Positions 1 to 64,000 of a DNA stretch of 64,000 nt are shown here, one piece after another. This DNA comes from a virus (lineage: Duplodnaviria; Caudoviricetes). The notes under the pieces were generated by a model. The model was given only the letters and a program-made list of their open reading frames with translations. It searched no databases and had not been told where the DNA came from. The position numbers were made by a program, and so were the translations under genes. The stretch lies in the IMG/VR virus record IMGVR_UViG_3300044961_000667; one strand, given 5' to 3'. Every line of letters begins with the position of its first letter. Within the stretch, counting starts at the first letter, position 1.

Positions 1-245
1 TCCAACCCGTCCGGCGTACGAACAACAACCAACTCGCCGACGTGAGGCTTCACCATCACCCTCGACACCACGGAACCAGTTCTACGCAGATGGCTGTGCG
101 CCATATCGTAGCTCACTACAACGTCTCCCTCGCGCACCTGCTCGATTGGCACCTGCTTCATCTCCGTTGGAACACCTTGCTTTCCCCGTCCCAGCGACTT
201 GTACCGCTGCGTCACCACCGTCACCATCGTCCCCGGCGGCTGGCA
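1..245 (-). other. Intein N-terminal part inserted at helicase motif III
   Basis: After IGDD the frame continues CQPPGTMVTV (block A) and later KPHVGELVVVRTPDG (approach to block B). Confidence 0.8.
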
Positions 246-989
246 GTCGTCGCCGATCATCATCAGGTTGCCGTCCTTCGTCGCCACCAGCTGAGCCAGC
301 TCGATCTGCGCCTTGTTGTTGTCCTGGCACTCGTCGACCATCACGTAGCGGTAGCGCTCACGGACCTCCGCCCGCAGCCGCTCGTTCGACGAGAGCAGCT
401 TCCACGCGTAGTAGAGCATGTCGTCGAAATCGAGCACCCGCTCTTCGTTCTTCCGCTTCTCGTACAGCGAGTAGAAGTCCGACATCGACGTCGCCTGGTG
501 GTCGGACAGCAGCTGCTGCCGCATCTCCTCCGGGCCCATCAGCGAGTTCTTCGCCTTCGCGATGGCGATGATCACGTCCTCCGGCAGCCACTCCTCCGTG
601 CGGTAGCCGAGGTCCTTGATGACGTTGATGATCATCGTCTTCTTGTTCTTCAGCACCGTGTAGCCGCCGTACCCGTTGTTCCGCAGCAGCGAGAAGCCGA
701 AGCTGTGGAACGTCGAGATCGTCGGCCGGCGCCCTCTCACGCCGAGGTTCTCCATCAGGTCGTCGAGGCGACCGTTCATCTCCTCCGCGGCGTTCTTGGT
801 GAACGTCACGGCGAGAATCTGGCTGTCGGGGATGCCGCGGGCGAGGAGAGCCACCACGCGGTGGATCAAGCACCTCGTCTTCCCCGCGCCTGGGCCGGCA
901 ATCACCAGGCACGGTCCATCGAAGTGCTCCGCCACCTTCTGTTGGGCCTCGTCGAGACCCGACAGAACCTTCTGCAGATCGTTGCTCAT
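1..989 (-). CDS. uvrD: UvrD/PcrA-family SF1 helicase, N-terminal part (runs off window), intein-containing; absent from ORF track
   Basis: Own translation from ATG 989 (RBS AGGGAG): MSNDLQKVLSGLDEAQQKVA..PCLVIAGPGAGKT..LAVTFTKNAAEEM..TFHSFG..LDFDDML..YVMVDECQD..MIGDD; motifs Q, I, Ia, II and III of UvrD. Confidence 0.93.
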   Translation of the reverse strand, partial: MSNDLQKVLSGLDEAQQKVAEHFDGPCLVIAGPGAGKTRCLIHRVVALLARGIPDSQILAVTFTKNAAEEMNGRLDDLMENLGVRGRRPTISTFHSFGFSLLRNNGYGGYTVLKNKKTMIINVIKDLGYRTEEWLPEDVIIAIAKAKNSLMGPEEMRQQLLSDHQATSMSDFYSLYEKRKNEERVLDFDDMLYYAWKLLSSNERLRAEVRERYRYVMVDECQDNNKAQIELAQLVATKDGNLMMIGDDCQPPGTMVTVVTQRYKSLGRGKQGVPTEMKQVPIEQVREGDVVVSYDMAHSHLRRTGSVVSRVMVKPHVGELVVVRTPDGL

Positions 990-1046
990 TTGCTCTCCCT
1001 TGGTGCCACCTGTTGCCCGTTGAGTGTCGGGGTCACCACCAAGCAG

Positions 1047-1080
1047 ATGAAACCACCGTTTCTCCTGCTTTGTCAAGAGG
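1047..1080 (-). promoter_or_regulatory. CCTCTTGAC-family sigma70-like promoter
   Basis: CCTCTTGACA overlapping the dam stop codon; weak -10. Confidence 0.65.
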
Positions 1081-1936
1081 AAGGCGGCTCCGGCGGCTTG
1101 TAGTTCAGCACCACGATCTCCTCGACATCTCCGCGCTTCTCGTAGTGCGTGTTGATCGACCGCGGCGCCGTCACCGTCCGCACCTCGAACTTCGAGTACA
1201 GCGCCTTCACCTTCGGGTGACTGCTGTTCGACAGCATCACCTTGACGCCGCGGTCCGTCAGGCGGGAGTACGTCTCCGCCAGCTTCTTGTGGTCGAGCAG
1301 CGAGAACTCACCCGCGGTGTACGCCGTGAAGCTCGACGTCTTCGACACCGGAAGGTACGGCGGGTCCATGTAGACGAAGTCGCCTTCCTCCGCGTGCGTC
1401 AGCACCGCCTGGTAGGTCACCACGTCCAGCATCGTCCCCCGCAGAGCCTCGGAGCACGCCCGCAGGTTGTCGCGATCGCACACGGTCGGACGGTTCTTGA
1501 ACTTGCCAGGCGGGACGTTGAAGCGGCCCTTGTCGTTGACCCGGTACAGGCCGTTGTAGCCCGTCTTGTTCAGGAAGATCATCCGCGCCGCACGCTGCTC
1601 TTCGGTCAACGACCGCGGCATCTGCTCGCGCACCGAGTAGTAGTACTCGTCCCCGCCGGCAGTCCACGCCTGGTCGTGCTCGTCGAGCCGCTTCACCACG
1701 TCCTCGACCCGGTCTCGCACCATCTTGTACGACCAGATCAGCTCCTCGTTGACGTCGGAGAGCACCACCCGCTTGGCCGCCTTGAGCTTCCCGGCCGCAG
1801 CCAGCGAGTAGAACATCGCCCCTCCGCCGAGGAACGGCTCCATGTACGTGCCGAACTCGGCAGGTAGCATCCCGGCCAGGGTCTCCAACAACGCACCCTT
1901 GCCACCAACCCACTTCAGAAACGGTCTCGCGCTCAA
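1073..1936 (-). CDS. dam: DNA adenine methyltransferase (Dam family)
   Basis: PFLKWVGGK, EPFLGGG, FLNKTGYNGLYRVN, YMDPPY, MLSNS motifs. Confidence 0.95.
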   Translation of the reverse strand: MSARPFLKWVGGKGALLETLAGMLPAEFGTYMEPFLGGGAMFYSLAAAGKLKAAKRVVLSDVNEELIWSYKMVRDRVEDVVKRLDEHDQAWTAGGDEYYYSVREQMPRSLTEEQRAARMIFLNKTGYNGLYRVNDKGRFNVPPGKFKNRPTVCDRDNLRACSEALRGTMLDVVTYQAVLTHAEEGDFVYMDPPYLPVSKTSSFTAYTAGEFSLLDHKKLAETYSRLTDRGVKVMLSNSSHPKVKALYSKFEVRTVTAPRSINTHYEKRGDVEEIVVLNYKPPEPPSS

Positions 1937-2475
1937 GCTGGAATTCCTCCTTCGGCAGCTCTGTACCCCTCTCGCACCTTCGTCAAGATGTCAGGCTCCA
2001 ATCGCCACAACTTTTGGTAGCCGCGACACTTCACCGGCTCGATGGGACGCAGATCGGTCAACAGCCACCCGAACGGACCCACGAACCACTCCAGATCCAT
2101 CTCCGTCGGCTTGAAGCCCTCCAGCAGCTTCACCTCCATGACGGTCTCGTCCTCGCTGACCCAGCGCTTCGTGTTGTCCAGCATGTCGGGCGAGTCCACC
2201 TCCGTCACGCAGCCCACGAGACGGCCAACGCCGATGATCGCCGAGTCGACGTGCGTCGCGTCCCTCCGCAGGATGTCTCGATGGGGCCCATTCGCGACAA
2301 ACTGCTCCGCGTCAGGGTCCCACGCCTTCCCCGCGTGAATCGCGATGTGCTTCCCGTACATCCAGGATGGCGGCGTCCACGGCCTGTTCTCGATGCGCTT
2401 GAAACCCTGGGCCACCCAATGCGCCCAGGGCCGCCACAGCGTGAGGCCCATGATCGACGGATACAGAACGCTCAT
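1933..2475 (-). CDS. ASCH-domain protein
   Basis: LTLWRPWA..G.KRIENR.W..IAIHAG; start moved to ATG 2475 (ATGA overlap with upstream stop). Confidence 0.85.
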   Translation of the reverse strand: MSVLYPSIMGLTLWRPWAHWVAQGFKRIENRPWTPPSWMYGKHIAIHAGKAWDPDAEQFVANGPHRDILRRDATHVDSAIIGVGRLVGCVTEVDSPDMLDNTKRWVSEDETVMEVKLLEGFKPTEMDLEWFVGPFGWLLTDLRPIEPVKCRGYQKLWRLEPDILTKVREGYRAAEGGIPA

Positions 2476-3509
2476 CGCGGGAACTCCTGGATCTGAAGCT
2501 CGGCCGGCCACTCAGCCGGAACGGCACCGTGGTGCTCCTTGAAGAGCACCGAGAAGTACGTCGGCTGGTCCTTCAACGCCTTGCCGTGCATCGGGCCCAT
2601 GCGCCCGCACAGATCGGAGTCGACGTTGCTGATCGGGTTGTCGCCCATCTGCTTCACGAAGGGCGTCACCTTCGCGGCCCTGCACTGCTCGACGATGGAG
2701 CGCGCCCACGAGAGATCGAACGCTCTCGCCTTCGAGCCGCTCTCGCCACCGACGATGACCCAGTGCAGGCCCTGGCCCATCTTCACGTTCGGCACGAACT
2801 GGGCGGTCTTGTCCGCGCACGACGCGCAGAAGCTCTCGCTCTGCTTCGCCGTGGTGTTCGCCGCCTTCCAGTCGTACGCGCACTTCGAGCACTTCCACAG
2901 CTGCCCGAGCCACTTCGACAGGTCCAGCGGTCCCAGCAAGGGCTCGCACGACAGGAACCGCACCGCCGCGGGGACCGACAGCAGCAGCGGGATCCGGACG
3001 TCGGCAGCCTCCTGGTTCTCCACCGTCGTCCCGAGCCACACGTTGGGCGGCGGCGTTCCATCGACCCACGCCTGCAGCCAGTCGACGGTCTCCATCGGCA
3101 CATCAGGAGTCCTGACGAACGCGTCGATCGCAGCCGACAGGTGGCGCTTGATGTTCTGCGGCCTCTTCGTCAACAAGAGCCAGTCCAGGTTGGGCGTGCT
3201 CCTGATCAGGTGGAACAGCTCCAGCCTCCACACGTCGGAGACTTCCTCGTCGAACACGTCGGAGAGGGACGAGCAGAAGACCCTGGGCCTCGTGCCGGCG
3301 AGCTTCGCCTTGCGATCCCACGACAACGGCTTCCGCCAGTTCGACGCGACCGTCCTTCTCCGCGGCGCTCCCTTGCCCCAGTTGCCGCCGTCGAACCGCT
3401 TGTTCCGCGTCTCGGCGTAGCAGTTCGTGCACCCGGCCGAGACCTTCGTGCACCCCTCCCATCCGTTGAACGTGGCATCGCACCAACTGATCGCAGTCGT
3501 GTCACCCAT
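2472..3509 (-). CDS. Phage Gp37/Gp68 (DUF5131) radical-SAM-like protein with inserted Cys4 segment
   Basis: ISWCDATFNGWEGCTKVSAGCTNCYAE, RVFCSSLSDVF, LLLTKRP, NVWLGTTVENQ, RFLSCEPLLG, WVIVGGESG, FVKQMG. Confidence 0.92.
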   Translation of the reverse strand: MGDTTAISWCDATFNGWEGCTKVSAGCTNCYAETRNKRFDGGNWGKGAPRRRTVASNWRKPLSWDRKAKLAGTRPRVFCSSLSDVFDEEVSDVWRLELFHLIRSTPNLDWLLLTKRPQNIKRHLSAAIDAFVRTPDVPMETVDWLQAWVDGTPPPNVWLGTTVENQEAADVRIPLLLSVPAAVRFLSCEPLLGPLDLSKWLGQLWKCSKCAYDWKAANTTAKQSESFCASCADKTAQFVPNVKMGQGLHWVIVGGESGSKARAFDLSWARSIVEQCRAAKVTPFVKQMGDNPISNVDSDLCGRMGPMHGKALKDQPTYFSVLFKEHHGAVPAEWPAELQIQEFPR

Positions 3510-4893
3510 GCAGTTTCTCCATCCTGGTTTTCAAGTCCTCGTACCGCGCCATCCATCGGGCTCGCGTTTGCCGCCAGTCGGGCCACTCCGAGACATCCAG
3601 GCCGGGCACCTGCTGACCGGTGCCCTGCCACTTCTCGGGACGCTCCTCGATCGGGAACATCACCGTCGCCTCGGTGCCGAACACGTCCATGTCGGCCGTC
3701 TTCACGACGCCATTCATCGGCCATCGGAAGCGGAACTGCTGCGCCAGCGCGTTCATCAGCTTGTCTTCGAGCGGCGCGTACAGCGGCTTGAGCAACATCT
3801 TCACCGGACTCGGGATGTCCTTCAGCCCGAGCCCCTCGGAGGCGTCGTGGAAGAGGCCGTCCCACGCGCACAGAAGACGCTCCACCTCATCCTTGCCGGC
3901 GAGCTGCTCCGCCCACAGGCTGACGTTGATCGAATGCTGCGCCACTGAGTTGTGGGCCCCGAACCCATCGGCGAAATACGTCCTCGTTGACGTCTCCATT
4001 GCGACTACCGGACCTGGCGAAAGCTCCTCCGCCGCCACAACCTCTAACGTCTCGATGCTCGGAAACTCAAAGGGCGCCGACCCGGCCTTCAGCGCCGTCT
4101 GCAACTTCTGCATGAGACGCACCGGCTTGATGGTCCCAAACAGCCGAAAGACCTCACGCCACCCGCCAAGGACTCGCAGATTCATCACACCAGTCTTCTT
4201 GGACTTCGGGTCGATGCGACAAGCAAATCCGGCCTGTCGAAGAAGACCGCTGGCCGCGTCGAGAACAACACCCGGCTTCTGAGCAAATCCAGTTGTCGTG
4301 CCACGCGACCTGGACCCGGTCGTAACATGACCCTCCCCGTCAAAGATTCCAGCAAGGTATCCGGTCTCGTAGGTACGAACCGTCTTCCATGGAGTAGCAA
4401 ATCTCAGCATGTGAACCCGAAGCCCACCAAGCACAGCGTCGGCTATCTGCCTGGCCGTTCTCCACCTTTGGTTTCTCGACTGCCGCATGGCGATAAGCCA
4501 TGGGTGCTCCACCGACGTCGTAAGACTCGCTCCATCAGACAGCCACAGCCTCACCCTCGGTCGGATGATGATCTCGTGACGGAGAACGTTCGCCAAACGA
4601 AGACGACGACGCGGCTTTGGTCCTCTTCGTTTCGTCGGGAACTCATCGAAAGCAATCAGCCCAGCCCCTGTAGACAGGTCTCCAGCTGGAACCCACCCGA
4701 AATCAGAAGTCAGAACCAACGACTCCGGAGACACACAGTACGGGTACGGCGCCTGCCCTCCGTACCGGGGCTCGATCGACAACCCGTGAGCGATCTGCTC
4801 CGCAGTGAACTCCCCCGGCCTCGGGTCCGCGGGGAAGAACATCCCCGAGTTGAGCAACTGGCACCACGGACCTCTCGAACCCTGAAGCGGCAT
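3502..4893 (-). CDS. HD-domain phosphohydrolase (YfbR-like deoxynucleotidase) interrupted by an intein
   Basis: IAHGLS..RYGG..Y|intein|SVAQHS..LFHDASE; RBS AGAGGGAG. Confidence 0.88.
   Translation of the reverse strand: MPLQGSRGPWCQLLNSGMFFPADPRPGEFTAEQIAHGLSIEPRYGGQAPYPYCVSPESLVLTSDFGWVPAGDLSTGAGLIAFDEFPTKRRGPKPRRRLRLANVLRHEIIIRPRVRLWLSDGASLTTSVEHPWLIAMRQSRNQRWRTARQIADAVLGGLRVHMLRFATPWKTVRTYETGYLAGIFDGEGHVTTGSRSRGTTTGFAQKPGVVLDAASGLLRQAGFACRIDPKSKKTGVMNLRVLGGWREVFRLFGTIKPVRLMQKLQTALKAGSAPFEFPSIETLEVVAAEELSPGPVVAMETSTRTYFADGFGAHNSVAQHSINVSLWAEQLAGKDEVERLLCAWDGLFHDASEGLGLKDIPSPVKMLLKPLYAPLEDKLMNALAQQFRFRWPMNGVVKTADMDVFGTEATVMFPIEERPEKWQGTGQQVPGLDVSEWPDWRQTRARWMARYEDLKTRMEKLHG
3949..4737 (-). 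other. 263-aa intein with LAGLIDADG endonuclease
   Basis: Starts CVSPESLVLT, contains YLAGIFDGEG, ends TYFADGFGAHN followed by Ser(+1). Confidence 0.92.
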
Positions 4894-4922
4894 CAGATCT
4901 CCCTCTCAGCTATGGTCGACCC

Positions 4923-5480
4923 ATGCGAGTCGCCGTCTACGACAAGAACCCCGGTGCAGGCTTCTCTCAGCGCTTCCTGGCCTTCACCTGGCTGGTTGGC
5001 TGCTTCCTTCACAAGCTGTTCGGCAAGCTCGACGACTACAAAGCCTGCTCGTCCTGGGACGAGGCCATCGGCTGGCTGCTCTCCCGCGAGGGAACCCTCA
5101 CCTCGATCCAGTTCTGGGGGCACGGAAGCCCCGGCGCCCTCTGGAACAACGGCAAGGCCGCCTACGAGAGCACCTTCCTCAAGCTGAAGCCCAAGGTCAC
5201 CCGTGAGTCGATCATCTGGTTCCGCGCCTGCAGCGTCTTCCAGGGCCAACGAGGCTGGGACTTCTCGCGTACTCTGGCCAACGGCCTCGGCTGCACCGTC
5301 GCCGGGCACACCCGCATCATCGGCCTTCTCCAAGGCGGGCTTCACACCCGCCAGCCCAACCAGTCTCCGATCTGGCCCATCACCGAGGGCGAGCTGTCGG
5401 GTCCGCTCGCCAAGAGCGGCATGGCGTTCGGCAACAAGACGATCTTCTGCCTCCGCGCCACCGTGCCTCCCGGCTGGTAA
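4923..5480 (+). CDS. Caspase-fold (DUF4347/CHAT-like) putative Cys peptidase on the opposite strand
   Basis: IQFWGHGSPG and IWFRACSVF give a His-Gly / Cys dyad pattern; GC3-rich codons; TATGGT 6 nt before ATG. Confidence 0.6.
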   Translation: MRVAVYDKNPGAGFSQRFLAFTWLVGCFLHKLFGKLDDYKACSSWDEAIGWLLSREGTLTSIQFWGHGSPGALWNNGKAAYESTFLKLKPKVTRESIIWFRACSVFQGQRGWDFSRTLANGLGCTVAGHTRIIGLLQGGLHTRQPNQSPIWPITEGELSGPLAKSGMAFGNKTIFCLRATVPPGW

Positions 5481-5488
5481 CTGCCTCG

Positions 5489-7283
5489 TCAGGCCCTACG
5501 CCCTTCTCCTGGGAACAGGATGTCGCTGGCCCTCATGGTGGCGTGGTGCTCTTCATCGATGAGGCCAGCGCGGCGGAGTGACGACAGGTAGTCGGCGAAC
5601 GTTCCACCCGACACCTCCATCTCAACCATCTCGGCGAGTTCCTCTCGCGTCATCCAGCTCGGGTACGACGCGACCAGCACGTTCAGCATCTTCCTCGCGC
5701 CAGCCTTCAGGTTCCGGCTCCACATGCTCACCAGCTCGTGAGTCGAGGCCGGCGCCGATCGGGCCGCGGGTCCCAGGAACTGCATCCCGGACGCGGAGAT
5801 CTTCAGCGACTGAGCGTTCTCCTCCACCAACCCAGCCCGACGGAGCGCCGAGAGGTAGTCGGCGAACGTCCCGCCCGACACCGCCATGCCAACCAGGGTG
5901 GCCAGCTGCGGCCTGGTGGTCCACGCGCCCGGTCGCGCCGAGAGAGCGATCAACATCTCCTTCGCCCCCTTCTTGATCGTCACGTCGCCGATCGCCTGCG
6001 GTCCCGGCCGCGCGTACTGCGCGAGAGCCTTCTTCACCGACTCCGGCAATAGACGAGGCTCCGGTGCGCGGGGGCATCGGGTTGTGCGGCGGGTAGAGCC
6101 CCGGTCCGATCACCTCATGGGGGTTGAAGGCCGGCATCGCCGGTTCGACGTGAGGGCGACCGATTGAACGTGCAATCGATTGCGCAGCATCCTTCGTGTC
6201 GGCAGCCGCACCGGCCAGCTTCTCCGCCGCCTTCTCCAGACGCTTCAGCTGCTTTTCGGTCAACACCGGAACCTCCTTCACGACTTCCTTGATCTGCACC
6301 TTCGTTTCGGTCGGCCGACTCTTCAGCTCGCCTTCCAGCTGAAGAATGCGACGCTTCAGGAAGTCGGGGTCTGCCTTCTCGGCGTCCTCCACCATCGACT
6401 TCAACGACTCACGCAGCTTGGCGACGTCCACCGCGGCCAGCCTCTTCGGCTCGACGAACTCCTCGCCGAACTCCGGCGTGGCCGACGAGTCGAACGTCAG
6501 CTTCCGGTTCACCTTCACCGTCCGCGACACCTTCAGAAACGACGGGCTCCACAGGTGCGCCATCCCCGTGTCGAGCCCTGGCAGGGTGTCAACCAGACTC
6601 AGTTCTTCCGCCTTCGTCACCTTGTCGCTGACCCACGCGATGATCGCCTTCTTCTCGTGGCTGCCGATCGTGCGGTGAGCGAGCACTGTCCCTGCCTGGT
6701 TCAACACCCGCTTGTGCACCGCCTGCGGCTGCTGAGTGATCAAGGACCAGCCGACGCCGTAGTTGCGCCCGAGCTTCAACAGCCGCTCAACTCGGTTGAG
6801 CATGACGCCTTCGTCCTTCTCGGGCGTCTGAGGGGCGAACGTCTGCGCTTCCTCCCAGAAGACGTGCACCGGCGACTTCGACTTCTTCTTGGCCTGGAAG
6901 AACGCCTCGGCGAAGTCTCGAACGAACCGCTTCGTCTCCGCCGTGGTGAACTCCGACACGTCGAGCACCGCGGAGATCTGCTTCTCCACGAGCACGCTGG
7001 CCATCAGCCCGCCCTACTCTGGCGTGAGCGGCAGATCGCCATGCTCCCCGCCAAAGACTGTGATCGCGAACCCATCCTTCTTGCCGTCCGCAGAGCTTCG
7101 CAGCCCCCACCAGACGCCCACGGGATCAAGAGCGCCAACCTGCGCCCCGACCTCCAGCATCAGCTCGGCCAACTTGGTCGCGGAGTACGTCTTGCCGCCG
7201 CCGCTTTGCCCCAGGAAGGCGAACTTCTGCGTCACAGCTGCCAGCGGCAGCCCCAACCCATCTGCAAACGCGAGCGTCTTCAT
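5489..7283 (-). pseudogene. HerA/DUF87-like P-loop ATPase with two C-terminal winged-HTH repeats, broken by an in-frame TAG (7014-7016) and a +1 frameshift near 6070-6074
   Basis: FAFLGQSGGGKTY, LDPVGVWWGLR, VFWEEAQTFAPQ, GRNYGVG..ITQQPQAVHK; tandem SGGTFADYLS.LRRAGL repeats in a second frame. Confidence 0.8.
6171..6184. repeat. TGCAATCGATTGCG palindromic site, copy 1 (coding)
   Basis: Exact match, read directly. Confidence 0.85.
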
Positions 7284-7289
7284 CGAACC

Positions 7290-7493
7290 TCAGGTGGCGC
7301 CGTTCTCGTAGTAGCAGCCTTGGCCCTTCGACCACGTCCTGTTGAGCCCGGCCTCGGCGAGGATCCTCTTGACACAACTCGGCGAGAGACGGAATCGCTC
7401 AGCGAGCCTCGACACTGACAGCTCCTCGTCCTTGCTTGCGACCATGACGATCCTGTCGACCAAAAGCTCCCTCTCTGCCTTGCGAAGACCCAT
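7290..7493 (-). CDS. Small HTH DNA-binding protein
   Basis: SVSRLAERFRLSPSCVKRIL resembles an HTH; first gene after the promoter at 7561. Confidence 0.65.
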   Translation of the reverse strand: MGLRKAERELLVDRIVMVASKDEELSVSRLAERFRLSPSCVKRILAEAGLNRTWSKGQGCYYENGAT

Positions 7494-7527
7494 GCGTTGA
7501 ACCCTCCGTGCGCGGCGCGCGTCACGG

Positions 7528-7561
7528 AGAGGACAACGGAACTAACTACTTTGTCAAGAGG
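7528..7561 (-). promoter_or_regulatory. CCTCTTGAC-family promoter
   Basis: CCTCTTGACAAAG, intergenic; weak -10. Confidence 0.65.
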
Positions 7562-7590
7562 AGCACACACAGTCTCCTGACAAAACAGCC

Positions 7591-8952
7591 TCAGTTGAGG
7601 ATGTCGGAGAGCCGGGCGGCGGGCGGCGTGGTGCCGCGCTCCACCAGCGACATCACGATCGTCGACCACATCTCCTCGATCACCTTCTGGTGCTCGATCG
7701 TGGCGTCGCCAGACTTGCTGCGCTCGTGAGCCATCTCGTGAACGAGCGTCTCCAGCGTGTCCTTCACGGTCTTCAGCATCTGACGACCGACCAGGATGTG
7801 CTCGTTCTCGCGCAGCCCGTGCAGCGACGGGTCCTTGAACTCCGCGATGCGGAACCGGCTGAGCGGCACGTCCGGCGCCCCGAGCGAGGCGAGAGCGAAC
7901 GCCTTGAGGAACACATCGCTTTCCTCGGTCGTCAGGTCGCTGACGCCGAAGGTCGCCGAGATCAGGTTCTTCGAGTCCGACTTCACCGTGTTGATGGTGC
8001 CGGTCTCCTCCTTGAGCACCTCCAACATGGCCTCAGGGACGACGATGCCGCGCTTCCCGTAGAATGCAGCCTCCTCCATCTCCTGCGGCTGACGGACCGG
8101 GATCGCGTTCTCACCGAACGTCTCCCGGAAGCGGGCGGCCATCTTCTCGCGGAGCTTGTTGCCGGTGTTCCACGTGTACCGGAGGTGCTCGACGTCGGGC
8201 TTGTTCTCGCGCATCAGGCGGTCGACCATCTCGATCAGATCCGGCCGCAAATCGACGGCCTCGTTCCAGATGGTCGCGGTCACGTTCGAGAGATCCCAGC
8301 CGTCGATGAGCCGGCGGTCGCGGTCGATCTTCGCCACGTTGGGCGGCAGGTCGTAGCCGCAGACGTAGTTGCCCACCTGCTGGACGAAGATGCCGCCCAC
8401 GTAGATGTGCCCACGCTTCGACTCGTCGAAGATCACCGCGCCCTTGCTCGTGGCCACCGTGTCAGTCGCCGCCAGCAGGAACAGCAGCTTCCGCTGCAGC
8501 GACTCCCAGTCGGCCGGCTCGACGTCAGCCACCTCGATCTCGATGGCGTTGCGCTCCTTCACGACGCCCTTCTGCACGTCGATGACGAGCACCATCTCGC
8601 CGCCGAACTTCTCCGAAGGGGCGACCTCGGGCACCCACTTGTCGGCGCCAGTGCGGATCACCGTGCGATGCCCACTGTTCACCAGCGCCAGCAACGCCAG
8701 CTTGTAGCCCTCGCCGAAGCGGCCGAGCTGGTCGGTGCGACCCCGCTTGGACGTGTACCCGACGAGCAACGTCCGCGGCTCCAGCGTGGCCCCCTTGGTC
8801 ACCAAGCGGACCATCTTGTCCTTCTCGACGTAGGTGACGGAGAACTCGTGCCCGTCCTTCTTGGCATCGAGGCCGTTCTGCATCAGCTCGCGGATCGCCT
8901 CCCAAAGGGACCAATCAACGTAGTTCTTGCCAATGGTCATTTCGATTTTCAT
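7591..8952 (-). CDS. GHKL (HATPase_c) ATPase with C-terminal HExxH motif
   Basis: Start at ATG 8952: WEAIRELMQNGLDA, LLVGYTSKRG..LGRFGEGYKLA; LVHEMAHE near the C-terminus. Confidence 0.85.
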   Translation of the reverse strand: MKIEMTIGKNYVDWSLWEAIRELMQNGLDAKKDGHEFSVTYVEKDKMVRLVTKGATLEPRTLLVGYTSKRGRTDQLGRFGEGYKLALLALVNSGHRTVIRTGADKWVPEVAPSEKFGGEMVLVIDVQKGVVKERNAIEIEVADVEPADWESLQRKLLFLLAATDTVATSKGAVIFDESKRGHIYVGGIFVQQVGNYVCGYDLPPNVAKIDRDRRLIDGWDLSNVTATIWNEAVDLRPDLIEMVDRLMRENKPDVEHLRYTWNTGNKLREKMAARFRETFGENAIPVRQPQEMEEAAFYGKRGIVVPEAMLEVLKEETGTINTVKSDSKNLISATFGVSDLTTEESDVFLKAFALASLGAPDVPLSRFRIAEFKDPSLHGLRENEHILVGRQMLKTVKDTLETLVHEMAHERSKSGDATIEHQKVIEEMWSTIVMSLVERGTTPPAARLSDILN

Positions 8953-9560
8953 CTTCGTCCTCTCTTGTTCAGCCCGCGCACGCGAGCCATCAGGTCCTTC
9001 ACTTGAAGCCGCAACAACGGAACACCATCTTCGAGACGAGTCCGACAGAACCCAAGAACGATGCTGGCAACATCTCGCTTCACCACCAACAGATTGCCTA
9101 CCGCCGACAAGAATCCACCAACCTCCTGCGCCGTGTGGAGCTGCCAAACGAAGCAGTCTCGTTGCTTCTTCTTCTTGTTGGGCCTGAACCCGATCGTCCC
9201 GACACCCACAAGGGCGACTAGCTCCTCCTGCATACATCTTGTGGCGCTCGCCACGCTGACCCTCGGATTGACCCAGCGCTCGCCGTGCTTACCCAGTCCG
9301 ACGTATCCCTCCCCGTCCACGATTCCGGCCACCCACCCGAGCTTCTCTTTCGGAAGCCCACGCAAGCGACTTTCAAGTTCGGCCCAAGCGCGCTGTCGAA
9401 CTCCGTTCCGAAGTCCTCTGACGATGAGCCAGAAAGCGCTCTCGCTGCACTTGAACCGTGAAACGATCTCGCCGTGATGGACGCCAGACTCGTAGAGCCG
9501 TCGGATTTCTGACTTCTGCTCCTCCGTCAGCCTGGTCTGGAAACCTTTGCTGTTTCCCAT
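8949..9560 (-). CDS. Free-standing LAGLIDADG homing endonuclease with N-terminal HTH
   Basis: KLGWVAGIVDGEGYV; more AT-rich codons; TAGTCT 5 nt before ATG. Confidence 0.88.
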   Translation of the reverse strand: MGNSKGFQTRLTEEQKSEIRRLYESGVHHGEIVSRFKCSESAFWLIVRGLRNGVRQRAWAELESRLRGLPKEKLGWVAGIVDGEGYVGLGKHGERWVNPRVSVASATRCMQEELVALVGVGTIGFRPNKKKKQRDCFVWQLHTAQEVGGFLSAVGNLLVVKRDVASIVLGFCRTRLEDGVPLLRLQVKDLMARVRGLNKRGRR

Positions 9561-9589
9561 GTCTCAGACTAGCACAAAAGTCAACAGAT

Positions 9590-9661
9590 TCAATTGCTTG
9601 CGCCCTCCCACAGGCCCCAGTCCACGTAGTTCTTCGCCACCGACAACTCGATCTTCGCCAT
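9590..9661 (-). pseudogene. Orphaned native 5' end of the GHKL ATPase gene (MAKIELSVAKNYVDWGLWEGASN*)
   Basis: Strong RBS GAGGAGG; peptide aligns with MKIEMTIGKNYVDWSLWEA at 8952. Confidence 0.85.
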
Positions 9662-9721
9662 CTTCGTCTCCTCCTCACATCGCGTTTCAATCGTTCACCG
9701 GCGGGAACCGCCAGCGGTACT

Positions 9722-10762
9722 TCAGAAGGGAATCTCCTCCTCCGACATCTGGCTCAACGTCGCCGCCGCTTCCTCCCGCGGCTTGCTCTCAACCGGCTTG
9801 ACCGGCGCCGCCTGGGCAACCAGCCCCAGCCGCTTGAAGATGTCCTCGATGATCTCGACCTGCCGCGCCGTCAGCGGCTTCGACTGGGTCTTGAACTCCT
9901 GGAGCATGTCCTTCTGCTTCACCGAGAGCCGCCCGCTGCCGAGCAGCGCCACCAACTTCTCCTTCGGGCCCGCCACCTGCGCCACCGCCGCCGTCGGCTT
10001 GGCTCCGAGGTAACGCTGCTCCAGCTCGGTCACGATCTCCAACTGCTTCGGAGAGAGGCTGCCACGGTCACCCAGCTGAACTGCGAAGCTCTCCACCATG
10101 TCGGCTGCCTTCGCCGTCATCTTCCCCGTGGCCTGGAGAAGCGCATTCATCCGATTGAGGAGATCCGGACCCGACTCGTCCATGTCCCGCTCTTCCTTCG
10201 AGAGAACTCGTTCGGCGATGGGCGCCTTCTTCGTCGCCTCCGCCTCCAAGGCATCCCAGTCGGTTTCGGCAATCATCCCCGTCGCCACCTCGATCTGCTT
10301 CACGGTGAGCCGGCGACCCTGCTTCAGCTGGGCCAGGATGGAACTGGCGAACCGATGCCACGGCCGAAGAGTGACGTACCGTTCGAGCATCGTCGGGAGC
10401 GTCTTCTTCGCCTCCTCCTGCTGCCTGGCGATGAAGTCCTTCGCCATGCGCTTCCACTCTGCCTTCGAGGTCTCCTTCTTCTTCGACTCGATCTCCGCCG
10501 CCGTCATCTGACGACCGAGCTGGCGCTCGAAGTCCGCCTGCATCTGCGTCCAGTACGCCTCCGACCAGCTGGCCTGCACCAGCGTTGGTCCGCAGGTGCT
10601 GCCGACCGGGCGCGTCGCCTCCCGATCGTCCAGCGGGTGCACGTGGTACTCGTACCTGAGAGGGGAGCCGCAGATGCTGCACCGACCGCTCATGCTGCCG
10701 AGGTCAGTGACTGATTCGATCGTCCAGCGCCCCTGCTTCGCCAGCTTGCTGATTGCGTCCAT
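9722..10762 (-). CDS. Hypothetical protein with Zn-binding motif and SSB-like acidic tail
   Basis: CSICG..H..STCG; ends EEEIPF; RBS AAGGAG. Confidence 0.8.
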   Translation of the reverse strand: MDAISKLAKQGRWTIESVTDLGSMSGRCSICGSPLRYEYHVHPLDDREATRPVGSTCGPTLVQASWSEAYWTQMQADFERQLGRQMTAAEIESKKKETSKAEWKRMAKDFIARQQEEAKKTLPTMLERYVTLRPWHRFASSILAQLKQGRRLTVKQIEVATGMIAETDWDALEAEATKKAPIAERVLSKEERDMDESGPDLLNRMNALLQATGKMTAKAADMVESFAVQLGDRGSLSPKQLEIVTELEQRYLGAKPTAAVAQVAGPKEKLVALLGSGRLSVKQKDMLQEFKTQSKPLTARQVEIIEDIFKRLGLVAQAAPVKPVESKPREEAAATLSQMSEEEIPF

Positions 10763-10813
10763 CGTTCCTCTCCTTGGTCCCCCTGGGTTGGGGGAGGCGG
10801 TTGGTGTGATTCT

Positions 10814-10846
10814 AGAGTGACACCGGTCTTAGGTTTCGTCAAGAGG
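10814..10846 (-). promoter_or_regulatory. CCTCTTGAC-family promoter
   Basis: TTGACG-17-CACTCT. Confidence 0.75.
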
Positions 10847-10879
10847 CGTGCGACGGGCCATGTCTTTTTCGTTGGAATC

Positions 10880-10908
10880 TTGACAAAGCACACAATGACG
10901 GGGACTCT
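10880..10908 (+). promoter_or_regulatory. Divergent plus-strand sigma70-like promoter
   Basis: TTGACA-17-GACTCT. Confidence 0.5.
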
Positions 10909-10914
10909 TGCTTC

Positions 10915-10985
10915 GTGGACCAAGGGGTCCCCCCCTCCCCTCCTTGGTTGACAGAAGGGCCCCGCGTTGGGGCCCTTCTCATTTC
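10915..10985 (+). ncRNA. Candidate ~70-nt two-hairpin sRNA with C-rich loop
   Basis: Stem ACCAAGG/CCTTGGT around a C-rich loop, then an 11-bp hairpin. Confidence 0.4.
10953..10979. terminator. Intrinsic terminator-like hairpin
   Basis: AGAAGGGCCCC-GCGTT-GGGGCCCTTCT just past the polX stop. Confidence 0.7.
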
Positions 10986-10987
10986 CA

Positions 10988-11491
10988 TCACCTGTCGGTC
11001 GGCTCCACCCACGCCATGCCGATCGCGTCCAACACCTCCCGCTCCGTCTTCGACGCGACGAGACGATCGCCCTCGAAGAGGCCGTGCTGACTCAGCTGGA
11101 GTCCGCGAGCGATCGCAGCCTGCCGGCACTTGATGTTGAACAGCTTGCTTCCGGTGCAGTGCAGCATCGCCGACCCGAGCTGATGCGGCTCGACCAGGGT
11201 GATGTCCACCTGAACGCCGTCGTGCAGCAGCTGCATCTTCGGCTTGCCGTTCTTGGCGCTCCCGCAGCGATCACGGAGCCACTGTTCCGTGTCCATCACC
11301 TGCTTCAGATCCGCCATGGACACCACGACAACGAGATCGACGTCGCCGCAGGTCGGCTGCAGGCGCCGAATACTCCCGGCGACGTGCACCGACACTCCCA
11401 GCTTCTGCTCCATCTCGCCGCGAATCGCCTCTGCGATCTGAGACGCGTCGTGATTGCTGACACGACGTCCACCCAGCGACTTGCCTCCCAT
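10988..11491 (-). CDS. polX: Minimal family X DNA polymerase (palm and thumb only)
   Basis: AGSIRR..CGDVDLV, VQVDI, LHCTGSK.FN, LSQHGLF, EREVLDAIG..WVEPTDR. Confidence 0.9.
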   Translation of the reverse strand: MGGKSLGGRRVSNHDASQIAEAIRGEMEQKLGVSVHVAGSIRRLQPTCGDVDLVVVVSMADLKQVMDTEQWLRDRCGSAKNGKPKMQLLHDGVQVDITLVEPHQLGSAMLHCTGSKLFNIKCRQAAIARGLQLSQHGLFEGDRLVASKTEREVLDAIGMAWVEPTDR

Positions 11492-11538
11492 ATCCGCTCC
11501 GTTCTCCCGGCCACTGGCCGGGCGTTGGTGAGGATGGA

Positions 11539-11571
11539 AAGCTACCAGCTTACGCTAGTTTCGTCAAGAGG
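11539..11571 (-). promoter_or_regulatory. CCTCTTGAC-family promoter
   Basis: TTGACG-17-TAGCTT. Confidence 0.8.
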
Positions 11572-12227
11572 AAGGCATCGAGAACGCGCGAGTGCACGTC
11601 GTCGAACTCTCCCATCGCGTTGACGACAGTCCACTTCGTATTCACCTCGATGCCGCCCAGCTGAGACTCCATCTTGAACAGCGCGAGGTAGTTCTCCCTC
11701 ACGCGCTCCAGCAGGCCAGGCTGCTTCTCGTACCTGTCTCGTCGCTCCGGACGGCGACGCACCGACTCTGCCGGCGGGATGTCCATCAGAACGACGAAGT
11801 CGGGCTCGGGCAGGAGATCGTGGATCTGCCTGAGCCACTTCGCGTCAATCCCGTCGGCCGCCCCGTAGGCAAACCCCGACGGCCAATACCGATCGAGCAC
11901 CACGTCGTGGTCCTCCATCAGCGCCTTGTAGATCTTGTGGACCGCCTCGAAGCGATTCACCGTCATCATGCACTGGAACATGAGCGGGTCGAGCTTCGAC
12001 GGGTACTGCGGCGCTCCCTCTTCGTTGGTCGAGAACGCCTTCCACTGCTGCGTCAGGTGCTGCTTGATCGCCTGGCCGAGGGGCGTCTCGTAGTCGGGGA
12101 AGCTGAAGAGCTGCACCTTGCGGCCCCGCATCTTCAGATCCTCGACGAACTTCTTCGAGTGACTGTTCTTGCCCGACGCGTCGATGCCCTCGAACACGTA
12201 CATCCGGCCTCTGCGATCTTCGCTCAT
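11550..12227 (-). CDS. tmk: Thymidylate kinase
   Basis: VFEGIDASGK, FPDY, VVLDRYWPSGFAYG, PEPDFVVLMD. Confidence 0.93.
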   Translation of the reverse strand: MSEDRRGRMYVFEGIDASGKNSHSKKFVEDLKMRGRKVQLFSFPDYETPLGQAIKQHLTQQWKAFSTNEEGAPQYPSKLDPLMFQCMMTVNRFEAVHKIYKALMEDHDVVLDRYWPSGFAYGAADGIDAKWLRQIHDLLPEPDFVVLMDIPPAESVRRRPERRDRYEKQPGLLERVRENYLALFKMESQLGGIEVNTKWTVVNAMGEFDDVHSRVLDAFLLTKLA

Positions 12228-12237
12228 CCGGACTTCG

Positions 12238-12251
12238 TGCAATCGATTGCG
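12238..12251. repeat. TGCAATCGATTGCG palindromic site, copy 2 (intergenic)
   Basis: Exact match. Confidence 0.85.
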
Positions 12252-12263
12252 CCCTCCGTCAAG

Positions 12264-12470
12264 CTACAGCTTCTCGGCTTCGGCGAGATCGTGGAGCGCC
12301 TTCGCGGCGTCCATGAACTCCTGCATCGACGACTGGATGAGCCCGGCTTCCGCCGTTTCGTCATCCAGGATGTCCTCGACGAACTCCACCAGCAGCCTGC
12401 ACTCCGACTGCCCAGACTGACGCAGCTCCTCCAGCTTCTTCTCGAACGCCGCGGTCGACTTGATTGCCAT
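12264..12470 (-). CDS. Hypothetical protein
   Basis: RBS GAGGA; TGATG overlap. Confidence 0.7.
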   Translation of the reverse strand: MAIKSTAAFEKKLEELRQSGQSECRLLVEFVEDILDDETAEAGLIQSSMQEFMDAAKALHDLAEAEKL

Positions 12471-12691
12471 CACTGTCCTCTCTGTTCCGGCATCGGCCAT
12501 TCGATGCCCATCTTCGCCAGCTCTTCGCGCGCCTCCGGACTGCCGTTCAGAAAGTCGGTCAGCGCCTGGATGGCCGTGGTGCTCTTGTCCGCGGGCCGCC
12601 CAGGAAGTCGGCGCGTCGGCGCGGGTGGGTCGTACCGGTGCTTCTGCACCAACGCGTTACCCAGCATCATCATCGTCTTCTTCAGATCCAT
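12470..12691 (-). CDS. Hypothetical protein
   Basis: MDLKKT.., RBS GAGGA. Confidence 0.6.
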   Translation of the reverse strand: MDLKKTMMMLGNALVQKHRYDPPAPTRRLPGRPADKSTTAIQALTDFLNGSPEAREELAKMGIEWPMPEQRGQ

Positions 12692-13046
12692 CTTCGTCCT
12701 CTCTCGGTACGGGCTGCTCGTCCTTGCCCAACAGGAAGCGCAGGAACCCGGTCGTCGACAGCACCTTGTTGATGTTCTCGACGGGGTACGCACGCGGGAA
12801 GTCGACCACGCACAGGTTCTTCGCCCAGTCGGCGAGACCGGCCTTCAGCATCTTCTGCCGCTCTTCCTTCGCCCAGGCGTGCACGCGCTCGGGGCTCCCG
12901 TGCTTCCGCATCGAGTACGACTCGGCGTCGTAGGCCACGGAGACCGTGTCGCACATGTACAGGGTCTCCAACCGCTCCCCAGTCTCGTAGTTCACCTCGA
13001 CGAGGTAGTACGAGCCGTGCTCGAAGACGTACTGGTTCTCTCGCAT
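12657..13046 (-). CDS. Hypothetical protein
   Basis: Co-oriented ORF, GC3-rich codons. Confidence 0.75.
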   Translation of the reverse strand: MRENQYVFEHGSYYLVEVNYETGERLETLYMCDTVSVAYDAESYSMRKHGSPERVHAWAKEERQKMLKAGLADWAKNLCVVDFPRAYPVENINKVLSTTGFLRFLLGKDEQPVPREDEDGSEEDDDDAG

Positions 13047-13048
13047 CG

Positions 13049-14887
13049 TCAGTCCGCTGCCTCTTTCAGCTTGCTGAGCTTCTTCAGCAGCAGCTGCAGT
13101 TCGTTCTGCTGCGGCTTTGCGGCAGCCGGCGGCTTGCGTGGAACCATCTTGATCGGCTGCGGAACAACCTTCGGTGCAGGCGCCGCCATGCCGCGCTGCT
13201 TCAGGTACGCCTCCGCGAGCTTCTTGATGTTGTTCTCACCGACGTCCAACTGCTCGATCAACGCCCCCGCGGGGTCGCGCATGCCTTCGATCTGCTGACG
13301 CTTCAACCCCAGGACGTCCGCGACCACCGGATCCGAGCCACTGTCGGACACCAGGAAGTACGCTACGCACGGTTCATCCTGCCCATCACGGTGGACGCGA
13401 CCGATGCACTGCTCGTGGACGCCTGGACTCCAGTCGAGTTCGCCGAACACCACCGTCCGCGCATGGCCCTGGAGGCCATCCAGGCCAGCGCCGGCTCGAA
13501 GCGACATCATCAACACCTGCGAGTCGCCCTTGGTGAACCTCTCGACAGCTTCGAGCTTCTGCTTCACCGACTCGGAGCCCGTGTACATCACCGGGTTGAA
13601 CTCCTTCAGCCGCTCGTGCCAGATGCTGTACACCTCTCGGTGCCACCCGTAGAGCACCACCTTCTCGCCGTTGCCGACCAGCAGCCGGACGAATTCAGCC
13701 ACGTACGGCGCCTTCGCGATGCCCGTGGCCTGGCGCAACATCCACGACAGCTCTTCCGCGGCCCGGAGCTTCTCACCCCGCTTCTGCCCACCCTGCTGCA
13801 GGATGATCTGCGCCAGCTCGATCGCCTTCCCGCCGACCCTTTCCAGGGCCTCCATGTCGGCATCGACGTGATGCGGAACCCTGGTGAGCGCAGGCAGCTC
13901 TCGACCAACGTCTTTCCGCGTCCGGCGCAACATCAGCCCGGCCTCGCGCATGTACAAGCCGAACGCCTTCGGGTCCTTGATGCTGTGCTGCTCGTTCCCG
14001 CCCATCGAGGCCGCGTTGCACCACTCTCGAACAAACTCATCGTAGGTGCCAAGCGCGAGCGGCTTCAGCACCGTCAGCACGTTGTAGATCTCGGACCCGT
14101 AGTTGAAGATCGGGGTCGCCGACAGCCCCATCTTGAAGTCGGCGCCGTTCGCGATGTGTTTCGCACCCGCGTACTTCGCCGTCCCTCCATGGCGTAGCTC
14201 CTGGATCTCGTCGAACACCACGGTTCTCACCTTGCCGGCGAGCACGTCAGCCCACCCCGCCAGCTTGTGGTAGTTCGTGACGATCACATCAGGGAACGGC
14301 ACGTCGACCTCTCTGCGCCCACGCTTCTCCACCGTGAGCGGGTACGGCGTTCCCTTCTTCACGATGTGAACCCGCGTCTCCGGGATGAACTTCTGGATCT
14401 CGCGCTTCCACTGCTCAGGCAGAGACGTCAGCGTCACGACCAGCGCGGGCAGCGCCATCTTCTCCGTGAAGAGGCAGATCGCCGAGGCGGTCTTGCCCAA
14501 GCCCAGGTCGTCAGCCAGGAGAAGCGCCCCACCCTGAAGCGTCGCCTCCGCGGCGAGCGCCTGGTACGAGCGCGGCGGCAGCGCCATCTTGAACTCTCGG
14601 GCCTGGAACTTGCCCTCGATGATGTCGCTCAGGCGCTCGGAGTGATCGATGTACTCCTGCGAGCGCCGGTCGAGGTACGCCCTGTCGTCGGGCGACATCT
14701 CCAGCGGATAGCGATCGATGAACCACTTCAGCTCCCGGCAGTTCTCCGTGGTGTCGCTCAGGATCACCAAGTCGTGCTGCCGCGTGTCGATCTTCTGAAA
14801 GAAGCGCTTCAACCGGATCATCACGTGGGGCTCGCACTCGATGCCCCAGATCCGGTTCGAGCGCCGCACGCGCCCGAATGTCCTCAC
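13049..14887 (-). CDS. SNF2/SF2 helicase-like ATPase
   Basis: LLADDLGLGKT, VFDEIQ, LSATPIFN, MLRRT, LRAGAGLDGLQ, ELDWSPGVHEQCIGRVHRDGQ. Confidence 0.93.
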   Translation of the reverse strand: MRTFGRVRRSNRIWGIECEPHVMIRLKRFFQKIDTRQHDLVILSDTTENCRELKWFIDRYPLEMSPDDRAYLDRRSQEYIDHSERLSDIIEGKFQAREFKMALPPRSYQALAAEATLQGGALLLADDLGLGKTASAICLFTEKMALPALVVTLTSLPEQWKREIQKFIPETRVHIVKKGTPYPLTVEKRGRREVDVPFPDVIVTNYHKLAGWADVLAGKVRTVVFDEIQELRHGGTAKYAGAKHIANGADFKMGLSATPIFNYGSEIYNVLTVLKPLALGTYDEFVREWCNAASMGGNEQHSIKDPKAFGLYMREAGLMLRRTRKDVGRELPALTRVPHHVDADMEALERVGGKAIELAQIILQQGGQKRGEKLRAAEELSWMLRQATGIAKAPYVAEFVRLLVGNGEKVVLYGWHREVYSIWHERLKEFNPVMYTGSESVKQKLEAVERFTKGDSQVLMMSLRAGAGLDGLQGHARTVVFGELDWSPGVHEQCIGRVHRDGQDEPCVAYFLVSDSGSDPVVADVLGLKRQQIEGMRDPAGALIEQLDVGENNIKKLAEAYLKQRGMAAPAPKVVPQPIKMVPRKPPAAAKPQQNELQLLLKKLSKLKEAAD

Positions 14888-15258
14888 AACATCGACTCCC
14901 ACAGAACGACAGCCCGCACGGGCTTTCCGCTCATCTCGTTCGGCAAGTTGGTCAACCTCATTCTCGTCGCGACCAGCAGCACGCCAGTGACGCTCGGATG
15001 CTGCAGGTACCGATGGATCTGCCTCGTCTCCTTCGACAGCGATCCACCAATCTTCACCTCGATCACCGTTCCCCCAACCATGAAGTCGGCGATGTCGGTG
15101 GCGCTCAGGTACACCTCGCGCTGGAAGTCGATGCCGCGGACCAGCTTCGCTGCCAGCAGCACCTGCTCGATGCCAGCCTGCAGCTCCTTCTCGTTCACGT
15201 AGGAGTACCGGTGCGAGCGAATCAGCTCGGCCAGCGCCCCGAGATCCAGGCCGCTCAT
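14884..15258 (-). CDS. PD-(D/E)XK nuclease-fold protein
   Basis: E.EL..FQREV..IADFMV..VIEVK..QI.RY. Confidence 0.75.
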   Translation of the reverse strand: MSGLDLGALAELIRSHRYSYVNEKELQAGIEQVLLAAKLVRGIDFQREVYLSATDIADFMVGGTVIEVKIGGSLSKETRQIHRYLQHPSVTGVLLVATRMRLTNLPNEMSGKPVRAVVLWESML

Positions 15259-15268
15259 CGCAGTTTCA

Positions 15269-15628
15269 CTACCAGCACTTGTACTCGGAGTACACGGCCA
15301 CCATACCGCCCGGCAGGAACTTGTGCGACACGATCGAGTCGCCTCCATGGAAGAACTCGCACCAGTAGAAGGCGTCCATCATCAACTCCTTCGACACGAG
15401 AAACTCCAGGCTCTTGTACTGGCGCGACGTCCTGCCGAACGTCTCGCTCACCGCCACGAAGTGACGAAACGGAGCCCCATCAACCGGCGCCTGCGCCTGC
15501 TGCTCGCGCATCATCCGGTGAAACTCCTCCTCCGTGAGCTTCTTGGCCGGCGGTCGCGTCGGCTCCGAAACCGAGATCGCCACCTTCTGGCCGCCATCCA
15601 TCTCAAGCACTCCGAGCTGCTTCATCAC
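15269..15628 (-). CDS. Hypothetical protein
   Basis: RBS AAGGAGGAG. Confidence 0.7.
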   Translation of the reverse strand: MMKQLGVLEMDGGQKVAISVSEPTRPPAKKLTEEEFHRMMREQQAQAPVDGAPFRHFVAVSETFGRTSRQYKSLEFLVSKELMMDAFYWCEFFHGGDSIVSHKFLPGGMVAVYSEYKCW

Positions 15629-15971
15629 GTGACTCCTCCTTCGGCCAGAAGTCGCTGCAGAGCGGCGTGCACACGTGCCCCTTGTCGAGAACGTACAGCC
15701 TGGCCCTGCGGTTCTTGAAGTTCGACTCGATGCCGTACAGGCCGTACGGCGCCATCTCGTTGCTGATCGCGATAGCGCTCACCTTCGGGAGCCTCAGCTC
15801 GCGAATGCACTCCTTGATGTTCTCTCCCGGCATCATCCCGACCACCAGCGCCTTTTCATCTGGGCCAGGGATTCTCTGCCACTCCATCGCCTCGATGGCC
15901 TTGAGCACCTCCGCGCGCTGCTTCTCAGTCGCCGTGTGCTCCGCCCCGACCTTCATCCACGTCCGCTGCAT
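15603..15971 (-). CDS. Hypothetical protein
   Basis: Co-oriented ORF with RBS. Confidence 0.7.
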   Translation of the reverse strand: MQRTWMKVGAEHTATEKQRAEVLKAIEAMEWQRIPGPDEKALVVGMMPGENIKECIRELRLPKVSAIAISNEMAPYGLYGIESNFKNRRARLYVLDKGHVCTPLCSDFWPKEESRDEAARSA

Positions 15972-15972
15972 C

Positions 15973-16344
15973 TCACTCTCCGTTCAGTCTGCGGTACTCG
16001 GCGTTGATCGCGTTCAACAGTCGCTTGAACCGGATCATCAGCCCCATCGCCTGGATCCTGCTGGCGTCGTCCTTCAGCAACGACGAGATCTCCAGGATCT
16101 TGCACATCGTGTCGATCTCTCCGAACGAGAGCCGATGATCGAAGTCCGGCACGTTCGCGACGCAGCCGCTGATCTGGAACAGGAAGCCGCCCTCCTGGCC
16201 GGCCGCCTTGCACTTCCAGTCGTAGTGCACCGACGACAGGTGCAGGAGCAGCGCGATCTCCGGCTGCTCGAACCGCTCCCGCACCCTCACTTCGTAGTCG
16301 AACTGGACCGGCTTGAAGCCGAGGCGCTTCTCCTCCGCGGGCAT
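15973..16344 (-). CDS. Hypothetical protein
   Basis: Co-oriented ORF, GC3-rich codons. Confidence 0.7.
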   Translation of the reverse strand: MPAEEKRLGFKPVQFDYEVRVRERFEQPEIALLLHLSSVHYDWKCKAAGQEGGFLFQISGCVANVPDFDHRLSFGEIDTMCKILEISSLLKDDASRIQAMGLMIRFKRLLNAINAEYRRLNGE

Positions 16345-16347
16345 CCA

Positions 16348-16998
16348 TCAGTAGCCCCACCCGCTCCGGCGCTCTCGATCCCGACGGTACCGCAGGGTCT
16401 CCTCTTCCCAGCAGCCCATCCACGGCTTCAAGCCCTCGCCCTTGTTCAGGCGGTGCGTGAAGACACGCTTCAGCTTCGACATCTGTTCGAGGTTGTCCTC
16501 GCAGACGGTCGGCCAGATGTCGAAGTACGCCGAGTCGTACTTCGTGGTGGTCGGCGGCTTCCAGGTGAGGATGTCCTCACACACCACCTTCAGCTTGGCT
16601 GCCTCCGGCAGCGTCGCCTGGAGCGATGGCAGCACCACGTCGATGACGTCCTGGTACTTCTCGACGACGGTGACCGACTTCACGTCGGGCTTCTGCAACA
16701 CCGGGATCAACACCATCCCGATGCCGAGACCGCCGATGAGCGCGTCGCCCTTGAGCTGGCGGACCGCGAAGCTGTTCGACCGCCACTCGAACTGAGTGTC
16801 CGTCATCATCAGGACACCGTTCACCGAAAGCCGGGCGTATGTCCCAGGCTCGACGAAGTCGTTGGGGTGGCCGAACGACGCACGCAGCCTCGTCCGGTCA
16901 GAGTCCTGCTTGGTGACCTCGAAGTGCTCGACCTTCGCGCTGCCCTTCTGTCCGGGCATCACGTACTTCGCCACGCTGGGCTTTTCGATTCGCATCAT
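16348..16998 (-). CDS. Class I SAM-dependent methyltransferase (spermidine-synthase-like fold)
   Basis: LIGGLGIGM, VTVVEKYQDV, YDSAYFDIW. Confidence 0.85.
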   Translation of the reverse strand: MMRIEKPSVAKYVMPGQKGSAKVEHFEVTKQDSDRTRLRASFGHPNDFVEPGTYARLSVNGVLMMTDTQFEWRSNSFAVRQLKGDALIGGLGIGMVLIPVLQKPDVKSVTVVEKYQDVIDVVLPSLQATLPEAAKLKVVCEDILTWKPPTTTKYDSAYFDIWPTVCEDNLEQMSKLKRVFTHRLNKGEGLKPWMGCWEEETLRYRRDRERRSGWGY

Positions 16999-17036
16999 CC
17001 GCTCCTTGTTGGCCCCATGGGGTTGGGGATTCTGTG

Positions 17037-17069
17037 AAGCTACCTCACTGAATCTGTTTCGTCAAGAGG
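17037..17069 (-). promoter_or_regulatory. CCTCTTGAC-family promoter
   Basis: TTGACG-17-TAGCTT. Confidence 0.8.
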
Positions 17070-17070
17070 C

Positions 17071-17481
17071 TTAGTCTTCTTCCGGCAGCATCAGCGTCAC
17101 CGCCGGCTCGCCGCGATCGTCTGGCCCCACATGCAGCTTGAACACGAACTTCTTCTGCCGCCCGACGCCGGCGATCAGCACCTCGAAGAACCGAGCGTCA
17201 GGACCGGCATCCATGCCTCGGAGCCGCACGGGCATCGCCCGCGCCATCCACAGCATGTCGTGAACGACGCCGTCGACGCTGTTCATCGCCCGCTTGTTGG
17301 CGACCGCCTTCTCGATGATCGACCACACGGCCGAAGTACACACCACGCTCCGGCCAGGGTGATGCTGGCGGCACACGTCAGGCGCCAGAGCCACGAGATC
17401 GACGAGGTGGCCGTCTTCGATGGCCTGCGCTCGCGTGTACACGCTGATCGGCTTTCCGAACACCTCTTCGAGACTTCCCAT
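17071..17481 (-). CDS. DUF6573-like protein
   Basis: FG..IS.YTRAQAIEDG.LVD..TLMLPEED. Confidence 0.75.
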   Translation of the reverse strand: MGSLEEVFGKPISVYTRAQAIEDGHLVDLVALAPDVCRQHHPGRSVVCTSAVWSIIEKAVANKRAMNSVDGVVHDMLWMARAMPVRLRGMDAGPDARFFEVLIAGVGRQKKFVFKLHVGPDDRGEPAVTLMLPEED

Positions 17482-17800
17482 CTTCGTCCGTCCTTTCATC
17501 GAAAACGCCTGGCAGGAGAGTCCATCTCGTCCCGCCCTTGAGTACCTGCGCCGGCTCGTACAGCGCGAACAGCGTCACCTCTCCATCGAAGCTCTCCGGC
17601 AGCTCAAACCCGGCCTTCAACGCCTCAGCCCTGGCGAACTGCCTCTTCGATGTCACCTTGGCCTGCTGCTGCTGCGACAACGCCTTCCACGCGCGACGGA
17701 CTGCGGCTCTGCCGCGACGAATCTCTCGCTCGGAGACGTTCAACCACGCGTTGGAGAGCCACTCCCCTCCAACGGATCTGAATCGCACCTGCAAGGCCAT
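17378..17800 (-). CDS. Hypothetical protein (3' end uncertain, possible indel at 17502-17505)
   Basis: TGATG-coupled start; C-terminus overruns the next gene. Confidence 0.5.
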   Translation of the reverse strand: MALQVRFRSVGGEWLSNAWLNVSEREIRRGRAAVRRAWKALSQQQQAKVTSKRQFARAEALKAGFELPESFDGEVTLFALYEPAQVLKGGTRWTLLPGVFDERTDEDGKSRRGVRKADQRVHASAGHRRRPPRRSRGSGA

Positions 17801-18267
17801 CAGCTGACGCGAGCCTCCCACTTCATCTCTTCCTCGGCTTCCTTGGCGAGCACCGCCGCGCACGCCGAGCAGACGTTGGTGCCCGTCCGCCCCTCCATCA
17901 GGCACTTCAGCTTGGCGCCGTGCCCGTCAGTGCGCCCCTCGGGAGCGACCTTCGCCTCGAACGCCTTCAACTCCTCTTCAGTGGCGACAGCGACCAGGCC
18001 AGGAGAGACGCGCCAGCCGCCGGGGAAGCCCTTCACGTCGACCGTCACCGTCTTCGTGTTGACCGACTTCACCTTGCCAACGAGGCTCTGCCCGCGGCCC
18101 TTGAACTTCACCGCCTGCCCAGGAAGAAGGCGCTTCTCCGCCATCAGCTCCTGCGCCGCTGTCGCGCTCACCTGATTCCACCGCTGACGAAGAGCGTCGC
18201 TCACGCGCTTCAGATCTTCGTGGGTGCTGATCTTCGCCAGTGCATCAATCGCCTCTCGAACCGACAT
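17800..18267 (-). CDS. Hypothetical protein with SH3/KOW-like segment
   Basis: GKVKSVNTKTVTVDV..WRVSPGL. Confidence 0.75.
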   Translation of the reverse strand: MSVREAIDALAKISTHEDLKRVSDALRQRWNQVSATAAQELMAEKRLLPGQAVKFKGRGQSLVGKVKSVNTKTVTVDVKGFPGGWRVSPGLVAVATEEELKAFEAKVAPEGRTDGHGAKLKCLMEGRTGTNVCSACAAVLAKEAEEEMKWEARVS

Positions 18268-18285
18268 CTCCGTCTCCTTCGGGGA

Positions 18286-18693
18286 TCAACCCCACGTGAT
18301 GACTCCGTCGCCAGCCTTCTCGGCCAGCTCCAACAACTGCTTCGTCTTCTGTCGCAGGTAGCCGGGAGGACGGCCGCCGAAGATGACTCGCGGGCCGGGC
18401 TCGCCAGCAACCAGGCGCTGGGAACCATCCGGCTCAATCACGAAGAGTCGATTCTCTCCGCTGTCAGTCGCTGCCAGCCCTTCGTCGTGATTCTGAGGGA
18501 TGTCCCACAAGCGCCGGCGACACCGAGCAGCAAGCTCTCGGGCGCTGATGCTGCCGAGCAGTCCATCAGGTCCATCCAGCGGGATGTCGAGCCAGCGAAG
18601 GATGTCGCAGGCATTCACGTTGCTGACGTTGATCTGCCCCTCCCCGGTTTCAACGTCCGATGGGATGCTGGGGCTCTCGAAGGTGACCGACAT
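18286..18693 (-). CDS. Hypothetical protein
   Basis: RBS GGAGG; first gene after a promoter. Confidence 0.75.
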   Translation of the reverse strand: MSVTFESPSIPSDVETGEGQINVSNVNACDILRWLDIPLDGPDGLLGSISARELAARCRRRLWDIPQNHDEGLAATDSGENRLFVIEPDGSQRLVAGEPGPRVIFGGRPPGYLRQKTKQLLELAEKAGDGVITWG

Positions 18694-18743
18694 TCACTTC
18701 CTCCTGGTTCCCGCCTGGGTTGGCGGAGGTGGATTGTCAGAAC

Positions 18744-18776
18744 ATCATGCCAGACGATGCGTGTTTCGTCAAGAGG
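18744..18776 (-). promoter_or_regulatory. CCTCTTGAC-family promoter
   Basis: TTGACG-17-CATGAT. Confidence 0.8.
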
Positions 18777-18782
18777 CCGCGC

Positions 18783-18995
18783 TCACTCCCACTGAATGTC
18801 GCCCGGCTCAACCTTCACCGACCCGCCCTGCTGGCAGTGCCTGCAGAGGAAGTCGACGATGAACGGCGCTTCGTCGGCCTGCGTGGCCGACGTTGGATCT
18901 GCCTCGTGCTTCCCGTCGACTGCGACCTGGCAGTGCTCGTAGCAGGGAGGGGACTTCTTGCAGACCTTGCACTTCGCCTCGCTCTTCTTGCCCAT
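18783..18995 (-). CDS. Small Cys-rich hypothetical protein
   Basis: CKVC, CYEHC, CRHC. Confidence 0.65.
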   Translation of the reverse strand: MGKKSEAKCKVCKKSPPCYEHCQVAVDGKHEADPTSATQADEAPFIVDFLCRHCQQGGSVKVEPGDIQWE

Positions 18996-19005
18996 GGTCG
19001 TTTCT

Positions 19006-19047
19006 CCGGGTGTAGCGGTATTCAGGCTCGGACGTTCGCTCGTGGGC
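19006..19047. repeat. Intergenic ~42-bp repeat, copy A (20-bp identical core CCGGGTGTAGCGGTATTCAG)
   Basis: Matches 22441-22482. Confidence 0.85.
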
Positions 19048-19075
19048 GGCTCTGTGCGGCAACGTCGCGCAACCG

Positions 19076-19089
19076 TGCAATCGATTGCG
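19076..19089. repeat. TGCAATCGATTGCG palindromic site, copy 3 (intergenic)
   Basis: Exact match. Confidence 0.85.
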
Positions 19090-19094
19090 CGACT

Positions 19095-19110
19095 CGTTCC
19101 ACGTGGAACA
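19095..19110. promoter_or_regulatory. parS: parS centromere-like site
   Basis: CGTTCCACGTGGAACA with perfect 14-bp palindromic core, intergenic. Confidence 0.75.
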
Positions 19111-19113
19111 GCC

Positions 19114-19500
19114 TCAGTTGAAGTAGTCGCCGCCGGTCGCGAGCTTCATCTTCTCGGCGGCCTTGGACAGGACCCCGCTCAGCTCCGAGAAGACAGTCTC
19201 GTACTCGTCGCCGTAGATGACAGCGACGGCCGAGCCGTCGTTCGGCCCGATAGACGGCGCCGTACAGTACTCGCTGCCGCTCAGCTGCCCTTCGGCGTCC
19301 GCGTACTGGTCCGGCGTGACGAGGAAGCTGCCACACGCCCCGCGGTGCCAGAGATCCGAGCCCACCGTGCCGCTCGACATGCCGTAGGCGTTGAGGAACG
19401 CCTGCACGTCGGGATCCTGGAGCACCTCTTTCGGGAACCAGTGGATCACGCTGCTGCTGTTGGTGATGAAGCCCACGTTCACAACAAGTCGCATCTGCAT
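19114..19500 (-). CDS. TNSSS-motif protein
   Basis: N-terminal GFITNSSS. Confidence 0.75.
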   Translation of the reverse strand: MQMRLVVNVGFITNSSSVIHWFPKEVLQDPDVQAFLNAYGMSSGTVGSDLWHRGACGSFLVTPDQYADAEGQLSGSEYCTAPSIGPNDGSAVAVIYGDEYETVFSELSGVLSKAAEKMKLATGGDYFN

Positions 19501-19502
19501 CG

Positions 19503-20867
19503 TCAGTCCTCTCTCTCCGTCCTCATCACGAGAGCGAATCTCTCGCTGAACGGCTTGTTCTCTTCCTCGGTCAGCTTGCGGCCGAGCTTCTTCTCCAGAT
19601 CCGTCATCTCCTTGATGACCTGGCGCATCTCCACGTCACGCTTGGCATCGGCCGTCAACGGCGGCTGGCCTCCGTTGTGCTCCGCGAAAGCGCAGGCGAA
19701 GTAGTGGTGCTTGCTCGGCGTCGCACACCGGTTGCGTTCGGCGCAGTCGTAGCACCGGCCTCCGTGTGCCTCTCCAGTGCGGAACCCGAAGCCCTTGTTC
19801 CAGACAGCCTGCAGCGACTCTCCTTCGAGCACCGACTTCGGGAGGAAGCGGCGCTCCTCCGGCGTGTCGTCAGGCTGCGGCTTGGCCGGCGGGTCGAACG
19901 AGCTGTGACTCATCCGCCCACGCGGGTCGACGTACGCCGAGAACAGGCCCTCCGAGCGCGAAGCGAAGGTGGTGCTCACACCAATCTCCGGGCGGCTGAT
20001 GAAGTACGGCAACAGCCCTTCGGAGAACGCGATCCGCATCTTCGCGTCGATCGCCCTCTTGAGCGCGTCCGGCAGCAACTTGCCGTACACCTCCTTCGAC
20101 ATGATGCGGCTCAGCGTGCCTCGCCCGACGTCGGGGTAGTACGCAAGCAACACCACGTTCAGCAGGCCGACCTTCTTCTGGAGGTCGACCAGGAGGTCGA
20201 TGTTCTTCGCGACATCGCAGTCGGCGATCACGTGGACGTTGACCTGCACCCGAAGCGCCTTCCGCAGACGCGCGTAGTGCTCCTCGAACCAGGCGATGCC
20301 GCGGTGCGCATGGAACGTCATCGCGATGCCGCCGCACACCTCGTTCGTGGCGTCGATCACGTCCTGGCGGAACAGGTGCCCCGCCGTCGTGTAGTTCGGG
20401 ACCGTCCCCAACTCGCGAGCGCGGAAGAGCATCTCCGGGAGATCCGGGTGAGCCGTCGGCTCTCCACCGCCGATGGCGATCTGGTAGGGCGCGTGGGCGA
20501 ACGACTTCAGCACGGTCTCGATGATCGACTTGGGCGCGTGCTTCTGGCGAGCCGTCGAGTCCTGGTAGCAGTACGTGCAGCCGAAGTCGCACCAGTCGGT
20601 GATGCTGATGTCCAGGGTCTCAGGCGAGGGCGAAAACGCTTCCTCTCTCCACCCGAACTTGGCCTCCCACGCCTTCCGCAGACCCTCGTCGTACTCGCGA
20701 CCGCCGAGCTTCCGGAACAGCTCGCTCCTCATCGTGTCGCCGTACGAGCGCCTGGTCTTCGGCTGGGCGAAACTCCGCACCAGCGTCCCCGTCGAGGGAT
20801 CGAACGTCGACTGGTAGAACACGACGCCCCGGAACTCGTTCTTCATCGACCGCAGCTTCGACATCAC
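19503..20867 (-). CDS. Radical SAM enzyme with C-terminal Cys cluster (SPASM/twitch-like)
   Basis: ITDWCDFGCTYCY, AIGGGEPTAHP, CYDC..RC..AC. Confidence 0.92.
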   Translation of the reverse strand: MMSKLRSMKNEFRGVVFYQSTFDPSTGTLVRSFAQPKTRRSYGDTMRSELFRKLGGREYDEGLRKAWEAKFGWREEAFSPSPETLDISITDWCDFGCTYCYQDSTARQKHAPKSIIETVLKSFAHAPYQIAIGGGEPTAHPDLPEMLFRARELGTVPNYTTAGHLFRQDVIDATNEVCGGIAMTFHAHRGIAWFEEHYARLRKALRVQVNVHVIADCDVAKNIDLLVDLQKKVGLLNVVLLAYYPDVGRGTLSRIMSKEVYGKLLPDALKRAIDAKMRIAFSEGLLPYFISRPEIGVSTTFASRSEGLFSAYVDPRGRMSHSSFDPPAKPQPDDTPEERRFLPKSVLEGESLQAVWNKGFGFRTGEAHGGRCYDCAERNRCATPSKHHYFACAFAEHNGGQPPLTADAKRDVEMRQVIKEMTDLEKKLGRKLTEEENKPFSERFALVMRTERED

Positions 20868-21067
20868 TTCCTCCGTTCCACTTCCTCGACAGCCGACGTG
20901 AGAAACGCGAAGCAGGCGTGCTCCGGCCGCACGTAGAACATCGCGTACAGCTTCCTCACGTTCACCAGCACGTCAGACGATCCGCCGTGCTTCTCCACCA
21001 ACGCCTTGACCCTCACGACCAACGCGTCGACTTCCTCCTGACGTACGATCTGAGGGACGAAGTCCAT
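20864..21067 (-). CDS. Hypothetical protein
   Basis: Translationally coupled ORF. Confidence 0.6.
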   Translation of the reverse strand: MDFVPQIVRQEEVDALVVRVKALVEKHGGSSDVLVNVRKLYAMFYVRPEHACFAFLTSAVEEVERRK

Positions 21068-21507
21068 CAGCCGACCTCGAACGAGACCGTCTCCTCGCCG
21101 TCAGGCGGCTCCATCATCGAGCCCCCGGTCTGCCAGGAGTCGATGGTGAAGGTGCCAGCTCTACCGTCCGTCGTAGAGCACCTCACTGAGAGCTTGAACG
21201 ACGAGCCGCGGAACGACGTGGAGTACTGGCAGTCCTTCACCTCCAGGACCTGCAGCGGCGTCGGCAACTGCTCGACGTCAGGATCTGCCTCGTTCCAGTC
21301 CTTCACCGCCCTCACCACCTCCTGCAACGCGACATCGGGCTGACGAAGCCTCTCCTGCTCCTGGACGCGGTCCTTCTCCATCTCGTCCATGAAGTCGCCC
21401 ATCAGCTCCCCACCGGATCGGCCTTGGCCCTCCTTCTCGGCCTCAGCAGCCCAGAACTCGGCGGTCGTCATCACCTTGCATCCCGTCACTGGATCGATCT
21501 TCGGCAT
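21067..21507 (-). CDS. Hypothetical protein
   Basis: RBS GAGGAG. Confidence 0.75.
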   Translation of the reverse strand: MPKIDPVTGCKVMTTAEFWAAEAEKEGQGRSGGELMGDFMDEMEKDRVQEQERLRQPDVALQEVVRAVKDWNEADPDVEQLPTPLQVLEVKDCQYSTSFRGSSFKLSVRCSTTDGRAGTFTIDSWQTGGSMMEPPDGEETVSFEVG

Positions 21508-21516
21508 CGTCTCTCC

Positions 21517-22122
21517 TCAGTCGTCGTCTTCTTCGCGCTCGCGGTCGCCGTACCAGTGGTTCTCGCGGATGTACTTCACCGCCGCCTCCGCCGAGGTGAA
21601 GGTCTTCACCTCGTTCTCGCGCTTCGTCAGCACCAGCTCGGACAAGTCGGGCTTCGCCCGCAGCTCGAACGAGCCGAACCGCGAGAGCGAGTTCTCGAAG
21701 ATGGCGAACCACACATACCCGTCTTCGTGCGGCGTCATCAGCGGCGCGAAGTGCTTCACGCCGGCGAGGTTCATCTGCTCGCTCTTGTCCGTGCGCTCGA
21801 CCTTGAGCTTGACCGACGCCTCCATCGTGTCGGACCAGTAGCCTGAGTGCCACATGTCGAACTCCTCGCGGAGCCGCTTCTCGAAGTGGCGGTACAGCAG
21901 CATCGACCCGCCGCCACCCTCCGCCAACTCCTTCAGCATCGTCTTCCAGTCGGGCCCGCTGCCATCGGCCAGGCGCAGCTGATCGCGCCGCTCCTCCAGC
22001 TTCCGGATCTCGTCGTAGAGCACCACAGCCTTGTCCTGTAGCGGCTTCATCTGCTCGAAGAGCGCGTTGCGTTCCTCGGACAGCTTCTTCATCTGCTGTT
22101 CGACCTGCTCGGCCTCGTTCAA
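21517..22122 (-). CDS. Hypothetical protein with N-terminal coiled coil
   Basis: TTG start, RBS AGGAG. Confidence 0.75.
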   Translation of the reverse strand: MNEAEQVEQQMKKLSEERNALFEQMKPLQDKAVVLYDEIRKLEERRDQLRLADGSGPDWKTMLKELAEGGGGSMLLYRHFEKRLREEFDMWHSGYWSDTMEASVKLKVERTDKSEQMNLAGVKHFAPLMTPHEDGYVWFAIFENSLSRFGSFELRAKPDLSELVLTKRENEVKTFTSAEAAVKYIRENHWYGDREREEDDD

Positions 22123-22176
22123 ATTCGTCTCCTGGCAAAGGCCAGGGGGAGAGATCCCCCCGGCCTCGCCGAGTCG

Positions 22177-22296
22177 TCAGCGGGTGGTGACAGCGAAGAG
22201 CTGCCCCAGCACCAGCTCTCTCACGAGGTGGGCTGCGGGGCGTCCCGCGTTCTGCTCACGGAAGCCCTCCGGGTCTGCTTCAAAGATGGCTGACAT
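22177..22296 (-). CDS. 39-aa small protein (MSAIFEADPEGF..)
   Basis: RBS AAGGAG; below the ORF-track cutoff. Confidence 0.45.
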   Translation of the reverse strand: MSAIFEADPEGFREQNAGRPAAHLVRELVLGQLFAVTTR

Positions 22297-22371
22297 CAAT
22301 CGCTCCTTGGTTGGGGAACATGCGCTTCCTCCTTCGTCTCCTCCATGGATTTGGGGGGAGGGGAGATTCTT

Positions 22372-22403
22372 AATCTACCAGACTGGCAGAGTTTGTCAAG
22401 AGG
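22372..22403 (-). promoter_or_regulatory. CCTCTTGAC-family promoter
   Basis: TTGACA-16-TAGATT. Confidence 0.8.
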
Positions 22404-22440
22404 AAAGAGCGTCGACACGCCTCTGGTGGCAGAGCGTTTG

Positions 22441-22482
22441 CCGGGTGTAGCGGTATTCAGCTCGTGTCTTTCGCTCGTAGGC
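22441..22482. repeat. Intergenic ~42-bp repeat, copy B
   Basis: Matches 19006-19047. Confidence 0.85.
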
Positions 22483-22514
22483 GCTCAAATGCGAACGCCG
22501 TCGCGCAGCTCGCG

Positions 22515-23039
22515 TCACCGATACGTCTTCCCCGACAGCACGTCGCTGACCACCGACTGACTGACCCCGAACCTGTCGGCTAGCTCCCGCTGCAGAACGT
22601 CTCCGGCTCCATACAGCCGCCGGATGTTTGCGACGTCGTCAAACGACAACTTCGACTCGTAGTGCTCATGCCCACGAGAGGCCGACATCAGTCTCACGGC
22701 GGTCAGCGCGTCGCCTCTTGCTTGTCGCCCCTTCGACACCATGTCACGAACATTGTCAGCTTGGGTTCCGTCGAAGAGGTGCCTGACGCAAAGCGGACGA
22801 TCACAGGAGTGAAGAATCTGAACGCCACGCCCGATCGGACCGTGCTCTAGCTCCCAGGCGAACCGGTGAGCGTAGACGTGATCCTTTCCGTCCCAGAACA
22901 TCCCGTACTTCAGAGAACTGCCACCAACCGATTTTGCGATCCAAAGCCAACACGACGACCCAAGCACCGGATGAACCGGTCCATTCTTGTCGACCTTCGA
23001 CCAGAACCTTTCTCGTGGGTCTTTCGGTTTCGGAGCCAC
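22515..23039 (-). CDS. HNH homing endonuclease (HNH_3 type) with C-terminal HTH
   Basis: RFWSKVD..CWLW..YG..AHR..ILHSCD..C..HL..GTQADN. Confidence 0.9.
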   Translation of the reverse strand: MAPKPKDPRERFWSKVDKNGPVHPVLGSSCWLWIAKSVGGSSLKYGMFWDGKDHVYAHRFAWELEHGPIGRGVQILHSCDRPLCVRHLFDGTQADNVRDMVSKGRQARGDALTAVRLMSASRGHEHYESKLSFDDVANIRRLYGAGDVLQRELADRFGVSQSVVSDVLSGKTYR

Positions 23040-24188
23040 TCACACCCTCATCGGCATCACTATATAACACATGTCGCCCGACTTCATCCTCGCCGGGGCG
23101 TGTTCGTCGTCGACGGCCAAGGAGATCTCGTCGCCTTCGGCTGACTTCGGCAGGTGCTTGCAGGCATCGAGCAGGTACATGACGTTGAAGCCAGCGGTCA
23201 CCTCCGTCGATCCATCGATCTTCTTCCGGATGGAGGCATCGACCTCCTGGCTCACCTCTCCGATGTCGGGGTCGTTGGTGTCGAGACGCAGCGCGCCGTT
23301 GATGCACACCTTCACCCCGTGCGTCTTCGTCATCGACGCCGCCAACTTCAGCGCCTTCTCGAAGCGCTTCCTGTCGACCTGGACGACGAACTCGTCCCGA
23401 TCGTCCTTCGGCACCACCTGCTGGTACTCCGGGAACTGCCCGTCGATGCACCGGAACGTCAGCCGCGCAGGCCCCACCCGGAACTTGCCGAGCATCGGAC
23501 CAGGTTCCGGCTTCCGCTTGCCGTCCCCGCGTCCATCGTCGAAGCCGGCGCTGATCGTGCGCTTGGGGAACTTCTTCTCCATCTCGCTCAGCACGATCGC
23601 CGCCTTCGTCGGCATGACGATGTGCGTCTCCTTCGGAACGCTGCCCACGTACAGCTCCGGCGTCGGAATCACCGCGAGCCGGTGCCCGTCGGTCGTCACC
23701 AGCCGCGTCGCATCGGCACCGCGGTCGTACAGCACGCCGTTCAGCACGAACCTGGTCTCGTCGGTCGACGCAGCGAACATGACGGCCCGCATCGCTCGAA
23801 CGAAGCCAGCCGTCGTGTCCTTCACCTCGATCATCCGCATCGGCACCGGCATGTCGGCGACGTTGCCTGGGGTCTGGAACTTGGCTGGACCGACCGAGAC
23901 CTTCCCCTTCTCCGGGCCCTCGATGACGATCTCCTCGTCCTCCAGCGCACGCACGACGTTGAGCAGCGTCTTCGCCGGCATCAGCACCGCCCCCTCCACC
24001 TCGATCTTGGGTGAGGGCACGAACACGATCAGCTCCAGATCGAGATCGGTCGCACGCAGGGTGACGCCACCCTCTTCGGTGCTCAGCATCACGCTGGACA
24101 GAATCGGAAGCGTCGTCTTCGCCTCCACCACCTTGCAGATCAACTCCACGGCCGGCAGCAGCTCAGCCTTGAACACAGTCGCCTTCAT
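23040..24188 (-). CDS. dnaN: DNA polymerase III beta subunit (sliding clamp)
   Basis: KTTLPILSSV, LRATDLDLE, FAASTDETRFVLNGV, LVTTDGHRL, IDGQFPEYQQVVP, GFN..YL, IVMPMR. Confidence 0.95.
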   Translation of the reverse strand: MKATVFKAELLPAVELICKVVEAKTTLPILSSVMLSTEEGGVTLRATDLDLELIVFVPSPKIEVEGAVLMPAKTLLNVVRALEDEEIVIEGPEKGKVSVGPAKFQTPGNVADMPVPMRMIEVKDTTAGFVRAMRAVMFAASTDETRFVLNGVLYDRGADATRLVTTDGHRLAVIPTPELYVGSVPKETHIVMPTKAAIVLSEMEKKFPKRTISAGFDDGRGDGKRKPEPGPMLGKFRVGPARLTFRCIDGQFPEYQQVVPKDDRDEFVVQVDRKRFEKALKLAASMTKTHGVKVCINGALRLDTNDPDIGEVSQEVDASIRKKIDGSTEVTAGFNVMYLLDACKHLPKSAEGDEISLAVDDEHAPARMKSGDMCYIVMPMRV

Positions 24189-24198
24189 CGAACCTCCA

Positions 24199-24489
24199 TC
24201 ACGCGGTTGCGGCCTTCGCTTTCGGTCGGCCAAGGAACTTCCCATTCCGGTACAGCACTCCATCCACTGAGTCGTGGACATCGATCCCGAGGATGCCCAA
24301 CACGTGCTTTAGCACGCAGGCTCGGTGCCCACGCACGATCAACGTGGGGCCGTCGATCACATAGGAGGCGCTGTTCGCCTCCTGCTGGTCGGCCGGCTCG
24401 GGGATTCTGGCGGCGTGCGCCCGCTCGCCACACACGCCACATGTTTCATCACGTTGGCAGCGGTAGACGAGGGCACGCAGCGGCTTCAT
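24199..24489 (-). CDS. Hypothetical protein
   Basis: ATGA-coupled start; CGVC motif. Confidence 0.55.
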   Translation of the reverse strand: MKPLRALVYRCQRDETCGVCGERAHAARIPEPADQQEANSASYVIDGPTLIVRGHRACVLKHVLGILGIDVHDSVDGVLYRNGKFLGRPKAKAATA

Positions 24490-24953
24490 CGCTTCTTCAG
24501 TCTGTCGAGGTCCTTCTTCGCCTTCCACTTCAGCTGGTCGGCGGTCAGCAGATCCTTCGGCTTCTCCTCGAAGGGACGCTGCTTCGACCTGCCGTCGAGC
24601 GACGCCTCGCTGACGAGGCGCTCATCGAACCCGAACGGGAACCGGAAGGACTCGAACACCCACAGGTGGTACTGGTTCGAGCCGTCGACCAGCCGCGACT
24701 CCGCAGGGTACAACTCGATCCCCTCCGCCTCAGGGGACACCAGCTCGTTCTTGATGCGCTGCAGGTCTCGCCAGTCGTGCACCGCCTCCTTGTCGAGGCG
24801 CTTCACCGACAGGTGCCACAGGGGCCCGAAGCCACCTGCACCGACGAACCGCTTGATGACCTGGTAGCGACTGTTGGTGAACACCTCGCCTTCGAGGCCG
24901 GCGGGCAGTTCAGCTGAGACCTTCTGGAAGCTCGTCCATTCGAGTGTCGACAT
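24486..24953 (-). CDS. DUF7694-like conserved phage protein
   Basis: HLSVKR..HDWRDLQRIKNEL..E.YP.ESRLVD..NQYHLW. Confidence 0.75.
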   Translation of the reverse strand: MSTLEWTSFQKVSAELPAGLEGEVFTNSRYQVIKRFVGAGGFGPLWHLSVKRLDKEAVHDWRDLQRIKNELVSPEAEGIELYPAESRLVDGSNQYHLWVFESFRFPFGFDERLVSEASLDGRSKQRPFEEKPKDLLTADQLKWKAKKDLDRLKKR

Positions 24954-24964
24954 CGACGTCTCCC

Positions 24965-25585
24965 TTACATGCACAGGCGGGCGAAGAGCGTCGTGATGGC
25001 GGTCGTTCCGACCATCACCTTGTTGGTGGCGGGGGCGCGGTAGCCCAGCCCCAACCCCTCGATGATGAGGTTCAGCTTCGCCGACACCTTCGTCCGAATG
25101 TCGTCCACCCAGACCTCCTGGCGGGAGACGATCTCCTTCATCTCGTCGGCGTCGCGTTCAACTTCGAGTGCGATCTGCTGGTACTCCTTCAGCTGGCTTT
25201 CGATGGCCTGCTTGAACTCGTTCACCAGCTCCCTCGCTTCCGCCGAGGTGAGGACGATCGGGTACTTGTGGGTGCGGAGCTTCACCTGCCGGCTGTCGGC
25301 GGGCGCCTTCTGCCCCGGCTTGAGGAAGAGGTCTCCCAGGGTGCCGAACACCGACTTCCCCTGGTTCATCTCCCGGAAGCGCTTCGCCTTCTCCTGCGCC
25401 TCCCCGGTCAGCTCCTTCTGCAGCTGCTTCTCCATGTAGAGGTAGCGCGGGAGGCAGCCAGCCCCTCGCTGGATAGCCGCCTCCACCTTGTTCTCCGCCG
25501 ACACCTTGCGGTCGTACGGGTTCGGCTTGGTGCCCTTGATGCGGACCGTCTGCTTGGGAGCTTCGTTCGTGTTGGTGTTGCCCAT
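24965..25585 (-). CDS. Hypothetical protein
   Basis: RBS GGAGG; first gene after a promoter. Confidence 0.75.
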   Translation of the reverse strand: MGNTNTNEAPKQTVRIKGTKPNPYDRKVSAENKVEAAIQRGAGCLPRYLYMEKQLQKELTGEAQEKAKRFREMNQGKSVFGTLGDLFLKPGQKAPADSRQVKLRTHKYPIVLTSAEARELVNEFKQAIESQLKEYQQIALEVERDADEMKEIVSRQEVWVDDIRTKVSAKLNLIIEGLGLGYRAPATNKVMVGTTAITTLFARLCM

Positions 25586-25628
25586 GGTTTCCTCCGGGGT
25601 GGTGAGGTGGGTGGTGATGCTGAGAACA

Positions 25629-25661
25629 ATCATGCCACCTGTCCGCTGGTTCGTCAAGAGG
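25629..25661 (-). promoter_or_regulatory. CCTCTTGAC-family promoter
   Basis: TTGACG-17-CATGAT. Confidence 0.8.
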
Positions 25662-25690
25662 AAACCAATGGTCCTGTCGTTTTCGCGCAC

Positions 25691-26560
25691 TCAGCCAGTC
25701 TGGTCGGCGCCAACTGACTGCGCCTCGCGATCCGAGCGAACGCGAACGAAGCGCGCTGACCTGGCGGACCCGCTCTTGAAGCGCTGGAACGCCATCACCT
25801 CGACCACGGTCTTGCCGTAGTTCTCCGGCTTCAACAGCGCCTCCGGAACACTGCAGATCAGGCACCGTCTGAAGTCGCGCTTCGTCTCATCCCAGAGCCC
25901 GAGAACGCCCGTCTTCTGTTTCAGCTTGGGAGTCAGCTCCTCGCCGATCAGCACGTAGTCGTACGTCGACTCGACCTTGCACTTGAACCACGCATCGATC
26001 TTCCCGCTCAGCCTGGTCGGCTCGGCCGAGGACGCCACCCGCTTGATGATCAGCCCTTCGCCACCGCTGGCCATCACCTCGTCGAAGTACGCCTTGAAGC
26101 CCGACCTGCGGAACGGCGTCAGCTCGACCCGCTGCTTGGCATCTGCCGACAGCTTCGAGTGCCACTCTTCGAGGATCTCACGGCGCTTGTCCCACGGCGA
26201 CCGAGCCACCGGCTCGCCCGCGGCCCGAAGGATGTCGTAGACATACAACTTGCGGTACCCACGCGCGACCACCGCTTCCGTGGCGGCCTGAGAGGCAGCC
26301 TCCAGCTCGCCGATCACCACCGTGCCCGGCGCCCAGAGCAGCAGCTTCTCGATGCCACCGGACCGCTCCCCGTCGATGATCCTCCCCTCCAAGGTGTCTC
26401 GACTCCGGAGAACGTTGCCCCACTCTCCGACCTCCAGCGAGGCGAACATGCCATCCCACTTCGGCTCGGCGATGTGCGCGCCGTCCTCAAACTGGGCCAG
26501 GTTGGCCGGCGAAACGCTCTCGCCGGCGCCCACGTAGAACTTGCTCCGCCGCACCGGCAT
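25691..26560 (-). CDS. Compact ATP-dependent DNA ligase
   Basis: EPKWDG (motif I), GELE, LYVYDIL, GEGLIIK, WFKCK, ARFVRVR.DR. Confidence 0.9.
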   Translation of the reverse strand: MPVRRSKFYVGAGESVSPANLAQFEDGAHIAEPKWDGMFASLEVGEWGNVLRSRDTLEGRIIDGERSGGIEKLLLWAPGTVVIGELEAASQAATEAVVARGYRKLYVYDILRAAGEPVARSPWDKRREILEEWHSKLSADAKQRVELTPFRRSGFKAYFDEVMASGGEGLIIKRVASSAEPTRLSGKIDAWFKCKVESTYDYVLIGEELTPKLKQKTGVLGLWDETKRDFRRCLICSVPEALLKPENYGKTVVEVMAFQRFKSGSARSARFVRVRSDREAQSVGADQTG

Positions 26561-27057
26561 CAGGAGCCCTCCTCTTCGTTGGTCGGCTTCTTCTTTCGGA
26601 GCACTGCCGCCAGTTTGCAGACGGCCTCCACCTCGTCGTCGGCAATGTCCTCCAGCTTGTCCTGGGCGAGGTTCTTCGCCAGTCGGCTGATCGACTCAAC
26701 CTCCGTCCTGTCGAACGACCGCAGGTGACAGGCCGGATCGTGGAAGCGAACCTCCTCGCCGGTCAGCGTCGACACACCACACAAGCCGCTGCAGCAGTCC
26801 AACCGCTCCACCTTCTGTACGTGCATCAGGTCGAACATCTTCGCCTTCAGGCGCTCACCGGCCTCCTGCATGCGCTCACGGTCCTTGGCGCGCTTCTCTG
26901 CGTTCTTCGCTCGCGACAACAGGCGGTAGACCTGCTCCCACACCTTGTCGGGGCTGCCACTGAGGAGGACATCCACCTCCTCAGAGCGGATCGGATCATT
27001 GGCGATGCGCTGCTCTCTGAACGACATGTCCGACTGCGAACGCTTCTGGGTCAACAT
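26560..27057 (-). CDS. Hypothetical protein
   Basis: RBS AAGGAG at MLTQKR. Confidence 0.7.
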   Translation of the reverse strand: MLTQKRSQSDMSFREQRIANDPIRSEEVDVLLSGSPDKVWEQVYRLLSRAKNAEKRAKDRERMQEAGERLKAKMFDLMHVQKVERLDCCSGLCGVSTLTGEEVRFHDPACHLRSFDRTEVESISRLAKNLAQDKLEDIADDEVEAVCKLAAVLRKKKPTNEEEGS

Positions 27058-27068
27058 GGTGTGCTCCT

Positions 27069-27347
27069 TCAGGCTTCGGGTGAGAGCAGGTCGAGGTACC
27101 TCGACAGCTCGGGCTTCACTTCCAGCAGGGCCGACAGGCCGAATCGCCTGATCTGCCCCTCCACGTCGGTCCGGCACTCCAGGAAGACGTCCGTCTTCCC
27201 GTCCCGGCCGACCAACCCCTCGATCTCCGCCACGGGACTGGCTCGCCACGTCATCGCCTCCGGCGGAGGAATGGCGGTCTGAACCTCTCTGGCGGCCACC
27301 AATGAGGCTGCCAAACCCTCTCTGACTGTCAGCTTGCGTGCGTCCAT
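27069..27347 (-). CDS. Hypothetical protein
   Basis: First gene after a promoter. Confidence 0.65.
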   Translation of the reverse strand: MDARKLTVREGLAASLVAAREVQTAIPPPEAMTWRASPVAEIEGLVGRDGKTDVFLECRTDVEGQIRRFGLSALLEVKPELSRYLDLLSPEA

Positions 27348-27403
27348 CCCTGCTCCTTCTGTCGCCCACTGGGCAACTGGTTGGGGTGTGAGTGATGGAA
27401 AGA

Positions 27404-27436
27404 AGCCTACCTCACGACGCTGCGTTCGTCAAGAGG
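27404..27436 (-). promoter_or_regulatory. CCTCTTGAC-family promoter
   Basis: TTGACG-17-TAGGCT. Confidence 0.8.
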
Positions 27437-27634
27437 ATGAACGCATTTCTCGACTTCAAGTCCCTGTATCTCCAGATCGTTTCCGAATTTTCTGGGGAAT
27501 TCCCACATGCAGCCCTCCGAGGGGAGGTGCTGGGGAGATGCGGGCGGGCTCGACACCACCCACCGCGGCAGGCCACCACCCATGGGACGGGCTGATCAAC
27601 GGCTTCTCACCACCCACGGCAGGGCCCTGGCGGG

Positions 27635-27907
27635 CTACGCCTGGGGCATCTCCTTGTCCACGCAGTAGAAGAGCACCATGGCGGTGTTGGCCTTCTCGAT
27701 GGGCGTGGAGGACGCTGGGAGGAGCCTCTCGCTGTGGTTGCAGGCCGGGCAGGAGGCGACGTCAGGCATGCCCTTCTTGGTGGCGATCTCCACCACAGCC
27801 GGGAAGTGGCACTTCCTGCACCAGTAGAGCCTGGCGAAGAATCTGATCAAGGTGGGGAAGCCTCGCCCGGCGGCTTTCTGGGCGACCGGGTGGGCGTCTT
27901 CATACAC
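27635..27907 (-). CDS. Zn-ribbon hypothetical protein
   Basis: CRKC..CPAC. Confidence 0.65.
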   Translation of the reverse strand: MYEDAHPVAQKAAGRGFPTLIRFFARLYWCRKCHFPAVVEIATKKGMPDVASCPACNHSERLLPASSTPIEKANTAMVLFYCVDKEMPQA

Positions 27908-27925
27908 CGCGCTGCGAGCCTGGAG

Positions 27926-28264
27926 TCAGGGGATCAGCGAAACGGGGACGGGCTCTCCGGCTCCGGCGAGCTTGGCCGTCACCACGTAGTCGTACCGATC
28001 GTTGACGGTGAGGCCCGACAGTCCGCCGAGCATCATCACGACCGAGATGATGGAGGCGTTGCGCAGCGGGTGCTTGAAGACGGGCAGCACGCCTGGGCCG
28101 GGCGTCTCCAGCCACACGTAGTCGCCGGGCCGGTTGAACCGAGACTCGGTCATCAGCTTGCCGTCCACGAAGACCAGGTGCCGCGGGTGGGTGCGCCCTT
28201 CCTTGGCCGGATCCATCGCCGACGCCACCAGCTCCGTCCACTTCTTCTCCCAGGCTTCGTTCAT
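27926..28264 (-). CDS. Hypothetical protein
   Basis: MNEAWEKK..; GC3-rich codons. Confidence 0.6.
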   Translation of the reverse strand: MNEAWEKKWTELVASAMDPAKEGRTHPRHLVFVDGKLMTESRFNRPGDYVWLETPGPGVLPVFKHPLRNASIISVVMMLGGLSGLTVNDRYDYVVTAKLAGAGEPVPVSLIP

Positions 28265-28302
28265 GGCCCAGGTGAAGCGCGGATGGCCATCTCTGGCAAG
28301 GG

Positions 28303-28596
28303 TTACGCGCCGAGGCGGACGGGAATCAGCTGCCGGGCGTCTTCGAGCAAGGTCCAGCTGACGCGAGGGCGCTCCGGATCCTCCCACCGCACCACGCAGC
28401 GCCCATCGAGGCCGACGCCGTCCGAAACGATCTCCCCGCGGAGCCCGGCTTCGTCCGGCTTGGGCCGCGAGTACTGAACTCGGACGCCCTTCGCGAGCGG
28501 GGTGGCGTCAGGGCCTGACACGTTCATCACGACGCGCTTCTCCTCTTCGGCAGGCTCACGGGTGAGCCGTTCTTGTCCCAGCTGTGACTCGATCAC
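28303..28596 (-). CDS. Hypothetical protein (start uncertain)
   Basis: Co-oriented ORF. Confidence 0.5.
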   Translation of the reverse strand: MIESQLGQERLTREPAEEEKRVVMNVSGPDATPLAKGVRVQYSRPKPDEAGLRGEIVSDGVGLDGRCVVRWEDPERPRVSWTLLEDARQLIPVRLGA

Positions 28597-28897
28597 CGAC
28601 GGTCTCCATCAGCTTGATCAGCTCTGCACGGTGGACTGCCCTGGCCTTCTCCAGAGCGGCCTGCGCAGCATCGCACCACTCCGGCTCCAACAGAGCAACG
28701 TCACGGTGCCGCACGAGGTTGCGGTACATCCGGAACAGGGTGCGCTCGGTGCGCTCCAGGTCGATGCGGTTCTCGCTGCCGACCTTCAGCTTGGTCGACA
28801 TGTCGCTGATGACCGACAGGATGAGCGTCAGCTCGAATGCGTCGGCCAACCTGGCAACGAGCGCTTCCTTCGCTGCCTCATCGACAGCCGGCATCAC
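28556..28897 (-). CDS. Hypothetical protein
   Basis: Coupled to the upstream stop. Confidence 0.65.
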   Translation of the reverse strand: MMPAVDEAAKEALVARLADAFELTLILSVISDMSTKLKVGSENRIDLERTERTLFRMYRNLVRHRDVALLEPEWCDAAQAALEKARAVHRAELIKLMETVGDRVTAGTRTAHP

Positions 28898-29121
28898 TTG
28901 TCCAGGGAGCCGTACTTGCGGTGGAGCAGCTGGTACAGCGCCCGGCCCTCGTCGTACGGGAGCGAGAGGCCAACGACTTCCTTCGACTTGATGCGACCGA
29001 AGCGGCCCACGGTGAGATTCACGCGGTCGGGGAGCACCTTCACGACGAGACGCTCCTCCTGCTTGGTGAGCGGGTGCTTCACCAGCACGTCCAGCTCCGT
29101 CTCGTTGTTCTTGACGATCAC
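28894..29121 (-). CDS. Hypothetical protein
   Basis: GTG start, RBS AAGGAG. Confidence 0.6.
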   Translation of the reverse strand: MIVKNNETELDVLVKHPLTKQEERLVVKVLPDRVNLTVGRFGRIKSKEVVGLSLPYDEGRALYQLLHRKYGSLDK

Positions 29122-29135
29122 CCGCGCTCCTTCAC

Positions 29136-29362
29136 TCAGTTGAACTCTGACTTCGACGGACGAGGATCTCGCCCGAGCTTCGTTGGCTTCAGCCGCACCG
29201 CCGAGCCGTCGATCTGCAGCAACGACATCCACTCCTTGCGGCAGTGCACGCACCGCATCGGCACCTCGCAAGTCCAACCAGGGGCCAGGAAAACGTACTC
29301 GAAGTCCATCTCACCGGCATCCCGTCGACAGAACGGGCAGATGATCCCGTGATGGACTTCAA
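29136..29362 (-). CDS. Zn-ribbon hypothetical protein (possible indel at 29346-29348)
   Basis: CPFC..CVHC; start codon out of frame by one base. Confidence 0.5.
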
Positions 29363-29616
29363 CGCGGGACTTCCCCTTCTTCCCCGTCGTCCTCTGTTGC
29401 TCGCTCGGCTTCGTCACCGCCGACTTCTTGGGGCCACGACTCTTCCCAGCGGCGCTGCGCTTCGCTGCGGTCAGCCGGCGGAACCCACCCTTCTGGAGCA
29501 ACACTCTTGAAGTCCTCCATCGCGTCCGACTGCTCGTCTTCGCCCACCAGCGCCGGATGCGTCAGCAGCAGATACGCGATCCGATCTGCGGCCTTCAACC
29601 GGTCGTCCTTCGTCAA
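29359..29616 (-). CDS. Hypothetical protein
   Basis: Co-oriented ORF. Confidence 0.6.
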   Translation of the reverse strand: MTKDDRLKAADRIAYLLLTHPALVGEDEQSDAMEDFKSVAPEGWVPPADRSEAQRRWEESWPQEVGGDEAERATEDDGEEGEVPR

Positions 29617-29658
29617 GCCTCATCCTCACAAATTCCGAATCGTTTCGCCTGTCAAGGT

Positions 29659-30318
29659 CTACCCAGCCAGCTCCTCTTGGGGAACCGCGCTCACATCCAC
29701 CACCGCTCCTTGGGCCTCACGCGCCGCTGCGCTGGCCAAAGCGTCCGCCCGCTCGTTGCCTGGCGTCCCAGCGTGCCCTCGAACCCACTCAAAGGCCACC
29801 TTCCTGACTCGCATCTCCTCGATGATCGCCTTGATCAGCTCGACGTTGGCCGCTGGCGCCCCGCCGGCGGTCTTCCAGTCGTTCTTCATCCAGCTCTTCC
29901 ACCACACGGTGAGCGCCTTGATGGCGTACTCGCTGTCGGTGAAGACGCGAACCTTCACCGAGGTCGGGCTCGCCTTCAACCCTTCCAGGATGGCCGTCAG
30001 CTCCATCTTGTTGTTCGTCGTCTGGGGGTTGTTCCCCGACATCTCGCGGATCTCCCCGCTCTGGGGCACCAGCACGACGCCCCATCCTCCAGGGCCGCCA
30101 GGGTTCACGAGGCACGATCCGTCGGTCCACACGTGAAGATCGTCGCCAGTCGGCCGCTGGATTTCACCAGCAGGCTTGGCCTCGACCTTCTCCGCGGTGG
30201 GAGCCGAGCCGTCGGCCGACACGAGTTTCATGCCCAGGCCGGCGGCGAGCGCCTCCGCCAGCTTGAGCCGATCCTTCTCGGGCAGGCCGAGGACCTTGAG
30301 CAGCAGATCCCCTTTCAC
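29659..30318 (-). CDS. rnhA: Ribonuclease HI with N-terminal extension
   Basis: WTDGSC..NPGGPGGWG, TTNNKMELTA, TDSEY, WVRGHAG..GNERADALA. Confidence 0.95.
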   Translation of the reverse strand: MKGDLLLKVLGLPEKDRLKLAEALAAGLGMKLVSADGSAPTAEKVEAKPAGEIQRPTGDDLHVWTDGSCLVNPGGPGGWGVVLVPQSGEIREMSGNNPQTTNNKMELTAILEGLKASPTSVKVRVFTDSEYAIKALTVWWKSWMKNDWKTAGGAPAANVELIKAIIEEMRVRKVAFEWVRGHAGTPGNERADALASAAAREAQGAVVDVSAVPQEELAG

Positions 30319-30320
30319 GG

Positions 30321-30587
30321 CTACAGCTGCACCTTGATGTGAGGCCCCGTCTGATCGAGCACCTCGTTGCCCTTGCGGTTCTGGATGTCGACCACGGTGT
30401 CGGCGAGGACGAACGACGTCTTCCTGCCGCACCCGGTGCACTCCAGGTAGAGCCGCTGAACCCCGCGACGAGGGCCAGGGCCGATGGCGACCCTGAAGGA
30501 GTAGTCGCGACCGCACCCTCCAGCCTTCTCAGGGCAGCGCAGGCTGGGGACCGACACGACGTTCGGCTGCTTCAACGCTTCAGGCAT
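30321..30587 (-). CDS. Zn-ribbon hypothetical protein
   Basis: C..GGCG and CTGCG. Confidence 0.65.
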   Translation of the reverse strand: MPEALKQPNVVSVPSLRCPEKAGGCGRDYSFRVAIGPGPRRGVQRLYLECTGCGRKTSFVLADTVVDIQNRKGNEVLDQTGPHIKVQL

Positions 30588-30637
30588 GCTGTTCTCCTTG
30601 CCTCGGGCTGAACATCTTTCCCGATCGCTGGCAACCG

Positions 30638-31234
30638 CTACCGCTTGGACTTCTTGCCGGTGGACGCTTCGAGCAGCGCCTTCACGGGCTCGGGCTTCTC
30701 GATGATGAGGCTCCAGCTCTCCTTCTTGAGCTTGCGGATCTCCTCGTTCGTCACCTTGCCCTTCTGCACGAGGAACTCCAGCTTCGCCGGGTTCTGCACG
30801 AGCGTCTTCACCTCGTCGAAGACCTCCTCGATCTTGATGTTCTTCGACCGGAGCAGATCCTTCAGCCCTTCGTCGTCGGGCTGGCTGGCCACGCTCTTCT
30901 GCAGCTTGAGCGGGATGCCGTACTCGGGCGTGTACGTCTTGTGCCCCTTCTCCTTGTCCTTCTCCTCGACCACGCCCTCCTTCTCGATGATCGCCTTCAG
31001 GCGCGGCTTGACGTCTTCGAGGCGCTTCTTCGCCACCTTCTCGATCGCGTCGAGCATGGCCGCGGCGTAGTGCGCCTCCTGCAGCGTCAGGTCGTCGACG
31101 GCCTTCGACATCAGGTCGTGCGTGGTGAGGTGCACGCCCTCGTCGATGATGGCTTTCGACAGACTCGATTCCGACTTGGATCCCGACATGTGCTTCTCCT
31201 TGTTGATGCTGCGGTGAACTGCGAACTCGATCAC
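30638..31234 (-). CDS. Hypothetical protein
   Basis: Long GC3-rich ORF. Confidence 0.8.
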   Translation of the reverse strand: MIEFAVHRSINKEKHMSGSKSESSLSKAIIDEGVHLTTHDLMSKAVDDLTLQEAHYAAAMLDAIEKVAKKRLEDVKPRLKAIIEKEGVVEEKDKEKGHKTYTPEYGIPLKLQKSVASQPDDEGLKDLLRSKNIKIEEVFDEVKTLVQNPAKLEFLVQKGKVTNEEIRKLKKESWSLIIEKPEPVKALLEASTGKKSKR

Positions 31235-31533
31235 CAGCCGTAACGCTGGTGCGTGAACGTCTCCTCGGCCAACGCCTGCTTCTGCTCGAAGGAGAGCTGA
31301 CGCCAGAGCTTCTCTTCGTCACGCGTCATCCCGCCGTTGGACTCGAACTGGTCGATCGACACCTCGACAACGTCGGCGCGGGGCATGATCGGCTCCTCCC
31401 CCATCTCCTGCATGTTCCGCAGGATGTCGCCGGCGATCGTCTGCCAGCAGCGGTTGAGCTTCTGCTTGAAGAGCGCCGACTGCGCCTGAGAGAGAACGAT
31501 CGGCTGGGACTTGGGCTTGATGCTTGCGACCAT
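31231..31533 (-). CDS. Hypothetical protein
   Basis: RBS AGGAGG; first gene after a promoter. Confidence 0.75.
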   Translation of the reverse strand: MVASIKPKSQPIVLSQAQSALFKQKLNRCWQTIAGDILRNMQEMGEEPIMPRADVVEVSIDQFESNGGMTRDEEKLWRQLSFEQKQALAEETFTHQRYGW

Positions 31534-31566
31534 GCGCTTCCTCCTGGGTGAGAGGTGATGGTCGAG

Positions 31567-31598
31567 AATCTACCTGAGACCCCTAGTTTGTCAAGAGG
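31567..31598 (-). promoter_or_regulatory. CCTCTTGAC-family promoter
   Basis: TTGACA-16-TAGATT. Confidence 0.8.
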
Positions 31599-31606
31599 AA
31601 AGAGCG

Positions 31607-32068
31607 TCAGACGCTTCCGTCATGAGGGACGTACGCGCACCGCACTTCGTTGATCGGCTGGTAGCCGAACGCGACTCTGCATCCACCGAGGCTACGAATC
31701 CCGAGGTGCCTGAAGTCCAGGGAGACGACCACCATGTTCGGCTTCATCATCTGGTTCTCGTAGAAGCGCTGGATCTCCTCCGAGGCAGCCCGGACGAGGT
31801 TCTTCAGCACCTCGTCGGCGCCCTCGGGTGGATCGTAGACAGTGTGCGAGAACTGGCTGTCCTTCATCGACTTCCAGTCCCAGTCGCTTCCGTCGATCGC
31901 CTCGACGAGTTCCGCCCCGCCGGTGAACAGGATCTTCCCGTTCCCCAACCCCATCGCGAAGATGGCGCTCTGCTCGCGTCTCGCACCCTCGGTCGTCAAC
32001 TGCACGACCTGACCAGGCGCCAGCACGATCTCCTGCGCTGGCGTCTTCGGCTTCTCCGCATCGCTCAC
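31607..32068 (-). CDS. Hypothetical protein
   Basis: GTGA-coupled start. Confidence 0.65.
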   Translation of the reverse strand: MSDAEKPKTPAQEIVLAPGQVVQLTTEGARREQSAIFAMGLGNGKILFTGGAELVEAIDGSDWDWKSMKDSQFSHTVYDPPEGADEVLKNLVRAASEEIQRFYENQMMKPNMVVVSLDFRHLGIRSLGGCRVAFGYQPINEVRCAYVPHDGSV

Positions 32069-32274
32069 GACTTCTTCTCTCCCTCCGGAGGACGCTCGTT
32101 GCGAATCTCTGCGTCCTTCATCCCGACGAAGTCGGAGACCTGGCTCATGGCCCGCTGGCGGCTGTGCGACTTCATCCACTCGTCGCGATGCGCCTTGCAC
32201 GATGGACCAAGCAACGGGTCGATCTCCGTCGCCACAACCTTGCACGCCGACACGATGCACTTCTGCTGAATCAT
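32065..32274 (-). CDS. Small Cys/His hypothetical protein
   Basis: MIQQKC..C..C.AH. Confidence 0.5.
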   Translation of the reverse strand: MIQQKCIVSACKVVATEIDPLLGPSCKAHRDEWMKSHSRQRAMSQVSDFVGMKDAEIRNERPPEGEKKS

Positions 32275-32321
32275 GCTCGCGATGAAGCCCGCGTTCGGGC
32301 CGCTGTCAACCAGCTCGCCTG

Positions 32322-32335
32322 TGCAATCGATTGCG
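32322..32335. repeat. TGCAATCGATTGCG palindromic site, copy 4 (probably intergenic)
   Basis: Exact match. Confidence 0.85.
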
Positions 32336-32342
32336 CGTGCGC

Positions 32343-32747
32343 TCAGCCCGCGACGCGAGCGATCCGCACGATGATCGACTCGGGCCACGCGCCGTACGAC
32401 TTCGGCGTCTTGGCCACCGGCTGCTCCAGGCCCTTCTGCACCATGAAGTCCGCCGCCTGCTGAACCGCGTCCGACGCCGCGGAGACGACTTCGAGGGCGT
32501 CATCCTGCCCGAGGTGCAGCGCCGACTTGGCGGCGAGATCCAGCTCCTTCAGCACCTTCATGGCCGACGCCTGGTCCCGCACCGGCAGCGCCGACTTCAC
32601 CTTCCGCGCGTCCACGGTGAGGCCGCCGTCCAGGAGAGCTTCGACGGCCTGGAGCGCCATCTTCTGCGCGTTCGCGTACGGGCCGGTCGCTTCCTTCAGC
32701 TCCGACTTCACGGACTCCAGCAGCGAGTTGATGCGCTTCAGGTTCAT
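32343..32747 (-). CDS. Hypothetical protein
   Basis: GC3-rich ORF. Confidence 0.7.
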   Translation of the reverse strand: MNLKRINSLLESVKSELKEATGPYANAQKMALQAVEALLDGGLTVDARKVKSALPVRDQASAMKVLKELDLAAKSALHLGQDDALEVVSAASDAVQQAADFMVQKGLEQPVAKTPKSYGAWPESIIVRIARVAG

Positions 32748-32756
32748 GGATCGACT

Positions 32757-32972
32757 CTACGCGGCGCGAGGCCGCAGAACAACCTTCGTTCCGTCAGCGA
32801 TCTTCTTGCAGAGCTTGCAGTTGATGTTGCTGACGCGCGCCGCAGCACCGACTGTCACCACGCGGTGCCCGCACAGAGTCTCATCCGAGCCGCGCTCCGC
32901 GGCATGGACACGGATCCCCGCGGCGTAGACCGCCACCAGATCCTTGGCTTTCTGCTCCGTTGTCTTCCCCAT
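32757..32972 (-). CDS. Hypothetical protein (start uncertain)
   Basis: H..TLCG..CKLC motif. Confidence 0.55.
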   Translation of the reverse strand: MGKTTEQKAKDLVAVYAAGIRVHAAERGSDETLCGHRVVTVGAAARVSNINCKLCKKIADGTKVVLRPRAA

Positions 32973-33029
32973 GGCCTTGCTGCCCCTAGCTTCGATTCCC
33001 GCCTCTGACAAGACGTCCATACCCATAGA

Positions 33030-33062
33030 GCTTGACGCCCTATGGGTCAATTTGTCAAGAGG
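33030..33062 (-). promoter_or_regulatory. CCTCTTGAC-family promoter inside an inverted-repeat region
   Basis: CCTCTTGACAAA; -10 unclear. Confidence 0.6.
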
Positions 33063-33079
33063 ACCACCGGAAAACCGGC

Positions 33080-33562
33080 TCAGAACAGCTTGGCCAAGGA
33101 CTCCAGCTCCTGGTGGAGCTTGGTGGCCGCCGCCTCCACCTTCGACTTGTGCAGGTGGTGCAGGTCCATCAGCGCCGCCTCGAACTTGTGGCGTGCCTCC
33201 GTCGCACGGCCCAGGCCCTCGGTCATCTTGGCCCGGTTCTCCTGCGTCGGCGGCAGCGCCCGCGCCGCGAGCATCGCCGTGTTGTGCAGCTCGCCCAGCT
33301 TGCCGAGCAGGTGCTTCGACTGGTGGAGGTTCACCTCCAGGGCCTGACTGATCACCTTCGCCTGGCGCTTCATGCCTTCGACGGCATCGCGGACATGGGC
33401 GGTGTCGCCGTTGGCGACGGCCGCCTCTTCCTCAGTGCGCATCTCCACGCGACGCATCGCTCGCTTCTGCTCGACCTTCCTCTTCCGCTCGGTCTCGCTG
33501 AAGCTCTCGGAGAGCGTCTTCCCGGCCTTGCCCAGCTTCTTCAGGTTCTCGTTCAGGTTCAT
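33080..33562 (-). CDS. Hypothetical coiled-coil protein
   Basis: RBS GAGGAG. Confidence 0.75.
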   Translation of the reverse strand: MNLNENLKKLGKAGKTLSESFSETERKRKVEQKRAMRRVEMRTEEEAAVANGDTAHVRDAVEGMKRQAKVISQALEVNLHQSKHLLGKLGELHNTAMLAARALPPTQENRAKMTEGLGRATEARHKFEAALMDLHHLHKSKVEAAATKLHQELESLAKLF

Positions 33563-33833
33563 CTCGCAGGCTCCTCTTGAGGCCGCCGGCTGTCCGGAAG
33601 CCGATGGTCTTCGTCATCTCCAGCTGCATCAACTCCCGCGTTTGCGGGTTCCGAATCTGCCTCGACTTCCGGCTCCTCACCGAGAACACCCCGAAGTCGG
33701 GCCAGGCTGCTCGACCATCCTTCCGAACTGCCGCCGCCAGTTCCTCGAAGAGGATGTCGGCGAACTCCTCGGCGTCCTTCTTCGTCAGCCGAGCGCGGGT
33801 CGCGAGGCGCTCGACGATCTCCTTCTTGGTCAT
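33432..33833 (-). CDS. hup: HU/IHF-family histone-like protein with extended C-terminus
   Basis: MTKKEIV..LTKKDAE..FGVF.VR.RK.R..RNPQT....F. Confidence 0.9.
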   Translation of the reverse strand: MTKKEIVERLATRARLTKKDAEEFADILFEELAAAVRKDGRAAWPDFGVFSVRSRKSRQIRNPQTRELMQLEMTKTIGFRTAGGLKRSLRDEPEREPEEAGQGREDALRELQRDRAEEEGRAEASDASRGDAH

Positions 33834-34411
33834 CCTTCCCGACCCGGAGCGAGATCGGCGCCCAGCTGGTGCGCGATGTTCAACACCAGCGCCTTGCCGC
33901 TCTGCGAGTGAGGCAGCCACCCCTCGTTGTACTGGCCATCGTCCCCCAGCCCCTCCTCGACCGGCACCGAGGGCTGCAACGACGTGTTGGCCGGCTGCCC
34001 CTGCCACGCGAACAGGCTGGCTGCTGGCGTGTACGCGTGGACGACGAAGCCTGACGACCCCTCGCCCGCGGTGGTCACCGCGACCATGTTGCCGTCGCCG
34101 GTCGTCACGGCCGGGACGCCACCCGACTCGCCCAACTTGAGAGCGGGGTACCGCGCCAGCACGTCAGCGATGATGTCGGCAGCCATCTTCGTGGCCACGG
34201 CTTCCGACTCGGTCGGCCCCAGCGGCTCACGCAGAGCGCCAAACTCCGGCTTGCGGTGGCCCAGGGCGGCAGAGCCGTTGTTGGTCTCGACCAGGGATCG
34301 CTTCACCGTCTCCAACAGCTCGTTCGTCCCGCGCAGGAAGCTCTTCGGCGGCCGACCCTTGAGCATCATCGCTGCGTCTTCGAGGGTCTCGTTCAGCTTG
34401 CGGATGTCCAT
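33830..34411 (-). CDS. Hypothetical protein
   Basis: MDIRKLNE.., RBS GGAAGG. Confidence 0.7.
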   Translation of the reverse strand: MDIRKLNETLEDAAMMLKGRPPKSFLRGTNELLETVKRSLVETNNGSAALGHRKPEFGALREPLGPTESEAVATKMAADIIADVLARYPALKLGESGGVPAVTTGDGNMVAVTTAGEGSSGFVVHAYTPAASLFAWQGQPANTSLQPSVPVEEGLGDDGQYNEGWLPHSQSGKALVLNIAHQLGADLAPGREG

Positions 34412-34569
34412 CGTGTTCCCTTCCTGGTCGGCGGTGCCTCGCGGAACTGTACCATACGCTCTGAGGCCAGAAGCCTTCCAGGATGTCAAGCCGTCGACGT
34501 TGCCAACACCGACACCTACCCGTACGCTGCCACACACTTTCAGCAGTACCACTCAAGGAGAACAGTCCG

Positions 34570-35241
34570 ATGGCCCGTCGCTTTCAGAAGAAGGTCCAGT
34601 CCGCGTACCTGATCGCCACCGACGGCGAGATCGCGGGCCCTGATGTTTCCATCGTCGTCGGCAGCAAGTGGGCCGGCTACGTCCCCGACCTCCTCACCGA
34701 GATCGAGCCCGACGACACGATCGCCGAGGAGTCCGAGAACGCCGCGGTCAATGGCCTGGGCGTCGAGGTCTTCACCCCCGCCGCGAAGCCGGCCATCACC
34801 GGCGAGTCGCTGGGCACCGGCAACGGCGTGCTGACGACCTTCACGGACACGGCCGCGTCCCTCCCCGTCAAGCGTGGCTCGGTGAAGGTGTACGTCAACG
34901 CCGTGCTCCGCGCGACCGACGACGGCAAGGGCGTCGTGTCGGGTTCCGGCGTCACGGGCACCATCAACTACGCCACCGGCGCCCTGTCGGTGACGTTCTC
35001 GGTCGCCCCGACCAACACGCACCCGCTCGTGTGGGACTACGAGGGCGTGTCGAAGCTCACCCTCTCGGGCACCCCGGTCACCACCGCGGCGGCGAAGCTC
35101 AAGGTGTACAAGAACGACGTCGCCATGGTCGAGGGCACCGGCGCCGGTCAGTACCGCGTGAGCGGTCCCAAGGAGATCACCCTCGGCACCGGCGCCAACG
35201 GCACCGACAAGTACCTGGTGGCGTACCTCACCGCGGCGTAA
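34570..35241 (+). CDS. Thr/Gly/Val-rich beta protein, putative virion decoration or structural protein
   Basis: RBS AAGGAG; very high GC3; GTINYATGALSVTF..AP segment; own terminator. Confidence 0.75.
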   Translation: MARRFQKKVQSAYLIATDGEIAGPDVSIVVGSKWAGYVPDLLTEIEPDDTIAEESENAAVNGLGVEVFTPAAKPAITGESLGTGNGVLTTFTDTAASLPVKRGSVKVYVNAVLRATDDGKGVVSGSGVTGTINYATGALSVTFSVAPTNTHPLVWDYEGVSKLTLSGTPVTTAAAKLKVYKNDVAMVEGTGAGQYRVSGPKEITLGTGANGTDKYLVAYLTAA

Positions 35242-35253
35242 CAGCCCGGCTGG

Positions 35254-35775
35254 TCACGCAGACGGCCCGGTCGGCGCAAGCTGGCCGGGCCTTTTCTTTG
35301 GTGCAGGGCGCTTCGACCCGGCGAACTCAACGGCGTCCGCTCGTTTGATCGACTTCACCTCGGAACGTTGAACCTGGGTGGCCAGTCGACAGCCGACTCT
35401 GAGGAACTCGTTGTACCAACGCCCGAGGAACGGCCTCAGCTTCCGGTGGTGCTTCTTCACCAGCTCGTACACCCGCTTCGGTCGCGACTTCTTCTTGGTG
35501 AGCCCCAAGCCGCACCGCTCCACGAACGCAGCGAAGGTCTTGGTCTCAAGGAGGACAGCCTCGTCGGCGAGCAGCGAGCCCAGCACCTGCTCAATCCGCG
35601 GCGGCTCCCCGGCAGGCGTGTAGTAGTCGAACGTCGCCTTCTTCGCGTCGCAGAACAAGCGGACCTTGTAGCCCGCCCACGCGCCAAACTCCGGAGAAGG
35701 CTTCGCGCGGCGGAGGACTTTCGCCCTCACATGCCTGCGCTTCACCAGCTGTTGCAGCTCAACCACGGCATTCAT
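35254..35775 (-). CDS. Hypothetical basic protein
   Basis: ORF after the promoter at 35814. Confidence 0.6.
   Translation of the reverse strand: MNAVVELQQLVKRRHVRAKVLRRAKPSPEFGAWAGYKVRLFCDAKKATFDYYTPAGEPPRIEQVLGSLLADEAVLLETKTFAAFVERCGLGLTKKKSRPKRVYELVKKHHRKLRPFLGRWYNEFLRVGCRLATQVQRSEVKSIKRADAVEFAGSKRPAPKKRPGQLAPTGPSA
35264..35299 (+). terminator. Rho-independent terminator
   Basis: GGCCCGGTCGGC-GCAA-GCTGGCCGGGCC followed by TTTTCTTT. Confidence 0.9.
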
Positions 35776-35781
35776 GGCCTC

Positions 35782-35814
35782 GTTGGAAGCCGGATGCCGT
35801 CTTGCGTCAAGAGG
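35782..35814 (-). promoter_or_regulatory. CCTCTTGAC-family promoter
   Basis: CCTCTTGACG; weak -10. Confidence 0.55.
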
Positions 35815-36090
35815 CTACTTGATGCCGCTCGTCTCCCAGTCGACCTCGTTCGGCGACTGCAGCTGGTAGGCGCCGCCGCCTGACGGAGCGAACCAGAACG
35901 TCCACTCGCTCGTGTCGCCGCCGTTCTTGAACTTCGTCAGCGCTTCGACACGCCGGCCGCCGTTCAGATTGGAGCCACCGTACACGATGTCGATCTTCAC
36001 CTTGCTGGTGTCGGGCTCCAAGTACGGGTTGTTCTTCGGCGGCATGCCTTCGCACACCGCGACATCGCCGATCTTCACCTTCTGGTTCAT
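35815..36090 (-). CDS. Hypothetical protein
   Basis: RBS GAGGAG. Confidence 0.7.
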   Translation of the reverse strand: MNQKVKIGDVAVCEGMPPKNNPYLEPDTSKVKIDIVYGGSNLNGGRRVEALTKFKNGGDTSEWTFWFAPSGGGAYQLQSPNEVDWETSGIK

Positions 36091-36332
36091 CACGCTCTCC
36101 TCAGCTGGTCTTTCCAGTGTGGCGGATCGTCCTCCGAAAGCATCTCCGCTTCCTCGATGGGCTCTCGGTCGGCGACGAAGATCATGTGCCCCTCGGCGCA
36201 CCGGTACCTGTCGGTTTCCGAGTCCCACCGGCCCTCGACGTCGCAGATGCCGATGGACCCGATGAACTCCAACGGGGTCCCGTCGCTCGGGCACACGCCG
36301 CCAGCCTTCTTCGTCTGCTTCTTCTGCCCCAT
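36090..36332 (-). CDS. Hypothetical protein
   Basis: CPSDG..C.EGH. Confidence 0.65.
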   Translation of the reverse strand: MGQKKQTKKAGGVCPSDGTPLEFIGSIGICDVEGRWDSETDRYRCAEGHMIFVADREPIEEAEMLSEDDPPHWKDQLRRA

Positions 36333-36539
36333 TCACCACCTCGTGCGAAGGCGCGGCGCCGTGAGGAGCCTGGCCTGGTTGCCCTGCGAATCGATCAGCC
36401 TGAGCCCGCCCTGACGCACATCCTCCCAGCGCATCGCGAACTCGGTCTTGGCTTCGGCCTCGGAGCCCTCGAAGACGACACGCCAGAGATCGTCAGCTCG
36501 TCCGCCGTGGCGTTCAACGCGCCACTTCTCTTCGCTCAC
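36333..36539 (-). CDS. Hypothetical protein
   Basis: Coupled ORF. Confidence 0.65.
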   Translation of the reverse strand: MSEEKWRVERHGGRADDLWRVVFEGSEAEAKTEFAMRWEDVRQGGLRLIDSQGNQARLLTAPRLRTRW

Positions 36540-36907
36540 AGCGTTCTCGTGGCGTCATCGGCGATGTACTCGTCACCGCCGTTGTGACGAGCGATCTCGA
36601 AGCCGTGATTCGAGATCGTGTTGTACATGTCGGCGCCGTCGGACATCAGATCCTTGGCGGTGTAGTGCGGGTGGTCCGGATCGTCGGCCGAGTAGTCGCC
36701 GTTGAAGTCGTCGGCGCACCCCTGGAAGAACTGCTCCAGCGTGCAGCCGAAGTGCTTCTCGGCTTCGACACGGAAGCGTTCCTGCGCTTCCTCCAGCGTC
36801 TTGGCGCCGGCGATCACGACCAGTGCGCGCCCGGTTGTCTTCATCAGCACGAACTTCGGCTTCACACCCACGAGGACGCCGGGGATCTTGAACTTGGTCC
36901 AGCCCAT
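36536..36907 (-). CDS. Hypothetical protein
   Basis: RBS AAGGAG. Confidence 0.75.
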   Translation of the reverse strand: MGWTKFKIPGVLVGVKPKFVLMKTTGRALVVIAGAKTLEEAQERFRVEAEKHFGCTLEQFFQGCADDFNGDYSADDPDHPHYTAKDLMSDGADMYNTISNHGFEIARHNGGDEYIADDATRTL

Positions 36908-36988
36908 CTCTCTCTCCTTTGGTAACTCTTCATTCGCTGGCGACGATGGCTGCTCGCCAGATGCTTCAACTGGCCAGGAATGGGAGAG

Positions 36989-37201
36989 CTACCTCCCGAG
37001 GAACTCCGGCGTGTAGAGCATGCGCGTCTTGGCCGGGAACACGGCGTAGTAGTCGCCGTCGGCGTACTTCGTCATCTTCGTGCCGTTGGACGTCTTCTCG
37101 TTCCAGATCTTGTCGGCCTCAGCCCTCGATAGCGGCCCCGACACGTCGATCCACCCGTCAAACATGTCCCACTGCCGCACGATGAACAGTGGCTGACTCA
37201 C
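36989..37201 (-). CDS. Hypothetical protein
   Basis: GTGA-coupled start. Confidence 0.65.
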   Translation of the reverse strand: MSQPLFIVRQWDMFDGWIDVSGPLSRAEADKIWNEKTSNGTKMTKYADGDYYAVFPAKTRMLYTPEFLGR

Positions 37202-37635
37202 CACAGACACTCCTCGATCTTGGAGTACGGGATCGTCTCGCTCGTGATGTAGATCTCGCAGTGCTTCGGGATGGTCGTCCAGCGGACGCCATCCTCCGTG
37301 ATGACCATCTGATCGCACTCAGTGCGCTCCCCGTCGTTGTCGCCGGGGTCCCAGTCGGTCTGGGCAGCCTCGCCCTGATCGACTTTCTCGGTCTCCTCGT
37401 CCGGCGGCACCCCGTACTGGAAGTACCTGGCGTGGTGATCGCCGAAGTACATCTCCCAGAGCGGGTTGCCCCAGTCTCGCCCCTCGGCCTTCTTCTCTTC
37501 CTCGTTCGCCTTCAGGAAGAGCTTCCGCCGGCGGAGGATCGTCTTGGCCAGCTCGGGGCCGACGTCGACCCAGACGTAGTCGATGTCCGCGTTGTAGTTC
37601 TCGTTGTTGCTGTACCCACGCATCAGGAACTTCAT
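37198..37635 (-). CDS. Hypothetical acidic protein
   Basis: RBS GGAGG. Confidence 0.75.
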   Translation of the reverse strand: MKFLMRGYSNNENYNADIDYVWVDVGPELAKTILRRRKLFLKANEEEKKAEGRDWGNPLWEMYFGDHHARYFQYGVPPDEETEKVDQGEAAQTDWDPGDNDGERTECDQMVITEDGVRWTTIPKHCEIYITSETIPYSKIEECLW

Positions 37636-37653
37636 GGCGCCTCCAGGTTGGGG

Positions 37654-37667
37654 TGCAATCGATTGCG
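37654..37667. repeat. TGCAATCGATTGCG palindromic site, copy 5 (intergenic)
   Basis: Exact match. Confidence 0.85.
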
Positions 37668-37675
37668 CATGCGGC

Positions 37676-38014
37676 CTACAGCCCCTTCTTCGAGCGGATG
37701 CGCACCGCGATCTGGGTAAACGGCTTCTTCGGAGTGATGTCGCAGACGCCGATCTTTGGGTCCTCGAAGTCGATCCTCGTGTCGACGATCTCGCCCTTGG
37801 CCGACGTCAGGCCATCGCCATCACCGGCGCCAAAGCCGCGGTTGACGATGATGTGCGCCCAGTACGTGCCGTCGTCGCAGCGAGCCACCTCGATCGCCCC
37901 GCCGGGAAACTCGATGATGTGCTGCGACGACTCGATCTTCTTCGTCTTGTCTCCCAGCAGCTTCACCTTCCTGGGCGCCTTGTCGATGGTCCAGTTCTTC
38001 GCCGTGTCAGCCAT
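37676..38014 (-). CDS. Hypothetical protein
   Basis: MADTAKNW.., RBS AGGAG. Confidence 0.75.
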   Translation of the reverse strand: MADTAKNWTIDKAPRKVKLLGDKTKKIESSQHIIEFPGGAIEVARCDDGTYWAHIIVNRGFGAGDGDGLTSAKGEIVDTRIDFEDPKIGVCDITPKKPFTQIAVRIRSKKGL

Positions 38015-38507
38015 GTTCGCTCTCCTGTTTGGTCGCCCAATTTTCTTTCGACAGCACTCTCTGGACCTGGGTGTGACTGACGCCAAACTCTCGTCCAAGA
38101 CTGGCCATCGAACGACCGCCCAGCCCGTAAAGCAGCCTGACCCGATCAACATCGGCCGCCGCCAATTTGGCCCGTCCATTGGCTTCACCCGGAGACGGTC
38201 TTCCGGCCTTGGTTCGCCCTTTCCTGTTTCGATCTGCGGCGTTGTCGGCCTTCGACCCAAGGAAGAGGTGTCTCGGATTCACACATGGCCTGTTGTCGCA
38301 ACGATGAAGCACGCAAAGGCCGGGCGGAATCTCCCCATTCGACAAACGCCACGCGACACGATGCGCATACTCCCACCCGCTTCCGGCTGGGCCCTTGCCG
38401 ATCTTCCCGTAGCCGGTGGACTTCTGAATCGAACCAGTCCACAGCCAGCATTCATCAATGCCGCGACGGACGAACTTGGCCTCGAACCTCTGAGACAGAT
38501 TCGTCAT
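38007..38507 (-). CDS. HNH homing endonuclease (HNH_3 type) with C-terminal HTH
   Basis: CWLWTGS..GYG..AHRVAW..VLHRCDNRPCVNPRHL.LGSKADN. Confidence 0.92.
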   Translation of the reverse strand: MTNLSQRFEAKFVRRGIDECWLWTGSIQKSTGYGKIGKGPAGSGWEYAHRVAWRLSNGEIPPGLCVLHRCDNRPCVNPRHLFLGSKADNAADRNRKGRTKAGRPSPGEANGRAKLAAADVDRVRLLYGLGGRSMASLGREFGVSHTQVQRVLSKENWATKQESEHG

Positions 38508-39058
38508 CCTGGCTCTCCATCCTCAGTTAAGATGTCGATGTACTCCCAGATGTCGGCCGACTCGGGCACCGGATCGATGCCGACGTCCTTGTACGGCCCC
38601 GAGGCTCGCAGGATGTTCACCAGCGGGCTGTCGGGATCGCACTCGACCTTCTTGCCACTCGCCATGGCAGGGAACAGGTAGGCCAACTGCATCGCCAGCG
38701 ACGAGGAGCCTGGGCCGCGAGGATGCACCTCTTCAGAGAACGTCTCGGTGTTGTCGTAGAACCACTGACTCCACCGAGCGATCAGCTCCATCCTCTCTGA
38801 GGCCGACCTGTCCTCGATCTGCTCGTAGCCTGGGAGCACCGGCTTCTTCTCAGCCGGCTCTTTCTCGGCAGTCGTCATCCTGCCCGGCCCCTTCTTGAAG
38901 AATCGCTCGCGGCACGCAGCCGAGCAGACGCCGACAACGACCACCTGCCTGGTCTCGTCATCGACCGCCTCCCCGTAGAACCACCCCTCGGGGACGAAAG
39001 TCATCCGCCTGCGGCGTCCTTCGGTGCCACAAACCTCGCACTTGAAGTCTTCGCTCAC
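38504..39058 (-). CDS. Hypothetical protein
   Basis: CEVC..CSAAC. Confidence 0.75.
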   Translation of the reverse strand: MSEDFKCEVCGTEGRRRRMTFVPEGWFYGEAVDDETRQVVVVGVCSAACRERFFKKGPGRMTTAEKEPAEKKPVLPGYEQIEDRSASERMELIARWSQWFYDNTETFSEEVHPRGPGSSSLAMQLAYLFPAMASGKKVECDPDSPLVNILRASGPYKDVGIDPVPESADIWEYIDILTEDGEPG

Positions 39059-39291
39059 GCTGCCTCCTGGGCCTCCGACGGCTTGATGGTGTGGACGACA
39101 GCGCCGCTGATGCGACCGCTGCTGCCGGAGAACGTCATCATCCAGATGCTGACGCCCTCGCCGTCATCGAACTCGTCCGCGAGATCCAGCGCCTCGCTGT
39201 ACCGGAGGGGCTTCTCCTGCGTCAGCATCGTCCCGGCGGGGGCACCTGACTGGTGAATGCGTCGAATCTCGAACCACGTGATGTTCGCCAT
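39055..39291 (-). CDS. Hypothetical protein
   Basis: RBS AAGGAG; first gene after a promoter. Confidence 0.7.
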   Translation of the reverse strand: MANITWFEIRRIHQSGAPAGTMLTQEKPLRYSEALDLADEFDDGEGVSIWMMTFSGSSGRISGAVVHTIKPSEAQEAA

Positions 39292-39334
39292 CGTCGTCTC
39301 CTTGGTGGCCAACCTGGGTTTGGTTGGTGAGTCT

Positions 39335-39367
39335 AGAGTGACAGGAGACTCGCCGTTCGTCAAGAGG
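39335..39367 (-). promoter_or_regulatory. CCTCTTGAC-family promoter
   Basis: TTGACG-17-CACTCT; its TGA is the upstream stop codon. Confidence 0.75.
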
Positions 39368-39950
39368 AATAGCGGCTGCCGTTCATTTTCAGGTGCTCCT
39401 CGACCAGGAGGATCGCCTCTCGCACGATCAGCGGAGCGACTCCGTCCGGGGGCATCTCGCCGTACGGCTTCATCATCACCGCGGACAGCATCTGATCCGC
39501 GCCTCGGCGTGCCTGGCCGGCTTCCGACTGGTGGAAGGAGTAGGACAGGTCGCCGTTCGCCTTGAGGCAGCCGTTGTTGGCCTCGGTCTCGGCCAAGAGC
39601 TGCTTCAGGGTGTCCAACACCTTCAGCAGCGAGACAGACACCTCGATGTAGAAGATCTGCGCCGCCACCACCGCGCGCTTGAGATCGACCTCCGTCTCAC
39701 ACAGCTCGCGGTTGATGTCGCCCTCACAGTACGTCAGGAGCGCGAAACGTCCGTCGCTCAGCTTGCCGTAGCTCACCTGGCAATAGGGCTCCTGGTTCGT
39801 CTCGATCGAGCCCAGTCGGGCCGCCTTCTCCCAGCCGAACCAGAAGTCGTGCGACCCGAGGCCGTCGCAGACGAAGCCCCTCTCCAGCTTGTTGCCGACG
39901 AGCGTCCGACGCCCGGTGTCCTCGAACTTCACGTTCACGTTCAGCTTCAT
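39360..39950 (-). CDS. Hypothetical protein
   Basis: MKLNVNVKF..; GC3-rich codons. Confidence 0.7.
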   Translation of the reverse strand: MKLNVNVKFEDTGRRTLVGNKLERGFVCDGLGSHDFWFGWEKAARLGSIETNQEPYCQVSYGKLSDGRFALLTYCEGDINRELCETEVDLKRAVVAAQIFYIEVSVSLLKVLDTLKQLLAETEANNGCLKANGDLSYSFHQSEAGQARRGADQMLSAVMMKPYGEMPPDGVAPLIVREAILLVEEHLKMNGSRYSS

Positions 39951-39960
39951 GCGCAGGCCC

Positions 39961-40152
39961 TCACAGCGGTGACTTTGCCTTCCTCTCGATCTTGGTCTCG
40001 ACGCCAATCGTCGACGCACAGCTGCAGTGCCTCAGCTCCAGCTTGTAGTGCTCGGCGTCTTCCTCGGTCAGGATCTCCCCGCAGAGCGGCAGCTTCAGCC
40101 ACTCCTCTTCGGAGAACGTCCTGCCGCAGCTGCACGTCTTGAACGTCTTCAT
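39961..40152 (-). CDS. Small Cys-rich hypothetical protein
   Basis: CSCG..LELRHCSCAST. Confidence 0.65.
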   Translation of the reverse strand: MKTFKTCSCGRTFSEEEWLKLPLCGEILTEEDAEHYKLELRHCSCASTIGVETKIERKAKSPL

Positions 40153-40174
40153 CGAAGAGCCCCCTTCCATCGAA

Positions 40175-40293
40175 GGATCACCTGCCGATTTGAACGGCAG
40201 TCCCCACCCAGTTGGGGCGATTTCGAGGGCGCCTGACCACTGGGAAAGGGCGCTCCCCTACTCTCACGGATGTCCACTCCGTCTTCGGTGATC
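40175..40293 (-). ncRNA. tRNA-like structured RNA (non-canonical, 119 nt)
   Basis: 7-bp acceptor GAUCACC/GGUGAUC, T arm UGCCG-UUCAAAU-CGGCA, D-like arm ACGGA-GUGGACA-UCCGU; central region enlarged; no CCA. Confidence 0.7.
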
Positions 40294-40307
40294 ATTTTCA
40301 GCCAGCC

Positions 40308-40781
40308 TCAGAAGTCGGCCTCGCGGGCCTCGTCGATCTTCGAGTCGATGTAGTCGTCGTACGCGGCCTCGGCTGCTTCCTGGGCCGCTTCGATCGCACG
40401 CTCCTGCATCTCCTCCAGCAGCTTCTTGGGCGTGTTCTTCTCCAAGTCCTCACGCCGGCGCACGCGCACGTACTTGCCGCGGCGGTTCGACGGGATCAAC
40501 CCCGCGTTCTCCGGCGGCACTGGGAAGCTGGCCTCCGGAGACTCGTACCTCGGGGTTGGCGAGGGCACGAACTCCAGCTGCCAGATCCCCGTGATGTCGA
40601 CATCATCGGGCTCAGGCGGGTAGCAGTCCTCAGGCGGACCAGACGTTCGACCCGGCGAGCCAAACGCCACGTCGGCTTCGACCTCCAGCTCGACCTCCAC
40701 CATCTCGCCGTTCACCGTCTCCTCGATGGTGGTCGAGAACTCGACGCTGTGGCTCCCCTTGCGCTGGAACTTCTTCACCAT
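40308..40781 (-). CDS. Hypothetical acidic protein
   Basis: CYPPEPDDV..I motif. Confidence 0.7.
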   Translation of the reverse strand: MVKKFQRKGSHSVEFSTTIEETVNGEMVEVELEVEADVAFGSPGRTSGPPEDCYPPEPDDVDITGIWQLEFVPSPTPRYESPEASFPVPPENAGLIPSNRRGKYVRVRRREDLEKNTPKKLLEEMQERAIEAAQEAAEAAYDDYIDSKIDEAREADF

Positions 40782-40809
40782 GGCTCTCTCGCTCTCTGAT
40801 TGAGGAACT

Positions 40810-41487
40810 TCATTCTGCGCGGGACGATGCCTCGCCCGCGGCAGTCTCGACTTTCGTTGGAGGTGGGAGAGCCTGGACGCCGAACAGCGTCGCCATGCCG
40901 GCGTACTCCTCGTACCCCACGAAGAAGAAGAAGCCGTTGTCCAACTCCAGCCAGCCGACGGCTTCCATGTCGTGCTTGGACGCTGGATCGAGGGCAGCCG
41001 AGAAGCCGCAGCCTCGCTTCAGTTCGATCTTGTCGAGCGCCAGCTCGCGAATCCGATCGGGCACTTCCGCCTGATGCTCACGCCGGCAGATGACGTAGAC
41101 GACAGCGTCCTCCTGTCGCCCAGGCTTGGTCTTCTTCGCGCGTGGCGGCTTCTTGCCCACCGCCTTGAACTTCTGGATCTCCAGCCGCCGAGCCTGACGT
41201 GCCATGTGCTCGTGCGCCCAGTTCGCCTTGATCTGCGAGCGCTTCAGCTTCAGCTCGAAGGTGACGAGCTTCTCGTGATCGTTGTGCAACGCCCCGAGGC
41301 ACTCTGGGATCGTCCCGAACTCGTACTCCGCGGCGCCCATGTAGTGGAGGTTGCACACCGACTGGATGGCCTCCCACCCGGCCTTCGACATGGCGATCAT
41401 CCCGCCGCCGAAGACCCGACTCATCTGCGCGTGCCACTCGCTCTCCGGCTTTCGATCCAGCCGCTGCGCAAGGTACGTCTCCTTCAC
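40810..41487 (-). CDS. Hypothetical protein
   Basis: YMGAAEYEFG, WLELDN motifs. Confidence 0.75.
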   Translation of the reverse strand: MKETYLAQRLDRKPESEWHAQMSRVFGGGMIAMSKAGWEAIQSVCNLHYMGAAEYEFGTIPECLGALHNDHEKLVTFELKLKRSQIKANWAHEHMARQARRLEIQKFKAVGKKPPRAKKTKPGRQEDAVVYVICRREHQAEVPDRIRELALDKIELKRGCGFSAALDPASKHDMEAVGWLELDNGFFFFVGYEEYAGMATLFGVQALPPPTKVETAAGEASSRAE

Positions 41488-42212
41488 GCTGCCTCCCTCT
41501 TCGCTCGCATCTCGTTGTCGATCGGCACGAGCCCCAGCGCCTTCGCCTTCTTCAGCGCCTGGTAGATGCGATGAGCCCGTCCGTCGTAGTCGTCGTACGG
41601 CAACGTGGCCAACCAGTGCGCCTGCGGCCACGTCAGCTTCTTGCCGAGCTTCACTGGGCTGAACTGCGCCTTCACGAACTGGGCGTCGTCGGCCGACAGG
41701 TGCTTCAGCACGTCGAACTTCGCCTCGTCATCACCAGCCTCGGGCGGAGGTCGCTTCTGCGAATGGCCGAACTTGTTGCCACCCTCGTCGTACGGCCACA
41801 TGCAGAACTTGCAGGCGTTGAAGAACCCACCGCTCTCGTGCTCGCAGTCCAGGTGGCCACAGGTGGTGCAGACCATCCCGTCATCGTCCGGCTGGAAGTC
41901 ATCGCAGATCTCAGCATCCGCTTCCGAGCCGACGAAGATGTACGGCTTCTTGTCCTCGAACACCCATCGCGTGGGGTCGACGACGGTCTCTCCGTCGTCC
42001 AGCAACACCCACCCGTGGTTGCAGAAACTCATTCCTGCGCGGTCGCCGAAGTACGACGACGGCTGGATGATGCCCGTCCAATGGCCGTACACAGCGCGGC
42101 CCTTCGCCACGCCGTGCTTCACCATCAGCGAGGCGATCTCGAAACACCGCCCCTTCCACTGCTGCGCCGGAATCCCGATTGCTGCTTCCACTTCAGTGAC
42201 GTCGATCCGCAT
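41484..42212 (-). CDS. Hypothetical protein
   Basis: G.C..A..HGW..DPT pattern; first gene after a promoter. Confidence 0.75.
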   Translation of the reverse strand: MRIDVTEVEAAIGIPAQQWKGRCFEIASLMVKHGVAKGRAVYGHWTGIIQPSSYFGDRAGMSFCNHGWVLLDDGETVVDPTRWVFEDKKPYIFVGSEADAEICDDFQPDDDGMVCTTCGHLDCEHESGGFFNACKFCMWPYDEGGNKFGHSQKRPPPEAGDDEAKFDVLKHLSADDAQFVKAQFSPVKLGKKLTWPQAHWLATLPYDDYDGRAHRIYQALKKAKALGLVPIDNEMRAKREAA

Positions 42213-42250
42213 CTCCCGTTCCTCCTGGTCTAGAGGTTGATGCTGAGAAC

Positions 42251-42283
42251 ATCTTGTCTCACGGACACTGTTTCGTCAAGAGG
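42251..42283 (-). promoter_or_regulatory. CCTCTTGAC-family promoter
   Basis: TTGACG-17-CAAGAT. Confidence 0.75.
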
Positions 42284-44458
42284 TTAGTCCTCTTCGGTGT
42301 CTTTTCGCTCGACCAGCCTCTTCTCAGGCAAGCCCAGCTCCTTCCTCTTCTGGTGGAAGCACGACTTGCAGGTCGACAGCAGTACTCCCGGCGAGAGCGT
42401 CGACCACGGGTTGTGCAGCACCCAGTCAGACGGCTCGATGCGGTCCAGGATGCTGTTGCCCGAGTACGGCTCATCGACGAACCAGTTCTGCCAGCCGAAG
42501 TGCAGGTCCTCCACCTTGCACCCGAGCACCGCGGCGATGCCCTGCGGGCACGTCACCTTGAATCCCGTGTGCACGGTGGCGATCACATCGGGGTGGTTCA
42601 CGCAGAAGACGGAGCCGGTCGAGTACCAGTGCTTCGACGGATCCTTCCACTCGTACCCGCGGCGTGGATTCTCGAACTTCTTCTCATTCCCGCCGTTCAG
42701 CTCCACCTCGCTGTAGAAGCCGCTGCCCCACTTGCTCTTCAGCGCCTTGTACACGCGCTTGTGGACACCCTGGGTGACGCAGTTGCCCGTCTTCGTCGTG
42801 TAGTACCCGACCTCGAACGACGTCCGTCGATCCTCCCACGTGCTGAACCTGGGGATCAGCAGCTCTCCTTTCGCGGCGGCAGCCTGCAGGGCCGGCATGT
42901 TCTCCTTCGCCGCCTTGCGCAGCCACTCCAGCGCCTCCTCCTTCTTCTCGGCGAACTCCTTCTGCGCCAGCCCCTGGACGTACTTCATCTTGTTGACGCG
43001 GCCAGCCCAGGCGCGGTCCCGCTCCAGCTTCTCTTTCGTTCCGAACGTCACCGGCGACAGCGTCTCGAAGTTGCCGAGCGTGAGCGAGCCCCGCCGGTGA
43101 TCCCCCGTCGCCGGCAAGTTCTGGTTCTCCCAGCTCGCCTGCAGCAGCTTCACCGCCGACTGGCCGACAGGGTTGAGGAACCGCTCCGGCACCTGCTCCC
43201 CGTACCGTTTCTCCATCCAGGAGTTGAAGCCCGTGCCGCCCTTGAACGACCACTGCTCCTTCGTCTCCTCCAGAGACACCGCCTTCAGGTCGAGCGGCGG
43301 CACGATCAGCGGCGTGTACTTGTTCGCCAGCTCGATCGACGCACCTGAATCGATCAGCGCCATCGGCCGAACCACCATCTCGCCGGTGTAGCTGAGCTGC
43401 TTCAGCTTCGGGTTCTTCCTCCAGTACTTGTCGCGAATCAGGTCGAACATCAGCACCAACCACACGAACTGCTCCGGATGCAGCTGGCCGATCTCCTTCA
43501 GCGGAACGGCGTTCGCGTTGTACGGCACCATCTGCTCTCGCTGCTCCGCGTAGAGCCTTCCATCCTGGGTCACCTTTAGTCCGAGCAGCTGGTACGGGAA
43601 CCAGTGCTTCCCCGCTCTGCTCTCCAGATTGCGATCGGGCCGCCGCGACATCCGGTTGTACGCAGGGTGCGGTCCCTCTTCGCGATCGGTCAGCACCATC
43701 AGCGTCTCGCCGTTGCGAATGGCGAACACGAAGAAGCTGGCCAGCTCCTGCTCCGGGTCTCGAATCAGGCACAGCGAGATGCCGGCGACGCCCTGGTTCA
43801 TCATCGTCTGCAGCAGGCTGTTGACGTTCCAGAACTCGAAGACCTGGCGGTTGTACTTCAGGCTCGACGGGTCTGGGTCGCCGTGGGTGAACTGGTGCGC
43901 CTCCAGCTTTTTGATGGAAAGCAGCGCGTCCCTTCGCACGTAGGCGAGCTGGTACTTGTCTTCGAGCAGCTCGTTCAGTGCCTTGTTCTTCTTGCCGCCG
44001 GGCACCCCGTAGTGCTCAGCCGCTTCGCGCAGCTGATCGACGAAGCCGTCCATCAGATCGACGTAGTCGGGCGATTCGACGAGGTCGCGCAGCGCCGCCA
44101 TCGCATCGATCTGCGACTTGCACCGATCCGCCGACAGCAGGAGATCGAAGGCCGTGAACGGCGTCGTCTTGAGGTGGTGCTCCGTCAACCCACGAAGCAT
44201 CATCAACGTCGTCAGCCCAGTCGGGTCGAGATCGCGTGACTCGTTCAAGGCGTCAAGATGCTTGGCCAGCGTGTACTGATCGAACGGCTCCAGCTGGCTT
44301 CCGCCCTCCTGCACCGTCAGACGGATCGTGAACCCACGCTTGTTCGGGTTCGCGCCCGTGACGTCAGCCCAGCGCTTCAGGGCTTCGTTCACGAGCTGAT
44401 TCACCGTGCCGAAGGCAGGCTTTGGCGCCTCAACTCGCTCGACTTTCTCAGCACCCAT
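42284..44458 (-). CDS. Large hypothetical protein (724 aa)
   Basis: Long GC3-rich ORF; no family recognised. Confidence 0.85.
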   Translation of the reverse strand: MGAEKVERVEAPKPAFGTVNQLVNEALKRWADVTGANPNKRGFTIRLTVQEGGSQLEPFDQYTLAKHLDALNESRDLDPTGLTTLMMLRGLTEHHLKTTPFTAFDLLLSADRCKSQIDAMAALRDLVESPDYVDLMDGFVDQLREAAEHYGVPGGKKNKALNELLEDKYQLAYVRRDALLSIKKLEAHQFTHGDPDPSSLKYNRQVFEFWNVNSLLQTMMNQGVAGISLCLIRDPEQELASFFVFAIRNGETLMVLTDREEGPHPAYNRMSRRPDRNLESRAGKHWFPYQLLGLKVTQDGRLYAEQREQMVPYNANAVPLKEIGQLHPEQFVWLVLMFDLIRDKYWRKNPKLKQLSYTGEMVVRPMALIDSGASIELANKYTPLIVPPLDLKAVSLEETKEQWSFKGGTGFNSWMEKRYGEQVPERFLNPVGQSAVKLLQASWENQNLPATGDHRRGSLTLGNFETLSPVTFGTKEKLERDRAWAGRVNKMKYVQGLAQKEFAEKKEEALEWLRKAAKENMPALQAAAAKGELLIPRFSTWEDRRTSFEVGYYTTKTGNCVTQGVHKRVYKALKSKWGSGFYSEVELNGGNEKKFENPRRGYEWKDPSKHWYSTGSVFCVNHPDVIATVHTGFKVTCPQGIAAVLGCKVEDLHFGWQNWFVDEPYSGNSILDRIEPSDWVLHNPWSTLSPGVLLSTCKSCFHQKRKELGLPEKRLVERKDTEED

Positions 44459-44840
44459 AGCGCTCGCAGTACCGTCTCTCGCGGTTATTGGCGGCCTCCG
44501 CCTCGACGAAGTCGTTGAACTTCTCCAGCAGCTCCGGGCTCTGAGCCTCCAGCGCCTGGACGTCGACGACGGCGACCACTTTCTCGCCGCCGCACACGGT
44601 GCACGTGACGTCGTACTTCCCCGTCATGTACGCCTCGCGCTCGTCATCGTCCCAGTCCGCCCACTCCGACGCCGTGATGCCGTTGCCGTCGATCGCACGG
44701 TTGGTGTGGCGACCATGGCCACCACACTCGTCGCAGACCTCGTGCTTGCCTGGCAGGAGGACGGACACCTCTTCGCCGTCGTCGTCCTCGTAGGCGAACT
44801 CGATCTCTCCCGACGGCGACAGCTTCTTCCCGATGCCCAT
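44448..44840 (-). CDS. DnaJ-type zinc-finger hypothetical protein
   Basis: CDECGGHG..CTVCGG. Confidence 0.75.
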   Translation of the reverse strand: MGIGKKLSPSGEIEFAYEDDDGEEVSVLLPGKHEVCDECGGHGRHTNRAIDGNGITASEWADWDDDEREAYMTGKYDVTCTVCGGEKVVAVVDVQALEAQSPELLEKFNDFVEAEAANNRERRYCERYGC

Positions 44841-44843
44841 CGC

Positions 44844-45176
44844 TCAGCCCTCGTAGACCGCGCTGTACCAGCTGGTGCACTGCTCGGCGTAGACGCCCAT
44901 CTTCTTCAGGTCGCCCAGCATCTGCCGGTGGAAGTCGTACTGCTCATACGCGTAGTTGAACGCGCCGGCGTGATCTCCGCCGTCGTGCACGACGATCAGC
45001 AGGGAGTCGCAGCCGTACTGCTCACCGCGCTCCTTCCACTGCTCCGGCGTGTAGAAGACCTTGCAGCCGCCCGAGTACAGCCGATCCTTCGACTTCAGAA
45101 AGGCGATGATCCTCTCGGCCGCAGCCCGCCCCTTCGGAGACAGGCCCTCCGGGATCTCGAACCCCTTGGCCTCCAT
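44844..45176 (-). CDS. Hypothetical protein
   Basis: TGATG-coupled start. Confidence 0.7.
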   Translation of the reverse strand: MEAKGFEIPEGLSPKGRAAAERIIAFLKSKDRLYSGGCKVFYTPEQWKERGEQYGCDSLLIVVHDGGDHAGAFNYAYEQYDFHRQMLGDLKKMGVYAEQCTSWYSAVYEG

Positions 45177-45817
45177 CACTGCACCTCGAAGTACTTCATG
45201 GCGACGGCCAGGAGGTTGCTGTAGTCGCCGCCCGTCATCTCCTTCTGCACCGCGTCGATCTTCGACTGCTCCCAACCGGCCTTCTTCGCCGCCTTCAGGC
45301 ACTTGCCGATGATGAGGAAGGCGTTGCCATCGAAGCCGAGCAGCTCCACCACCGGCTTGTCGTCGTGCTCGCCGTCATTGCCGCTGGATTCCAGCCGCTC
45401 TTCGATCTCGTCCTCCTCCGTCCGAACGGACTCGACCGACGCCTCCACTTCCTTCACGTAGATCCGCTGGTGCGCAGTGCCGTCCCACTCCACCTTGATG
45501 CAGGGGAAGGCGCCGAACTCGGCCACGATCGTCTTCCCCACCTCCACCACCTTCTGCTCATCGTCCGACGGGTGGCCGAACGCGAGGTGAAGCCCCTTCG
45601 GCTTCCCACGGAAGCGGCGCTCCGTGAACACCTCCGCGTCCTGCTTGTGGAAGAAGACGATGCCGGTCGGCTTCAGCCCCTTCTCTCTGATGTCGCTGGC
45701 GATGCCCGCCCAGCCGCACCCGCCACAGCACATGTAGCGCTGTCGGGCGATGAAGCCCTTCTTGCGCAGGTTGTCGAACGCCTTCGAGAGAGCCGCCTTC
45801 AAGTCGCCGTTCTGCAT
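45176..45817 (-). CDS. DUF6891-like domain fused to a small conserved domain
   Basis: AFDNLRKKGFIARQ..CCGGCG; C-terminal DGNAF.IIG. Confidence 0.7.
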   Translation of the reverse strand: MQNGDLKAALSKAFDNLRKKGFIARQRYMCCGGCGWAGIASDIREKGLKPTGIVFFHKQDAEVFTERRFRGKPKGLHLAFGHPSDDEQKVVEVGKTIVAEFGAFPCIKVEWDGTAHQRIYVKEVEASVESVRTEEDEIEERLESSGNDGEHDDKPVVELLGFDGNAFLIIGKCLKAAKKAGWEQSKIDAVQKEMTGGDYSNLLAVAMKYFEVQ

Positions 45818-45866
45818 CGTCCATCTCCTGTCCAGCTGGGTTGCTGGTGGTTGGGGTGATTCTCAG

Positions 45867-45900
45867 AAACTACCAGCAGTCCGCCTGTTTCGTCAAGAGG
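45867..45900 (-). promoter_or_regulatory. CCTCTTGAC-family promoter
   Basis: TTGACG-18-TAGTTT. Confidence 0.8.
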
Positions 45901-45930
45901 TATGGCGACACGCCTGTCGTTTACGCCTCA

Positions 45931-46116
45931 TCAACCGCGGGCGCGGCGATGCCGCACGAGACGCAACATCGGCTTCTCTTGGGTGGGAGTGTCTGCCGGC
46001 TTTTGCAACTCCCGCCCGACCTCTTCGTCAAGCAGCTGGTGCAGCCGTTCTGCTGGCTCCTTCGACGTCAGTACGTCGAGGATGAACTTCACGTCGAAAC
46101 GGGTCTTCTTGGGCAT
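45931..46116 (-). CDS. Hypothetical protein
   Basis: RBS AGGAG. Confidence 0.55.
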   Translation of the reverse strand: MPKKTRFDVKFILDVLTSKEPAERLHQLLDEEVGRELQKPADTPTQEKPMLRLVRHRRARG

Positions 46117-46385
46117 TGACTTTCTCCTGCCCCTTCATTCGCACCCCAGGGCGGAAGTTCGACAGGCCCCATCGCGTGTCCCGTCGTGCTGCTGATGCTG
46201 AGCCACCTGGCCTTGCACCTGGGGCATCGGATCTCCGATCTGGAGGGCACCGGGGCGCCATCCGGGTACTGCAGCAGGACGCTCAGAAACCTAGCCCTCG
46301 GCTCGATGTCCACCGCAGCGATGAACATCACCGCCTCACACCTGAGGCAGGTGATCGGATCGCCCTTGCTCAAACCCTCAGCCAC
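46089..46385 (-). CDS. Zn-ribbon hypothetical protein
   Basis: CLRC..CPRC. Confidence 0.6.
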   Translation of the reverse strand: MAEGLSKGDPITCLRCEAVMFIAAVDIEPRARFLSVLLQYPDGAPVPSRSEIRCPRCKARWLSISSTTGHAMGPVELPPWGANEGAGESQCPRRPVST

Positions 46386-46397
46386 ACGGCCTCCACG

Positions 46398-46411
46398 TGC
46401 AATCGATTGCG
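46398..46411. repeat. TGCAATCGATTGCG palindromic site, copy 6 (intergenic)
   Basis: Exact match. Confidence 0.85.
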
Positions 46412-46422
46412 CATTACAAGGG

Positions 46423-46800
46423 CTACGCGTCTGGGAGCAGCCCGAAGTTGTCGATCTCCACCCTCAGCTCGGGGGGCATGGGCTTGGCCAAGCGGTACCG
46501 GCGCTCGACGTTCACGACGTGGTGGCCGGCAATGCCTTCCATGACGAAGAGCGAGTAGTCGTCCGGGCTGTCGCACTCCATCATCTCCAGCTCGTCCTTC
46601 GTCGGGCGGTCGTCCTCGGGAAGCTCGTCGTAGGGCACGTCCGTTCCAACGACTGCGAACATCGTGTCCCACTGGCCTTCCCTGTACAGCTGCCACGACT
46701 CTTCGTTGCTGATCGGCGTCAGGGGCCCGTACTTCCCGATGAACTCCGCCAACTCCCTCTTGTCAGCCATGTCTGTCTCCTCTTCGGGTTTGAACTGCAT
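46423..46800 (-). CDS. Hypothetical protein
   Basis: GC3-rich ORF. Confidence 0.7.
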   Translation of the reverse strand: MQFKPEEETDMADKRELAEFIGKYGPLTPISNEESWQLYREGQWDTMFAVVGTDVPYDELPEDDRPTKDELEMMECDSPDDYSLFVMEGIAGHHVVNVERRYRLAKPMPPELRVEIDNFGLLPDA

Positions 46801-46860
46801 CCCTTCCCACCCAACGAAGCCTCTCGCTGCAAACGAGCGACTTCGTCCTGGGTGGGAGGG

Positions 46861-47322
46861 CTACTCCAACAGCTTCGCCGCGGTGGCCTCCATCTGCCGC
46901 CGGTAGGCCGCGAGGTCCTTCGCCGGCTCCACCTCGTACACGTCCCAGCCCTTCTTGGCCGCGCTCTCCACCTCAGCGATGAACTGGCTGATGGTGCGGC
47001 CGTGCTTGTCGTCGGCGGGCTTGTTCGTGAACCGGCAGTCCTCGACTTCGTGCCAGCAGTGATCGTCCTCGTTCGACGGGTACTCTCCGTCCCCGAAGAG
47101 GAACACCGACGGCACCCTCACCTGCTCCGCATTGAAGAACTCGCCACTGTCGCAGGCCGCCTCCAACCGGCTCCACTCGTCTTCGCTGATGCGCCCGGCG
47201 AAGACGACTGTTCCAAACTGCTTGTAGTTGCTGGCGTCGCGGTACAGGTAGCTGAACTCGGTGTTCGGCCGCTTCAGTTCGTCCTGCTTCTTCAACTCCG
47301 ACTTCCGGGCAAGAGCCTTCAA
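46861..47322 (-). CDS. Hypothetical protein
   Basis: YLYRDASNYK..DHCWHE motif. Confidence 0.75.
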   Translation of the reverse strand: MKALARKSELKKQDELKRPNTEFSYLYRDASNYKQFGTVVFAGRISEDEWSRLEAACDSGEFFNAEQVRVPSVFLFGDGEYPSNEDDHCWHEVEDCRFTNKPADDKHGRTISQFIAEVESAAKKGWDVYEVEPAKDLAAYRRQMEATAAKLLE

Positions 47323-47358
47323 TCACGCCTCCATGGGTTTGGGGTCGATGCTGAGAGG

Positions 47359-47391
47359 ATCATGTCTCACTGACGCAGTTTCGTCAAGAGG
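47359..47391 (-). promoter_or_regulatory. CCTCTTGAC-family promoter
   Basis: TTGACG-17-CATGAT. Confidence 0.8.
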
Positions 47392-47598
47392 TTAGTTCGG
47401 AAGTAGGGCCACTGCACGGAAGGCGTGAAGCTGCCACCACCGCAGCTGCTCGGCGAAGCGCTTCATCGTGCTGAAGACGGGATCGCTGGGTGCTGGAGCG
47501 CCGAGACCAAGGCACATCTCCATCGGCCGGCCACAGGCAGTGCACCTGGGCAAGTCGTACCGCAGCGGTTGCTTACAGACTGCGCACCATTCAGACAC
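47392..47598 (-). CDS. Small Zn-finger hypothetical protein
   Basis: CAVC..CTAC; flanked by two promoters. Confidence 0.6.
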   Translation of the reverse strand: MSEWCAVCKQPLRYDLPRCTACGRPMEMCLGLGAPAPSDPVFSTMKRFAEQLRWWQLHAFRAVALLPN

Positions 47599-47640
47599 CG
47601 GTTCCTCCGACCCCCTCCAGGAGTCGAGGCATCGACGCTG

Positions 47641-47675
47641 ATTGTACAGTGGATCTGACCCGTTACGTCAAGAGG
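47641..47675 (-). promoter_or_regulatory. CCTCTTGAC-family promoter
   Basis: TTGACG-19-TACAAT. Confidence 0.7.
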
Positions 47676-47877
47676 TGACAGGTTCCAGCGTCAGTCGCAC
47701 CACGATGACCGGACTGATCGACCAAATCGTCTTCGTGACTCTGTACAGGCCCGGCTCAATCCGGTTCGCATGCGGAACTTCGTTGAAGTCCCACCTCAGG
47801 TAACTGCCGACCTCCGGCACCGGCATGTCGAGCGACAACTCTCGCTCTGCCTCTGGCGTCTCGAACACAAAGTGCAT
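47668..47877 (-). CDS. Hypothetical protein
   Basis: RBS GAGGA. Confidence 0.65.
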   Translation of the reverse strand: MHFVFETPEAERELSLDMPVPEVGSYLRWDFNEVPHANRIEPGLYRVTKTIWSISPVIVVRLTLEPVTS

Positions 47878-47886
47878 CGACGTTCC

Positions 47887-48123
47887 TCAGCACTCGAACA
47901 GGATGTGGATGCGCTCGGCCGGGTGCTGATCGCACGGGCACGGGTTCGGCTGGCCAGTGCGGAAGCCCTCCTTCGACACCGTCCACCCCGACTTGATGCC
48001 GGTCGCCCGCACGACGTTCGCGTACTCGGCGGCCTCCTCAGGCTTCATGTCGGTGCACACGCTCATGTAGCAGATGCCGTCGCTGTACACCTCGAACACT
48101 GCTTCCTTGTCCTTCGCTGCCAT
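47887..48123 (-). CDS. Hypothetical protein
   Basis: MAAKDKE..; NPCPC..H. Confidence 0.65.
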   Translation of the reverse strand: MAAKDKEAVFEVYSDGICYMSVCTDMKPEEAAEYANVVRATGIKSGWTVSKEGFRTGQPNPCPCDQHPAERIHILFEC

Positions 48124-48125
48124 GT

Positions 48126-49265
48126 TCACCCCACGACTCGAATCGGGTTGGACTCCTCGACTTCCATGGGACCGCGCCAGAACGGGTTGATCCACATGAG
48201 CTTCCTCAGGCTGTGCTTCGGCCCGTGCGTCTGGTTGCGCCAGTGCCCCTGCACCAACGTCCGCACGTGGAGCGGACGGCTTTCGCCAGTCCCCTCAGAC
48301 ATGCGCTTCACGCCACGGCCCAAGTAGATCCGCCGGCGAGGGTCGACGCCCTTCAGCTCCTCGCGGAGCCGGTCTTTCTTCTGACCAGGAGGCAGCTTGT
48401 CGAGCCGCGCCTTCATCTGACGCCACTGCTTGTTGCTGGCCTCCTCGAAGACGTCGGCTTCCGGGTGGTGCGTCGCGTAGAGCACCACGTTCATCGCCAG
48501 CATGAACAGCTGCTGCCACTTCGGCGCCAACCCATCCTGAGCGCGGTAGATGTACCGCAGCTCCTCGGGCATCTGCTGATCGAGGAACTCCTGCCGGTCG
48601 TCGAGGCACTCCGTCACCTTCTTCCCCGGCGTCAGCAGCAGGTCGAAGGTGAACGTGAGCCAGTTCGGCAACCCGTCACTGAGGTACCCATCGGGCTCGC
48701 CAATGGCGCACAACCGCCACGAGCGCCCGTTCCGCTCCGAGCCGTCCATGTTGAGCGACCTGGGCGACTCCGTGATGTACATCCCGACGAGCCCGCACTT
48801 CTTGCTCCCGTCGTAGAAGAAGTCGGCGCCTGCCTGCGGCGGCACCGCGATGTAGATGTTCGAGTACGGCAGCCGCAGGTCGTCCGAGGACACCCCACGC
48901 AGCTCCGTGTACTTGAAGCAGTCGGCCAGCCCTTCCGACAACTCGTAGACGCGACGCCCCGTCTTCCGGTGGCACAACCGCTGCCAGTTCTCCCCCATCG
49001 TCGAGTTGGCACCCGACTGCCCCACCAGCCTGACGATCTGCTGGTAGAACGCGTTCAGCTTCTTCGAGTGCATGATCATCCCTTCCAGGAAGAGGTGATC
49101 GACGCCTTCGGCAGCCGCGTCGAACATCGCGTCGAGCGTGGCCTGGAACTGGCGCGGGTTGGCGACCTCCAACACCGGCATGTCAGACGCGGCGATGCGC
49201 CGACCAACAGCACGGAACGGTGCGATCGTCTCTTCCATGCACTCGGAGTGCGTCTTCAAGCTCAT
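48126..49265 (-). CDS. Conserved phage hypothetical protein
   Basis: C-terminal V.GHWR.Q..GP..RK..WI.PFWRG motif. Confidence 0.8.
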   Translation of the reverse strand: MSLKTHSECMEETIAPFRAVGRRIAASDMPVLEVANPRQFQATLDAMFDAAAEGVDHLFLEGMIMHSKKLNAFYQQIVRLVGQSGANSTMGENWQRLCHRKTGRRVYELSEGLADCFKYTELRGVSSDDLRLPYSNIYIAVPPQAGADFFYDGSKKCGLVGMYITESPRSLNMDGSERNGRSWRLCAIGEPDGYLSDGLPNWLTFTFDLLLTPGKKVTECLDDRQEFLDQQMPEELRYIYRAQDGLAPKWQQLFMLAMNVVLYATHHPEADVFEEASNKQWRQMKARLDKLPPGQKKDRLREELKGVDPRRRIYLGRGVKRMSEGTGESRPLHVRTLVQGHWRNQTHGPKHSLRKLMWINPFWRGPMEVEESNPIRVVG

Positions 49266-49821
49266 TCGGGTCTCCTCATCAGGTACAGCATCCGCGCCAG
49301 CAGCCTGGCCGCGCTGTTCGCGTCATCGACACCGCGGTGGTGCGTGCCCTCCATGAGCAGCCCCAGCCGCGGCAGAGCCTGCTCAAGGCCGCACTCCTTC
49401 TCGCCGGTGAAGAGCGCGAACAGGTTCTTCAGGTTGAGGTGCGTCGGCCCGAACGGGTACTTGATGCCCTCGTCCCGGCACTGACGCTCCATCTGCCGGC
49501 GGTCGTAGTCGCCCCAGCTCGCCCACGTCATCCCGAAGTTGATCAGCGGGGCAACGTCCCCGAGCGCCTCCTTCAGCATCGGCCGGTCAGCCACCATCTC
49601 CGGCGTGATGGTCGTCAACCTGGTGCAGAATTCGCTCACCTCAGTCGTGGTCGGCTTCACCAAGATGCCCGCGGCTCCGACAACCCGCAGGGTCTTCGTG
49701 TCCAGCACCGCGACGCCGATCTCGATGATCTCCCCTTCTTTCGCTCGGGGTACGTCTCGTCGTTCTCCCAGCAAGTCGCCTCAAGATCGACCACGCCGAT
49801 CCGGCTCGTGTCTCTAGCCAT
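49262..49821 (-). CDS. DEDDh 3'-5' exonuclease (KapD/ERI-1-like) split by a -1 frameshift at 49738-49743
   Basis: Frame A: MARDTSRIGVVDLEATCWE; frame B: EIIEIGV..WGDYD..HRGVDDA. Confidence 0.85.
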
Positions 49822-50482
49822 TGTCGTTCTCCTTGTTCTGCAGCTCTCGCTTCAGCAGAAACCCGATGGCCATGTTCAACGGCATCGTCTCGTCCTTCTG
49901 ACGCTGGAACCAGGCGAGCACGACCTCAAGCCTCTCCGGCGGCAGGTACTCCTTCATCTTCAGGATGATGCGCGTCAACAGAGCCCGGTCGACCGTCCAC
50001 GCCTGCCTCGACTTGTCGACGGCAGACGCCTCGCACGCCTTCACGTCGAAGCTGAACGCCCCCACGCAGGCCATCGGCCGCTTCTTGTAGATGCGGCACC
50101 GCCCGTTCTCCCCGAGGAAGATGCACTTCATCATCGGGTGCCCGGTCTGGTCGGAGACATCCGGCTTGCCGGCCTCAGCGATGGCCCAGTCTGCGTGCGC
50201 CAACGCCTTGTTGAGAACGTCGCCCAGCGACTTGTCTCTGGAGCACAGCTCGACCAGCGCCGTCGCCTCCATGGGCGTCAGCCAGGGTTGATCGTGGGTG
50301 CAACACCACGTGCAGCCAGCGCGACAAGCGGGCCTGACGCCCAGCCTCTTCTTCGCCAGCTCGTGGGCGTACTCGAAGTTGTTCCGCGTCTCCAAGTACA
50401 CCTGCAGGTTCGACGACGGCTCCTTCGTCGTGAAGTCGATGATGTCGCCGTTCTTCGGCAGCCTGTCGAGCGGGCTACTCAT
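49814..50482 (-). CDS. YkgJ-family Cys-cluster protein
   Basis: CRAGCTWCC..CIFL..GRCRIY..RP.AC. Confidence 0.88.
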   Translation of the reverse strand: MSSPLDRLPKNGDIIDFTTKEPSSNLQVYLETRNNFEYAHELAKKRLGVRPACRAGCTWCCTHDQPWLTPMEATALVELCSRDKSLGDVLNKALAHADWAIAEAGKPDVSDQTGHPMMKCIFLGENGRCRIYKKRPMACVGAFSFDVKACEASAVDKSRQAWTVDRALLTRIILKMKEYLPPERLEVVLAWFQRQKDETMPLNMAIGFLLKRELQNKENDNG

Positions 50483-50657
50483 GGCGGTCCTTCACCGTCT
50501 GCATCGCCGCCAGCACGGTCGCCTCATTCACCTTCGCGTCCCTGCCGCGCTGCCGCCTGTGGATCTCCAGCATCAACTCCTTGGCGTCGAAGCCGGCCAA
50601 GCGAGTTGCGATCTTGAACATGTCCTCGGCGTTTCGGCTGCCCCATCCTGCCGTCAT
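50475..50657 (-). CDS. Hypothetical protein
   Basis: RBS AGGAGGAG. Confidence 0.6.
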   Translation of the reverse strand: MTAGWGSRNAEDMFKIATRLAGFDAKELMLEIHRRQRGRDAKVNEATVLAAMQTVKDRHE

Positions 50658-50706
50658 CGACTCCTCCTGTTTCCCGGCTGGGTGGCCGGTCATTGAGTCT
50701 GGAGGA

Positions 50707-50740
50707 ATCATGGCACAAGGCCATCTGGTTCGTCAAGAGG
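50707..50740 (-). promoter_or_regulatory. CCTCTTGAC-family promoter
   Basis: TTGACG-18-CATGAT. Confidence 0.8.
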
Positions 50741-51034
50741 ATTTCGCCGGCGCGCCGGGTTGTACTCGTCTCCCTCGGTGACCATGTGGAACGGATCGAA
50801 CGTCTCGACGGTGACCCAGAAGCACTTGCCCTTCGACGGCTTCACCTGCTTGCCGTCCGGCCCCACCACCTTCACGCGCTCCGGCAGCTTCACCCACTGA
50901 GAGTCTGCCTTGCCGACGCTGATGCCTTCCTGGATCTCCAAGACGTCGCGGCCAGACAGCTTCACCTTGACGCACGCCCATGGACGACCCAAGGCGGTGA
51001 CTCCGTAGACTTCACTCTTTCGCAGGAAGTGCAT
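50708..51034 (-). CDS. Hypothetical protein
   Basis: Co-oriented ORF. Confidence 0.6.
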   Translation of the reverse strand: MHFLRKSEVYGVTALGRPWACVKVKLSGRDVLEIQEGISVGKADSQWVKLPERVKVVGPDGKQVKPSKGKCFWVTVETFDPFHMVTEGDEYNPARRRNPLDEPDGLVP

Positions 51035-51114
51035 TCAGGAAAAACCAACTCACTCGGACGCGCGGCGATGCCGCACTCCGACAGTCAGCTCTCTCTCGTT
51101 GTGGTGGGAGACTT

Positions 51115-51333
51115 CTACTTCGCCTGGCCGAGCTGCATCTCCAGCTCGGCGACCCTGGCCTTCAACCGCTCGTTCTCGACGACCAGGTCGACTACCTCGG
51201 AGCCGTCGCCCGGCAACACGAAGTTCGCCTGCAGCCCGTCGGAGAACAGCTCCTGCTCGATGGTGCCCTGGTACGCCTTCAACTCCTCGGCGGTCGCGTA
51301 CCGCGCCTTCAGCATCTTCTCGCCTGGCATCAA
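51115..51333 (-). CDS. Hypothetical protein
   Basis: Coupled ORF. Confidence 0.65.
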   Translation of the reverse strand: MMPGEKMLKARYATAEELKAYQGTIEQELFSDGLQANFVLPGDGSEVVDLVVENERLKARVAELEMQLGQAK

Positions 51334-51605
51334 GGCTCCTTCGGACGAATGGCCTTCAGGTACACCCGCACAGCCTCCGGCGGATTCCCGCCCTCCGTCA
51401 ATCCGCGTCGTCGAATCTCCACCACCAGCTCAGCCTTCGAGTGCACGACGGTGCACGTCTGCAGGTTCCGAAGGCGATGTCCCACGGCCGTCATCAGCTC
51501 TTCTTCGAGTGCTTCCCCGTCGACCAGCACGCGCTCCAAGACGTGGTTGAGCCACCACATCTCGACGAGCTGCTCATCGGTGACCGGTACGCGGAGCGGG
51601 GCCAT
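51330..51605 (-). CDS. Hypothetical protein
   Basis: Co-oriented ORF. Confidence 0.6.
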   Translation of the reverse strand: MAPLRVPVTDEQLVEMWWLNHVLERVLVDGEALEEELMTAVGHRLRNLQTCTVVHSKAELVVEIRRRGLTEGGNPPEAVRVYLKAIRPKEP

Positions 51606-52266
51606 TCGGAGATCTCCGCGGCCATCCTACCTCCGGCTTCTGGAACAGAAACCTCATGGACCGCTCGCTGACGACCTGATCAACCAGATTGAAACTGACC
51701 GACCCAGCCTGAACGATCTCCTCGCGCGTGTGCCAGCGGAACATCGACACGTCGTAGTCCCCACGCATCGCCTGCAGGTGGAGCACTCGCCTCCCGAGGA
51801 AGCCCGACGCTTCGACGTACCGCACGCCGCCGTGCCGGTACGTCTTGAGGCTCCACTTCGGCCGACGGAACGCGTTCAGGACGAACCTTCCTCCTGGCTT
51901 GAGGAGGCGCTCGACAGCAGCGAACGTCTGAGCGAGGTCGAGGTAACCGATCGCCTGCCGGCAGGCGACCAGGTTGAACTTGGGCGTGTACCGCAGAGCG
52001 CCGAACGCGCTGATCGCCTCCTCGGCCCGCCCTCGAACGCAGATGACATGCTCGTCATCGCACCGAGGGTTGAGATCGAGCAGCCACGCCACCTCTTGGC
52101 CACGCCTGATCGCTTCTTTGGCCACTGCTCCGGTGCCACCGCAGAGGTCCAGGAGGTAGTCGCCGCCGACGTCGAAGTGCGCGAAGTCGAGCAACTCGCC
52201 CGGCTTCTCCAGCCACTTCGCGTACAGCACCTCGTACGTCTCGGTCGTGCACGCCAGCCGCATCAT
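51574..52266 (-). CDS. Class I SAM-dependent methyltransferase
   Basis: LLDLCGGTG, LLDLN, GRAEE, FNLVAC..LKPGGRFV. Confidence 0.85.
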   Translation of the reverse strand: MMRLACTTETYEVLYAKWLEKPGELLDFAHFDVGGDYLLDLCGGTGAVAKEAIRRGQEVAWLLDLNPRCDDEHVICVRGRAEEAISAFGALRYTPKFNLVACRQAIGYLDLAQTFAAVERLLKPGGRFVLNAFRRPKWSLKTYRHGGVRYVEASGFLGRRVLHLQAMRGDYDVSMFRWHTREEIVQAGSVSFNLVDQVVSERSMRFLFQKPEVGWPRRSPNGPAPRTGHR

Positions 52267-52871
52267 TCACGCACCGCCTTCTTCAAGAACTCGGTCGGAT
52301 CGAGCAACCCCTGCGGGCGAGGCATCGTGAGACGCCACCACACCGGCTCGACCACGTCCGGCGCGTACAGCTCCAAGTGCAGCATGTCCATCGGCAGCCC
52401 CTTGTCGTGCACCAGCACCCTGGCCACCTGCCCGACTCGGTCTCCACGTCGAACGCGATCGCCGACACGAGCCGTCTTGCCGATCTCGACCTCTCCGTAG
52501 CAGACGACGCCGGAAGCGCCCTTCACCAGCACAGCGGCAGTGTCGTGCCACCACGGCGACTCGGCATCGATCCCGGTGAAGTCGACAACGGCTACCACCA
52601 CGCCGTCCTCCACGGCCAACACCGGCTCGCCGAGGCGGCAGTACAGATCGACACCAGTGTGCACGTCGTACTTCCGCTGCGCACCGAAGGCCCCCTGGTG
52701 CGTCCCCTCGGGGACTTCGGGCTTCGACTCAGCCAGTGGCCACCGCCACTCGACGGCAGCGCTCGGCGTCCGCGTGGGGAGGTGTCGGGATTGGATACCC
52801 GAGGCGTTCACCGACTGGCTCCCGGTCTCTGCCGCCGGGGCACCTTCCGCGCCTGACTTGACGCTTCCCAT
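52263..52871 (-). CDS. M23-family metallopeptidase
   Basis: HTGVDL..PVLAVEDG..YG..V..GD.V..G..MLHLE. Confidence 0.85.
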   Translation of the reverse strand: MGSVKSGAEGAPAAETGSQSVNASGIQSRHLPTRTPSAAVEWRWPLAESKPEVPEGTHQGAFGAQRKYDVHTGVDLYCRLGEPVLAVEDGVVVAVVDFTGIDAESPWWHDTAAVLVKGASGVVCYGEVEIGKTARVGDRVRRGDRVGQVARVLVHDKGLPMDMLHLELYAPDVVEPVWWRLTMPRPQGLLDPTEFLKKAVRE

Positions 52872-52909
52872 CACGGACTCTCCTTGTGAAACACGCCTCT
52901 CAACGAGCG

Positions 52910-54163
52910 TCAAAAGGCATCGACGTCGTTGGAGTTCAGCACCGCCACGAAGCCGTGGCCCTCGATGTTGAAGGCGTGCCGCGGCAACGGGCGCTGGTTG
53001 TCCCGGAACGTCGACGGCGGAGCGTACGGCTCCGTCGGGCACTGGTTCTCACCCAGCGGCTCTCCCGGAGCAGGGGCCTTCGTCTGGTACAGCATCTCGT
53101 GCAGGTGCAGGACGGCGTCGCCCTTGTGCTTGAACATCTCCAGCATGCGCACCATCAGCGGAGCGTTGAGCGACGGCTTGTTGCCACGGAACGTGTACGT
53201 CACCCCGGCTTCGTGATCGACGCGAGAGACGAACACGCACTCGTTCGCCGTCCACAGCCGCCCCTTCTCCCTCGGCGACACCAGAAAGCCACTCTCTCCC
53301 ACGCGCACGGCGATGCCGCCGAAGACACGACTCGTCGTCCCCATTGGGTGGGAGAAGCGATCCCGGTACTTCTCGATGATGCGCTCCATGCGCTTCACCG
53401 CCGCCTCCATTTCAAACCAGGGTGGGTCCTTCGGGTTCGGCTCCGCCTCAGTGCGGTAGAACCTGTCATTGATGGTAGCTTCGAGGTCCGAGTACATCCG
53501 GTCGAACCCCGCCACGTCTCCGATGCAGATCTCCGCGTCAGCCCGGTAGATGTCGCTGTGACCGTCCGGATAGATCAGCCGTTTCTGCCGGAGGTCGGAG
53601 AAGTCGTTCGCCACCACCACGTTGCAGTGCGCCTTGAAAAGCGTCTGGTACGCAGCGGCCAGTGTCTCCTGCGTCGTTGAGCCGGAGGTCATCTTGCAGC
53701 CGATGAGCGTGAGCTTTGGGTTCAGCTTTTTCATCCGGTCGATGACGCGCGGTACGAGGATGAACGGGATGAGCTGCTCCGCTCCTTCGGTGAAGCCCTC
53801 GGTGGGCATCTTCCCCTTGAAGGGTGCCTTCGGAATCCAGTTCACGACGGCAGCGGCCATCACGGCGGCGTCCACCTTCGGTGCCAGCTCGTAGCACTGC
53901 TCCGCGTAGGACTCGTAGCCGGTGTGAATCTTCCGATGGAACAGAGCCGAGACCGGTGCGCGGTGCGCGCGGTACTCCGCCCCCATCCGTTCGTTCACGG
54001 TCGCCTTGTCGAGGGTGTCCGGAAGCAAGAGTGTCACTTCGTGGTTCCGAGCGTGCAACCACGCGGCGAACTTCACCGCCCAGATGCCTCTGATGCGGTT
54101 GCCGACGAGCTTGTTGTCGTCGAGCTTCCCGTACACCGTTCCTGCCGTCACCAGCACTTTCAT
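52910..54163 (-). CDS. CoaB-like (DFP C-terminal) domain fused to class II aldolase/adducin-like domain
   Basis: VLVTAG.....D....N...G, MAAAV..W, LIGCK, VVAND; then FLVSP..KPSLNAP..AVLHLH..GHG. Confidence 0.75.
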   Translation of the reverse strand: MKVLVTAGTVYGKLDDNKLVGNRIRGIWAVKFAAWLHARNHEVTLLLPDTLDKATVNERMGAEYRAHRAPVSALFHRKIHTGYESYAEQCYELAPKVDAAVMAAAVVNWIPKAPFKGKMPTEGFTEGAEQLIPFILVPRVIDRMKKLNPKLTLIGCKMTSGSTTQETLAAAYQTLFKAHCNVVVANDFSDLRQKRLIYPDGHSDIYRADAEICIGDVAGFDRMYSDLEATINDRFYRTEAEPNPKDPPWFEMEAAVKRMERIIEKYRDRFSHPMGTTSRVFGGIAVRVGESGFLVSPREKGRLWTANECVFVSRVDHEAGVTYTFRGNKPSLNAPLMVRMLEMFKHKGDAVLHLHEMLYQTKAPAPGEPLGENQCPTEPYAPPSTFRDNQRPLPRHAFNIEGHGFVAVLNSNDVDAF

Positions 54164-54166
54164 GAC

Positions 54167-54430
54167 CTACTCCTCGAACTCGTCGTGAAGCTGCTTCAGC
54201 GTGGCCCCCAGCGTGTCGCCGGGGATGTACGGCAGGTCGTGCTCGCCCTCGATGAACTCGGTCGTGCCGTCCTCGAAGACGATCGAGTGAAGCTGCAACA
54301 CGAGCGTGTCGTCGCCGAAGTCCGACGAGATCGAGCACTCGATGCGCTTCACCTTCTTCCCGTACAGCTTCTCCAGATCGATGTTGCTGTACCGATCTCC
54401 GGGCTGAACCTGGATGTCGACGAGCTTCAC
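54167..54430 (-). CDS. Hypothetical protein
   Basis: GTGA-coupled start; EGEHD.P motif. Confidence 0.65.
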   Translation of the reverse strand: MKLVDIQVQPGDRYSNIDLEKLYGKKVKRIECSISSDFGDDTLVLQLHSIVFEDGTTEFIEGEHDLPYIPGDTLGATLKQLHDEFEE

Positions 54431-54723
54431 GACGCGGCCTCCTGCCGGCAGACCTCTTCGACGTGCTCGCGGAACTCCGCCTCGGGCGGGCAGAACTTCT
54501 GCTTGGCGACGGGGCCGTACCAGTACCCGATTTCCAGGATGTCGACCTCCACCGGGCTCGACTTCAGCTCCTTCGGGAAGTGCTTCTCGCCCCACTGCTT
54601 GTACTCGTCGACGTCGAAGCGACGGATGTCGAGGAAGCACGTCGGCACGACGCCGAAGGGAACCCCCTTGGCGTCGACGTCCATGTCACCGTGGCTGTGG
54701 ATGATGAAGGCTGGCTTGCTCAT
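54427..54723 (-). CDS. Hypothetical protein
   Basis: RBS GGAG. Confidence 0.7.
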   Translation of the reverse strand: MSKPAFIIHSHGDMDVDAKGVPFGVVPTCFLDIRRFDVDEYKQWGEKHFPKELKSSPVEVDILEIGYWYGPVAKQKFCPPEAEFREHVEEVCRQEAAS

Positions 54724-54732
54724 GTTCGTCTC

Positions 54733-55032
54733 CTAGATCTTGTCTCTCTTGCGTTGCGATGCGACCGCCAACCCCTGGCGGTAGTACTGACCGTCGAGAG
54801 GATCGAGCCACCGCACGTTGTCTCCGGCGGGCTGATCCTCGAACACGTGAGGGATCCACTTGGCCGCGTGCAGGTACTCCGCCTCTGCGGCGAGCAGGCG
54901 TCCGGCTGCGTTGATGACGCTCCGGCCGACGGTTTCGCACCACGGCTGGTGCTCACCGATGACGTAGCTGTTGCACGACGAGCACAGCGACTTGTGATCG
55001 AGCTTGAAGTTCTTCGGGCGGTCCATCAGCAC
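54733..55032 (-). CDS. Hypothetical protein
   Basis: CSSC..H..WC. Confidence 0.65.
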   Translation of the reverse strand: MLMDRPKNFKLDHKSLCSSCNSYVIGEHQPWCETVGRSVINAAGRLLAAEAEYLHAAKWIPHVFEDQPAGDNVRWLDPLDGQYYRQGLAVASQRKRDKI

Positions 55033-55217
55033 TCTCTCAGCCAGTCCCTCGTCTGCTCGAAGGCTTGGCGCTTCTCCGGGTTGATGTTCGGGTACTTCTT
55101 CAGGTTCGCGTCGATGCGATCCGCGAACTCCTGCGCCGTCGACTTCGACAGCGCTGCGAGCGCAGCCGCCGCGCAGAACTCGTCCGACAGGACGTCCAGC
55201 CCCTTCTTGTCGCTCAT
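55026..55217 (-). CDS. Hypothetical protein
   Basis: TGATG-coupled start. Confidence 0.6.
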   Translation of the reverse strand: MSDKKGLDVLSDEFCAAAALAALSKSTAQEFADRIDANLKKYPNINPEKRQAFEQTRDWLREC

Positions 55218-55582
55218 CAGTTTCTCCGAGAGAGGATCTCCGCCGCCTTCATCACCCCGCGAGCAGTCGGCGTGACGATCGTCTTCAACCCCTGGTTCAT
55301 CAGCATCGCCGACACCACGTTGCACACCCAGTCGACCTCGGCGGCAAACGTGATCGACCGCCAGATGTCGGCGTCGGTTGCACCCTGGACCATGAAGCGC
55401 ATGCGGTGCTCTGCCTGGCGAGCCTCGTCAAGCAGGACGCCGAGGTTCTCAGGCGACTTCCGCCGGCACGCCTCGAAGCCCGCCAGCGCCCCCGCCCGAC
55501 GAGCCTCGTCGTTGGCGTAGTCGACGTTCACCGCGCGAATTCCGTCCTCGATCAGGTGCTGCAGGAACTCTTCGTAGGTCAC
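55217..55582 (-). CDS. Hypothetical protein
   Basis: Coupled ORF. Confidence 0.7.
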   Translation of the reverse strand: MTYEEFLQHLIEDGIRAVNVDYANDEARRAGALAGFEACRRKSPENLGVLLDEARQAEHRMRFMVQGATDADIWRSITFAAEVDWVCNVVSAMLMNQGLKTIVTPTARGVMKAAEILSRRN

Positions 55583-56046
55583 GCGTTCTCCAGCGTCTTG
55601 TGGGGCCAGTACCTCGGGATGGACTGCGTCTGAGCGCGAAGCGTCATCGACTGCCGCTCCACCGTCCCCGCGGGCACCCCGTGGATGCCGCGCGCCGCAG
55701 CCACAGCCGGGGCGACGTCGAGAGTGACGATCTGCAGCGTGTGCCCGAAGGCGACGGCCAGGGCTGCGTATGGCGCCAGCTCGGCCACCGACGTGTTCGT
55801 GTTGTCGACCACCAGCACGTCGACATCACCCGGCGATGCAATCGATTGCGTGTACCGCCGCAGGCAGTCCGCGTGCGCGTCGCTGAGTCGCGTGGCGTCG
55901 AACTTGTACTCGCCGTCGCGCTTGAAGAAGTCGTCCGACGACATCACCAGCGCCTTCATGCCGGCGGCCATCGACCATTCGACGATCCGCCTGGCGTGGG
56001 TGGACTTCCCAGCGCCAGACGGACCCCTGAGGATGTAGACGATCAT
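55579..56046 (-). CDS. AAA_33 / N4BP2-like P-loop kinase
   Basis: YILRGPSGAGKST, SSDDFF..Y.FD..L..AH..C, VDNTN. Confidence 0.88.
   Translation of the reverse strand: MIVYILRGPSGAGKSTHARRIVEWSMAAGMKALVMSSDDFFKRDGEYKFDATRLSDAHADCLRRYTQSIASPGDVDVLVVDNTNTSVAELAPYAALAVAFGHTLQIVTLDVAPAVAAARGIHGVPAGTVERQSMTLRAQTQSIPRYWPHKTLENA
55837..55850. repeat. TGCAATCGATTGCG palindromic site, copy 7 (coding)
   Basis: Exact match. Confidence 0.8.
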
Positions 56047-56360
56047 CGGCTGCTCAACTCGAAGGTGAGGTACGTCTCGCTGGGCAGCCTCACTCGGCAG
56101 CCGTACTGGCCTTCGACGAGATCGAGGAGGGCGCACCGAGTGCACCGCGGACCTTCGTCGAAGCCGTTGATCGGCTTCTCGTCGGAGCAGCTGGTGCGAT
56201 CGTGCGTCGGGCGGAAGACGTCGATCATCTCCCGCGTGAGGATCTTCTCGACAGCGTCGGCGTGGGCCTCCTGCTTCTTCTTTGCCAGCTCCGCTTCCTT
56301 GCGGCGACGCTGAACTTCAGCATCAAGCTCTGCATCCGTGAACTGCTTCAGGTCCGACAT
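56043..56360 (-). CDS. Hypothetical protein
   Basis: H.RTSCSD..CTRC; first gene after a promoter. Confidence 0.7.
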   Translation of the reverse strand: MSDLKQFTDAELDAEVQRRRKEAELAKKKQEAHADAVEKILTREMIDVFRPTHDRTSCSDEKPINGFDEGPRCTRCALLDLVEGQYGCRVRLPSETYLTFELSSR

Positions 56361-56414
56361 CTTCGCCTCCTTGGTTCCCCGGCCGCTGGCCGGGTAGTTG
56401 GGGTGAGGATCAGG

Positions 56415-56447
56415 AGAGTGTCAGGCGTACTCTGGTTTGTCAAGAGG
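56415..56447 (-). promoter_or_regulatory. CCTCTTGAC-family promoter
   Basis: TTGACA-17-CACTCT. Confidence 0.75.
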
Positions 56448-56907
56448 AAGACGGCGTCAGCCTGCCGTTTTCGAGACGGAACACGTTCCATGGAGCCCTG
56501 TACCCGCTCTTCAGCTCCACGGCCCCGTTGATGTGCAGCTTCATCGTCGTCTTGCTGGGCAGCCTGTACTTCGGATCGAAGCCCGCCTTCTTCGCCGCTT
56601 CCGCCAGCGGACGGTTCGGGTCGTAGTCCACGTCCAGCATGACCCTCAGCGCCTCGGTGTGCGGCGAGTTCGCGATGCGCTCGAACTCCGCGGCAATCTG
56701 CTCCGCCAATGCAGTCTCGAACGCGACGATCTTCTCCTCGGGGATCGGCGCCCACATCGAGGTGAACGCATTCAGCATCGCCTCCCCGATCACCGAGTCG
56801 GCCGACTCAGTCGTCCTGGTGGGCCCCAGCACATCGTGCCGCGGCTTCTGCCGCAAGGTGTCGCCCCACCACTTCGCCACGACATCAAACAGCTCCTTCG
56901 TCACCAT
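56440..56907 (-). CDS. Hypothetical protein
   Basis: AKWW..L.VDYDP...L..AA motif. Confidence 0.75.
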   Translation of the reverse strand: MVTKELFDVVAKWWGDTLRQKPRHDVLGPTRTTESADSVIGEAMLNAFTSMWAPIPEEKIVAFETALAEQIAAEFERIANSPHTEALRVMLDVDYDPNRPLAEAAKKAGFDPKYRLPSKTTMKLHINGAVELKSGYRAPWNVFRLENGRLTPSSS

Positions 56908-57295
56908 GCTGCATCCCTTTCTCAAGCCTCTCTCCGAGGCGTTTCTCTTCGTCGGTGAGGTACAGCCTGGGCCTCGCCTCGTGCTCGTGTGTCAGCTTCC
57001 CGAGGTACACCCAGCGCTTCCATGGGGCGGCCACCAACCCGTGCACGCTGCAGCAATCCTTCTCGTCGAGGCTTCGGGAGCACCGGCGATTGGGCCCAAC
57101 GCCGTCGTCGCTGATCAACGGGCAGGAGCGATTCTTCCGACGTTCCCTGGCTTCTTTCACTGATGGGTGGATGCCGGCGGCAACGAGGCAGGCCGTCGTG
57201 TCCGAGCAGACCTGCATCTGAACTTCGCCGTCCGAGACAGTCTTCCCGCCGCCCCAGAGAACAGAGCCACAAAGCGGACACTTCTGAGCCATCAC
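56885..57295 (-). CDS. Cys-rich hypothetical protein with recoded 5' end
   Basis: MAQKCPLCGS..; coupled to the HNH-AP2 stop. Confidence 0.7.
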   Translation of the reverse strand: MMAQKCPLCGSVLWGGGKTVSDGEVQMQVCSDTTACLVAAGIHPSVKEARERRKNRSCPLISDDGVGPNRRCSRSLDEKDCCSVHGLVAAPWKRWVYLGKLTHEHEARPRLYLTDEEKRLGERLEKGMQHGDEGAV

Positions 57296-57774
57296 TCTCT
57301 CGGAAAATTGAGCTTCGCGAAGTCGCCGAACGCCACGACGGCAGCTTCGTCGTACGCCCTGGCCGCGTCTTCGGGCGTTTCGTAGTACCCCAAGAACTTC
57401 GTCCGGCCGTCAATCTTGATTCTGGCCTGCCACGGCTTGTTCTTGCGACGATCGTTCTGCTTGAAGTCAACGCCCTTGAAAGAGCGTTTCGTCCCCACGT
57501 TTCTGCTGTTCTGCTGGTGCGTCGCCGGCCTCAGGTTCTCGCGCCTGCAGTCAAGCGTATCGCCATTCTTGTGATCGACCTCCAGCCCGACACCAACACC
57601 GAGAACCTCGCGATGCAGATAGATGGCCTTCTTCTTTGGACCATGGTGCTCATCTCGACGCGCGTAGAACAATCCATCCGAGCGCGGATTCGCGTACCAC
57701 CAAAACCCAGCCAGACGACCGTCGACGTCGTCAACCAGGGCCTTCAGTCCACGCGTCAGAGGAATTTCCACCAT
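57292..57774 (-). CDS. HNH-AP2 homing endonuclease
   Basis: IPLTRG..LHREVL..VDHKNGDTLDCRRENLR..N; AP2: FKGV..WQARI..LGYY.TPE.AARAYD.AA. Confidence 0.93.
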   Translation of the reverse strand: MVEIPLTRGLKALVDDVDGRLAGFWWYANPRSDGLFYARRDEHHGPKKKAIYLHREVLGVGVGLEVDHKNGDTLDCRRENLRPATHQQNSRNVGTKRSFKGVDFKQNDRRKNKPWQARIKIDGRTKFLGYYETPEDAARAYDEAAVVAFGDFAKLNFPRE

Positions 57775-57798
57775 GCGAACATCATACCTCTTGGCGAA

Positions 57799-57843
57799 CT
57801 AAACGAACAGTGGGCTGCCGCAGAGGGGACACAGCTTGCTCAT
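57799..57843 (-). pseudogene. Orphaned native 5' end (MSKLCPLCGSPLFV*) of the gene at 56885-57295
   Basis: Aligns with MAQKCPLCGSVL. Confidence 0.75.
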
Positions 57844-57847
57844 GGCT

Positions 57848-58108
57848 CTACCAGTCGTCGGGGATGTCGGTGGCGCGGATGTCGAACTTCCCACCCGATT
57901 CCTGCTTCAGCTTCCCCTCAGGCACCGTCTGGAGGAAGCACTCCGTGCACTTCACGTACTTCGGAGGCTGAGCGGAGCCGCTGACCCGATCCATCCGGTG
58001 GCCGCACTCCATCTGAAGCCGCCACACCGAAGCACCGGCGCCCTGCACCCGTTCCGCTTCCGTCACCTTGCGCTGGAAGAGGCCGTCGTTCGCCATGAGG
58101 TACACCAA
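57848..58108 (-). CDS. Hypothetical protein
   Basis: ECGH..CTEC. Confidence 0.65.
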   Translation of the reverse strand: MVYLMANDGLFQRKVTEAERVQGAGASVWRLQMECGHRMDRVSGSAQPPKYVKCTECFLQTVPEGKLKQESGGKFDIRATDIPDDW

Positions 58109-58297
58109 CTACCCATGGCAGCCGCTGTCAATCCTGCCCGCGCTCGCGAATCCTCTTCGCCTTCCTGGCCAGGGTGTCAGCGATCCTTCGGATCTGCGTG
58201 GCGACGCCGGGGGCCGCACGTGCCCACTGCCTCGCCAACCAGTGCAACGTGATGACGGAGACGTCCAGCGCTGTCAGGTACTCGTCCTTGAGCCGAT

Positions 58298-58510
58298 TCA
58301 CTCGGGCAAAGTACCTGCGGTCGGCGCCTCCCGTCCAAAGCCGAGAGCGCTCATGGCAGCGCGGGCGGCAGCGCGCCACTTCGCCTGCACCTGCTCACCG
58401 AGAGCCGGCCACCGGGGCACATCACGGCCGTCGAACGTCTTCCAGGGATTGGGCGACTCCTCGTTGTACGCGTTGAACATCTTCTCGGCCAACTCGATCT
58501 CTCGGCTCAT
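58298..58510 (-). CDS. Hypothetical protein
   Basis: RBS AGGAG. Confidence 0.7.
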   Translation of the reverse strand: MSREIELAEKMFNAYNEESPNPWKTFDGRDVPRWPALGEQVQAKWRAAARAAMSALGFGREAPTAGTLPE

Positions 58511-58533
58511 CGCTCTCTCCTGTTTTCATCGCC

Positions 58534-58746
58534 TCACTGCCGCGGGCGACGATGCCCCTCTGGCACCTTCGTCTTCTTCTTGTGGGTGGGAGCCTTGCGT
58601 CGCGCCGCGTTGCGGGCGTTCGCCTTCTTCACCACCAGCTTGGCCTTCGCCATCACGTCGAGGTACCCGCTGACGTACAGGGCGCCCGGAGGCATGGTTC
58701 CGCTGCCGATCACCTGCAGCACGTGCCTCGCGTACGAGATCTTCAC
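58534..58746 (-). CDS. Small basic hypothetical protein
   Basis: Coupled ORF, Lys/Arg-rich tail. Confidence 0.6.
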   Translation of the reverse strand: MKISYARHVLQVIGSGTMPPGALYVSGYLDVMAKAKLVVKKANARNAARRKAPTHKKKTKVPEGHRRPRQ

Positions 58747-59084
58747 CGCGTCAGCCTGCAGTTCGTCATGTACCCATCGCCGGGGGTGAGCCTCAGCTCG
58801 TACCCCGTCTTGGCGTTGAGATCTCGCGTCAGGCCGAGATCTCCCATCGACGAGGCCATCACTACCCGCATCGTCGTCCCCGCCTTGAACTTCTTCTCAC
58901 CGATGAGCTTGCTCGACACCTTCGGGTCCCAGATGGGCAGCGTCACATCCTTCGCCAGCTCGACGTACGCCTCCGGCTGGTAGAACGGCTTCGAGTAGTC
59001 GCCCTTCTCGGCCGCCTCGTAGTGCGCGTCCTTCGAGTCGCACACCTTGTTGAAGAGGTAGTCGTACAGCTCCTGCTCAGTCAT
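58743..59084 (-). CDS. Hypothetical protein
   Basis: VVMASSMGDLGL..L....GY motif. Confidence 0.75.
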   Translation of the reverse strand: MTEQELYDYLFNKVCDSKDAHYEAAEKGDYSKPFYQPEAYVELAKDVTLPIWDPKVSSKLIGEKKFKAGTTMRVVMASSMGDLGLTRDLNAKTGYELRLTPGDGYMTNCRLTR

Positions 59085-59327
59085 CGCCCGGCATCCTTTC
59101 GCTCGATCTTCACCTCGAACGTCGAACACGCCTTCTGGGTGGCCAGCGTGGCGCAGGCGCCCATCACGAGTCCGACGACCAGGAAACCCCAGGCCAGCGC
59201 CTTGAACGCGTCCCCGATGCCCGCCGGCGAGCCGCACGCTTCTGCTCGAACTCGCCGACGTCGATGTGGCGCTCTCCGCATTCGGGGCACCACAACAGCA
59301 TCGGGATCGGCTTCTCTGGCAACGCCA

Positions 59328-59630
59328 TCAATCCTCCTCTGGCCTCCACGCCGAGGGGGCTCTTCGGACGGCCGGCGGAGGCGGTGGCTTCACCACGTCG
59401 ACCACGACGATCTGCTTCCAGTCGATGCCGACGTGGCCCTTCATGTTCACCGGCACGTACTCGCCGAGGAACCAGTGCCCGCACTTGCCGTCGCTCTGGC
59501 AGGTGTCTGGCCTCCGGTACGGCTCGTGACGCTTCCACTGCTTCCCGATCGTCGTGCCGGTCGGCAGGGTGCTGCTGTACTCCGGCAACTCCCTCACCTG
59601 CCGCACCGTCATCTCGACGATCTTCATCAT
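59328..59630 (-). CDS. Hypothetical protein
   Basis: EYS.TLPTGT.IGK.WK motif. Confidence 0.7.
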   Translation of the reverse strand: MMKIVEMTVRQVRELPEYSSTLPTGTTIGKQWKRHEPYRRPDTCQSDGKCGHWFLGEYVPVNMKGHVGIDWKQIVVVDVVKPPPPPAVRRAPSAWRPEED

Positions 59631-59752
59631 CACTCCTTGTTCCGACTGAGCGCCCTGGCGACGTTGGCCACCACGCTGTCGAGCACGGCCAGTGCCGACA
59701 ACGCGAGAAACAGCGTCATCCAGGGGTGCTCCAGTGCCCACTCCATCGCCAT
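59630..59752 (-). CDS. Small membrane protein
   Basis: RBS GAGGAG; hydrophobic helix. Confidence 0.55.
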   Translation of the reverse strand: MAMEWALEHPWMTLFLALSALAVLDSVVANVARALSRNKE

Positions 59753-59835
59753 CTCCTCGTGCGTTTTCCGTCTCTCACTGCCAGCCGCGACGATGCCGCG
59801 GCTGTCGATCGATCTCTCTCCCTTGGGGATGGGAG

Positions 59836-60252
59836 TCAGGCGGCGCGTCGGGGCTCGTTGGACTTCACCTTGTGCTTGGTGAGCGGCTTCCCGAAGTCCT
59901 TGGTCCGCAGGGCCAGGCCGCCCTTCAGCTGCTGCTCGGCGTAGGTCGCGGCGAAGCGCAGCTGCAGCGGCACCTCCGAGAAGTCGCAGTCGTGGAAGAC
60001 GTCGATCTTCCCTTCGATGACGTGCACGCGGACGGAGCGGGGCAGGATCTTCCGCAGCGCCTTCAGCTCCTCGTCGTACTTGCCCTTCTGCACGGCCTTC
60101 ACGAGCGAAGAGACGGCCACGTTCATCCTGGCCGACTTCTCGAACTCGTTCTCCTTGGCCGTCATGTCGGCGGCCCGGCGGATCATGTCCCGCTTGAGCT
60201 TCTCGGCTTCCTTCTTCAACGCGTTCACCTTCTTGGCGTGCGACTTCTTCAC
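59836..60252 (-). CDS. Hypothetical protein
   Basis: GTG start after a promoter. Confidence 0.7.
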   Translation of the reverse strand: MKKSHAKKVNALKKEAEKLKRDMIRRAADMTAKENEFEKSARMNVAVSSLVKAVQKGKYDEELKALRKILPRSVRVHVIEGKIDVFHDCDFSEVPLQLRFAATYAEQQLKGGLALRTKDFGKPLTKHKVKSNEPRRAA

Positions 60253-60293
60253 GGTTTTTCTCCGGTCTGGTTGAGTGCTGCGAGGTCTTCCTC

Positions 60294-60326
60294 TTGATGC
60301 CGCCTATGCCGGCGTTCGTCAAGTGG
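60294..60326 (-). promoter_or_regulatory. Variant promoter (CCACTTGACG)
   Basis: One mismatch to the family; inverted CCTCTTGATG on the plus strand. Confidence 0.55.
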
Positions 60327-60345
60327 ACGATGCCTGGGATCGGAA

Positions 60346-60741
60346 CTACTTCAGACCCAGCTCGTCGAGAATCCGAAGTCGGGCCGCATCCACCAGCAGC
60401 CGGTACCCCTCGCCGTCCGGCGTGTCACCCCAGGTCGAGTCACCAGCCACGACGATCTTCAGCGTCTGATCGCCCACCTTCGCGACGCGCCAGCACGTGT
60501 CCTTCTCCGAGGGGCTGTTCCAGAACGCGATGGTCCGCTCGACGACCGTCCGGGCATTGAGATCGGCGGTCAGCTCCACCTCCTGCTCGTCATCGAGCCC
60601 ATGGGGCAGCTTGCCGCCGCTCCACTTCTTACAGGCCGCGATGCGCCGCTCGGCCTTGGCGACGAGAATGTCCCGGAACTCGTCGCTGACGTTGAGCTTC
60701 TTGGGGCCAACAACGGTGATGACGATCAGTTCTGCTCCCAT
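60346..60741 (-). CDS. Hypothetical protein
   Basis: G..TWGD.P motif. Confidence 0.75.
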   Translation of the reverse strand: MGAELIVITVVGPKKLNVSDEFRDILVAKAERRIAACKKWSGGKLPHGLDDEQEVELTADLNARTVVERTIAFWNSPSEKDTCWRVAKVGDQTLKIVVAGDSTWGDTPDGEGYRLLVDAARLRILDELGLK

Positions 60742-60750
60742 GTGCCTCTC

Positions 60751-61131
60751 CTACGTGTACGCCTCGGGGTGGAAGACGGGGTCGGCCGTGCCACGCGCCA
60801 CGACGCCACACGTCGCGCAGACCGGCTCCCCATCCTTGACGACTTCTTCGTGTCCAGAGCCGACGCGGTTGGCCGCAGCCTCGGCGTAGATGAAGATCAG
60901 CGACCCTTCGCCGTACGCCTCGCGGATCTTCTTCACGGCCTCGTCGTCGGAGTAGTGCATCTCCGTGTCACGCGTCTCCAGCACCAGCCCGTTGCACTGG
61001 ACGCAGTAGCCGCGGATCGTCTTCCCCTGGCGGGTGAGCGCGAAGTGCACGCTGCCGCAACGGTGAGCGGTGAACTCCTCGCCCTTCCGCAGGTTCACCT
61101 TGGGCTTCTCCTGTCGCATCACGGCCTCCAC
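60751..61131 (-). CDS. Cys-rich hypothetical protein
   Basis: HRCG, CVQC, CATC. Confidence 0.7.
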   Translation of the reverse strand: MEAVMRQEKPKVNLRKGEEFTAHRCGSVHFALTRQGKTIRGYCVQCNGLVLETRDTEMHYSDDEAVKKIREAYGEGSLIFIYAEAAANRVGSGHEEVVKDGEPVCATCGVVARGTADPVFHPEAYT

Positions 61132-61340
61132 CCGTAACCGGACTCGACGGGACCCAGCTTCCCTTCGCTGAGCACCTCCCGCCAGTCCCAGAAGTTGCTG
61201 AGGCCGTGCTCACCCCAGTACTGGCCCCCGACGATCTTCACCGTCCGGCCGCTGGGATGCTTGACGACGTCGCCGATCTTGAACGGCGGACCGCCCATCA
61301 CGTCCTCGGTCATCTCCTTCACCCAGTTGGCGACGCTCAC
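61119..61340 (-). CDS. Hypothetical protein
   Basis: Coupled ORF. Confidence 0.7.
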   Translation of the reverse strand: MSVANWVKEMTEDVMGGPPFKIGDVVKHPSGRTVKIVGGQYWGEHGLSNFWDWREVLSEGKLGPVESGYGWRP

Positions 61341-61594
61341 GAGCCGCTCCGTTCAGCGAGAGCGATCGCCTTCTTCAGGTCCAGACTGTTCAGCCGCGTG
61401 GTGACCTCGACGCCGGCAGCGAAGCCGAGCATCACGGCCTTGGCCATGTCCAGACGGAACCCCTCGGCGTTGAGCAGGCCGATCTCAACGCCATTCGCAG
61501 TCTCCTCCATCGAGATCTGCAGCGAGGGATCGGCCTCGACGAGGGCCTGCATGAGACGCTTCGCCAACGGAACTGACGTGAACGGGATCTTCAT
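61337..61594 (-). CDS. Hypothetical protein
   Basis: MKIPFT..; ATGA overlap. Confidence 0.65.
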   Translation of the reverse strand: MKIPFTSVPLAKRLMQALVEADPSLQISMEETANGVEIGLLNAEGFRLDMAKAVMLGFAAGVEVTTRLNSLDLKKAIALAERSGS

Positions 61595-62457
61595 CGACGA
61601 ACCTTCCTCTCCTCTTCGACAAGCTGGGCCTTCAGCTTCTCGATCTCCAACGTGTGGTACCCGACCTCGCCGGCGAAGTAGGCCCGCTCTTCGTCGTCGT
61701 ACCCAGTCTGGCCGCGGTACTTCTCCAGCTCCTTCTCGTGGTGACGAATCTCCGTCTTCAGCGAGCGGACTCCGGCCAGGTCCTGGTTCACCTCGTCGTC
61801 GTCGTAGACGCCGTGCTGCTCCGGGTTCTCCGCGAAGAGCTTCCGCAGCTCCGCCTGCTTCTCCGCCGGGATCGGGTACAGGTGATTGCACTGCCGGTTC
61901 GGGCACCGCACCATCAGCACCTTCGGAGGCTCCTGGCCGACGAAGAGGCCGAACTCGCCTGGCTTCTCCACGATGAAGGCCGACTCGAAGTGACACTTCG
62001 GGCAGTCGGGCGAGAGGATCTTCCGCTCCGCATCGTAGAAGTCACGCGACGCCTTCGCCTCCGCACGACGCTTCAGCGTGATGTCGGCCACCTTCACCTC
62101 GCCGACCGGCGCCAGCGACAACCGCACCGACTCATCGTCGAGCGGACTGGCCATCGCGTGGTCTCCATCGTCGAAGAACCAGCCCTGGTCTTCAGCGCTC
62201 TGACTCGGCCCCACGTACCGCATGGGCTTTCCGAGCGCCTGGTGGCAGTGCACGTGGTACACGCTGCCGTTGTCCATCTCGCCGTGCGAGTCGTAGCCGC
62301 CCAGCCGGCCGTACCCGTCGTACTCGCCGCTGTGGACGTTGCCGTTCGGCATGATCACGATGCCGTGCTGCATCCAGGTGTTGACGCCCTTCGTCGTCGC
62401 CTGGGCGCACAGGAGCGGGTGGCCACACGCCCTGCAGTTGTAGCTGAACATCCCCAT
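61591..62457 (-). CDS. Multi-Zn-finger hypothetical protein
   Basis: MG.FS..C..CG; GEYDGYG; H..C; CPKC..CPN..C. Confidence 0.8.
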   Translation of the reverse strand: MGMFSYNCRACGHPLLCAQATTKGVNTWMQHGIVIMPNGNVHSGEYDGYGRLGGYDSHGEMDNGSVYHVHCHQALGKPMRYVGPSQSAEDQGWFFDDGDHAMASPLDDESVRLSLAPVGEVKVADITLKRRAEAKASRDFYDAERKILSPDCPKCHFESAFIVEKPGEFGLFVGQEPPKVLMVRCPNRQCNHLYPIPAEKQAELRKLFAENPEQHGVYDDDEVNQDLAGVRSLKTEIRHHEKELEKYRGQTGYDDEERAYFAGEVGYHTLEIEKLKAQLVEEERKVRR

Positions 62458-62461
62458 GTGA

Positions 62462-62662
62462 CTACGCCTCCCTTCCTTGCAACTTCGCCTGATGCGCGTG
62501 GGACGCCGCCACCGCCTTCACCAGCTCCGAGGACTGGCAGTGGGGGCACGTCACCGACGCCGGGCGAGAGGTGGTTCGCGAGGTAGGCCGCAGCTTCTGC
62601 TTGCAGGCCAACTCCTCCATCGCCAAGTCCTTGTAGTGCACCGTCTGGTTGCTGGCAGCCAT
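62462..62662 (-). CDS. Small Zn-binding hypothetical protein
   Basis: VHY..LAC..VTCPHC. Confidence 0.65.
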   Translation of the reverse strand: MAASNQTVHYKDLAMEELACKQKLRPTSRTTSRPASVTCPHCQSSELVKAVAASHAHQAKLQGREA

Positions 62663-62665
62663 CGG

Positions 62666-63001
62666 TTACTCCTTCACCCGGAACATCTTCACCAGCTCGT
62701 ACGCCTCCGAGTGCTTCCGGCTGAGGTTCATCTCCACCTGCCGAAGCTCCTTCACCAGCTCCTGCTTCTCCGCCGGCGTCTCCGCCGCCTGCAGCTCCTC
62801 CTTGATGGCTTCCTTCATCTCCCGGAGATCCACGATGGAGGCGCGGAGGCCGCTGAGCCGCTTCACCGCGTCCTGGCGCTCCTTCTCCTTCTTCGCCTGG
62901 CGAATGGGGGCCAGGTCCGCCTCCAGCGAGGTGCTGAGGAGGTCGACCAGCTTCATCAGGTTCTGGAGTTCGTCGGGGGTGATGCTGGGCTTGCTGTCCA
63001 T
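62666..63001 (-). CDS. Hypothetical helical protein
   Basis: RBS AGGAG; first gene after a promoter. Confidence 0.75.
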   Translation of the reverse strand: MDSKPSITPDELQNLMKLVDLLSTSLEADLAPIRQAKKEKERQDAVKRLSGLRASIVDLREMKEAIKEELQAAETPAEKQELVKELRQVEMNLSRKHSEAYELVKMFRVKE

Positions 63002-63052
63002 CGTTTTTCTCCTGGGTTGTCTGGCTGGTTTGCCAGAGAGGATGATGGAGAG

Positions 63053-63086
63053 AATCTACCGTCAGTTCGCCGCGTTCGTCAAGAGG
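63053..63086 (-). promoter_or_regulatory. CCTCTTGAC-family promoter
   Basis: TTGACG-18-TAGATT. Confidence 0.8.
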
Positions 63087-63409
63087 AAGCACGACTGCTC
63101 TGTCGTTTTCTTCTCTCGTACCGGGCGACTGGCGATGCCGCCCCTGCGAGTCACTTCTTCTTCTTGGTGGTGGGAGCCTTCATCTTCCCGATGGGCACCG
63201 TGGTTCCCTTGTCCTCGGGATCGAACGGGTTCCCCTCCCAGACGCCCGCACCGCGTGCCACAGCCCAGCGCCTTGAGATCGTTCTCTCGGAGGCGGGACC
63301 TGGTTGGTGCTCTAGAACAACCAACGTTGACGCAGATCTGCCGACGTCAAATTCGGGTGCTCCGTGTCCGGCGGCAACGGCTCCTTCTCCTTCATGCGTT
63401 TCCTCTCTC

Positions 63410-63676
63410 TCAACCGCGCTGGCGACGACGCCGCGTCCGCTTGGACGTCTTCTTCTTCTTCTTCTTCTTCTTGGGTGGAGATCCGGAGCGTCGCGTCGTC
63501 ACCTTGCGAAGCTCGTCAATGGCCTGTGCCGTCTCCATCGACTTCTGCAACCCCATGGCCGGGTTGAAGAAGCTGATGGCCACCGCGTTCCACATGGTGG
63601 ACCCGAACAGGTTTGGGGCGAGGGACCTCGACAAGCGCCGGGCGGTTTCATCCATCGAGATGCGTTTGCGGCTCAT
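63410..63676 (-). CDS. Small protein with poly-Lys/Arg tail
   Basis: RBS AAGGAG; (AAG)8 at 63449-63472. Confidence 0.65.
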   Translation of the reverse strand: MSRKRISMDETARRLSRSLAPNLFGSTMWNAVAISFFNPAMGLQKSMETAQAIDELRKVTTRRSGSPPKKKKKKKKTSKRTRRRRQRG

Positions 63677-63699
63677 TGCTTTGGCAGCTCCTTGCGAAG

Positions 63700-63871
63700 T
63701 TAAGCGGCGTACTTCTCGGCTTCCTCCCTCGTCTCGAAGTCAGCCAGGCAGGTGACAGCGCCTTTCAGACTTCTGTCTTCCTCGGTGGCGTAGTGGCCGT
63801 ACACACTGAAGAAACTGGCGTCGACAGTAGAGGCCGCGGAGCATCCTTTCTCGATCAGATCCCAGCCCCAT
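63700..63871 (-). CDS. Small hypothetical protein with apparent extra G at 63866-63869
   Basis: RBS AGGAGG then ATG; body WDLIEKG..FSVYGH..LADFETREEAEKYAA* is one base out of frame. Confidence 0.5.
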
Positions 63872-64000
63872 CAACGCCCTCCTTGGGCAGCCACCTGGGC
63901 CACCTCCTGACACTCCGGGTGACACGTATGGTGCGTCGGTCCTTTGCCTGGGGCGGGCGGCCATGGAGCGATGGGCTCGCCCTGACAGAGCCGACAAGTC
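63871..64000 (-). CDS. C-terminal part of a Cys/His hypothetical protein entering from the right edge
   Basis: TCRLCQGEP..CHPEC..GGR*. Confidence 0.5.
   Translation of the reverse strand, partial: TCRLCQGEPIAPWPPAPGKGPTHHTCHPECQEVAQVAAQGGR

Follow-up and report, generated by a model that had tools for sequence, protein, structure and literature searches.

A homing endonuclease cassette in a phage genome that appears to supply a new start for the gene it interrupts

Homing endonucleases are thought to spare their hosts in three ways, by residing in self-splicing introns, in inteins or at intergenic sites. The closest systems to the one reported here are found in fungi. The mORFs of fungal mitochondria are intronless endonuclease ORFs lying in a coding gene, in which a foreign, diverged copy of the gene end makes the ORF whole and the native end stays beside it unused, an arrangement shared by the phage locus described below. 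The Allomyces macrogynus atp6 gene is one such hybrid (Paquin et al. 1994, as cited in PMC3630166), and in Glomus sp. mORFs form gene hybrids in atp6, atp9, cox2 and nad3 (PMC3630166). In the yeasts Torulaspora and Lachancea, FBA1 is the homing target of WHO elements (Coughlan et al. 2020, PMC7282813). They too resemble the phage cassette in homing without intron or intein, and in that integration swaps one end of the host gene for a copy carried by the element, which in WHO is resistant.

In phages, the T4-type seg and mob genes are free-standing and support intronless homing (review PMC2988022), and promoters for the downstream gene are embedded in segG, segA, segE, mobB and mobC (PMC2988022). 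The HNH-AP2 family is known from phages, cyanobacteria and protists (Magnani et al. 2004, as cited in PMC10448857 and PMC2248197), examples being ICP1 gp59 and gp209 and the enzymes of Xanthomonas phages Xp10, OP1 and Xop411 (PMC10448857, PMC2248197). Its members, like the enzyme considered here, combine an HNH/HNN nuclease at the N-terminus with an AP2 DNA-binding domain at the C-terminus, and occur as free-standing genes scattered in phage genomes.

The locus lies in a stretch of 64 kb of phage DNA, here called the window. An earlier note, made from the sequence alone, had read it as an endonuclease cassette that replaces the start of the gene it enters, and this core interpretation is supported by the analysis. 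Each of the parts it listed (an upstream stub, an HNH-AP2 gene and an intact downstream gene) is present in the sequence, as is the hexamer TATGAT 6 nt ahead of the nuclease ATG and the overlap of the nuclease stop with the start of the downstream gene, here called gene X. The features are as follows.

57848-58096, minus strand: gene U (ORF call), 82 aa, ATG at 58096; the left homology flank
57799-57843, minus strand: stub of 14 codons, the native first 12 of gene X followed by FV and TAG
57775-57798, minus strand: spacer of 24 nt, with AAGAGG at 57792-57787 and TATGAT at 57786-57781
57292-57774, minus strand: HNH_3-AP2 homing endonuclease gene, 160 aa, TGA at 57294-57292
57257-57292, minus strand: replacement start and first 12 codons of X (MAQKCPLCGSVL), its ATG overlapping the nuclease stop
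56885-57292, minus strand: gene X, the host gene of the element, 135 aa, intact, starting MAQKCPLCGSVLWGGGK
57257-57811, minus strand: DNA differing from the element-free allele, by BLAST and alignment against contigs L001-L005
57028-57256, minus strand: co-conversion tract of donor type, X codons 13-88

All genes of the locus are on the minus strand. The stub reads MSKLCPLCGSPLFV and then stops, with its ATG at 57843 and its TAG at 57801-57799. The ATG follows the stop of gene U by 4 nt and retains its native start context. The stub frame runs on into that of the nuclease, through the TAG and eight further codons to the ATG, both in the window and in the related contig L006. At the other end, base 57292 is common to the nuclease TGA and the X ATG, giving a TGATG overlap. 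The segment that differs from the element-free allele runs from the tail of the stub through spacer and nuclease gene to the last of the 12 replacement codons, and represents a net insertion of 551 nt, of which about 72 nt fall outside the nuclease ORF. The insertion point is at nt 32-36 of X, 12 codons into the coding sequence.

Five metagenome contigs (L001-L005) lack the nuclease. In these, X comes directly after the same gene U (the 82-aa gene is called in L001-L003) and begins with the stub version of the sequence, MSKLCPLCGSPL-WGGGK. The earlier note had named as refuting evidence endonuclease-free relatives that start with MAQK; all five start with the other version, and the nuclease precedes every recorded MAQK. 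The nuclease is present in all seven contigs with a MAQK start and absent from all five with an MSKL start, counts that are not independent, because a few phage genomes may account for the contigs of separate samples. The element lies at the same nucleotide in the window, in L006-L008 and in L091-L093, and both alleles are found in each of samples 3300028845 and 3300024274, while two RNA libraries contain the element-free allele only, as short contigs. A homing element is recognised by presence/absence polymorphism at one precise site combined with flanking co-conversion, and this is the pattern seen here.

The note had also allowed that the CPLCGS match between stub and working copy might be a chance similarity. 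Over 32 nt the stub matches the native allele exactly, as do the 489 nt before it, and the stub and N-terminus score 52 in ungapped BLOSUM62 comparison, where 600 mismatched locus pairs gave a 99th percentile of 42 and a maximum of 49. A chance match would in any case be irrelevant, because the element-free relatives carry the stub version.

Comparison with L001 places the left boundary of the element to the nucleotide. There are 0 mismatches in the 489 nt of left flank ending at stub nt 32, and stub nt 1-32 are identical to the start of X in L001-L005. On the right, the first 36 nt of X are about 44% different from the element-free relative, and the replacement codons differ from the stub at 16 of 33 nt and 4 of 11 amino acids. 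Beyond them, X shows 21 and then 24 mismatches per 100 nt against L001, and 0 from nt 265 on, with 49 differences over the 228 nt of the tract (about 22%; pS 0.56, pN 0.107). This right-hand diverged segment of 265 nt is a co-conversion tract.

It is worth adding that the diverged DNA is not confined to the 12 codons, but extends to about nt 265 of X, close to window position 57028.

The question of whether the replacement codons are more than donor DNA can be approached in two ways. Synonymous divergence (pS) is 0.57-0.84 for codons 2-12 and 0.56 for codons 13-88. It is saturated over the whole 265-nt tract, and therefore the 12 codons need not have been selected for difference. Non-synonymous divergence from the stub, on the other hand, is 0.365 in the replacement codons versus 0.107 in the tract, with amino-acid differences at 4 of 11 versus 8 of 76 positions (p 0.04). 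Codon usage is also unusual. The earlier description of genome-typical codons in the stub and A/T-rich third positions in the working copy holds, with third-position GC (GC3) of 0.82 and 0.45 respectively; 6 of the 11 replacement codons after the ATG end in A or T. The native allele has a GC3 of 0.91 and neighbouring genes 0.81-0.93, and the probability of 5 or fewer of 11 at an expectation of 0.85 is 0.003 (p 0.06 when set against the nuclease gene). In both cassette lineages (see below) GC3 is 0.45-0.55 in the replacement codons, 0.80-0.84 in the tract and 0.72-0.77 in the nuclease gene. These additional signals are modest. The claim of a recoded N-terminus thus stands as far as strong divergence from the stub is concerned, but part of it is mere donor divergence, which continues for about 230 nt past the 12 codons. 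CTGTTC, shared by the two copies of the window, was considered as a junction microhomology and dropped because it is not conserved in L006.

L006-L008 represent a second lineage of the cassette, with a nuclease 88% identical in amino-acid sequence to that of the window and the same layout of stub, spacer, TGATG overlap and MAQK start. The L006 stub is identical to that of the window at 36 of 36 nt, and its hexamer is TATGGT in place of TATGAT. The two lineages differ at a single position over left flank and stub (254 nt), and at 85 positions over the 516 nt that follow (Fisher p 8e-15). The comparative support is unusually clean: two old cassette lineages share a near-identical backbone, the left boundary is exact to the nucleotide, a co-conversion tract is mapped on the right, and single samples contain empty as well as occupied alleles. 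In the nuclease gene, window and L006 differ with pS 0.51 and pN 0.068, and in the replacement codons by 5 synonymous and 0 non-synonymous changes. These patterns indicate purifying selection on both the nuclease and the replacement codons, and the latter are evidently translated, since all of their changes are synonymous.

The nuclease matches Pfam HNH_3 (PF13392) with 38.8 bits against a cut-off of 24.8, and phrog_99 with an E-value of 2e-34. Its C-terminal AP2 domain is below the Pfam cut-off (19.4 against 33.3), and residues 110-160 match plant AP2/ERF structures in the PDB with E-values of 1e-8 to 2e-4; PF00847 is found in most of its relatives. Residues D67, H68, N80 and N92 do not vary across 27 aligned relatives, and the HNH/HNN motif is intact. 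The nearest relative outside its own two lineages is 55% identical, and matching against PDB entries gave no solved or characterised close relative. Gene X is a Cys-rich ORFan with a CxxC at residues 5-8. Neither X nor U has a family in Pfam or PHROG, and a HMMER search run exhaustively over 1.84 billion representatives matched X to its own cluster only, with no donor candidate for the MAQK version. Scanned as an exact pattern against IMG/VR, the replacement start gave no match. Among phage reference genomes there was no match to 2 kb of the locus by distant DNA search or to X by tblastn, and by these sequence searches the window is not close to any deposited phage.

The SD-like AAGAGG stands at a rather long distance, 12 nt, from the nuclease ATG. 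The nuclease is probably translated at a low level from this site, or by ribosomes that have terminated on the stub, whose stop is 24 nt upstream. The leaderless promoter suggested in the earlier note has the -10-like hexamer as its one indication, and seems the less likely alternative. A sigma-70 pattern scan found no promoter site at the locus, a result that neither supports nor excludes the idea. In a relative 23 of 29 genes have an SD and none has a hexamer near its start. Across the window, TANNNT occurs 5-7 nt ahead of the start in four ORFs, two of which are the two endonucleases. The leader between stub and nuclease is predicted to fold no more stably than shuffled sequences (z 0.3-0.6). 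Because the start of X overlaps the nuclease stop, X is probably translated by coupling to the nuclease ORF.

On the basis of these observations, we consider it very probable that the locus is a mobile homing-endonuclease cassette residing within a protein-coding gene, with neither intron nor intein. The cassette consists of the HNH_3-AP2 nuclease gene followed by the start codon and 12 opening codons of X in a foreign version. The native 12 codons are severed from the rest of X and, reaching a stop two codons further on, remain as a stub with a dead start; X is rebuilt from the cassette's own start, so that the host gene stays whole. We hypothesise that the nuclease cuts or nicks element-free X near codon 11-13, and that, in co-infected cells, an element-bearing genome serves as the template for repair of the break. 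The left 3' end would pair with the stub and upstream gene and prime copying across the cassette into X, leaving a one-sided co-conversion tract, here of 265 nt. Element-bearing alleles would escape cutting because the site is split and the copy by the right half-site is strongly diverged.

Other explanations must be set against this one. It could be that the cassette is real and its stub and apparently recoded start are non-adaptive, an upstream free-standing nuclease of a diverged phage having been fused behind codon 12 of another allele by a single illegitimate repair. The replacement codons would then look recoded only because, like the 230 nt after them, they come from the diverged allele of the donor, and the hexamer would be due to chance. 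The saturation of synonymous sites over the whole tract fits this, as do the SD-like site of the nuclease, the negative promoter scan and the relative whose starts mostly use SDs and lack such a hexamer. We nevertheless regard it as improbable, since GC3 of the replacement codons is below that of both tract and nuclease gene in both lineages, their non-synonymous divergence is over that of the tract, the layout has arisen with other enzymes and targets as well, and TANNNT stands 5-6 nt before the ATG of both endonuclease genes against only two other ORFs in 64 kb.

The presence of two copies of the same 12 codons, 551 nt apart on one strand, could be taken to suggest that the 5' end of X was duplicated locally in tandem in this genome, with copies that diverged in place and a nuclease that landed independently or is a bystander. 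The alignments already contradict this, and we give it almost no credence: it is the non-functional copy that equals the relatives' version and the functional copy that is 44% different, the divergence goes on for 265 nt into single-copy X and then ends abruptly, and the nuclease and the MAQK start always occur together. Nor has there been time for divergence in place, because the flanks are 100% identical to L001. Phage homing endonucleases are often inside group I introns, and the continuous frame from stub to nuclease in both lineages might be read as a true first exon, with the insertion a self-splicing intron or intein and the stub joined to the body of X in the RNA or in the protein. Yet the roughly 72 non-coding nt leave no room for a ribozyme, and an Rfam search of both strands of 56500-58300, at E <= 1, matched neither an intron nor any other RNA. 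For an intein, the stub ends in TAG, and the protein has HNH_3 and AP2 only, with no Hint domain. In either case X has its own start and an N-terminus under purifying selection, and the element-free form in the RNA libraries is another allele, not a spliced product, because it carries the native downstream sequence. Splicing of either kind is accordingly a most improbable account of the locus.

The layout is not restricted to this locus. As the earlier note had proposed, the LAGLIDADG gene at 8890-9680 in the same window has it too, and a scan of the 64 kb for pairs of stub and N-terminus returned these two only, other matches being of low complexity and off-frame. The search that the note had suggested, for stubs upstream of endonucleases, was run on HNH-AP2 loci from IMG/VR and found the layout in 2 of 80. 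The idea of a general strategy gains support from the LAGLIDADG case together with HNH-AP2 loci L065 and L043, which have other target genes; that of L043 has no tblastn match among phages. More speculatively, start-replacing cassettes may be a general and undescribed lifestyle for several homing endonuclease families in phage and other prokaryotic genes. Selection might then keep the carried 5' end resistant to cleavage and so diverged that it no longer recombines with the stub. The latter might live on, with the translation start of the target gene, as a short upstream ORF passing ribosomes to the nuclease, whose ORF passes them to the rebuilt gene, the expression signals of the host gene being borrowed from end to end. 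We offer this wider reading tentatively, and think it rather unlikely to be right in all its parts.

If the cassette is correctly interpreted, the locus documents a fourth way of sparing the host, at phage gene starts, in which the element enters coding sequence and supplies a substitute start. Where a short "orphan" ORF precedes an endonuclease gene in a phage, it may be a stub left by the following gene, and gene starts adjoining endonucleases may be foreign. Start-replacing cassettes would mark local recombination boundaries in phage genomes, and the stub directly predicts the target site of the nuclease, which is useful in mining new sequence-specific nucleases.

Among phage systems, seg and mob genes resemble the cassette in being intronless nucleases that spread in co-infection with co-conversion of flanking markers. 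They differ in lying between genes, or in splitting a gene into two working pieces (mobE, Aeh1 nrdA), and a duplicated, replaced coding start is not described in the T4-type review (PMC2988022). The HNH-AP2 papers report neither conserved flanks nor duplication of a target-gene start (PMC10448857, PMC2248197). Searches of the open-access literature gave no phage report of a replaced gene start, an absence that is weak evidence. Replacement of gene ends is already known in fungal mitochondria and yeast, at 3' ends.

The fungal systems provide the closest comparison. As in mORFs and WHO elements, a nuclease lies in the host coding sequence, a diverged copy completes the ORF and a native fragment is left. 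The two atp6 copies of Glomus are 63.5% identical in DNA and 91% in protein, against about 56% and 67% over 12 codons for the cassette (PMC3630166). In mORFs it is the 3' end (C-terminus) that is replaced, often in frame with the host gene, by LAGLIDADG or GIY-YIG enzymes in organelles; the cassette replaces the 5' end and start codon, encodes an HNH-AP2 enzyme in a phage genome, and restarts the host gene by a stop-start overlap. WHO elements act by allele-specific cleavage and gene-conversion repair, the cleavage having been shown experimentally, whereas we infer it for the cassette. They occupy a nuclear locus, replace the 3' end, encode intein-derived LAGLIDADG/zinc-finger proteins and form arrays by repeated homing. 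Because it is the 5' end and not the 3' end that is replaced, the cassette is a variant of this mode of homing rather than a member of the mORF or WHO family.

The locus at 57250-57850 lies on the minus strand, and every item of the earlier note's description of it (ORF layout, domains and codon counts) is present in the window sequence. In order along that strand, it consists of:

stop TAG 57850-57848, minus: end of gene U (82 aa), the left flank of the element
4 nt, minus: gap between U and the stub
ATG 57843, TAG 57801-57799, minus: stub of 14 codons, MSKLCPLCGSPLFV and stop
57798-57775, minus: spacer of 24 nt, with AAGAGG at 57792-57787 and TATGAT at 57786-57781
57774-57292, minus: nuclease ORF (160 aa), HNH_3 and AP2
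57292-56885, minus: target gene X (135 aa), starting MAQKCPLCGSVLWGGGK

Base 57292 is common to the TGA of the nuclease and the ATG of X (a TGATG overlap). The HNH_3 domain is identified by Pfam at 38.8 bits (cut-off 24.8). The C-terminal AP2 domain is weak in Pfam, and is matched by solved plant AP2/ERF domains (E 1e-8). The protein also matches phrog_99 (E 2e-34), and in an alignment D67, H68, N80 and N92 are unchanged across 27 relatives.

A protein search with X returned one cluster, 91% identical, whose start is MSKLCPLCGSPLWGGGK. This version is encoded on five metagenome contigs (L001-L005, the longest being 123.8 kb), where X directly follows U with the same 4-nt gap and without a nuclease gene. 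Because X begins in this way on all five, the native allele begins, as had been supposed, with the stub version and not with MAQK. Compared with L001, the DNA on the left side is 100% identical over 489 nt, up to nt 32 of the stub, and the element-bearing allele is longer by 551 nt. Within the replacement codons (nt 4-36 of X) 16 of 33 nt differ, and the next two 100-nt bins of X contain 21 and 24 mismatches. From around nt 265 of X (window ~57028) to its end the divergence drops abruptly to zero, and it is near zero over the next 2.9 kb. Codons 13-88 have pS 0.56 (saturated) and pN 0.107, while codons 89-135 show no differences. Judging from these sequences, the right flank is a co-conversion tract. 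Given the saturated pS in codons 13-88 and the absence of differences in codons 89-135, the window lineage is an L001-type backbone, in which the cassette (the nuclease gene plus 12 replacement codons of X) and the first 265 nt of X came from a donor with an anciently diverged X. The description of the replacement N-terminus as 'recoded' thus needs to be modified: the replacement codons are indeed diverged, but the divergent DNA exceeds the 12 codons, running to about nt 265 of X. Near the cassette, at 58540-58560, the window lacks about 3.9 kb present in L001:1375-5283 (seven to eight small genes, one DUF7715), which is ordinary mosaicism.

A second lineage of the cassette is found on contigs L006-L008, which encode a nuclease (P0003) 88% identical in amino acids to that of the window. 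The layout is the same, with the same stub MSKLCPLCGSPLCV and stop, the same spacer (TATGGT for TATGAT), the TGATG overlap and the start MAQKCPLCGSVL. Between the L006 lineage and the window, the left flank (254 nt) and 36-nt stub contain 1 mismatch, compared to 85 in the following 516 nt (stub tail, spacer and nuclease; left vs cassette, Fisher p 8e-15). Since two long-separated cassettes share a near-identical left backbone and the same boundary, the comparison points to horizontal movement of cassettes rather than vertical descent. Stub codons 11-12 are CCA CTG in both element lineages and CCC TTG in element-free alleles, which implies that the stub's final 4 nt move with the cassette, and that the exchange point is at or before nt 33. 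Between the nuclease genes of the two lineages pS is 0.51 and pN 0.068; the 12 replacement codons carry 5 synonymous changes and no non-synonymous one. With pN so far below pS in the nuclease, and only synonymous changes in the replacement codons, enzyme and replacement N-terminus alike are under purifying selection.

The alleles coexist: in both of the JGI samples 3300028845 and 3300024274, an element-free contig (L004, L005) occurs alongside an element-bearing one (L006, L007). Exact-sequence look-ups found the MAQK-type X directly behind a nuclease gene in 7/7 contigs and the MSKL-type (native) X without one in 5/5, counts which are only indicative, as the contigs are not evolutionarily independent. 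Related DNA is present in hot-spring/microbial-mat, bioreactor, wastewater, sludge and soil metagenomes. The second lineage lacks (L006:1155-1250, against window 56907-56376) two genes located after X in both the window and L001, one of 155 aa (phrog_8937) and one of 106 aa; its identity to the window is ~95% in the downstream genes and ~99% upstream.

Other origins can be rejected. A self-splicing intron is contradicted by the lack of any Rfam match at E <= 1 on either strand of the locus, by the small part of the insertion (~72 nt) that falls outside the nuclease ORF, and by X itself, whose start is its own and whose N-terminus is under selection. An intein does not fit with the TAG that ends the stub, nor with a nuclease protein that has no Hint domain. 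A local duplication diverging in place is excluded by an unused copy identical to relatives, a used copy 44% different, and identical flanks. In RNA data (runs X14 and X17; two RNA libraries, one wastewater metatranscriptome), the contigs over 56700-58150 are the element-free U-X allele. They contain the native downstream sequence, which identifies them as a different allele rather than the result of splicing. The native element-free locus may thus be transcribed in nature, DNA carry-over being another possible source.

The comparisons support the reading of a homing cassette that replaces the 5' end of X. Following what is known of homing (double-strand-break repair and synthesis-dependent strand annealing; PMC2988022), we propose that the nuclease would cut or nick element-free X around codons 11-13. 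The left 3' end would then pair with the stub and U of an element-bearing genome, and prime copying across the cassette and on into X, until the new strand could anneal at a downstream point with sufficient similarity between donor and recipient. Such a route would account for the observed asymmetry, a long converted tract to the right with none visible to the left. Alleles already carrying the cassette would be immune, the site being split and a diverged copy lying beside the right half-site. X would remain functional, since the cassette brings with it a start and the first CxxC knuckle, coupled translationally to the nuclease ORF.

Six of the 11 replacement codons after the ATG end in A/T (GC3 0.45 in the window, 0.55 in L006). 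GC3 is 0.82 in the stub, 0.81-0.93 in neighbouring genes, ~0.85 in the genome, 0.80-0.84 in the rest of the tract and 0.72-0.77 in the nuclease gene. Relative to the genome level this low value has P 0.003; relative to the nuclease gene the support is weaker (P 0.06). Amino acid differences from the native version number 4/11 in the replacement and 8/76 in the tract (p 0.04). As saturation at synonymous sites extends over the whole tract, most of the difference is explained by descent from the donor alone; selection for divergence of the 12 codons, to avoid either cutting or recombination with the stub, is plausible.

The idea of a leaderless transcript is based on the TATGAT hexamer, whose end lies 6 nt upstream of the nuclease ATG. 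In its favour, TANNNT is kept in L006 as TATGGT, and it is found 5-7 nt before the start of only four ORFs of at least 60 aa in the 64-kb window, two of them being its two endonuclease genes. Against it, a sigma-70 two-hexamer scan found no promoter site, 23/29 genes of the relative L001 have a SD and none a start-near hexamer, and an SD-like AAGAGG lies 12 nt 5' of the nuclease ATG. We consider a leaderless transcript from this hexamer possible but rather doubtful. Speaking against it, too, the stub keeps the native start context of X and stops, in frame with the nuclease, 24 nt ahead of its ATG, so that ribosomes released at the stub could reinitiate. The other two TANNNT ORFs (window 32747, minus; 4923, plus) comprise one of 134 aa without a family and one of 185 aa with a weak DUF4347 match, the latter on the strand opposite to most window genes. 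In predicted folds (window 57745-57800, minus; L006:260-317) AGAGG is paired with CCUCU of nuclease codons 5-7, which recalls the RBS sequestration of T4 endonucleases; in both lineages these folds are no more stable than shuffles.

The proposal of a general strategy is supported, in that the layout is found again with other enzymes and targets and with stubs of other lengths:

ATG 9661, minus, window: case 1 stub of 23 codons, MAKIELSVAKNYVDWGLWEGASN and stop, before a LAGLIDADG-type ORF
9560-8949 (locus 8949-9661), minus, window: LAGLIDADG-type ORF of case 1, same build as the HNH-AP2 locus (case 2)
L065:2331-3385: HNH-AP2 locus with a 50-codon stub; replacement copy AT-rich, stub GC-rich
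L043:2430-4679: HNH-AP2 locus with a 24-codon stub; stop-start overlaps on both sides

The target in case 1 is a 453-aa gene (phrog_6077) starting MKIEMTIGKNYVDWSLWEA, joined to the LAGLIDADG-type ORF by an ATGA stop-start overlap. TAGTCT lies 5 nt before the ATG of that ORF, and homologues of the 453-aa gene typically have a stub-like start, MAKIELT...YVDWGL. A window-wide scan for stub/N-terminus pairs found nothing beyond cases 1 and 2. The other loci come from an IMG/VR survey of 80 HNH-AP2 loci, in which the peptide upstream of the nuclease was scored against the downstream N-terminus: two contigs, L065 (score 69) and L043 (score 64), exceed the null of mismatched pairs (99th percentile 42, maximum 49). 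The target in L043 is probably a portal protein. On two further contigs (L068:2440-2990 and the same region of L069) a 21-nt direct DNA repeat, TTCTCCGGCGACAGTATACCG, flanks the HNH-AP2 gene; it appears to be non-coding, and may be a duplicated target or regulatory site. At window 3502-4893 (minus), a 463-aa ORF resembles a HD-domain nucleotidase with a LAGLIDADG-motif intein (CVSPESL...YLAGIFDGEGH...FGAHNS), with Pfam matches to LAGLIDADG_3 and HD just under the cut-offs. This would bring the homing-type elements of the window to three.

A replaced coding start is not described in a review of T4-type phages, which covers intergenic seg/mob genes, co-conversion, promoters inside endonuclease genes and one split gene (PMC2988022), nor in papers on the HNH-AP2 genes of ICP1 and Xanthomonas phages. 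The full-text literature yielded no phage report of a replaced gene start, although this covers open-access text only and is weak evidence of absence. In the mORFs of fungal mitochondria (Allomyces atp6; Glomus atp6, atp9, cox2 and nad3) an endonuclease ORF brings a foreign C-terminus and the native one stays (PMC3630166), and each integration of a yeast WHO element replaces the 3' end of FBA1 (PMC7282813). The cassette works like these in that the end of a gene is replaced. It is not a member of either family: it occurs in a phage genome, its enzyme is of the HNH-AP2 type, the part replaced is the 5' end with the start codon, and translational coupling probably restarts the host gene. The comparative evidence for the cassette is unusually clean, and relates it to known gene-end-replacing elements, as a 5' end variant in a phage.
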